This document shows positions 1 through 32,000 of a stretch of DNA of 32,000 bases, one piece after another; the first letter of the stretch is position 1, and each line of letters opens with the position of its first letter. Origin of the DNA: Ignicoccus islandicus DSM 13165. Its GTDB lineage: Archaea > Thermoproteota > Thermoprotei_A > Sulfolobales > Ignicoccaceae. The stretch is taken from positions 1,362,665 to 1,394,664 of the forward strand of contig NZ_CP006867.1 of NCBI RefSeq assembly GCF_001481685.1, in the 5' to 3' direction. The notes beneath the pieces were generated by a model, which was not told the DNA's origin, did not search any database, and was given only the letters and a program-made list of their open reading frames with translations. A program made the translations under genes and the position numbers.

Positions 1-168
1 CATAGAGTGTGCTCATTTTGTGGTAGAGAAATTGAGCCAGGAACGGGTATAATGTTTGTTAGAAACGATGGATCGATTTTGTGGTTCTGTAGCAGCAAGT
101 GTTTCAAGAACTATAAGATGGGAAGGAAGGCGCGTAAGTTACCTTGGACAGCAAATTACGGAAGGTGA
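1..168 (+). CDS. rpl24e: 50S ribosomal protein L24e (eL24), 5' end cut by the window edge
   Basis: Frame 1 reads [55 protein letters not shown] and ends at TGA 166-168. The CxxC...CxxxC zinc-ribbon pattern and KLPWT tail are typical of eL24. Only a few N-terminal residues are missing. Confidence 0.85.
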
Positions 169-175
169 TTGAGTA

Positions 176-622
176 ATGAGCGTCGAATTAGAGTTCGTGA
201 TGATAAAGCCGGATGGAGTTAAAAGAGGGTTAATAGGAGAAATAATCTCAAGAATCGAAAGGAAAGGTTTAAAGATAAAGGCATTGAAAATGATTAAAAT
301 GAGTAAGGAGATGGCAGAGGAACTTTACGCTGAACATAAAGGCAAACCGTTCTTCAATGACTTGGTTGAATACGTTACCTCGGGTCCAGTAGTAGTAATG
401 ATTGTAGAGGGTCCAAAGGCGGTTCAAGTTGTTAGGAAAATGATCGGTGCTACCGACGGCGCTGAAGCTGAACCCGGAAGCATACGCGGTGATTTCGCCT
501 TGAGTAAAGCGAGGAACATAGTTCATGCTACTGACTCACCGGAAAAAGTTGAGAAGGAGGCATCGATATTCTTTAAACTAGACGAACTCGTGGATTACGA
601 TTACCTACACGCGATTTACTAA
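176..622 (+). CDS. ndk: nucleoside diphosphate kinase
   Basis: ATG start. [27 protein letters not shown] and the active-site NIVHATDS motif are classic NDK signatures. Confidence 0.95.
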
Positions 623-673
623 ACGATTCGTTTTAGTTATTAAACAGAGCAAATAAAGAACCATATTTCATTA

Positions 674-1579
674 TCATTGAACGTTCTCTTCTTTACCTCT
701 AATCGATGCTATCGATTTAGCTAAGTCGACCGTCATTAGTCCTCGCGTAGAAATTGTACATACTTGTGGACGACCCTTCCCCCATATTAGATAGGCTATA
801 CATTCTAGAAGCACTTGGACCTCGGAACTTTCCCATAATATTCTCTTATAAAGTTTGCTCATAAATGGAATTGTTAAAACTTTGACGTTTCTAGCAACTA
901 TATTCATTATTTCATTCATTAATAACCTTCTTTCGTTAACGTCAGTAAGTATTCTCGGAGTTATTTGGTTGATTACGAATATGTCAGGTAGAGTTCCCAT
1001 AGCAGCCTCTGCTATTCTAAGCGTCCTTTCAATCTCGGTAATGCTAGCTTGGGACAGGAGAACACTTCTTGCGTTTAGAGACTCAATAACGCACTTCAAA
1101 ATTGGTATATCTGCGAAACTAGCAGCAGGAGTATCGAAGACTATTAAGTCGTAAAACTCCGATATTTCGAAGAGAGTCTGTGCGACTTTTCGCGCTGCAT
1201 GCGGAATACCATATCTCATTATCTCTTCTGAGTATTTGATTGCTGAATCCAGCGTTCCTGAAGGTATAACGTGTAGTAATCCATCACCAAGAACGTGAGT
1301 GTAGTCATCAAGGGAACCTCCTATTTCTAATACGTCATACCACCCCTTCAAGTTCCTGGCCCGTTCTCCTAAGAAGAATCTCGATGCGCCGTCTCTAAAG
1401 TCAGCATCTATTAGCAGAGTTCGACGCTTACTCTTGAATGCCGAGCTAGCAGCTATTAATGCACTCGTTGTTGACTTTCCTACACCTCCTTTGATGCCCC
1501 ACACAGTAATAACGTTCTCACGCTTAAGCAATGGTTCGCAATGGAACTTTACCTTGCTTTTCTTAATCTTCAATCTCAA
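674..1579 (-). CDS. ParA/MinD-family P-loop ATPase (orphan, no partner gene seen)
   Basis: Deviant Walker A GIKGGVGKST, LLIDAD (Walker A') and DLIVFDTP (Walker B). The ORF starts at TTG, so the N-terminus is uncertain. Confidence 0.8.
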   Translation of the reverse strand: MRLKIKKSKVKFHCEPLLKRENVITVWGIKGGVGKSTTSALIAASSAFKSKRRTLLIDADFRDGASRFFLGERARNLKGWYDVLEIGGSLDDYTHVLGDGLLHVIPSGTLDSAIKYSEEIMRYGIPHAARKVAQTLFEISEFYDLIVFDTPAASFADIPILKCVIESLNARSVLLSQASITEIERTLRIAEAAMGTLPDIFVINQITPRILTDVNERRLLMNEIMNIVARNVKVLTIPFMSKLYKRILWESSEVQVLLECIAYLIWGKGRPQVCTISTRGLMTVDLAKSIASIRGKEENVQ

Positions 1580-1765
1580 TACCTATTCAGATGTCAGCAA
1601 TTCAAGTTATAATACCCTATAGTACCACTATTCCAATTCCCCATATAGTACTTTACTATTTTTAACGTAGATACTAGTTAAAAAAGTATAATTGCGAATT
1701 AAACTTCCGTTCGCAAATTGTTTAAAATTACCTTCGATTTGTATAAACCTAATGGTGTTTTAACA

Positions 1766-3256
1766 ATGATAAAAGCTAAGCTCAAGGAGGCAATAAAGGA
1801 AGGTATTAGGATCGCCGAAACTGCACTGCCTAAGTGGATCTATGATTATTTAGTAGAAGCCTACGAGAATTCGGAAGGTAGAGCTAAAGCCCAGTTAGGG
1901 GCTATCCTAAGAAACATTGAGTTAGCAGTAAAGGAACGTAAGCCTATGTGTCAAGACACAGGTCTTTTGGTATTTAGCATAAAGTTAGGCCGCGACTTCC
2001 CTATCTCTTATAGAGATCTAATAGGAATAATAGAAGAGAGTTTACGTGAAGCTACGTCAGAGATACCAATACGTCCGAACACTATGGATCCCCTTACTGG
2101 ATTTAATCCAGGCGATAATACTGGCAAGGGCATGCCAATTGTCGAGATAGAAGAAATAAACGAGGGCGACGCACTTGAGATATCGATAAGACCGAAAGGC
2201 GGTGGAAGCGAATATCCATCTAAGCTATGCATGATTCCTCCATCAATGGGATTAAAGGGAGTAAAGGAATGCTTGTTTAAAGCAATACTCGATGCTGGAG
2301 GAAAACCGTGCCCCCCTGGAATTGTGAGCGTAGCCTTCGGCGGTACAGTAGAAGAGGCAGTTAAGCTCTCAAAAAGTAACCTATATAGGAAAGGAAAACA
2401 TCTCGAGGAAAGAATAAGCAAGCTTGAAGAGAAATGGAAGCAAGAAATAAACGCCCTTAATATAGGTCCCATGGGACTAGGTGGCACGCCAACGATACTT
2501 GACTTAAAAATAGATTATAATTATCGTCACCCCGCATCTTATCCAGTAGCAGTTACGTTCAACTGTTGGGCTGCTAGGGAATCTCGGATAAGAATAAAGA
2601 GAGATGGCTCATGGGAAGTAATAAGCGAAAACGTAACTAGCAAAGACTTACTTCACATAGAAGACATTAATGTTCAAGCACGTGAACTTAAGCTACCTGT
2701 CGATAGTAACGAGGTAAGAAAATTGAAGGCTGGTGACGTAGTCTACGTTACCGGAACCATAGTTACCGCTAGAGACGAAGCACATAAAAAGATAATTGAA
2801 GAAGGTAAACCTCCAATAGACTTGAAGGGTCTAGCTATTTACCATTGCGGCCCCGTGGTAAAGAAGGAAGGAACTGAATGGAAAGTTATTGCAGCGGGAC
2901 CAACCACTAGCGCTCGAATGAACGAACTGGAAGCGAAAGTCCTTGAAATAACGGGTGCCAAGCTGGTTATAGGTAAAGGTGGAATGAAAAGAGATCTCCT
3001 TGATACGTTCAGTAGGTACGGCGCTGCTTATTTGGCCTTTCCAGGAGGGGCAGCGTTGTTAGCTGCTAAGGCTATAAAGAGAGTCAAGGGAGTATATTGG
3101 TTAGAGGAGTTAGGAATTCCAGAGGCTATGTGGGTCTTTGAGGTTGAAAGGTTTGGTCCGTTAATAGTTGCGATGGATTCCCATGGTAATAGTCTTTATG
3201 AAGAAGTAAACAAGGCGGCAGTAGAAAACGCTAAACGGTACTTAAAGGAAATATAG
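1766..3256 (+). CDS. class I (Fe-S) fumarate hydratase, fused alpha and beta regions
   Basis: MCQDTG and GGGSEYPSK in the N-terminal half, and GTIVTARDEAHKKI and GKGGM in the C-terminal half. I prefer ATG 1766 (MIKAKLKEAI...) over the in-frame TTG at 1718. Confidence 0.9.
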   Translation: MIKAKLKEAIKEGIRIAETALPKWIYDYLVEAYENSEGRAKAQLGAILRNIELAVKERKPMCQDTGLLVFSIKLGRDFPISYRDLIGIIEESLREATSEIPIRPNTMDPLTGFNPGDNTGKGMPIVEIEEINEGDALEISIRPKGGGSEYPSKLCMIPPSMGLKGVKECLFKAILDAGGKPCPPGIVSVAFGGTVEEAVKLSKSNLYRKGKHLEERISKLEEKWKQEINALNIGPMGLGGTPTILDLKIDYNYRHPASYPVAVTFNCWAARESRIRIKRDGSWEVISENVTSKDLLHIEDINVQARELKLPVDSNEVRKLKAGDVVYVTGTIVTARDEAHKKIIEEGKPPIDLKGLAIYHCGPVVKKEGTEWKVIAAGPTTSARMNELEAKVLEITGAKLVIGKGGMKRDLLDTFSRYGAAYLAFPGGAALLAAKAIKRVKGVYWLEELGIPEAMWVFEVERFGPLIVAMDSHGNSLYEEVNKAAVENAKRYLKEI

Positions 3257-3267
3257 ACCCTTTAAAA

Positions 3268-4959
3268 TTACTTGTTTGTTAGTTGTAATAATGTATATAC
3301 ATGCATTGCTGAGAGTTCGTAAAACAGCACGGAACTCGCAGGATCTGATGAAGATAACTTGCGTGCCGAATACTGGTATATCTCAGCGATTACAGGATTT
3401 AATTTATTGGATTTCGCAAGAGATAATGCTATTCCGGAGGCGTATTCACTTTTCTTAAGAACGTTTTCTAAACTAATTGAGTAGTTGACGTGAAGTTCGT
3501 AAGTAAGGATAGCATTCAAGTACATGCCAGCAGCCATCTTTTGAAGAGGGCCTTCGGATGATGCTAGTTTATATATCCCTATGGCCTCTTCACCGCTTCT
3601 GTCTAAGTTTATGTTCATTGCAAGTATGTAGGCCAGAATAGTATTAGCAGAAGAATAGACCGCTTCAGCAGTCTTGGTGAACCTTCCTTTATCTATACTC
3701 TCACCTTTACTGAAAACGTTGGCTAGTTGTAACCACGTTCGTGTTGCAAGAGCGTAGTATTTAGAGTATATTAGATACTGAAGTATGTCGTTTAGTTCCG
3801 TTGAATTGAGTGCTTCGTGATAGTAATACTTTGCACGTAAGTACCTATTTGCTGACGTGAGAAGTATATCTATATGGTTAGAATCAAAGTATTCATAACT
3901 ATATTGGTTAAGTAACCCTCTAACCTCTTTTAAGAGACTCTCTACGTTGTCTGCCAATTCTATTAAGCTCTTAAATCCATTTAGAACCATCTTCTCATAC
4001 CAGTAGGCAGTTTCAGCTCTTATTGCGGCAGTGAACGCGTAGTTTACCGAACTATACACATCAGTAGATCTCAGTTCATCCGCTTTCTCTGCAGCAGTTC
4101 TCGCTTGATCTATTAGTTCAACGCTTACATGCGTGAGGCCTTTAACAGACCTTTCATATTTTCTATACATAGATAGATAGTAATCAACCCAATTCGTCAT
4201 AACGTCTCTTACCTCCTTTGGCAATTCGCTTACCAGTAAGGGTCGAGGTACTATTGGAGGATTGTTTAGCCAGTATCTTAGTGCTTCGAATATTGTTTTC
4301 ACGGGAACTACTTTAACTCCTAATTTCTTACCAAAGTCTATTAAGTTAACTTCTTCAGACTTTATCGTTTTGATTACCCCGAAAGGTGAATTAATGGTAG
4401 TGGCTCTACTGATTGTAGCGTTTTCTTCACCGAATGGTAAGAGGAATACCGTATAACCTTTCTCTGCAGCAGCTTGTAGTTTATAATACGTGCCTCCAAC
4501 GGGCCCTATCGTTCCGTCTGGACTTATCGTACCTGTGCCAGCTACGTTAGTCTTCGGTTTTTGGTTAGTTAACGCTGCGTAAACAGCTACCGTCATTGCC
4601 ATGCCGGCACTCGGTCCGCCTACGATTACGCTAGGAGTCTTGAAGCGAAAGAAGAAGTCATACTTAGTCCAATCCTTCTTTGCTATTGCGGAAGCCACCA
4701 GAACAGCTATTCTTGCTATACCCTGGGTGTCCACTTGGGTTAAAGGTTCCGAAGATACGTAGATAGAACCGGATCCCGGATATGCTACTACTACTGTTAA
4801 GTTTCCGACCACACCTTCCATTCCGTTCTCAGTGAAAGTTACACCGATTACTGGAACAGTTACAGTAGAAGCCTTTTCGTAACACTTACTAAATGCATAG
4901 GCGCTACCACTTGCGAGAAGAATCAAAACGAGTGAAATTGTAAGCGACTTGATACTCAA
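3268..4959 (-). CDS. secreted or membrane-anchored S16 (Lon-type) serine protease domain protein without an ATPase, plus a ~330-aa helical C-terminal region
   Basis: N-terminal signal or anchor LTISLVLILLASGSAYA. Catalytic Ser motif GGPSAGMAM and a downstream Lys in GGTYYKLQAAAEKG (Ser-Lys dyad of the Lon proteolytic domain). No Walker motifs. TTG start. Confidence 0.75.
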   Translation of the reverse strand: MSIKSLTISLVLILLASGSAYAFSKCYEKASTVTVPVIGVTFTENGMEGVVGNLTVVVAYPGSGSIYVSSEPLTQVDTQGIARIAVLVASAIAKKDWTKYDFFFRFKTPSVIVGGPSAGMAMTVAVYAALTNQKPKTNVAGTGTISPDGTIGPVGGTYYKLQAAAEKGYTVFLLPFGEENATISRATTINSPFGVIKTIKSEEVNLIDFGKKLGVKVVPVKTIFEALRYWLNNPPIVPRPLLVSELPKEVRDVMTNWVDYYLSMYRKYERSVKGLTHVSVELIDQARTAAEKADELRSTDVYSSVNYAFTAAIRAETAYWYEKMVLNGFKSLIELADNVESLLKEVRGLLNQYSYEYFDSNHIDILLTSANRYLRAKYYYHEALNSTELNDILQYLIYSKYYALATRTWLQLANVFSKGESIDKGRFTKTAEAVYSSANTILAYILAMNINLDRSGEEAIGIYKLASSEGPLQKMAAGMYLNAILTYELHVNYSISLENVLKKSEYASGIALSLAKSNKLNPVIAEIYQYSARKLSSSDPASSVLFYELSAMHVYTLLQLTNK

Positions 4960-5010
4960 CCTCCGACACGCCCAGACTCTTCAGATTATCTAAGCGATTA
5001 AAGTTTGGTA

Positions 5011-6327
5011 TTAGTCTCCTATCAGCCCATTTAAGATTGTCCTTAGTTGGGTCAAGTCCTTCGCGAAAATCCTAATCATTGCTTCCTTCCCATAGAAACC
5101 TCTATCGTAAATTACTTGGGGTATTTCGTTATACTTGTTATAGACGTACTCTACAAGCCATTTCATAGTCTTCATTCCACGTTGTTGAAGGGATCTATCA
5201 ATCTCAACTACTTTTAACCCCATCTCTCTTAATCTTTGGACATTCTCTTCCGAGTATTTTATATTAATTGCAACTTTGTAATCGCTATATTTCATGGCAT
5301 TAACGAGAAGGCGAGCTAAATGGTTTGAACCACCCCACCACGGACAGTCGCATTTCCTTAAACCTCTCGGAGTCAAATGAAGCCGACCAGGTACACCTAT
5401 TACTGTAGACACACCCCGGGATACTTCTTTTGGAATAGAACAAGCTACATTCAAACCTACCTCTGGCGCAATCTTCTTGGCCTTTTCAAAGGGCAGAGAT
5501 TCAAGCCACTTTATGAAAGCTCTATACTCTTCGTGACATTCAAATCTATAGTAAGCTAACCTAAAACTGGTCAAAACGTCGCCTACGTATCCACCATCTA
5601 AGCTTTTCACGAATCGGTGTACCACTCTCGTATAACCTATAGAGTACCTTGCTGAAGTTATTGGGTCTTTGCCAGAGGCAAGTAAGCTCGTTAGTGATGC
5701 TGCTAAGATGCTTCCGGAACCGTGAATGTTAATTGGTATTCGTTTACCTTTCATTATTAGTTCTTTTCCATTCCATCTAACGTAGTCGATAATATATTCC
5801 TCGTCTGTTCCGAAATGTCCGCCTGTAATTATCACTAGTTCTGGACCCAACTTCTGGAGTTCTTCAGCCGACCACCTTATGTCTTCTATCGAGCGAATTT
5901 TAATACCTAGGATTCTCTCCACTTCTTTTATATTAGGTGTAACTGCGTAAGACCTCTTTAGGAGTTCAAGTAGACTATTCAGCCTTCCAGTATACAATTT
6001 GCCACCAGCAGACGCTTCTAGAACTGGATCAAGAACGACCTTCGATCTAAATTCATCAACTAGGTTAGCAAGCGTATCAGCAATTGCCTCATTACATAGA
6101 GCTCCGACTTTCCATGTATCTACCTTTTCTAGATAGTTTTCCATTTGGGCTAGTAAAACTTCCTTATTAACACACGTTCCTCCAGCGAACATAGAAGTAG
6201 TTTGAAAAGTTATCATTGTAACAATTGGATGGAAATGAACATTGAAAACCTCTCCAACTTTCACATCGGTCTCTATACCGGCTCCAGCCGACGGATCAAG
6301 GCCACCAATGGTAAGTGCTCTTCTCAA
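5011..6327 (-). CDS. thiDN: bifunctional hydroxymethylpyrimidine/phosphomethylpyrimidine kinase and thiamine-phosphate synthase (ThiD-ThiN fusion)
   Basis: The N-terminal LTIGGLDPSAGAGIETDVK is the ThiD signature. The ~170-aa C-terminal extension is typical of the archaeal ThiN domain. TTG start. Confidence 0.85.
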   Translation of the reverse strand: MRRALTIGGLDPSAGAGIETDVKVGEVFNVHFHPIVTMITFQTTSMFAGGTCVNKEVLLAQMENYLEKVDTWKVGALCNEAIADTLANLVDEFRSKVVLDPVLEASAGGKLYTGRLNSLLELLKRSYAVTPNIKEVERILGIKIRSIEDIRWSAEELQKLGPELVIITGGHFGTDEEYIIDYVRWNGKELIMKGKRIPINIHGSGSILAASLTSLLASGKDPITSARYSIGYTRVVHRFVKSLDGGYVGDVLTSFRLAYYRFECHEEYRAFIKWLESLPFEKAKKIAPEVGLNVACSIPKEVSRGVSTVIGVPGRLHLTPRGLRKCDCPWWGGSNHLARLLVNAMKYSDYKVAINIKYSEENVQRLREMGLKVVEIDRSLQQRGMKTMKWLVEYVYNKYNEIPQVIYDRGFYGKEAMIRIFAKDLTQLRTILNGLIGD

Positions 6328-6362
6328 TATAACTCACCAGATAGCCGTGGGGTGTTAGAATA

Positions 6363-7202
6363 ATGAATTTTAGAAAGTATCCAGTGAAAGGGAGCAAAGT
6401 TTGTTTGAAGAGCAATAAAATAGCAGTTCTGCGACGAGAAGGTGGTCTTGCAATTATTGATGTTAATAGCAATAGCGTTAGGTTAATAGGAGGTTTCTTC
6501 GTATTCAAGGACTTTGCATGGGGGACGAACCGAATTGCTGCTTTAACTCATAACGTAGCGATGCTATATGATCACGATGGAACCCTTTATAAAGTAATTA
6601 AGTTCGACAGTGAGGCGTCAACTGTTGCATACCTAAATAATTTCTATTTAGTTGGTACAACTGATGGTAACTTAGTTAAATTCAATGAAGACGGACAAGT
6701 TATCTGGAAGAAGAAAATATGGGATGGTAGCATAGATAGAATAGATCTAACGCAGAGTGGATACATCATAGTGGTCGCATCTTCAACAAATATGGTTCTA
6801 CTTAATCAAAATGGGGATGTGATTACAACTCATAGTTACCAATGGGATCTAACTAGAGTTGCTTGGACCAGTGATTTGAGCTTCCTAGCGGTGCCTGTTC
6901 AAAACTATGTTATTATATATAGATGGGATGAGAAACAAGGGTACGTTAAGGACAAGGAAATTAGAGTAAATAGCGTTAGGAAGCTCAAGTGGTGTGAAAA
7001 TAAACTTGCCATTGCTGATTACAAGGAATTTCTTGTCCTTGAGTACTCTAAATCATCTATATCGTTGCGTCTAAGGCTTGAGGTTATAGACTTCAGTTGG
7101 AATGAAGAATGTAGAGATCTAACCTTACTATCCCCAAATTACCTCTACTACTTGAAAGACGTAAATTCAATTGCAACAAGTATATCATCTTCATCAGCGT
7201 AA
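6363..7202 (+). CDS. PQQ-like/WD40-like beta-propeller repeat protein, function unknown
   Basis: Repeated blades such as GTTDGNLVKFNEDGQVIWKKKI and LLNQNGDVITTH. The 3' end overlaps the convergent channel gene by 55 nt. Confidence 0.6.
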   Translation: MNFRKYPVKGSKVCLKSNKIAVLRREGGLAIIDVNSNSVRLIGGFFVFKDFAWGTNRIAALTHNVAMLYDHDGTLYKVIKFDSEASTVAYLNNFYLVGTTDGNLVKFNEDGQVIWKKKIWDGSIDRIDLTQSGYIIVVASSTNMVLLNQNGDVITTHSYQWDLTRVAWTSDLSFLAVPVQNYVIIYRWDEKQGYVKDKEIRVNSVRKLKWCENKLAIADYKEFLVLEYSKSSISLRLRLEVIDFSWNEECRDLTLLSPNYLYYLKDVNSIATSISSSSA

Positions 7203-8260
7203 TCACTTGGTCTTACGGGTTCAACTTCATTTAAGTTTACGATCTTTGCTATTATGTGGACATATCTCTTATTAAGCTTTGAAAGTCTTTCTGAGAGTTC
7301 AATGACGTTGATTGGAACCTTTCGGCCTATAGGGATAAATTTATTACCTATTTGTGCGAAAGTCATTCCAAATGGTCCACGCTTTAGCTTTATTTCAATG
7401 AGATTAGGTTTACCCTCGGAAAGGGCTGAAAGGAACACAGCCGAAATGGGGTCTTCAAACGATTCCAAGAATAACTTACTTATGTTACTGGATGGTACAA
7501 TTACATCAATTGATAGTAGTTCGCTCAATATTCTATATCCCCTCTTGGAGTAAGCTAACGCTAAAACTGTTGGTGGGAAAAGCCTCCTCATTTCATAGCT
7601 CTTTACTATCAGAGCTATACTGACGCTCTCGTCATCGTCTTTACCACATATTATAATTTTCTTGCAATTATCGATGTCTCCTCTACGATAAGTTTCTAAG
7701 AGGGTTAGCTTTCCCTTTATAACAACTATTTTATAGGATCTTGCCAAAGCTATTAGTTTCTCATCCGTATCCAAGGAAGCAATCCAAACTACTCTGCTCC
7801 TTCCGGAGAGTTCCTTTAACCTTTTAGCTAACTCGACACAAGAAGGCGACGAACCTACGACTAATACATCGCTTCCCTTTACTTTACCACCTCCCTCTCT
7901 CTCAATGATGGTCCTAGTAATCATCTCATGCGAGATCAGACTGACTATTGCGCTTATACTCATGAAACCGACTATTGCTAATGCCATTGCTATTAACTTT
8001 CCAATAAAAGTAGCCGGTACAATATCTCCGTAGCCTACGGTCGTCACTGTTATTATAGCCCAATATATTGCTTTAAACATAGATAATGATTCTACATGTG
8101 AGAATAGTATGCTTATTATTGTGATAGTGAGTATTAGTGCTAGTGTAAGGAGGATTGGTGCCTTACTCAGAGCAGTTGAATAGAACCATATCACTGATAG
8201 CCTAGTAATCTCATAGTACTTTCGTATTATGTATACTAGATTTTTAACTCTCCTTCTCAA
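7148..8260 (-). CDS. two-TM potassium channel with a cytoplasmic RCK/TrkA-like domain (MthK-like)
   Basis: Selectivity filter TVTTVGYGD between two hydrophobic helices. A Rossmann-like VLVVGSSPSCVELAKRLKE follows. TTG start. Confidence 0.88.
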   Translation of the reverse strand: MRRRVKNLVYIIRKYYEITRLSVIWFYSTALSKAPILLTLALILTITIISILFSHVESLSMFKAIYWAIITVTTVGYGDIVPATFIGKLIAMALAIVGFMSISAIVSLISHEMITRTIIEREGGGKVKGSDVLVVGSSPSCVELAKRLKELSGRSRVVWIASLDTDEKLIALARSYKIVVIKGKLTLLETYRRGDIDNCKKIIICGKDDDESVSIALIVKSYEMRRLFPPTVLALAYSKRGYRILSELLSIDVIVPSSNISKLFLESFEDPISAVFLSALSEGKPNLIEIKLKRGPFGMTFAQIGNKFIPIGRKVPINVIELSERLSKLNKRYVHIIAKIVNLNEVEPVRPSDYADEDDILVAIEFTSFK

Positions 8261-8302
8261 TCGCTATCGGAAGGACCTCCGGGGAAGGATAGTTAAACGT
8301 TT

Positions 8303-8358
8303 CGCGATGATGAAGGTTAAAAGCTGTGAACGATGATCGAGGGCCAAGCACTGAGCGG
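8303..8358 (+). ncRNA. candidate C/D-box sRNA (2'-O-methylation guide)
   Basis: C box ATGATGA at 8307-8313 and a 12-nt guide AGGTTAAAAGCT. D'-like GTGA at 8326-8329 and C'-like ATGATCG at 8333-8339. An 11-nt guide AGGGCCAAGCA and D box CTGA at 8351-8354. Short complementary flanks CGC/GCG. It lies in the intergenic region 70 nt upstream of infB. Confidence 0.55.
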
Positions 8359-8426
8359 TAAAGTTACGAACCTACACTTATAACTAATGTCATCAATGAA
8401 CCCAAAGGTAGTGAGGTGAGACTGAA

Positions 8427-10229
8427 ATGAGCGAGAAGAGACTAAGGCAACCTATAGTCGCCGTCTTGGGACACGTCGACCACGGCAAGACTACTCTCTT
8501 AGACCGCATTCGAGGTACCACAGTTGCTATGAAAGAACCAGGCAAAATAACTCAGCACGTAGGCGCCAGTCTAGTACCTACGGAAGTTATTGAAAAAGTC
8601 ACGGAACCCCTTAAGAAACTAATACCAACCGTAAAATTAGAACTACCTGGCCTCTTGTTTATCGACACTCCGGGTCACAGTATATTTAGTAACTTAAGGA
8701 AGAGAGGAGGAGCAGTAGCAGATTTAGCAATACTCGTGGTCGACGTGATGGAGGGCTTCCAACCACAAACGATTGAAGCAGTAGAGATATTAAAGCAAAG
8801 AAAAGTCCCGTTCATTGTTGCAGCTAATAAAATAGATAAGATACCTGGTTGGAAGAGTATTGAAAACGTGCCTTTCCTAGTAAGCGTGAGGCATCAGGAT
8901 AAATCCGTTGTTGAATATCTAGATAATAGGATATATGAGATAATGGGAAGTTTGGCTGAATTAGGTTTCGATAGCGATAGATTCGATAGAGTTAAGGATT
9001 ACACTAGGCAATTAGCCATAGTTCCAGTATCTGCTAAGACAGGCGAAGGTATACCGGAACTTCTAGCGCTTCTCGCGGGTCTAGCACAGAGGTATATGAA
9101 GGGACGTCTAAAGTACGTTGAAGGACCAGCTAAAGGCGTAGTAATGGAAGTAAAGGAGGAGCCCGGTTACGGAACAACTCTAGATACAATAATTTACGAT
9201 GGGATAATACGTCAAGGTGACGTTATTGTAGTTGGGAGCTTAGAAGGGCCAATTGTAACTAAGGTCAGAGCTCTGTTATTACCTGAACCTCTACAAGAGA
9301 TTAGAGCAACTAAGAAATTTAGAGTTGTGGACGAGGTTTCAGCAGCTGCAGGAGTTAAAATAGTGGCGCCAAACTTGGAGAATGCAGTAGCTGGTGCGCC
9401 GGTATTTGTAGTTTCTGACGAGAGTCAATTAGAGAAGGTTAAGGAGGAGGTTATGAAAGAAATAGAAGATGTCCTTATCGAAACCGATAAGGAAGGCGTT
9501 GTTGTGAAAGCAGACACGTTAGGGACCCTTGAAGCCCTAGTCCAATTCTTGAAGTCTAAGGACATACCCGTGAGAATGGCGAAAGTGGGTCCAGTTACTA
9601 AAAGGGATGTGATGGAAGCAATGGTTTCGAAAAGAATGAATAAAGAGTATGGTGTTATATTAGCATTTAATGTGAAAGTATTGCCCGAAGCGAAAGAACT
9701 TGCAGAGAAAGAAGATATTAAGATCTTCGTACATGATGTAATCTATAAGTTAATAGAAGACTTCGAGAATTGGGTCAAAGAACTACGAGAACAAGAAAAG
9801 AGAAAGGAGTTGGAGCAATTAGTTCGACCAGGAAAATTGAGGATCCTACCTGGGTTTGTGTTCAGAAGGAGCGATCCCGTCATTGTTGGTATTGAAGTCT
9901 TAGGAGGAACTCTAATGCCGGGTTATCCTCTAATGAAGGAAAGCGGTGAAAAGGTGGGTAAGATTCTACAAATACAAGATAAAGGCAAATCAGTGAAAGA
10001 GGTAAAAGCAGGTCAACAAGTAGCCATCTCTATTAAAGGACGAGTTATGGTTGGCAGGCACTTATTCGAAGGCGATGTTTTGTATACAGATGTACCTTCG
10101 TCCCATGCTAAACTATGGCTCACAAAGTATAAAAATGAGCTAAGCGAGGACGAACGCTACGTTTTAAACGAAATAATAAAGATTAAGAGAAAGACGGATC
10201 CGCTATATGGTTTAGCCGTTGGAACTTGA
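8427..10229 (+). CDS. infB: translation initiation factor aIF5B (IF-2 homolog)
   Basis: GHVDHGKTTLLD, DTPGH and NKID GTPase motifs. Length of 600 aa. A strong SD-like GGTGAGGTGA lies upstream of the ATG. Confidence 0.95.
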   Translation: MSEKRLRQPIVAVLGHVDHGKTTLLDRIRGTTVAMKEPGKITQHVGASLVPTEVIEKVTEPLKKLIPTVKLELPGLLFIDTPGHSIFSNLRKRGGAVADLAILVVDVMEGFQPQTIEAVEILKQRKVPFIVAANKIDKIPGWKSIENVPFLVSVRHQDKSVVEYLDNRIYEIMGSLAELGFDSDRFDRVKDYTRQLAIVPVSAKTGEGIPELLALLAGLAQRYMKGRLKYVEGPAKGVVMEVKEEPGYGTTLDTIIYDGIIRQGDVIVVGSLEGPIVTKVRALLLPEPLQEIRATKKFRVVDEVSAAAGVKIVAPNLENAVAGAPVFVVSDESQLEKVKEEVMKEIEDVLIETDKEGVVVKADTLGTLEALVQFLKSKDIPVRMAKVGPVTKRDVMEAMVSKRMNKEYGVILAFNVKVLPEAKELAEKEDIKIFVHDVIYKLIEDFENWVKELREQEKRKELEQLVRPGKLRILPGFVFRRSDPVIVGIEVLGGTLMPGYPLMKESGEKVGKILQIQDKGKSVKEVKAGQQVAISIKGRVMVGRHLFEGDVLYTDVPSSHAKLWLTKYKNELSEDERYVLNEIIKIKRKTDPLYGLAVGT

Positions 10230-10269
10230 ACGTCATCACATCATCTTAATAATTATTTTGGAAATCTAA

Positions 10270-10334
10270 CGGGATGACGAATAAGGGAGTCAGGCGAAGT
10301 AGATGTGATGTGCATAAACGGAACTTCTGACCGC
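10270..10334 (+). ncRNA. weak candidate C/D-box sRNA
   Basis: C-like ATGACGA at 10274-10280, C'-like GTGATGT at 10305-10311 and D box CTGA at 10327-10330. The D' box is not recognisable and the D guide is longer (14-15 nt) than the canonical 12. Confidence 0.3.
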
Positions 10335-10397
10335 GATGAAGAAGCTAGAAAGGGGAGAAGGTTAGTATTGGGATGATCGGTGGTCGGGCGCTGAGCA
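10332..10397 (+). ncRNA. candidate C/D-box sRNA, paralogous in layout to the element at 8303-8358
   Basis: CGCG-ATGAAGA (C-like) at 10336-10342 and a 12-nt guide AGCTAGAAAGGG. D'-like GAGA at 10355-10358 and C' ATGATCG at 10373-10379. An 11-nt guide GTGGTCGGGCG and D box CTGA at 10391-10394, followed by GC. It shares the CGCGATGA 5' end, the ATGATCG C' box and the CTGAGC 3' end with the 8303 element. The D'-C' spacer is unusually long (14 nt). Confidence 0.4.
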
Positions 10398-10404
10398 AAT
10401 CTGT

Positions 10405-11424
10405 TCAGAAGGTGGGGGTTCCTCCAGAAGCTTCTACTATTCTCCTTACCTTTTCGATTACGTCCACGGAATCTACGAATTCCTTAATGCTACTGGCAGC
10501 GTCTTTAATATCTATACCACTCACAACGTGAAGCGCCAATGAAGCATTTACCAATAAGAACGTAAATTCGGGTTCATTTCCGCTGAGGGCCCTCAGTACC
10601 TTTTCCTTGGACTCCTCCACACTCTTAACCCTTAACGGATCCAAGGATTCCAAAGGCCTAATGCCGAAATCCTTCACATCAATAACGGTCTTTGTAATAT
10701 CGCCCTTGTTAACGAGAACAACCTCAGTTGACGCAATTGGCGAAACCTCATCTATACCAGGGAAACCATGAATGACTGCTGCTCTTTCAACGTTAAATTG
10801 AGTAAGGGCTTCTGAAATTGGTTGCAACATCCACTCTTCTGCTACTCCAACTACTTGATATCCAGGCGAGGCTGGATTCGAGAGAGGACCAATTAGATTA
10901 AATATGGTTCTTATACCAAGTTTCTTTCTAACTGGCATCACGTTCTTCATTGCTGGATGATATAGAGGAGCGAAAATGAATGCGAAATTGCTACTATTTA
11001 ATGCTATCTTAACTTCCTCTGGTGTGAGATTTATTTTATAACCTAGGCTCTCCAACAAATCGGCACTACCACTGGTTCCGGAAATACTTCTATTGCCATG
11101 TTTTACAACTTTGTAACCCATAGCGGCTAGAAGAAGGGCAGTTGCCGTACTAACATTATATAAAGATGCATTGTCGCCACCAGTACCGGCTGTGTCTAAT
11201 GCCTCCGGGAATGGACCCACTTTAACCGCCAGATCTCTCAGTGCTTTAGCAAAGCCTGCTATCTCGGTATATTTTTCTCCCTTACATCTTAATGCAACCA
11301 ATATCGCCGACTTCAATATATCGTCTATCTCGTTCTTAGTGATTTTCATTGCTATTTCATACGCTTCCTCGAGAGGGAGATTGTTACCTTTCAAGAGAGT
11401 CTCTAGAACTTCTTTAAATTCCAT
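10405..11424 (-). CDS. trpD: anthranilate phosphoribosyltransferase (not linked to other trp genes in this window)
   Basis: LDTAGTGGDNASLYNVSTATALLLAAMGYKVVKHGNRSISGTSGSADLLESLG matches the TrpD core (GTGGD, KHGN, SGSADLLE). ATG start. Confidence 0.9.
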   Translation of the reverse strand: MEFKEVLETLLKGNNLPLEEAYEIAMKITKNEIDDILKSAILVALRCKGEKYTEIAGFAKALRDLAVKVGPFPEALDTAGTGGDNASLYNVSTATALLLAAMGYKVVKHGNRSISGTSGSADLLESLGYKINLTPEEVKIALNSSNFAFIFAPLYHPAMKNVMPVRKKLGIRTIFNLIGPLSNPASPGYQVVGVAEEWMLQPISEALTQFNVERAAVIHGFPGIDEVSPIASTEVVLVNKGDITKTVIDVKDFGIRPLESLDPLRVKSVEESKEKVLRALSGNEPEFTFLLVNASLALHVVSGIDIKDAASSIKEFVDSVDVIEKVRRIVEASGGTPTF

Positions 11425-11604
11425 AAGTAAGACCCTAGGTTGTGGGATAGATTAGCATTTAAAAAATAACTTATGGGTTTATCAAGCCTTGGGTTTACAA
11501 ACAACCGGTGCATTTGGGCCTTGGTCTTCACAGACAAGGACTACTTCGCTGGCTTCTTGAGTGGCGCTCATGGCTATCTCCAGAGAGGGTAGATTTAGGA
11601 GCCA

Positions 11605-12390
11605 CTATTTAAGTAATGCGTTGAGAAACTCAATTTGTTCATAGAACTTAATAGGATCGAATTTGTCCGGGGTGTCTTCTAATGAACCTAGCCATTGGCT
11701 CCTTCCTCCAACGACAATCCTTCCATTTGAGAAGTCAAAGACGTTATCTGAAAGACCTAGTCCATCTACTTCGATTATCGAAGAACAATATTGCTCAAAT
11801 ATCTCCATTAAAGATCTTGCCTTAAACCAACGAGGAATGAATAGTAAAGTTCTGGACGTACTTGAGTAATAAGAGAATAATATAAGTGAAGTTAGACTAT
11901 GTCCATAACCATACCATAACGCATCATAGTACGTGAAGAGACATGTTTCATCGCCCTCTCTAATTAGAATTGGTAGTTTGGTTTCGATTAATTCAGACAC
12001 AACGTTTGCGAAAAACTCACCCTCCCTTAAACTGCGTAAAATTTTATTCTTATATTCGACAGCTACTGCTATAGCGGGATTCCACGTAAGGACGTCGACT
12101 TTTGGAACAATTTTTCCGGAAAAGTATAATATACCACCGTAGCTCTCAACAGGTTTATCTGATATTACATCTATTTTCCCGCTACTCATACCTGAGGGTA
12201 AGCACGGTATTCTATTTGGTATATACACATCACATTTCCAGTCGCTTACGATTCTAACATCAACTTTCTCCACTACAAATTCACTAAATGAATTCCAAAG
12301 ATACTGCAATCGCAACGATATATGGTCTAGAGGTCTCATACTGAATGAAACCAACTCCGTGCTCCTTTCAAAGAGCGATTTTAACATCAC
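11605..12390 (-). CDS. hypothetical protein, translationally coupled to hyuB
   Basis: 261-aa ORF whose GTG/ATG start (12390/12387) overlaps or abuts the hyuB TAG stop (TAGTGATG). I recognise no motif. Confidence 0.6.
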   Translation of the reverse strand: MMLKSLFERSTELVSFSMRPLDHISLRLQYLWNSFSEFVVEKVDVRIVSDWKCDVYIPNRIPCLPSGMSSGKIDVISDKPVESYGGILYFSGKIVPKVDVLTWNPAIAVAVEYKNKILRSLREGEFFANVVSELIETKLPILIREGDETCLFTYYDALWYGYGHSLTSLILFSYYSSTSRTLLFIPRWFKARSLMEIFEQYCSSIIEVDGLGLSDNVFDFSNGRIVVGGRSQWLGSLEDTPDKFDPIKFYEQIEFLNALLK

Positions 12391-13904
12391 TACTTATGGC
12401 CCCCAGCCCCGGGTGTTTCTAGACGAACTCTATCTCCTTTCTTTAGGTTAAGTTCGAGATATCCGTTTGTTTGTACAACTTCGCTTCCACTTCTGTAAAC
12501 AACTATCCTACCAGGACTACCGTTCGTACCACCTATGCCGTAAGAAGGGAATCGAGTTTGTGACAATAGGGTAATTACAGTTATATCATCTAGCGATTCA
12601 AACTCCCTTACTATTCCGTCTCCTCCCTTCCTTCTTCCTTTACCACCACTGTTACGTCGAATGCCATATTCTGTAAATAGTATAGGTAACTCTGATTCTA
12701 TTACTTCGATAGGTGTGTTTAATGTGTTAGTCATTCCCCACTGTACGCCGTTTTCACCATCTTCCCACTTGGTGGCTGACCCACCGCCACCATTGGTTTC
12801 GTAATATGTCCTATCTTTATAGGATATGATGAGGTTAGACATTGTCCCAGGACCTAAAGATGGTACTTCATCAGTTATTTTGGAAAACGCTAGAATAATA
12901 CTTTGCAAGATTCTCTGAGATGTTTCTAGGTTACCGGCACCAACTGCCCGTGGATAGTTAGGATTTAGTATACTACCCTTTCGAGTTTTTACATGTATCA
13001 CATCATATAGGCCTTGATTAACGTCCTTTTGTGCCCCGAAAAATGATTTAATGAAGAAAGAAGCCGCAGCATAAGATATTCCCTCTACAGCGTTAAGATT
13101 GTAATCAACTTCGTCATCACTCTCTGTAAAATCGAAGAACACCTTTTCTGTATCTATTTTTACGCTAAGACGTATATGAGCAATATCTAAGTTAGGTAGC
13201 TCCAATGGTATTTCAGAGGATCCATGGGTTCCTGCTAAAGGTATTAATGTTTGGGCATAGCTTTCCCTAGTAATCTCTATATAGCTATCTATGGCGCTTT
13301 TTATGAAATCCAGGGTCTTCTTTTCAATGAACTCTTTTAATTGCATGTAGCCCCAACGTATAGATGACAATTGGGCATTAACGTCAGCTACGAAAAGTCG
13401 AGGATTTCTAACTGACCTTGCTAAATTAGTAGCTTCTTTAGAGAGGACCCAGTTGGATGCTGCCCTAATTGGTTTTATAACTATGCCTTCTTCGTATAAG
13501 TACTTGGCGAAAGGATTTAATGAACCGGCTTTGGGCCCTCCTATGTCCACGTAATGTGCTTTCACAGCTATATAGAAATCACTATATCGCGACACCATTG
13601 TAACGTCATTTAAATGGGTTCCAGTAAGATAAGGGTCATTAGTCATAAGCACGTCTCCAGAACCTAGGCCTAAAGATTCGTATGCTTCTATGAGCTTCTT
13701 AGAGGCCCATGCCATGCTACCTAAGTGTACGGGAATGTGTTCAGCCTCTGCGACAACTCTTCCGTGAGAGTCAAATATAGCACAAGAGAAGTCTAGTCTT
13801 TCTCTTATGTTTGGAGATGAAGACGAGTTTCTTAGGACTACTCCCATTTCTTCTGATATGTAGGAAAGTGTTTTTTGTACTATACCAACTTTAAGCTCAT
13901 CCAT
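12390..13904 (-). CDS. hydantoinase B/oxoprolinase family protein (HyuB-like), with no adjacent HyuA
   Basis: The N-terminal EEMGVVLRNSSSSPNIRERLDFSCAIFDSHGRVVAEAEHIPVHLGSM...GDVLMTNDPYLTGTHLNDV is the Hydantoinase_B signature. Confidence 0.85.
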   Translation of the reverse strand: MDELKVGIVQKTLSYISEEMGVVLRNSSSSPNIRERLDFSCAIFDSHGRVVAEAEHIPVHLGSMAWASKKLIEAYESLGLGSGDVLMTNDPYLTGTHLNDVTMVSRYSDFYIAVKAHYVDIGGPKAGSLNPFAKYLYEEGIVIKPIRAASNWVLSKEATNLARSVRNPRLFVADVNAQLSSIRWGYMQLKEFIEKKTLDFIKSAIDSYIEITRESYAQTLIPLAGTHGSSEIPLELPNLDIAHIRLSVKIDTEKVFFDFTESDDEVDYNLNAVEGISYAAASFFIKSFFGAQKDVNQGLYDVIHVKTRKGSILNPNYPRAVGAGNLETSQRILQSIILAFSKITDEVPSLGPGTMSNLIISYKDRTYYETNGGGGSATKWEDGENGVQWGMTNTLNTPIEVIESELPILFTEYGIRRNSGGKGRRKGGDGIVREFESLDDITVITLLSQTRFPSYGIGGTNGSPGRIVVYRSGSEVVQTNGYLELNLKKGDRVRLETPGAGGHK

Positions 13905-13938
13905 CGTTCTTCTAACACCATAGTTCTATTAGGATTGT

Positions 13939-13980
13939 GAGGCAAAAAGTCCCCCCTCTCATTCCGAGGCTTTTTGCCTC
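13939..13980. other. perfect nested inverted repeat (11-bp outer stem, 4-bp inner stem) inside a GC-rich island
   Basis: GAGGCAAAAAG (13939-13949) pairs with CTTTTTGCCTC (13970-13980). An inner CCTC/GAGG hairpin sits inside it. It is followed by GC-rich CGTCCGGGGGTCGGCGCGCTCGAGACG. It lies 35 nt upstream of the hyuB ATG on the minus strand. Confidence 0.55.
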
Positions 13981-14087
13981 CGTCCGGGGGTCGGCGCGCT
14001 CGAGACGAAGGTTCCCGAAGATGAATAAAAGTTTTGATTCTGTTAGTAAGCTAGATGGATTCTTCCGAAGACTAAATGGGCTTCTGA

Positions 14088-14537
14088 ATGTTTACTATGT
14101 CACACTTCCAGAGTTCGATTACTTTTCCATTATTCACTCTGATTATATGGAGTTGGAGCAATGACTATCTCATACATACTTCTAAATCGGTAGTTCGAAA
14201 CAGTATAATAATATCTAGTACCAACGACTTCTTAGTACTTAATGTTACTTCGCTGGTTGTAGCATTAGATGGATATACTCTTTATCGAATAATTGCTACT
14301 GAACCACCCGTTACTGTATATAAATTGGCAAATGTGTTCAAGTTACGTGATTCTACCATAATATTCTTCCGAATAGTTGAGAATACTACTTTGATGTTCG
14401 ATAGCACACAGTTACAGTACTACAATAAGCCCAATTCAGGTCTTAATGTTATTATTGATATGAAAAACGTCATCGGCTTCATAGTTATATTAGTAGAGAT
14501 AGTTAGACGTGCAATGGCTTTAGAGTATAGAGGGTGA
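14088..14537 (+). CDS. hypothetical protein, possibly secreted or membrane-anchored (weak call)
   Basis: This is the only sizeable ORF in a 636-bp gap. It has an N-terminal hydrophobic segment FPLFTLIIWSW, NxS/T sequons (NVTS, NTT) and a C-terminal hydrophobic helix plus basic tail (VIGFIVILVEIVRR). No homology recognised. Confidence 0.3.
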   Translation: MFTMSHFQSSITFPLFTLIIWSWSNDYLIHTSKSVVRNSIIISSTNDFLVLNVTSLVVALDGYTLYRIIATEPPVTVYKLANVFKLRDSTIIFFRIVENTTLMFDSTQLQYYNKPNSGLNVIIDMKNVIGFIVILVEIVRRAMALEYRG

Positions 14538-14540
14538 GAG

Positions 14541-14861
14541 CTAGAGTAGTATATCACTCAATTTTATAAGAGATTCATTGCATATTTTCATCTTACAGAA
14601 CCTAACGCCTTCCAACTCCAGTAACCTCTTTTTGAACTCTCTTCCGAGTTTGTAACCACCTACGTCTAAGTCTTTTGGAACAACTCTATGACATGGCACT
14701 ACTATCAGTTTTTCATTGGATGCTAACATTTTCGCGATCGCTCTAGGATGTGTATTCAAAATATTGGCTAGGTCTGAATACGTTACGACTTTACCTATGG
14801 GTACTAAATTGAGGATTACTTCTAGTAACTCCCGTTTCGTAGTTTTATCTAAGGTTCCCAC
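14541..14861 (-). CDS. short MGMT/Ogt-family protein (C-terminal alkyltransferase domain only, active-site Cys present)
   Basis: The PCHRVV active-site motif, preceded by the helix-turn-helix region VVTYSDLANIL. It is only 106 aa, so the N-terminal Ogt domain is absent. GTG start. Confidence 0.8.
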   Translation of the reverse strand: MGTLDKTTKRELLEVILNLVPIGKVVTYSDLANILNTHPRAIAKMLASNEKLIVVPCHRVVPKDLDVGGYKLGREFKKRLLELEGVRFCKMKICNESLIKLSDILL

Positions 14862-14885
14862 CTCTGATTAGACGGTGGTTAAGAA

Positions 14886-15086
14886 ATGGTTATGTATTGG
14901 TATCGTTGTATTAGCGGAATTTACGATCCTGTAACTAGGTGCAATCTACTAGATACAGACGTCTCAGCCCACTTCTGTCTAATATGTCCTTTACGAGGTA
15001 AGGAGTGTAAGGATCCAGTGTGGTTTAATGATATGAAAGAAGATTCATTGAAGAAATTATTTGACAAGCTAAGCTCGGTGGAGTAA
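14886..15086 (+). CDS. small Cys-rich hypothetical protein (possible zinc-binding)
   Basis: 66 aa with Cys at CISG...TRC...FCLICPLRGKEC. SD-like GGTGG lies 7 nt upstream of the ATG. It ends 4 nt before the next ORF. Confidence 0.45.
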   Translation: MVMYWYRCISGIYDPVTRCNLLDTDVSAHFCLICPLRGKECKDPVWFNDMKEDSLKKLFDKLSSVE

Positions 15087-15090
15087 AAAG

Positions 15091-15870
15091 ATGATATTTA
15101 TTTATCTCGATGAGCTCAGTAAGGAGATAGCTCGATTATGTTCCTTAATATACAGTGAGCTATCTCACAAGCTCTCTATAGTTTTCGATCCGATATCCTT
15201 CGTTAACTACTTCATGATTTATATCGAACCTACTGTTTTGAGCGATATTGTCGTGATCGGGGTCATGCCAAAATTCGATGTTAACGTAGCAGTGAGATTG
15301 GCAAACTCCTTTAGAGCCTTTTCCCTAGAGCCTAAGAACCTAATTATTAATGCCGAATCGTACGTAGAGGTTATAAATCTCAAGACCCCAGGAACGGATT
15401 TCTTTAGAAACTCGAAGGTTGTGTCTGCTCATAACTACGTTCAGTTAACTTATAAGACTTTGGAAACGTGCTTCAAATACGTACTGGAAGACATTAAACC
15501 TTCACCGCGATTAGAGCTTTTTCAAGAGGATTTAGAGAGCGTCCGAACTCTTCAACGTTCGGATCAAGTTCCAGAAAGTCATTTAAACTCTTTGTTAAAG
15601 ATAGTTGAAAGCTCCAATCCAATTCTCACTACACCTTCTGTAAATCTGTTCGCTAAAGTACTTAGTTTTGAAACGAAAAGGGAAGTAAAAGAATACATAG
15701 AATTTAGCAAGGAAAAAATATTCGAATATGATATTTTAACTACTACCTCAGAAGAACATTGGATAAAACATCTCTCACGATATGCCCACATTTATGTTTC
15801 ACTTAACGTCGATCCACTCATTGCATCGTATTACCTCTTGAAGATATACGAAATTCTAAAACAAATCTAA
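15091..15870 (+). CDS. hypothetical protein
   Basis: 259-aa ORF with an ATG start, probably co-transcribed with 14886-15086. No recognisable motif. The 3' end overlaps convergent gatD by 15 nt. Confidence 0.55.
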   Translation: MIFIYLDELSKEIARLCSLIYSELSHKLSIVFDPISFVNYFMIYIEPTVLSDIVVIGVMPKFDVNVAVRLANSFRAFSLEPKNLIINAESYVEVINLKTPGTDFFRNSKVVSAHNYVQLTYKTLETCFKYVLEDIKPSPRLELFQEDLESVRTLQRSDQVPESHLNSLLKIVESSNPILTTPSVNLFAKVLSFETKREVKEYIEFSKEKIFEYDILTTTSEEHWIKHLSRYAHIYVSLNVDPLIASYYLLKIYEILKQI

Positions 15871-17172
15871 TGTTCGTCTCGATGAAATTTCGCCTGCTAT
15901 TGGTTCTAACATTTTCCTCTTTACGACCTCTATGTCGTCTCCGAAGTTTCCTAATACCCACATGAGCTTGACTAATGCTGTTTCAGATAGCATATCACCT
16001 AAAGGCGTTACTCCAACCTCTAAGAGCTTCCTCCCCGTTGCATATACGTTTAGGTTCGTGGTACCGTAAATGCATTGAGTAGTCATACCTACGAAAATAC
16101 CATCTTTAATGAGATTCCTGATCGTACTAAGTAGATCTTCAGAGATATGACCCATACCAGTACCTTCTATTATTATACCCTTATAACCTCTTTCTTTAAT
16201 TATATCAAAAATGTCGCTTTTCATTCCAGGGAACATTTTGACTAAGAAGGCGCGTTCATCGAATTTGTTAAGTAATCTAGGAATAGAATTAGACCTCTTT
16301 CTAAGATCTTTTTCTATGACCTTTAACTCATAGATCCAAGGCCAAACGAGCGCTATGGGCTTGGAGCATATACTCTTAAATGCATCTCTTCGCGTGGAGT
16401 GCATTTTTCGTGTCCTCGTGGCTCGATGAACGACGGCGTACGTGTCACCGGTCTCACCGTGCATTGTAATGACGACCTCTGCAAACGGAGCCCTTGCAGC
16501 GACTAGGGTGGCTGCAAGTAAGTTGAAGGCAGCATCACTCGAAGGTCTGTCAGAAGACCTCTGGGCTCCTACGAACACTACTGGTTTATTCAACTCTTGA
16601 ATGGCAAAAGAGATGGCAGCCGCTGTATAGCTCATAGTATCAGTGCCATGAGCTACAATTATCCCTTTAACATCGTCCCTTAACAGTTCCTTATGCACTT
16701 CTAATGCTATCCTTTCCCAATTTTTCGGTTTCATGTTCTCTGAAAGTATATCTAATAGTTGTTCAGTTTCTAGATCAGCTATTTCTTTTATTTCCGGAAT
16801 ATCTTCAATGAGCTCATTGGCGCTTAGGTAAGGTTTAACTGCACCAGTTTCGTAATCTATCTTCGATGCAATTGTTCCGCCAGTCCCAATTATTTTTACT
16901 AAAGGGAATCCAGGTCTCCTTTCGACCCTCTTACTTTCTCGGTGTGAAACTTTCTTCTCATACTTTCCAAGTACCTCTATCCTTTCGATATTTTCTTTCT
17001 TTATACCTATGTTGTAACCATTATCTAACTTAATTACTATGGTGTCATCGCTTCTTGCAAGTGGTAATACTAGGCCACTAACCTCTAAACCGTCTTTTCT
17101 TACTACTTTCACGTAAGTTAAAGGTTCTATTTCATTACCCACGTTCAAAATCTTCTCCCGCCGTATTTCCAT
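15856..17172 (-). CDS. gatD: Glu-tRNA(Gln) amidotransferase subunit D
   Basis: Asparaginase-type motifs GTGGTIASK and HGTDTMSYTAAA, with the N-terminal GatD-specific domain. 438 aa. Confidence 0.92.
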   Translation of the reverse strand: MEIRREKILNVGNEIEPLTYVKVVRKDGLEVSGLVLPLARSDDTIVIKLDNGYNIGIKKENIERIEVLGKYEKKVSHRESKRVERRPGFPLVKIIGTGGTIASKIDYETGAVKPYLSANELIEDIPEIKEIADLETEQLLDILSENMKPKNWERIALEVHKELLRDDVKGIIVAHGTDTMSYTAAAISFAIQELNKPVVFVGAQRSSDRPSSDAAFNLLAATLVAARAPFAEVVITMHGETGDTYAVVHRATRTRKMHSTRRDAFKSICSKPIALVWPWIYELKVIEKDLRKRSNSIPRLLNKFDERAFLVKMFPGMKSDIFDIIKERGYKGIIIEGTGMGHISEDLLSTIRNLIKDGIFVGMTTQCIYGTTNLNVYATGRKLLEVGVTPLGDMLSETALVKLMWVLGNFGDDIEVVKRKMLEPIAGEISSRRTLDLF

Positions 17173-17278
17173 CTTAGTAGCGAATTTAGAATTTGGTCTT
17201 TTACCGCTCGTTTAAGTAAAAATTATAGCTTTGACTCACATTCCAATCTTTTCGGAAAGTAGAGAGGTGTAATTAGTA

Positions 17279-19144
17279 GTGACCGAGTTCACCCTTTTAC
17301 GAATAAACTTAAGCTCCGGTAAGTCTAAAGACGAGAAGGTTGATGAGAAGACTTTGAGAAAGTTCTTGGGAGGTAGAGGTCTCGGAACCTATTTGGCACT
17401 TAAGGAAATACCTAGGAACGCTGATGCTTTAGGTCCAGAAAACAAACTCTTCATTATGTCTGGACCTGTAACTGGAACTGCTGAAGGTTTCGAAGCTGGT
17501 CGAACCCACGTAGTGGCCAAGAGCCCCCTTACGGGACTTATTGGAGAAAGTAACATGGGCGGTAGGTTCGCTCCATGGATGAGGTTCTCTGGATATGATG
17601 GTCTAATTATAGAAGGTAAAAGCGAGGAACCAGTTTGGATAAGTATAGTAAATTCCGAGATTACCATCCACAGTGCAAAGGATATTTGGGGGCGGGGAAC
17701 TCATTATACCGAACACTATATCAGGAAGAAACTAGGCGTAACGCCGAAAGAAGGTGCTGTTCTAGCAATAGGACCAGCAGGTGAAAATAAAGTTAGATTA
17801 GCTAACATAATTCATGCTGGTGGACGTGCTGCCGGAAGAACTGGTCTAGGCGCCGTAATGGGTTCTAAAAACTTGAAGGCGATTTACGTATACGGAGAAA
17901 GGAAGCCCGAAATAGTTGACAAGGAGAGGTTCGAAAAAGGCGTCAAACTTCTAAAGGAAAAGATAGGCAACCATCCAGTAAGGAAGGCTCTGAACAATTA
18001 CGGAACTGCGGTTTTAGTTAATATAATCAATGAAATAGGTGCATTACCTACTAAGAACTGGACTAAGGGTACTTTCGAAAAGGCTGAAGAGATAAGCGGT
18101 GAAAAAATGGCTGAGAAGTACTTGGTTAAAAGCAGGGGATGTTGGGGTTGTCAAATCGAATGTGGTCGATTGGTCAAAACCTACTCGCCGGAATGGGGTG
18201 TACCTGAGGGATCCAAAGGTCCTGAGTACGAAACTATATTTGCAATAGGATCCAATTTAGAGCTTTCAAACTTAGAAGCAATAATTAGACTTAACCATGT
18301 TCTAAACGACGTTGGTATGGATACAATAGAATTCGGTAACACCGTAGCTGTCTTAATGGAACTCTACGAAAGGGCACAGAAGGGCGAGCTACCCCAAGAT
18401 AAGGCGGAGGAACTATTTAAATTACTCGATGGTCTTAGGCCAATCTGGGGCACACCAAATCCGGTCCTTGAACTTATCTACAAGGTAGCTACAAGAGACG
18501 GAATTGGCGAATACATGGCAGAAGGAGCGAAAAGGTTAGCTGAGAGATTTGGATGCAATTGCGTTGCGGAGGCCAGGGGCATGAGTTTACCAGCGTATGA
18601 TCCTAGAGCTATAAAGTCTATGGCATTAGCCTATGCAACGGCAAACAGGGGAGGTTGTCATCTCAGGGCGTACGCCGTGAGCTTTGAAGTCCTAGGTATT
18701 CCTAAGAAAACTGATCCGCTAGAGGTCAACGTAGAGAAGGCTAAAATGGTTAAGGAACAACAAGACTTCTTTGCAGCGATAGATAGTATGATAGTATGTA
18801 AGTTCAACACATTCATGACACCGTCTCCCGAGGACTACGTTGACCTATTGGCCGGTGTGACCGGATGGGACGTAACAGCGGAAGAGATAATGAAGATAGG
18901 AGAGAGAATCTACAACGTAGAGAGGCTGTTTAACGTACGTGAAGGCGATCCCGGTGATTACTTAAGCAGAAGGTTGATAGAAGAGAAGCTACCCGATGGC
19001 CCGGCTGCGGGTCACACTGCAAAGGACGCTCTAGAAGTAATGCTCCCGGCTTACTATGAGTATAGAAAATGGGAGAACGGAATCCCATCAAAGGAAATAT
19101 TAAGAGAGCTAGACTTACAAGAGTTCGAATACATAATTGCTTGA
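17279..19144 (+). CDS. aor: aldehyde:ferredoxin oxidoreductase family (tungstopterin enzyme)
   Basis: The N-terminal LRINLSSGK...LGGRGLG, plus GRTGLGAVMGSKNLKA, CWGCQIEC (4Fe-4S ligands), PEYETI and RGGCHLRA. GTG start with GAGAGGTG upstream. Confidence 0.92.
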   Translation: MTEFTLLRINLSSGKSKDEKVDEKTLRKFLGGRGLGTYLALKEIPRNADALGPENKLFIMSGPVTGTAEGFEAGRTHVVAKSPLTGLIGESNMGGRFAPWMRFSGYDGLIIEGKSEEPVWISIVNSEITIHSAKDIWGRGTHYTEHYIRKKLGVTPKEGAVLAIGPAGENKVRLANIIHAGGRAAGRTGLGAVMGSKNLKAIYVYGERKPEIVDKERFEKGVKLLKEKIGNHPVRKALNNYGTAVLVNIINEIGALPTKNWTKGTFEKAEEISGEKMAEKYLVKSRGCWGCQIECGRLVKTYSPEWGVPEGSKGPEYETIFAIGSNLELSNLEAIIRLNHVLNDVGMDTIEFGNTVAVLMELYERAQKGELPQDKAEELFKLLDGLRPIWGTPNPVLELIYKVATRDGIGEYMAEGAKRLAERFGCNCVAEARGMSLPAYDPRAIKSMALAYATANRGGCHLRAYAVSFEVLGIPKKTDPLEVNVEKAKMVKEQQDFFAAIDSMIVCKFNTFMTPSPEDYVDLLAGVTGWDVTAEEIMKIGERIYNVERLFNVREGDPGDYLSRRLIEEKLPDGPAAGHTAKDALEVMLPAYYEYRKWENGIPSKEILRELDLQEFEYIIA

Positions 19145-19200
19145 AAAATACTTCTTCAATAATTCTGCCATTAAAGTCAATCCGGATAATGCTATGCCAA

Positions 19201-19770
19201 CTATTTAATTATTTTTATTCTATTCGATTTTAAGTCAAGGTAGAAGTTAATGTAAGATATTACGTGCGAAGCTAAATAACTCTTTTTACCGATTGATATT
19301 ACTTGTGAAGGACGTACGTCGCTGGGTAAGTCTATATCATGTTGTGGACCAATAACGAAAGCTAGGGTCTTGAAATACTTTAAGGAGGTTACGTCCTCAC
19401 CTCCCTCTTTGAGGAAAATGATGGGCATCTTTAGATTTTTAAGAACGAACTCGAACGAATCGCGAGTTCTTGTACAACCCTTCGATAACCCTAACATACA
19501 TTTCCTAATACATTTGATTGCATCAATCTCAGTTCTGAGATCACAATCTAGCGACTTACCATCGAAATATAGCGTCAGTGGGGGGTTAGGCGGTCCTTCG
19601 AGGGTTACAATAAATTGGGCATCTTTTCTAACACCTTTCGTAGTCCATAGACTTGCTCTCAACATTCTAGCAATTACGTCGAGACGACCCGTTCGCGATG
19701 CAATACCTTTCCCCGGAAAATATGGCGAGGTTGTTGCGGTAAGGGATCGGGTTATGAACAATCTAATCAA
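19201..19770 (-). CDS. trmY: tRNA (pseudouridine54-N1)-methyltransferase TrmY (COG1901/DUF358 SPOUT)
   Basis: GRLDVIARMLRASL, VRKDAQFIVTLEGPPNPPLTLYFDG, FLKEGGEDV, FVIGPQHDI and ISIGKKSYLASHVISYINFYLD all parallel the M. jannaschii TrmY sequence as I recall it. The TTG start is 2 nt after the rps26e stop. Confidence 0.8.
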   Translation of the reverse strand: MIRLFITRSLTATTSPYFPGKGIASRTGRLDVIARMLRASLWTTKGVRKDAQFIVTLEGPPNPPLTLYFDGKSLDCDLRTEIDAIKCIRKCMLGLSKGCTRTRDSFEFVLKNLKMPIIFLKEGGEDVTSLKYFKTLAFVIGPQHDIDLPSDVRPSQVISIGKKSYLASHVISYINFYLDLKSNRIKIIK

Positions 19771-19772
19771 CT

Positions 19773-20057
19773 TTAGTAGAGTCCCCTTCTCTTCCTTTCG
19801 TGCTCAGGTCTAACCTTCACTAAACCATAGTGTACAGCGCAGCTTACGCAATAACATTTAGTTAGTTTATACTTTGGTATTATTGCGCCCTTCTTTTCAA
19901 GTTCCCTTGCGAGCTGAGGATCGACTGGGCTATACCACTTGGTTACACAGATTGCTTTATCGGCTGGTATTAACCTCCCGCAATTGTCGCATTGAATAAC
20001 ACCACTTCTGCCTTTGTCTCCCTTGTGACGCCCCCTGTTTTCCCTCTTCTTTGGCAC
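19773..20057 (-). CDS. rps26e: 30S ribosomal protein S26e (eS26)
   Basis: MPKKRENRGRHKGDKGRSGVIQCDNCGRLIPADKAI...CYCVSCAVH is the eS26 zinc-binding pattern. GTG start. Confidence 0.9.
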   Translation of the reverse strand: MPKKRENRGRHKGDKGRSGVIQCDNCGRLIPADKAICVTKWYSPVDPQLARELEKKGAIIPKYKLTKCYCVSCAVHYGLVKVRPEHERKRRGLY

Positions 20058-20214
20058 TCCCTTACACCTAATCCTTACTGGCTACGCGTTGGGATTTAAA
20101 GGTTCTGTAGAAATTGCAGTTACGAATTCTCTGCTCCAACCGTTACAGTGTGAATACACTTGTACGCTTCAAGATATTACTACATCGTAGACACTGTTAG
20201 ATGGTTTGAGGAAA

Positions 20215-21183
20215 ATGAAGATAGACCTTAATACGGCGAAAATACTGAATGAGCTTCAATACAACTTTCCCCTAACCCCAACTCCATTTCGCGATATAGC
20301 GTATAATCTAGGTATAAGTGAAGATTACGTTCTAAAAATTGTGAGAAATCTAATGGAACATAAGATAATTAAGAGGATAGGATTTACCGTAAACTACAAG
20401 TCACAAGGTAAGGTCGCGGCTTTAGTGGGCGTTAAAGTCTCTTCAAGGGAAGACATTGAGAGGTTGAGAATGGAACTTTTGAATAATCAAGAAGTTACCC
20501 ATAATTACCTTAGGGACGATCCTGACTTCCAAGTATGGTTTACAATTAAAGCCCCAAGTTTTGAAATATTAAAAAATGACGTTGCTGAGCTCCTAGAAAA
20601 TAAATTGAAACTAAGTGACTACGTCATCTTGCCTAGTAAACGTGTTTGTAAGGTAAGTGTAAGGTACGATCTAATAAAGGGTATAGGTTGGAGTAAGCCG
20701 ACTGAACAGCCTAATGACGTTCCTAAACCAGAAGAAATAGGTATACCGCCAACGCTCCCTCGCGAAGTTTCCAGACTAAAACCCGTCTCAAGACCTTACT
20801 TGGAGATTGCTAAGAAATATGGATTGTCAGAGGAGGAATTATTGAATATAGTGAGGCTGATGCTTGAGAAGGGTATACTAAGAAACCCTGGTGCAAGCGT
20901 GGATGGTGATAAAATCGGTTTTAAATACAACGTAATGACTGTTCTAAATGTAGACGATACCGAATATGCATGCAAATTCTTAAAGGACGAGGTATGGGAA
21001 GCTTCACATATTGTTGAAAGAATAGTTCCCGAGAGATGGCCGTATCCGGTATATTTCGTTTTACATGCGATGAAGAAAGACGTAGTTGAAGAAGTAATAA
21101 ACAATGTTATCAGGCATCTTAAGCCTATAAGTTACAGAAAACTCTATAGCATAGAAAATCTAAAGCCTGGTGTTGCGCGATAG
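20215..21183 (+). CDS. fused AsnC/Lrp-like siroheme decarboxylase (AhbA/AhbB, NirD/L-like)
   Basis: Two tandem modules. The first has LNELQYNFPLTPTPFRDIAYNLGISEDYVLKIVRNLMEHKIIKRIG...EVTHNYLR...WFTI. I prefer ATG 20215 over the in-frame TTG at 20206. Confidence 0.7.
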   Translation: MKIDLNTAKILNELQYNFPLTPTPFRDIAYNLGISEDYVLKIVRNLMEHKIIKRIGFTVNYKSQGKVAALVGVKVSSREDIERLRMELLNNQEVTHNYLRDDPDFQVWFTIKAPSFEILKNDVAELLENKLKLSDYVILPSKRVCKVSVRYDLIKGIGWSKPTEQPNDVPKPEEIGIPPTLPREVSRLKPVSRPYLEIAKKYGLSEEELLNIVRLMLEKGILRNPGASVDGDKIGFKYNVMTVLNVDDTEYACKFLKDEVWEASHIVERIVPERWPYPVYFVLHAMKKDVVEEVINNVIRHLKPISYRKLYSIENLKPGVAR

Positions 21184-21215
21184 CGCAAGTCGGCGTTTTT
21201 GTGATCAAAAAGTAA

Positions 21216-21244
21216 TCGAAATCCATGAGATTACTTCGAAATCC
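21216..21244. repeat. two 9-bp direct repeats TCGAAATCC spaced 20 bp apart in the promoter region of the 21309 gene
   Basis: TCGAAATCC occurs at 21216-21224 and 21236-21244. It overlaps a 6-bp inverted repeat GTAATC/GATTAC (21212-17 / 21228-33). The AT-rich TATA-like TAATTAATAA follows about 20 bp downstream. Confidence 0.35.
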
Positions 21245-21308
21245 GTAATACCAAGGTACATAATTAATAAGGGTCTCCCGAGATAGATTATAGTGAGGGT
21301 GAAGCGTC

Positions 21309-21794
21309 GTGGTACACACAGGAATTAGCTGGGCAGCTGAAGTTCTAAGGAGGTTAAAGGGCGTTGACTTCCCAGTAACCAAGGAGCAACTAAAGGAGAG
21401 GCTTCAAGGCCTCTATTGGAGAGGCATACCTATAGAGAAGCTACTCGAAGAAATCGAGGTAGAGCAATTCGAGACTCCCGCAGAGGTCCTACACTACTTA
21501 GCTGAAGCAGCAAGGAAGCTAGAGTACAGCGGTCAAGTAGCTCCAGGCGGAAGGGTTGGAATTAGCTGGGCAGCTGAAGTTCTAAGGAGGTTAAAGGGCG
21601 TTGACTTCCCAGTAACCAAGGAGCAACTAAAGGAGAGGCTTCAAGGCCTCTATTGGAGAGGCATACCTATAGAGAAGCTACTCGAAGAAATCGAGGTAGA
21701 GCAATTCGAGACTCCCGCAGAGGTCCTACACTACTTAGCTGAAGCAGCAAGGAAGCTAGAGGAGAAGGGTTTCTCGGCTGCCACGATCGCTTAG
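21309..21794 (+). CDS. protein with two identical DUF2795-like modules
   Basis: GTG start preceded by GAGGGTGA. The 68-aa module GISWAAEVLRRLKGVDFPVTKEQLKERLQGLYWRGIPIEKLLEEIEVEQFETPAEVLHYLAEAARKLE occurs twice, joined by YSGQVAPGGRV. The LKGVDFPxxKxxL plus 'F.TPAEV' pattern resembles DUF2795. Confidence 0.75.
   Translation: MVHTGISWAAEVLRRLKGVDFPVTKEQLKERLQGLYWRGIPIEKLLEEIEVEQFETPAEVLHYLAEAARKLEYSGQVAPGGRVGISWAAEVLRRLKGVDFPVTKEQLKERLQGLYWRGIPIEKLLEEIEVEQFETPAEVLHYLAEAARKLEEKGFSAATIA
21321..21761 (+). repeat. perfect 204-bp direct tandem repeat (21321-21524 and 21558-21761) with a 33-bp unique spacer
   Basis: Base-by-base comparison of the two copies shows no mismatch. The period is 237 bp, or 79 codons, so the duplication is in frame. 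Confidence 0.95.
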
Positions 21795-21808
21795 AGCTTA
21801 AATAATTC

Positions 21809-21817
21809 TTTTTTTTT
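21809..21817 (+). terminator. oligo-T tract (T9), likely an archaeal transcription terminator for the 21309-21794 gene
   Basis: A run of nine T begins 15 nt after the TAG stop. Archaeal RNA polymerase terminates at oligo-T tracts. Confidence 0.55.
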
Positions 21818-21818
21818 A

Positions 21819-23096
21819 TCACGTGTTTTCTAGGGTAGGTTTCTCAATCCATACAACATCCAAGCTAACGCATTTACACTCTTTTGAGAGGAAGGACGAA
21901 AAGGAGGGCTCTGTTCTACCATTATCACCACTAATCAATTCTTTAATGTAGAGTCCTCCTTCTCCTTTTATAAGTGAAATGAAGGTAGTATTATCCACTT
22001 TAGCTGCCTTCACCCAGTAAACCTTCTTGGTCCTAACCATATCTTTACGCCTGTGTAGAACCCTTGTTGGCGTTTGTTGGGAAACAATAGTATTTTGGAA
22101 GAAATCCTCGAGAGCCTTAAGTTCGTCTTCAGTTACTGTCTCGGTACATTGTACCACAGCAAAATACGTCTTTTCCTTTAACGAATCTTCTCCCTTCAAT
22201 CTCGGAACCTCGTCCTTGTTACTATACCGTATAAACTCAAAGTAAACATCGTCGTTTGAATACTTTATTTTAGTGACGTCGACGTACCTGCGTTTAGGTT
22301 TTACTACCTTAGCTATGAACGGTCTACCAGAGCCCAAAGTTCTCACATCAACGTCCTCTCGGCCTGCCGCATGAAGCACGACTTCCTTGGCCTGAAATAC
22401 ATTAAGTGCCTCTTGAAGGTAACCTTCTACGCTACACTCGTATTTCCAGATACTTTGAGAGCATCTTCTTGAGAGTTTCTTATAGATACCGTAAACGTAG
22501 ATAGGCTTTATCTGAAGCTTTAATTCATTATTCTTTAAGTCAATTATTATAGTAATGTCAGGATCAACGAAGTCTGGCTCTTTCCTTAGCTCTTCTTTGA
22601 GTATTTTACCAATCTCTCTTTTAAACGAGTTCTTTATGTTCTCGGCATATGGTAGCTTAAATTCCGCTATCAAATCTCTATGCCTCTCTTCCATTTCACC
22701 ACAATTTGTACATCCTACCACGAAGCTCTCAAATTCCATTCCATCCAGATAATCTAATATCTTCTTGGACCATGTCTTAACTAACTCATTCCAGTTGTTT
22801 CCGCAAACGTAACACCTCTTCAATTCGTGGATGTTAAGGTTCATTGCGATAGCTATCTCCTTTGTTTCTTCACTAGACAGATTGCCGAGGACGGTCACTA
22901 AACTCGATTCATCTTCTATTCCTTCCCTTACTCTTCTATCCATCTCCATTATTATAGTTCGTCGTAAAGCGGCTCCACGCTTCTCGTTACCTAACCCCTT
23001 CCCAAGTCTTGCAAACAGTGATCCCAAACAATGATCGCATAAAGGGTATTTCTTTACGATTTTAAGCGATTTCTCAATAATGTTTTGATCGTCCAC
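21819..23096 (-). CDS. pus10: tRNA pseudouridine(54/55) synthase Pus10
   Basis: N-terminal zinc module YPLCDHCLGSLFARLG...CYVCGN, a THUMP-like middle region, and a C-terminal catalytic region with GREDVDVRTLGSGRPF and GGLYIKELISGDNGRTEPS. GTG start with GGGAGGGGG 7 nt upstream. Confidence 0.88.
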   Translation of the reverse strand: MDDQNIIEKSLKIVKKYPLCDHCLGSLFARLGKGLGNEKRGAALRRTIIMEMDRRVREGIEDESSLVTVLGNLSSEETKEIAIAMNLNIHELKRCYVCGNNWNELVKTWSKKILDYLDGMEFESFVVGCTNCGEMEERHRDLIAEFKLPYAENIKNSFKREIGKILKEELRKEPDFVDPDITIIIDLKNNELKLQIKPIYVYGIYKKLSRRCSQSIWKYECSVEGYLQEALNVFQAKEVVLHAAGREDVDVRTLGSGRPFIAKVVKPKRRYVDVTKIKYSNDDVYFEFIRYSNKDEVPRLKGEDSLKEKTYFAVVQCTETVTEDELKALEDFFQNTIVSQQTPTRVLHRRKDMVRTKKVYWVKAAKVDNTTFISLIKGEGGLYIKELISGDNGRTEPSFSSFLSKECKCVSLDVVWIEKPTLENT

Positions 23097-23128
23097 ACTG
23101 GACCCCCTCCCGATTGAAACCTCAGTTC

Positions 23129-23638
23129 CTATAACGGTTCCTTGCCTTCTAGGAACCTATCAATAATTATATGGGAAATGATAACTACTTGGTCTAAAGG
23201 GTATCTCTCGCTTAAGCAATTCAGTTTAGAGGGATCTATCACAACAGGTAATCTAATATTATTAAGCGAACATTCAAGGAAGTTTTCGAAAGAAGGTGGT
23301 GGACAAGCACTGTTAACGTCTATACCCGTGATCTCCTTACCACCCTTAATGGCTCTAAGGATTCCAAGGATGCTTTCACTATCAGGATACAGTCGTCTTA
23401 CCTTTCTAGGATCGATTACTAATACCAAGTTTTCTTCAACCTTTATTACCAATCGTGTATCTCTTCTAATTGAATTAGATAGAAAAAGAGACGCGTTTAC
23501 TATTAATGGGAAAACACCGAGCTCGAAGTCGTTGCAAATTCTGACTTCTCTTAGGATACTTTCTTCGACCTCAGAGGGGGCTTTTTTGGATATGGCTCGA
23601 TCATCGCTTGTATGCTTACCAGACCCACTGGTCATCAT
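23129..23638 (-). CDS. divergent, shortened TrmY-like (SPOUT-like) protein. The family assignment is tentative.
   Basis: ASLFLSNSIRRDTRLVIKV resembles the in-window TrmY RASLWTTKGVRKDAQFIVTL, and my recollection of MJ1640 (FFLSHDIRRDVVF). LYPDSESILGILRAIKG resembles the family SPDERNIA..IKKAL motif. The C-terminal VVIISHIIIDRFLE resembles LASHVISYINFYLD. GAGG lies 6 nt upstream of the ATG. It sits 32 nt upstream of pus10. Confidence 0.6.
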   Translation of the reverse strand: MMTSGSGKHTSDDRAISKKAPSEVEESILREVRICNDFELGVFPLIVNASLFLSNSIRRDTRLVIKVEENLVLVIDPRKVRRLYPDSESILGILRAIKGGKEITGIDVNSACPPPSFENFLECSLNNIRLPVVIDPSKLNCLSERYPLDQVVIISHIIIDRFLEGKEPL

Positions 23639-23650
23639 CGGTTCCTCTAA

Positions 23651-24220
23651 TCAGTGTAAGTTTCCAATCCTTTTCACTCTGATCCTCAATACACCGTCTT
23701 GTAGCTCGCATCTAACGTCTACTCTTTCGTCCCCAGTGCCCCTTCTTCTTAACCATGTTCTAATTAACGATGCTATTAGGAAGGCTTCTGGTGAGAGTGT
23801 TATTGGTATTCCTTCTTGTTTCAGTATTTTATAAGCCGGATCGAACACGCTACCATGTATCTCAATTACTATTTCCTTATCGGATTCTTTAACTACTTTA
23901 GCTTCCTTAGCCACACCTAGTTTCTTCAGTATGTTCGTCAAGCTAGGTCCTAGAGTTCCATCATGCCCATCTAGTGATTCTTCTAGATTATTAATTAGCT
24001 TAGATTCAAGTAGTTTCGAGAGCAAGTCGCCTAGTTCCGATATTAGTATTTGGGTATATGCGATAGCTGAACTTCCGAGGACTTTATATAATACCTTTTG
24101 GTAGGCTAATATTACAGCATTGACTAGTGCTGAATCAATGCAAACGTGCTCATGAGAAAGGGTGTCAGCTTCCCTTTGGATTTCTACTTCATGTTGGAAG
24201 GAGCTTCCTGTTGGAGTCAT
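23651..24220 (-). CDS. hypothetical protein, possibly a V4R-like small-molecule-binding fold (very tentative)
   Basis: 189-aa ORF and first gene of the apparent operon with the TrmY-like gene and pus10. The C-terminal pattern EIVIEIHGSVF...SPEAFLIASLIRTWL...VDVRCELQDGVLRIRV is reminiscent of V4R domains. Confidence 0.55.
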   Translation of the reverse strand: MTPTGSSFQHEVEIQREADTLSHEHVCIDSALVNAVILAYQKVLYKVLGSSAIAYTQILISELGDLLSKLLESKLINNLEESLDGHDGTLGPSLTNILKKLGVAKEAKVVKESDKEIVIEIHGSVFDPAYKILKQEGIPITLSPEAFLIASLIRTWLRRRGTGDERVDVRCELQDGVLRIRVKRIGNLH

Positions 24221-24255
24221 AGGACCTCGTCAAACCACTCTTTATCGCAGGTCCT
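24221..24255 (-). promoter_or_regulatory. 7-bp stem hairpin abutting the start codon of the 23651-24220 gene
   Basis: The mRNA sense reads AGGACCT-(21 nt)-AGGTCCT-ATG. The 3' arm carries the only SD-like AGGT. Confidence 0.3.
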
Positions 24256-24348
24256 AATAAGATCTTTCTTACGATAGCTAACATCGTTTTGAGGAGAAAA
24301 GGTGAATGCTCACTGCAATTTGCGCTACTCTTCGAAGCGTAAAATTCC

Positions 24349-25404
24349 TTAGTTAATAATATCTGTTAGCATCCCTCGTTGATGTGCAATCTTTATTTCT
24401 CTAGCTATCCTCCTTCCAACGCTCATGGGCTCGTCCCAGTAGTAATAGCTATAGGGGCTACCATTTACGTATATGTTAGTTCCCGCTACTATTCTCCCGG
24501 AGAACTCGAATACGACTATTTCACCATCATCTTTAACTATAGATTCCAAGCAGAAAGGTCCGACCAATTCCTCTCCTACGAACTTCTTAGTTGCATTAAC
24601 GAAGTTCTCTGCGTATTCGTAGACTTTGATAAGTAGGCTTTCCCTTAGAACCATAGGGATGTTACCAATAACTGTAAAGGATGGCATTACTCCTATTTCA
24701 TCTAGAATCCGTGGGGGTAGTCTTCGTAGGCCATCTACGTTGCTTTCATACCTTATATCCATTCCGGTTATTTCAATTCTATTCATGATCTTCGAGTTAA
24801 ATATATGAAAGTAGGCCGGTACGCCTATAACGTATTCCTGAATTATGTAATTACGATCCTTCAGACCCAATTTTTCGAGTCCTCTCTTCACCTCATCTGA
24901 AGAAGTTGCTATGAAGTAACCTCTACCGCCCTTCGCTCCACCGAGCTTTACTATTACAGGGCGATCAACTTCGTCTGGACTGTTGAATCGTTTTGGTATT
25001 TTAATACCAGCCTTTTCTAGTAGTTCCATTTTCTTATCTTGCTCGGATTCCCAGAGCAAGATCTTTCTACTCCCAAAGACAGGAACTTTGAAGTCGTTCA
25101 CAATGGAATGAGCACCAATATACTCAACGAAACTACCGTGAGGTATAACTATCGCGTTCTTGCTTATCAAGTACTCTTGTGTTTCTCTATTAAGTATTTC
25201 TTTCCATTCATTAACAATTATAAACTCATCTATTAAGTGATTGAAGTTTCTATAGAACTTAAGTCGATCCTCTTTAACTATTAATATAGTTCTTAAACCT
25301 TCTTTCTTTGCGCCATGAAGTAATTGAAGTGAACTATGACTTGCTACAGTTGCTAGAGAAACGTCTCCTTTATGGTATTCTTCTACGATTCTCTTTAACT
25401 GCAT
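24349..25404 (-). CDS. purP: 5-formaminoimidazole-4-carboxamide ribonucleotide (FAICAR) synthetase PurP
   Basis: The N-terminal [26 protein letters not shown] and an ATP-grasp body ([24 protein letters not shown]). 351 aa, typical of archaeal PurP. Confidence 0.88.
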
Positions 25405-25460
25405 ACGCGGACGTCCCTCTTTGAAGGGTTCATCATTTAAGTAAAAGTACCCTTTGCTTA

Positions 25461-26432
25461 GTGAGATTGATGGGGAGATGGACTGCGATGTCCGCTGTGA
25501 GGGCTAACGAACTAGATGCAGCGATAAATAAAGCGGTTACGTGGTTAAAGAGAAAGCAACTGCCATGTGGGGGTTGGGGTGGATGTGATAGTTCTCAGAC
25601 TGGTTTAACTGGTCTGATCGTGGTTGCCCTTGTAGATAGTGGTATACCTCTCTATGACATGAGTATAGTTCAAGCGGTTAGATTCATAATAAGTAAACAG
25701 CGAGATGATGGATTCTTTCAATGGAGTGGTAGCGGACCTGGATCATACTATGGATCTGCGAGAGCTATGTTAGGGGTTTTAGCTGGAACTCCTAGGGACG
25801 AACTCGCTTCAGTTAGAGTTGCGATAGAGAAAAATATTAACGCTCTCTCTGATGGTGAGCTAAGCTGCGGAGGGTGGGAGGCTAATCCTGGAACAGGTTT
25901 AAGCCATTGGAGCTCAGCGGAAGTGCTTTTCTCAATATGGTACGCTGGAACTTTATTCATTAATGAAGATTGGAGATGTCCGCTTAACTACTACGTAAGA
26001 TTCCGTAAGTGGTTCCTGAAATCCCAAAGCTCTCTAGGATCATGGGACGGAAACTGTATTGACTGCACCGCGCGAATACTCACCTTCCTAAATCTCTATG
26101 GTTACAGTGGCCCTGAAACCATATCGGCCACTCAGTTCTTGTTAGCACAACAAGAGCCCGACGGTAGAGTGGGCGAAAGTCCTTGGGCTACTGCGTGGTT
26201 CATGTTAGGGTTAATAACACTCAACGTTGAAGATAGGTTAATTCAAGAACAAGCACGTGGCGCCGCTCGAAGAGCTCTTCAAGTATTGTTAGAGTCCCAA
26301 CTCGAAGACGGTGGTTGGCCTATATTCTATGACAGTGATACGTCTTTCGAGACTGTTACTGCCACAGTTCTATGGGCGTTAGCAGTTTATAGGAACTCGT
26401 TAAAGGGCGTTAAATCGGTATTAGGTGTATAA
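25461..26432 (+). CDS. prenyltransferase/squalene-oxidase-repeat (alpha/alpha-toroid) protein without a DxDD motif
   Basis: About six QW-like repeats: CGGWGG, DGFFQW, CGGWEA, LGSWDG, DGRVGE and DGGWPI. No DxDD motif and no signal peptide seen. Start is GTG 25461, or ATG 25470 or 25488. Confidence 0.7.
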   Translation: MRLMGRWTAMSAVRANELDAAINKAVTWLKRKQLPCGGWGGCDSSQTGLTGLIVVALVDSGIPLYDMSIVQAVRFIISKQRDDGFFQWSGSGPGSYYGSARAMLGVLAGTPRDELASVRVAIEKNINALSDGELSCGGWEANPGTGLSHWSSAEVLFSIWYAGTLFINEDWRCPLNYYVRFRKWFLKSQSSLGSWDGNCIDCTARILTFLNLYGYSGPETISATQFLLAQQEPDGRVGESPWATAWFMLGLITLNVEDRLIQEQARGAARRALQVLLESQLEDGGWPIFYDSDTSFETVTATVLWALAVYRNSLKGVKSVLGV

Positions 26433-26436
26433 AGCT

Positions 26437-27567
26437 ATGGGAAAGGTGTCTATAGTAATACCAACATACAACGAAAAGGAAAACGTTGAAGTACTTTTAG
26501 AAAAACTTAAAGACATACTAGAGAAAGAGAATATAGATTACGAAATAATAATTGTTGACGATAACTCGCCCGATGGAACTGCCGAAGCAGCAAGGAGGAG
26601 AGCAAGGGAGCTTGGGATAGAAGATAAAGTAAAAGTAATAGTTAGAAAGAACGAACGAGGTTTAAGTAGCGCAGTATTAAGAGGATTCGAGAAGGCCGAG
26701 GGGGATGTTATAGTTGTTATGGATGCTGACTTACAACATCCACCCGAAGTGGTGCCTAAGCTAGTTCGTAAAATCGTGGAAGAAAACTGCGATATAGTTG
26801 TAGCAACGAGGTATTCAAAAGAAGGAGGAATAAAGGAGTGGAGTCCAATCCGTAAGATAATTAGTAAAGGTGCTTCGATTTTGTCATGGATATTGTTACC
26901 GAAGTCAAGGGGACTTAGTGATCCAATGAGCGGATTCTTTGCAATTAAGAAAAATGTGATAGAAGAACCACTAAAGAAGGGAATATTTAATCCAAAAGGG
27001 TTTAAAATACTGCTTGAGATTATAGCTAAATCTAATTACAAGAAGCTATGTGAAGTACCATATATATTTCAAAAACGATATAGTGGTACTTCGAAGCTTA
27101 ACCAGAAAGTAATTTTAGAATACGTAATACATCTCTTGGAACTGGCACGATATACTGGAGAACTGAAGAGGATGTTCAAGTTTGCGTTCGTCGGTTTACT
27201 TGGTATATTCGTCAACGAAGGCTTTCTATATTTATCCTATGAAATACTGGGACTTCGCGAATTGTCTCAACTCGGTCTACTTCTGTCCTCAGCCATAGGA
27301 TTCGAGGCGAGCGTTATCTTTAACTTCTTAATTCACGACAAGTACACGTTTCGTGATTTAATAGATACATTTACTCTGAATGCCAAACTGAAGCGGTTTG
27401 TGCATTATCATAATGCAAGTATATTAGGACTAGCTATACAAGTGACTGTGTTGTTCGCTTTAGTGTCAATGGGTATACATTATCTGATAGCAAACTTGAT
27501 AGGTATTATAATGGGCATGAGCGTTAGATATAGCTATAGCATCCTCAAAGCATGGTCACAATCTTAA
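26437..27567 (+). CDS. dolichol-phosphate mannosyltransferase-like GT2 fused to a GtrA-like 4-TM domain
   Basis: VSIVIPTYNEKEN, IIVDDNSPDGT, VMDADLQHPPE (DxD) and MSGFFAIKK, then C-terminal hydrophobic helices with the GtrA-like FAFVGLLGIFVNEG. ATG 26437 lies 4 nt after the upstream stop, with GGTG upstream. Confidence 0.8.
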   Translation: MGKVSIVIPTYNEKENVEVLLEKLKDILEKENIDYEIIIVDDNSPDGTAEAARRRARELGIEDKVKVIVRKNERGLSSAVLRGFEKAEGDVIVVMDADLQHPPEVVPKLVRKIVEENCDIVVATRYSKEGGIKEWSPIRKIISKGASILSWILLPKSRGLSDPMSGFFAIKKNVIEEPLKKGIFNPKGFKILLEIIAKSNYKKLCEVPYIFQKRYSGTSKLNQKVILEYVIHLLELARYTGELKRMFKFAFVGLLGIFVNEGFLYLSYEILGLRELSQLGLLLSSAIGFEASVIFNFLIHDKYTFRDLIDTFTLNAKLKRFVHYHNASILGLAIQVTVLFALVSMGIHYLIANLIGIIMGMSVRYSYSILKAWSQS

Positions 27568-28275
27568 GTTTAAGAAACTCAAAAGACAGTCAAATCCATT
27601 TTCAATTTCGTTAATGAGTTCACCCTTTACTATAATGTCTTCTATCCACATAATTAAGGATATCGTGATTATTGATAACAGTGGACTTAACAGTATATGA
27701 GAAGTCATGAGATCTAATGAGAATATTTCACTTGCCTTTATTATTAACGCTACGCGAAGAGCATTTAAAGGATATACTAAAAGTATCGAGGTAATGGCAG
27801 CGAGGAGCTTCCTACTGATTGAAGTAGTAAGGGGTACCAGCATAGCTAGTAACATAGGGATAGCGCGTAGTGATGAGCATCCAACTAGATATCCTACGAG
27901 GCCTATGTTTTCAACTCTTATGAATGGTCCATAGTTAGTGAAAACCATTTTAGCTTTTATGCCAATTATTTGGAATATTGCGTCGTTGAAAAATATGTCC
28001 GGCTTGAATAAAGGCTCTAGATAAGACCAAGGTACTAAGTTTAACAATCTCGGCAAAAAGTACCCTGAGAAAGCCATGAATAGAACGAGTAACCCCCTCT
28101 TACATTTACTGTTTGATGAAAGGAGAATAGGGATCCAGAGAAGTTCAATTAGGATAACTTCCCAATATTCGAGCTCACCTCCAAGTGTGTGAATAATTAA
28201 AGCATGAGTTGTAATTGCTAGCAAAGAGATTGTAGATAACGCTCTCAATAATCCAGCTTTGTCAGCAACCTTCAA
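27556..28275 (-). CDS. exosortase/archaeosortase-family integral membrane protein (short form)
   Basis: Polytopic membrane protein with the family triad context: VGCSSLRAI (Cys), PLNALRVALI (Arg) and TSHILLSP (His). TTG start. The 3' end overlaps the convergent GT2 gene by 12 nt. Confidence 0.65.
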   Translation of the reverse strand: MKVADKAGLLRALSTISLLAITTHALIIHTLGGELEYWEVILIELLWIPILLSSNSKCKRGLLVLFMAFSGYFLPRLLNLVPWSYLEPLFKPDIFFNDAIFQIIGIKAKMVFTNYGPFIRVENIGLVGYLVGCSSLRAIPMLLAMLVPLTTSISRKLLAAITSILLVYPLNALRVALIIKASEIFSLDLMTSHILLSPLLSIITISLIMWIEDIIVKGELINEIENGFDCLLSFLNLRL

Positions 28276-28478
28276 TCCGATGGAACCCTCGGGCTACGCG
28301 AATCTGAAGAATAATAATAGCACTCGTATTCATCTAAATTCGGTATTATTCCAAACGTCTACGAAATTAATATGTAAAATAATATGATGGCGATAAGTGG
28401 TCACAGAAAAACAAAAAAGCTTAGTCATACCCGCTTAGCCCTTCTTAAGCTTATCCCAAGAGCTATAACGATAATGGG

Positions 28479-29132
28479 TTGGTTGAGATGAGCTCTCTAG
28501 TAGACTTCGGAAGAATATGGGAAGAAGGATTTAAGGGAGGGAGGAAACTATTCGGTCTAAAGGAAGAAAAACCACAAGAACCTCTTAAAAGGAAAGTATT
28601 CAAAGCGAAGTATCAACTCAGAAAACAAATTGACAAAATAAGCTTCATGATAAACAAGCTCAAGGAACGGGATGAACAACTGTTCACGAAACTGGTTGAT
28701 GCCATAATGAATCACGATCAACTAAGGGCCAAGGTCTTCGCTTCGGAGATAGCAGAAGTTAGGAAACTAGCGAGATCGTTATACTTCACGCAAGTCGCTC
28801 TCGAAAAGCTAGAAAATAGATTGGACCTATTCATTACACTAGGGGATTCGGCAAGTACAATAGCACCCATAGTACCTATACTCGATATGCTGAAGAGAGA
28901 GGTAATGAGACAAGTACCGGAAATAGGTATAGAAATAAGTAAGATTTATGACGATTTAGAGAACGTAGTAACCGAGACGGGTCTCTACGATGAGTTAACT
29001 GGTGACACGATACTGACTAGTGAGGCTAGGAAGATACTAGAAGAGGCGAAAGCAATAGCCGAACAAAACATGAAGGAGGAATTCCCCTCTATAAATATAC
29101 AGCAAGAAATCGGGAAGTCGAAGTTAGGCTAA
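28479..29132 (+). CDS. ESCRT-III/Snf7-family (CdvB-like) protein, with no adjacent cdvA or cdvC
   Basis: Helical hairpin layout: KAKYQLRKQIDKISFMINKLKERDEQLFTKLVDAIMNHDQLRAKVFASEIAEVRKLARSLYFTQVALEKLENRL, followed by shorter helices and an acidic tail. Start is TTG 28479 or ATG 28488. Confidence 0.5.
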   Translation: MVEMSSLVDFGRIWEEGFKGGRKLFGLKEEKPQEPLKRKVFKAKYQLRKQIDKISFMINKLKERDEQLFTKLVDAIMNHDQLRAKVFASEIAEVRKLARSLYFTQVALEKLENRLDLFITLGDSASTIAPIVPILDMLKREVMRQVPEIGIEISKIYDDLENVVTETGLYDELTGDTILTSEARKILEEAKAIAEQNMKEEFPSINIQQEIGKSKLG

Positions 29133-29140
29133 GCTTTGTG

Positions 29141-29866
29141 TCATAGAACACCGTATTCAGGAGCTTCTTTCCAAGCGGGATCACCATGTTTGAGTGCTAC
29201 AGTGCTTGAAGCAACGGCCTTGGTTGAATCTCTTTCATAAATATAGCTTTTATAATAGCTTAGCTCTGGTTCATCGCACTTACATTCCCAAGCGTAGCCG
29301 GCATTGCCAAAGGCATCCACGAAGAAAACTACGGCCCCGCTGCCCTCTGGAACGTTGTCTTCAAGCCACCCCTTTATATTCATTGCTGTAACTAGTGGCT
29401 TTTCATTATATGCTTCTAGAACCGCCCATGCTACTGCAGCCGTATCAGCTAGGACGTTTTTCTTCATTAGACGTAGTAGCGGATCCGGTGCATCTAGCAT
29501 TTTGGGATCTATGGTACCGTTGTATCCTATCCAAACAACGTTGGAAATTCCTACGGGCTGTATGTTCTGGGTAAACTCCTCGGTTCCTTCTATGCTAGTC
29601 TTTCTAGCATGAATAAGTAGGGTAGATTCACTATAATACCGATTTAATAGGTCTATTCCCGGTTCATCGGTCCAGATCGGTTTGGGGGACCGGTACTCTA
29701 TATATCTATTTTTATTCGTTATTACTATAAATCCCCAACCATCCGGATGGTTTGGCTCTTTTTTACTGCCCCATCTTTTAGCTCCTAGCGGATCATGAAG
29801 TGCAGCAGATATCATTGCATTTATTAAATCTTGCGTGGGGTTTCGTGCGAGTAACATCCGGCACAA
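29141..29866 (-). CDS. class II (Ntn) glutamine amidotransferase, YafJ-like
   Basis: The TTG start gives M-C-R-M-L-L, with the obligatory N-terminal nucleophile Cys at position 2. HPDGWGF is also present. Confidence 0.75.
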   Translation of the reverse strand: MCRMLLARNPTQDLINAMISAALHDPLGAKRWGSKKEPNHPDGWGFIVITNKNRYIEYRSPKPIWTDEPGIDLLNRYYSESTLLIHARKTSIEGTEEFTQNIQPVGISNVVWIGYNGTIDPKMLDAPDPLLRLMKKNVLADTAAVAWAVLEAYNEKPLVTAMNIKGWLEDNVPEGSGAVVFFVDAFGNAGYAWECKCDEPELSYYKSYIYERDSTKAVASSTVALKHGDPAWKEAPEYGVL

Positions 29867-29897
29867 GGTTCTATAGCACCTCTTGGGAACTTGCGGG

Positions 29898-30065
29898 TTA
29901 GGGTAGTAAGATAGAGATCACTGATTGCGTCTCGTTAAGTTTCTCTTGAAGGTGCATTGCCGAGGCAGCTATTAGTATCGTCTGAAGCAAATAAGTAATG
30001 AGTAACAGTAGCCCACCTAGAGTAATCTCTATACCCAGGATATTTATTAAAGCGGCTTTTTTCAC
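29898..30065 (-). CDS. small (55-aa) putative single-pass membrane protein, absent from the ORF track
   Basis: GTG start preceded by GGTGAGG-TTAA. My hand translation is MKKAALINILGIEITLGGLLLLITYLLQTILIAASAMHLQEKLNETQSVISILLP. It ends 31 nt upstream of the GATase gene on the same strand. Confidence 0.35.
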   Translation of the reverse strand: MKKAALINILGIEITLGGLLLLITYLLQTILIAASAMHLQEKLNETQSVISILLP

Positions 30066-30262
30066 TTAACCTCACCGTTATCCTAAACATCCAACAAGGA
30101 TATTTGAGGTCATCTTAATATATGTCATATATACCACTTTGAGATAATTACCTTAAAACTAATAGTTATTTCGTAGGATATCGGGGATGGGATATAGCAA
30201 GTAGACTTTTCGAGTTTCTGGGTGATGTTAAGAAACTAATAGATCACGAAATCGAAACTTTC

Positions 30263-31183
30263 TTGCAAGGTTCACCTGATATTTTATATAAAGCAGCTCA
30301 ACACCTTCCTAAAGCAGGTGGAAAAAGACTAAGGCCAGCACTAGTCATACTAGTTAGTAAGGCCCTAGGAGGTACGTTAGAGAACGCAATCTATCCAGCA
30401 TTGTCGATTGAATTAATGCATAATTTCACATTAGTTCATGATGATATAATGGATCGCGATGAAAAAAGAAGAGGAATACCAACAGTTCATGTAATCTACG
30501 GCGAACCAATGGCGATCTTGGCCGGGGACCTCTTATATGCTAAATCGTACGAAGCGTTGCTAAAATCTCGACTAGCACCAGATATTCTCAAGAAAATGAC
30601 TGAAGTTCTAACTTGGGCTGCTGTAACGCTAGCAGAAGGACAAGCACTCGATATGACCTTTGAAGAGAGATGGGATGTAAGCGAAGAAGAATACATGGAA
30701 ATGATAAACAAGAAGACGGGATCTCTATTTGCAGCTTCAGCAATGTTGGGCGGACTCGCTGCTAACAGAGCAGACCTTCAAGAACAACTTAAAGAGTTAG
30801 GCTCGAAAATGGGGGTTGCGTTTCAGATACGCGATGACCTATTATCCTTAATAGGTGACGAAAGTAAAACTGGTAAAAGTAAATATAATGACTTACGTGA
30901 GGGCAAGAAAACACTGATTGTTATAAAGGCGTTGGAAAGAGCTTCATCAACGCAACTAGAGACTTTGAAAAATATTTTGGGTAAGAAGGATGCTAGCCTA
31001 GACGAACTAGAGAGGGCATTTAGAATATTAGAAGAAACTGGAGCGCTTGAATATGCGCAAAGGAAAGCAGAGGAGCTCGCGGAAAGAGCAATATCTATAG
31101 TGAAATCATTACCCGTTGTTGACGAAGATGCCCGTAATATACTTATCGAACTAATAGAATTTGGCATAAAGAGGGAATACTAG
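30263..31183 (+). CDS. idsA: geranylgeranyl diphosphate synthase (short-chain trans-prenyltransferase). The true N-terminus is probably upstream.
   Basis: GGKRLRP, the first Asp-rich motif LVHDDIMDRDEKRRG and the second FQIRDDLLS, plus KTGKS...DLREGKKT. The frame stays open back to 30143 and encodes a family-like N-terminal helix without any ATG/GTG/TTG (see findings). Confidence 0.9.
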   Translation: MQGSPDILYKAAQHLPKAGGKRLRPALVILVSKALGGTLENAIYPALSIELMHNFTLVHDDIMDRDEKRRGIPTVHVIYGEPMAILAGDLLYAKSYEALLKSRLAPDILKKMTEVLTWAAVTLAEGQALDMTFEERWDVSEEEYMEMINKKTGSLFAASAMLGGLAANRADLQEQLKELGSKMGVAFQIRDDLLSLIGDESKTGKSKYNDLREGKKTLIVIKALERASSTQLETLKNILGKKDASLDELERAFRILEETGALEYAQRKAEELAERAISIVKSLPVVDEDARNILIELIEFGIKREY

Positions 31184-31185
31184 AG

Positions 31186-31677
31186 ATGTCGGTATACGAA
31201 TTCCCGAAATTATTTGTTGAAGGAATTGACGGTGAAGAATATTTAGAGATAACAGACAATAGTGCAAAGATATCGAAAGAACCCTCATCTCCTAAACTCG
31301 GAAAAGTACCTCTAGAAATTGATCTTGAGGAGATAGTAGATCTGCTTGGCGAAAGGGTAAAGCGATCCTTCGCTGTATATAATCCACGAAAAAAGGTCGT
31401 TATTTACGTTAGAGAAGGCACACCAATTAAGATCTTGAGGGTTGATCACAAAAAAGTATTAATTGAGTTAAGTGAAGGAGATGAAATAAATTTGGACAGT
31501 ACGTATGCCCATGGAATAACATCGAAAGGTGAGTATAGAAGATTTCGCAGCAAGGTGAAAGGAATAGTAGTTCTGGTTCACTGGAAACCTTTGGGAGGAA
31601 GGGACATTTATCACGTTATAGTGGCGGAAAGAAATGCTGTGAAGATGGTTCCCTTAAGTGATGGGAAGGATTATTAG
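31186..31677 (+). CDS. hypothetical protein with a biotin/lipoyl-like hybrid-barrel motif (DUF2118-like, tentative)
   Basis: The ATG lies 2 nt after the idsA stop. EGDEINLDSTYAHGITSKGEYRRFRSKVKGIVVLV resembles the hammerhead motif of lipoyl/biotinyl-type barrels. Confidence 0.65.
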   Translation: MSVYEFPKLFVEGIDGEEYLEITDNSAKISKEPSSPKLGKVPLEIDLEEIVDLLGERVKRSFAVYNPRKKVVIYVREGTPIKILRVDHKKVLIELSEGDEINLDSTYAHGITSKGEYRRFRSKVKGIVVLVHWKPLGGRDIYHVIVAERNAVKMVPLSDGKDY

Positions 31678-31777
31678 TGGAGCCGCCGGCGGGACTTGAA
31701 CCCGCGACCACCGGCTCTCCCGCGCAAGAGTTAAAGTCGTTACAAGGCCGGCGCTCTGCCTGCTGAGCTACGGCGGC
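31678..31777 (-). tRNA. tRNA-Thr (anticodon UGU) with a 24-nt intron at the canonical 37/38 position and a genomically encoded CCA
   Basis: The reverse complement folds as acceptor GCCGCCG/CGGCGGC, D arm GCTC-AGCAGGCA-GAGC, anticodon stem CCGGC/GCCGG with loop CTTGTA|intron|A, variable TGGTC, T arm GCGGG-TTCAAGT-CCCGC, discriminator T, then CCA. It is 100 nt in total and 76 nt after intron removal. Confidence 0.85.
31717..31740 (-). other. tRNA intron (boundaries inferred)
   Basis: Removing these 24 nt restores a 7-nt anticodon loop and a 5-bp stem. The exact cut is ambiguous by one A, and I did not verify a bulge-helix-bulge fold. Confidence 0.6.
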
Positions 31778-31800
31778 CCCATCCACCCCGATTCCGAACG

Positions 31801-31812
31801 ATATTAAAAGAT
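31801..31812 (-). promoter_or_regulatory. TATA-like box for the tRNA gene
   Basis: The minus strand reads ATCTTTTAATAT and is centred about 28-30 nt upstream of the mature tRNA 5' end (31777). This is the usual archaeal TATA distance. Confidence 0.35.
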
Positions 31813-31902
31813 AAAGCTTTCGAAATTCTACTAAGAACGTTACACTAAATAGATTAGAAGAACGAATTAATCTTAATATTGAACTACTAGCATTCGATAA
31901 GT

Positions 31903-31942
31903 CGAAAGTTTCGATTAACCAAAGTATATTACGAAAGTTTCG
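31903..31942. repeat. two copies of the near-palindrome CGAAAGTTTCG spaced 29 bp apart in a non-coding AT-rich tail
   Basis: CGAAAGTTTCG occurs at 31903-31913 and 31932-31942. A related palindrome TTTCGAAA is at 31818-31825. Confidence 0.4.
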
Positions 31943-32000
31943 GCTTTATCTCAATACTTTAAACTTCAAACCCGATAGTTACGGGTTGAGTGAAGTGAGT

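Follow-up and report, generated by a model that had tools for sequence, protein, structure and literature searches.

Enzymes of the SPOUT class are defined by a deep trefoil knot, which binds S-adenosylmethionine (SAM) and lies in the C-terminal half of the protein (PMC1829167, PMC9508554). One of them, TrmY (Mj1640, HVO_1989, Igni_0291), is the tRNA pseudouridine54-N1-methyltransferase, the substrate of which is made by the pseudouridine synthase Pus10; a SPOUT relative, Nep1/Emg1 (COG1756), acts on the pseudouridine N1 of rRNA. The tRNAs of Ignicoccus hospitalis carry m1s4-psi54, a modification attributed to Pus10 (Igni_0342), TrmY (with Igni_0291 as the candidate) and TtuA/TtuB (PMC7337903). 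Archaeal Pus10 has so far been regarded as a stand-alone enzyme. Elsewhere, cofactor-less paralogues are kept as RNA-binding or scaffold partners, as are Trm6 in Trm6-Trm61 and METTL14 in METTL3-METTL14. Both of these pairs are Rossmann-fold enzymes, in which the inactive partner keeps the whole fold.

Here we describe ORF169, a protein encoded directly upstream of pus10 in Ignicoccus islandicus DSM 13165, within a stretch of 32,000 nucleotides that was analysed as a whole (the window, to which all coordinates refer). The protein is best regarded as a TrmY/SPOUT derivative that apparently no longer has the family-defining knot. A full-text literature search, which included the Ignicoccus tRNA paper as well as SPOUT and T-loop reviews, found no description of a pus10-linked, knot-less second relative of TrmY, in agreement with the initial annotation, whose author knew of no such protein.

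Gene layout around ORF169

The 169-aa open reading frame is real, being identical (100%) to NCBI EYM_07890 of I. islandicus DSM 13165, which is annotated as a "hypothetical protein" with the start taken at the second ATG. The features of the locus are as follows.

21819..23096, minus strand: pus10, tRNA pseudouridine 54/55 synthase (TIGR01213; Pfam Pus10_C and Pus10_THUMP_arc)
23103..23111, minus strand: strong Shine-Dalgarno element GGGAGGGGG, 6 nt upstream of the pus10 GTG (sequence reading)
23129..23638, minus strand: ORF169 (EYM_07890), predicted knot-less TrmY-like protein, 169 aa (ORF list, NCBI identity, TrmY homology, AlphaFold2 and Foldseek)
23644..23647, minus strand: GAGG, resembling a Shine-Dalgarno element, in the 12 nt that separate ORF189 from ORF169 (sequence reading)
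23651..24220, minus strand: ORF189, conserved hypothetical protein (homologues at the matching position in L093 and L091)

The pus10 gene, which matches TIGR01213 with an E-value of 1.1e-115 (386.7 bits against a cut-off of 200), lies directly downstream of ORF169 in the same orientation and begins with a GTG (23094-23096) after a 32-nt spacer, whereas ORF189 ends 12 nt upstream. Both distances and the GGGAGGGGG element, as read from the sequence, agree with the geometry that had been described. Homologues of ORF189 occupy the same slot in the related genomes L093 (GCA_054020855.1; 52% identity) and L091 (GCA_054016855.1; 41%), and family searches, including Pfam and NCBIfam, gave no assignment for this protein. 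ORF189 is the first gene of an apparent ORF189-ORF169-pus10 unit in Ignicoccus-type genomes.

The double ATG at 23638 is the sole option for the start of ORF169, because residues 28-29 are encoded by ATC CTA. An internal start that would drop the N-terminal extension is excluded on these grounds and by the presence of the extension in L093 as well. Likewise excluded, by the homologues and the fold described below, is that ORF169 is a chance frame opposite the open reading frame at 23142-23834 on the plus strand.

Homology of ORF169 to TrmY

Compared by BLASTP with the TrmY encoded elsewhere in the window (19201-19770, minus strand), ORF169 shows 25% identity over 101 aa, with an E-value of 0.001. 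The NCBIfam TrmY profile NF002560 aligns at positions 35-94 with residues 46-100 of ORF169 (E 7.6e-5), scoring 22.3 bits and staying below the cut-off of 183, and Pfam PF04013 likewise scores 13.7 bits (E 0.052), below its cut-off of 25.5. PF04013 is the top Pfam match for all six members of the short subfamily to which ORF169 belongs, none of which reaches the cut-off (best E-value, 0.0013). Alignment of these six short proteins with 13 canonical TrmYs by hhalign resulted in a probability of 96.6% and an E-value of 5.6e-10 over 123 columns, in a match that spans helix 1 through the C-terminal helix. The three local similarities to TrmY from which the relationship had originally been proposed all lie within these statistically supported alignments (BLASTP, NF002560, PF04013 and hhalign).

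A word-indexed protein search with ORF169 returned nothing beyond ORF169 itself, and phmmer found no match among PDB sequences. An exhaustive phmmer search over 1.84 billion representative proteins yielded seven matches, including the close relatives P0002-P0004 (135-151 aa, 39-43% identity) and three remote ones (168-176 aa). TrmY is the best family match for every one of the phmmer relatives, with E-values down to 2.6e-11, and a profile built on them retrieved 20 proteins grading into PF04013. Sequence and model comparisons thus establish ORF169 as a genuine, although very divergent, homologue of TrmY (COG1901/PF04013) that falls below the curated family thresholds; the profile and fold searches point to the TrmY/DUF358 SPOUT family and to no other.

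Predicted structure and loss of the knot region

AlphaFold2, supplied with an alignment of 37 sequences, predicted the structure of ORF169 with a pLDDT of 90 and a pTM of 0.80, values which, like the resemblance to TrmY, may be inflated by the canonical TrmYs in the alignment; the single-sequence prediction (pLDDT 39) was unusable. The best Foldseek matches of the model in the PDB are four DUF358/TrmY structures, those of Mj1640 (3AI9, 3AIA), VCA1059 (2QWV) and AF_1056 (2QMM), which account for the top five matches with E-values of 9e-6 to 1.4e-4 and TMq of 0.52-0.59; for the four leading entries the E-values extend from 9e-6 to 6e-5. Nep1 follows as a weak match (E 0.05-0.3); this enzyme is far more distant, has a full knot and shows no sequence-level match to ORF169. 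Four segments can be distinguished.

23552..23638, minus strand: residues 1-29, charged N-terminal extension of low confidence (pLDDT 65-69)
23312..23551, minus strand: residues 30-109, TrmY-type N-terminal half, b1-a1-b2-b3-a2-b4 (alignments, hhalign, model)
23198..23311, minus strand: residues 110-147, short Cys-containing linker in place of the knot region (alignments, model)
23150..23197, minus strand: residues 148-163, LDQVVIISHIIIDRFL, the C-terminal helix and homologue of the last helix in TrmY (hhalign, model)

The N-terminal extension is confined to I. islandicus and its closest relative L093, with MMxSGSGK in common (MMNSGSGK... in L093). Its presence had been recognized in the initial annotation, which put its length at about 45 aa; the actual length is about 29 aa, since the other homologues begin at residue 28-30. 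The TrmY-type half that follows carries the family-wide motifs LSNSIRRD (with R58 and D60) and YPDSES (P85, D86 and S89) as well as G92 and G105. Helix 1 and the C-terminal helix are the best conserved parts of the protein, and D160 of the latter corresponds to an invariant column.

The stretch between the conserved Gly behind helix 2 and the invariant C-terminal Asp measures 56 residues in ORF169 and 82 in the TrmY of the window. In canonical TrmYs this interval is made up of three strands flanked by a helix on either side, with LxExGxD, FxLGxxxD and (I/V)SxG(P/K) as loops; going by SPOUT enzymes in general, these elements form the SAM-binding knot. The linker of ORF169 is 38 residues long, and the model shows within it, beyond b4 and ahead of the last helix, a single remaining strand (132-134) and a one-turn helix. 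The segments FLKEGGEDV and FVIGPQHDI, whose absence had been suspected from the outset, have no counterpart in ORF169 in any of three alignments, one of them a re-alignment of 26 sequences, and the same is true of ISIGK; the canonical columns L120, E122, G124, F138, G141, S159 and G161 are deleted or replaced. A complete SPOUT C-terminal half, that is, three parallel strands with their loops, was not found in ORF169. Two N-terminal motifs conserved in the canonical alignment, TTSPxF...GRLD and GPPNPP, are also absent, both from ORF169 and from the whole clade of pus10-abutting proteins described below. Neither end of the protein is missing, and the initial description of ORF169 as truncated does not hold: internal deletions have shortened it, with about 26 aa gone from the knot half and about 20 aa from the N-terminal half.

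Judged from sequence length and predicted secondary structure, ORF169 is devoid of the knot-forming elements. Because SPOUT enzymes contact SAM largely through backbone atoms, the loss of motifs alone is no proof of lost SAM binding, and it is the absence of the strands that carries the argument. As the knot has lost its beta-alpha-beta core together with its glycine loops, ORF169 most likely no longer binds SAM and hence does not methylate. A methyltransferase for another pseudouridine, one of the roles initially considered, is accordingly disfavoured by the missing SAM-binding region. More generally, if ORF169 were still a minimal methyltransferase, acting on psi54 or some other pseudouridine, it would need a rebuilt cofactor site; its maintenance under purifying selection (see below), the family-wide conservation of R-x-D and the C-terminal Asp, and the backbone character of SAM contacts would all fit such an enzyme. 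We nonetheless hold this to be most improbable, as the strands and loops of the knot are physically absent, an intact TrmY is encoded in the same genomes, and no SPOUT enzyme is known to work without the knot (PMC1829167, PMC9508554).

A protein of a class defined by its knot, which has lost the knot and is still under selection, indicates that the non-knot half can have an independent life, probably in binding RNA or a partner. The analogy to Trm6 and METTL14 is functional only: ORF169 has lost its cofactor-binding half, and its gene is associated with that of a pseudouridine synthase rather than of an active paralogue.

Four conserved cysteines

All six members of the short subfamily have Cys35, Cys112, Cys123 and Cys141, and ORF169 and the L093 copy contain these four cysteines and no others. 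The pattern is specific to the short Ignicoccus-type subclade. In place of the knot, the four residues may hold zinc or another metal in a structural site, or else form disulfides. In proteins of hyperthermophiles, Cys4 sites are most often of just these kinds, structural Zn or disulfides, and this counts against a further reading, in which the four cysteines would ligate an Fe-S cluster or carry a persulfide and ORF169 would steer TtuA/TtuB-type thiolation to (m1)psi54, giving m1s4-psi54. Such a role could draw on the subclade-specific cysteines, on the Cys-rich GCPGC and the C-terminal CGC of shortened Pyrodictiaceae copies, and on the existence of m1s4-psi54 in I. hospitalis (PMC7337903). 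The case is purely circumstantial, however, and no linkage to ttuA or ttuB was found at any locus examined, so that we consider a thiolation factor very unlikely.

Selection on ORF169

Six gene pairs were compared between the window and L093. As dS was saturated throughout, dN/dS is not computable and only dN can be compared: the values were 0.36 for ORF169, 0.24 for Pus10, 0.29 for TrmY, 0.43 for ORF189 and 0.04 for S26e, so that ORF169 exceeds Pus10 and TrmY in dN by a factor of about 1.3-1.5. The six short-subfamily sequences share 21 invariant columns and are 37-53% identical to ORF169, the closest being the L093 copy (53%). The saturated dS, the modest dN and the 21 invariant columns argue that the gene is maintained rather than decaying, and from this sequence comparison we conclude that ORF169 is under purifying selection.

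These data bear on the question of whether ORF169 could be a functionless relic of an ancestral pus10-linked trmY, carried along inside the pus10 transcription unit. The large internal deletions, the faster evolution relative to its neighbours (dN 0.36 versus 0.24-0.29) and the very small number of relatives (seven matches in 1.84 billion representative proteins) are what one would expect of a relic. On the other hand, the frame has stayed open in at least six genomes at saturated dS, with products 37-53% identical to ORF169; besides the 21 invariant residues, the proteins share a newly acquired, conserved Cys pattern; the fold is confidently predicted; and ORF169 has a Shine-Dalgarno element of its own. 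We therefore regard decay as quite unlikely.

An intact TrmY in the same genomes

The presence in the window of a canonical TrmY, which the initial annotation had pointed out, is confirmed by PF04013.

19201..19770, minus strand: canonical full-length TrmY (PF04013, 69.4 bits against a cut-off of 25.5)
19773-20057: S26e gene, directly upstream of the canonical TrmY (S26e-trmY adjacency)

The motifs LKEGGED, FVIGPQHD and ISIGKKSYLASH are intact in this protein, which is 62% identical to a protein of I. hospitalis, presumably Igni_0291. Among the Ignicoccus-type relatives examined, L091-L096 show the adjacency of the S26e gene and trmY that is seen in the window. An intact TrmY and the short copy occur together in three genomes (the window, L091 and L093), consistent with the proposed coexistence of a degenerate and a canonical family member, and the gene order in L093 is that of the window, ORF189-short copy-pus10 ... 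S26e-trmY. In L096 there is no pus10 within 10 kb of trmY, and the P0035 locus (20.6 kb, with 10 kb on each side) contains no pus10 and hence adds no further case of co-occurrence. The extra canonical TrmY is demonstrated here for Ignicoccus-type genomes only.

A neighbour-joining tree, computed without bootstrap from 171 poorly conserved columns and hence only indicative, places canonical and pus10-abutting copies in two distinct clades. The former clade includes the TrmY of the window and its relatives, Methanosarcina and an annotated TrmY, and the latter all the pus10-abutting copies from Thermoproteota and Asgard archaea, ORF169 included. By these sequence relationships, ORF169 is not a recent duplicate of the TrmY in the window; it is a member of an old pus10-abutting clade. 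Overall, ORF169 resembles TrmY in three respects: its N-terminal alpha/beta half and C-terminal helix are homologous to those of TrmY, its best structural matches are DUF358 crystal structures, and its gene is tied to that of Pus10, the maker of the TrmY substrate. It differs in the lack of TTSPxF...GRLD, GPPNPP and the knot loops LxExGxD, FxLG and SLGP, in the Cys4 linker, and in coexisting with a bona fide TrmY.

This coexistence raises the possibility that ORF169 is the inactive half of a heterodimer with the S26e-linked TrmY, joined through the C-terminal helix and conferring RNA binding or specificity, by analogy with Trm6-Trm61. As obligate dimers, SPOUT enzymes have their active sites at the subunit interface, which the C-terminal helix helps to build (PMC9508554); in ORF169 no elements are better conserved than this helix and helix 1, and ORF169-type protein and TrmY are present together in three genomes. 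The gene, however, is coupled to pus10 and not to trmY, which always adjoins the S26e gene, and L096 has no pus10 within 10 kb of its trmY, making such a heterodimer, in our estimation, unlikely.

Linkage to pus10 across archaea

In all nine further genomic contexts reached through the protein family, the TrmY-like gene lies directly upstream of pus10 in the same orientation, usually within the cluster eIF5A-SRP54-(TrmY-like gene)-pus10-L21e-Rpb4-DUF655-KsgA. The gap or overlap with pus10 is at most 34 nt in L001-L010, L091 and L093, distances that are consistent with co-transcription and possibly with translational coupling. For an unbiased sample, 80 archaeal loci were picked by Pus10 alone from species-representative genomes through a search with a Pus10 alignment; no Ignicoccus genome is among them, and the best identity is 40%. 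A contig search with a single Pus10 protein as the query gave no match. A TrmY-like ORF is found upstream of pus10 in 24 of the 80 loci and abuts it in 22, which belong to Desulfurococcales, Pyrodictiaceae, Thermofilaceae, Methanomethylicia, Culexmicrobium, Jordarchaeia and Freyarchaeota. The remaining two upstream copies are those of Methanosarcina, 340-400 nt from pus10. In the rest of the Pus10-selected loci, chiefly from Bathyarchaeia, SRP54 mostly abuts pus10 directly. The conservation of the linkage, both in the nine family-reached contexts and in 22 of the 80 Pus10-selected loci, bears out the suggestion that ORF169 belongs with pus10, and the recurrence of pus10-abutting TrmY-like genes in Thermoproteota and Asgard archaea indicates that the slot occupied by ORF169 is ancient.

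The abutting proteins (for example P0017 of Methanomethylicota, P0006 and L011-L072) share with ORF169 the SRP54-(gene)-pus10 slot, membership in the same neighbour-joining clade and the motifs LLLSHxIRRD, VRNLRPDxES and NxxLDR. Most members of the clade have 160-190 aa and keep the middle beta-alpha-beta region, with non-canonical loops, whereas the Ignicoccus-type subclade (135-176 aa) has deleted this region and gained the four cysteines.

Taking these lines of evidence together, we favour, with a probability of roughly 55%, the view that ORF169 is a non-catalytic TrmY derivative that is made together with Pus10 and binds the T-arm of tRNA and/or Pus10. Under this scheme, ORF169 would descend from an old TrmY-like lineage encoded immediately upstream of pus10 and co-expressed with it. 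In Ignicoccus, N1-methylation of psi54 would presumably be carried out by the separate, intact TrmY adjoining the S26e gene, and the pus10-coupled copy has lost the beta-alpha-beta core of the knot and its glycine loops for SAM. The retained N-terminal half, with the R-x-D and P-D-x-x-S motifs, may represent a surface facing RNA or pseudouridine; the retained C-terminal helix would correspond to the SPOUT dimer interface; and the four cysteines gained at the site of the former knot could form a site for Zn or another metal, or disulfides. Bound to the tRNA T-arm and/or Pus10, ORF169 might aid the formation of psi54/psi55 or, alternatively, hand the product over to TrmY and to the enzymes whose thiolation step yields m1s4-psi54. 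In Ignicoccus, ORF169 stands out as a candidate component of the pathway to m1s4-psi54.

The coupling to pus10, often with overlapping genes, in both Thermoproteota and Asgard archaea implies that archaeal Pus10 may have a partner protein. It is conceivable, albeit doubtful, that the pus10-abutting TrmY-like proteins as a whole are distinct, SPOUT-derived Pus10 cofactors and no psi54 methyltransferases, of which the Ignicoccus-type proteins would be the knot-less, Cys4-bearing extreme, acting in a stoichiometric complex with Pus10 and either setting its psi54-versus-psi55 specificity or channelling the T-loop to the m1s4-psi54 enzymes. Should this hold, it would provide the first example of a pseudoenzyme derived from a SPOUT protein and also of a protein cofactor for a stand-alone archaeal pseudouridine synthase. 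This separate, motif-divergent clade, of which we found no description in the literature searched, may be more consequential than ORF169 itself. Some of its full-length members, P0017 for example, are automatically annotated as TrmY, and some may be real methyltransferases, so that predictions of m1-psi54 in Thermoproteota may err in both directions. Among the Pyrodictiaceae, the copies of L013, L025 and L083 likewise apparently lack the middle region; these shortened proteins carry a Cys-rich GCPGC motif and a C-terminal CGC.

Gene neighbourhoods of pus10 and the canonical TrmY

Among the Pus10 loci (L001-L090), SRP54 and pus10 have kept their adjacency in Bathyarchaeia, Nitrososphaeria, Thermoprotei and Methanomethylicia, either side by side or with a TrmY-like gene between them, and the pair is usually followed by L21e-Rpb4-DUF655-KsgA. 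Canonical TrmY in the Ignicoccus-type genomes has a different partner: in all seven loci examined (window 19201-20057 and L091-L096 from related genomes), S26e is followed by canonical TrmY with at most 10 nt between them, and this pair is often preceded by the cluster S19e-L39e-L31e-eIF6. The linkage of canonical TrmY to a ribosomal protein gene differs from the pus10 linkage seen in the other clade.

The pus10-abutting copies outside the Ignicoccus type include three from Pyrodictiaceae:

L013, 5541-6014: TrmY-like gene abutting pus10
L025, 378-866: TrmY-like gene abutting pus10
L083, 5466-5975: TrmY-like gene abutting pus10

Their products are likewise shortened (157-169 aa) and cysteine-rich, carrying GCPGC as well as CGC or CGGCC at the C-terminus. 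The reduction of these proteins may have run parallel to that of the Ignicoccus-type copies or be common to both, and the cysteines may form a putative metal site. The Asgard copies abutting pus10 (L050, L055 and L064; 207 aa) are likewise devoid of the canonical glycine motifs.

Upstream of the short TrmY-like gene, ORF169, lies the leading gene of the ORF189-ORF169-pus10 unit:

23651-24220, - strand: ORF189, conserved hypothetical protein

Homologues of ORF189 occupy the equivalent position in two Ignicoccus-type genomes, L093 (52% identity) and L091 (41%). ORF189 was assigned to no family. Its resemblances are only weak: one is to Hmd hydrogenase, in the helical C-terminal part of that protein (NCBIfam, E = 1.4e-4; PDB profile, E = 0.05), the other to MJ0223 (E = 0.017). 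In L091, the one Ignicoccus-type genome where such an insertion was noted, an additional 172-aa ORF (6255-6773, - strand), with zero matches in the family search, separates the ORF189 homologue from the short TrmY-like gene.

Other features of the window

21309-21794, + strand: DUF2795 gene
31681-31777, - strand: Rfam tRNA match, 97 nt

The DUF2795 gene contains a perfect 237-bp tandem duplication (21321-21761; 1.9 copies, 100% match), as a result of which its product carries two 67-aa copies of DUF2795 that are identical to each other. In L093 the homologue is a single copy of 82 aa, and in L091 it measures 162 aa. The duplication is either a very recent event or an assembly artefact.

Scanning the window with ARAGORN yielded zero tRNAs, including at 31681-31777, where Rfam matched the full tRNA model with 62 bits; this locus probably encodes an intron-containing archaeal tRNA.
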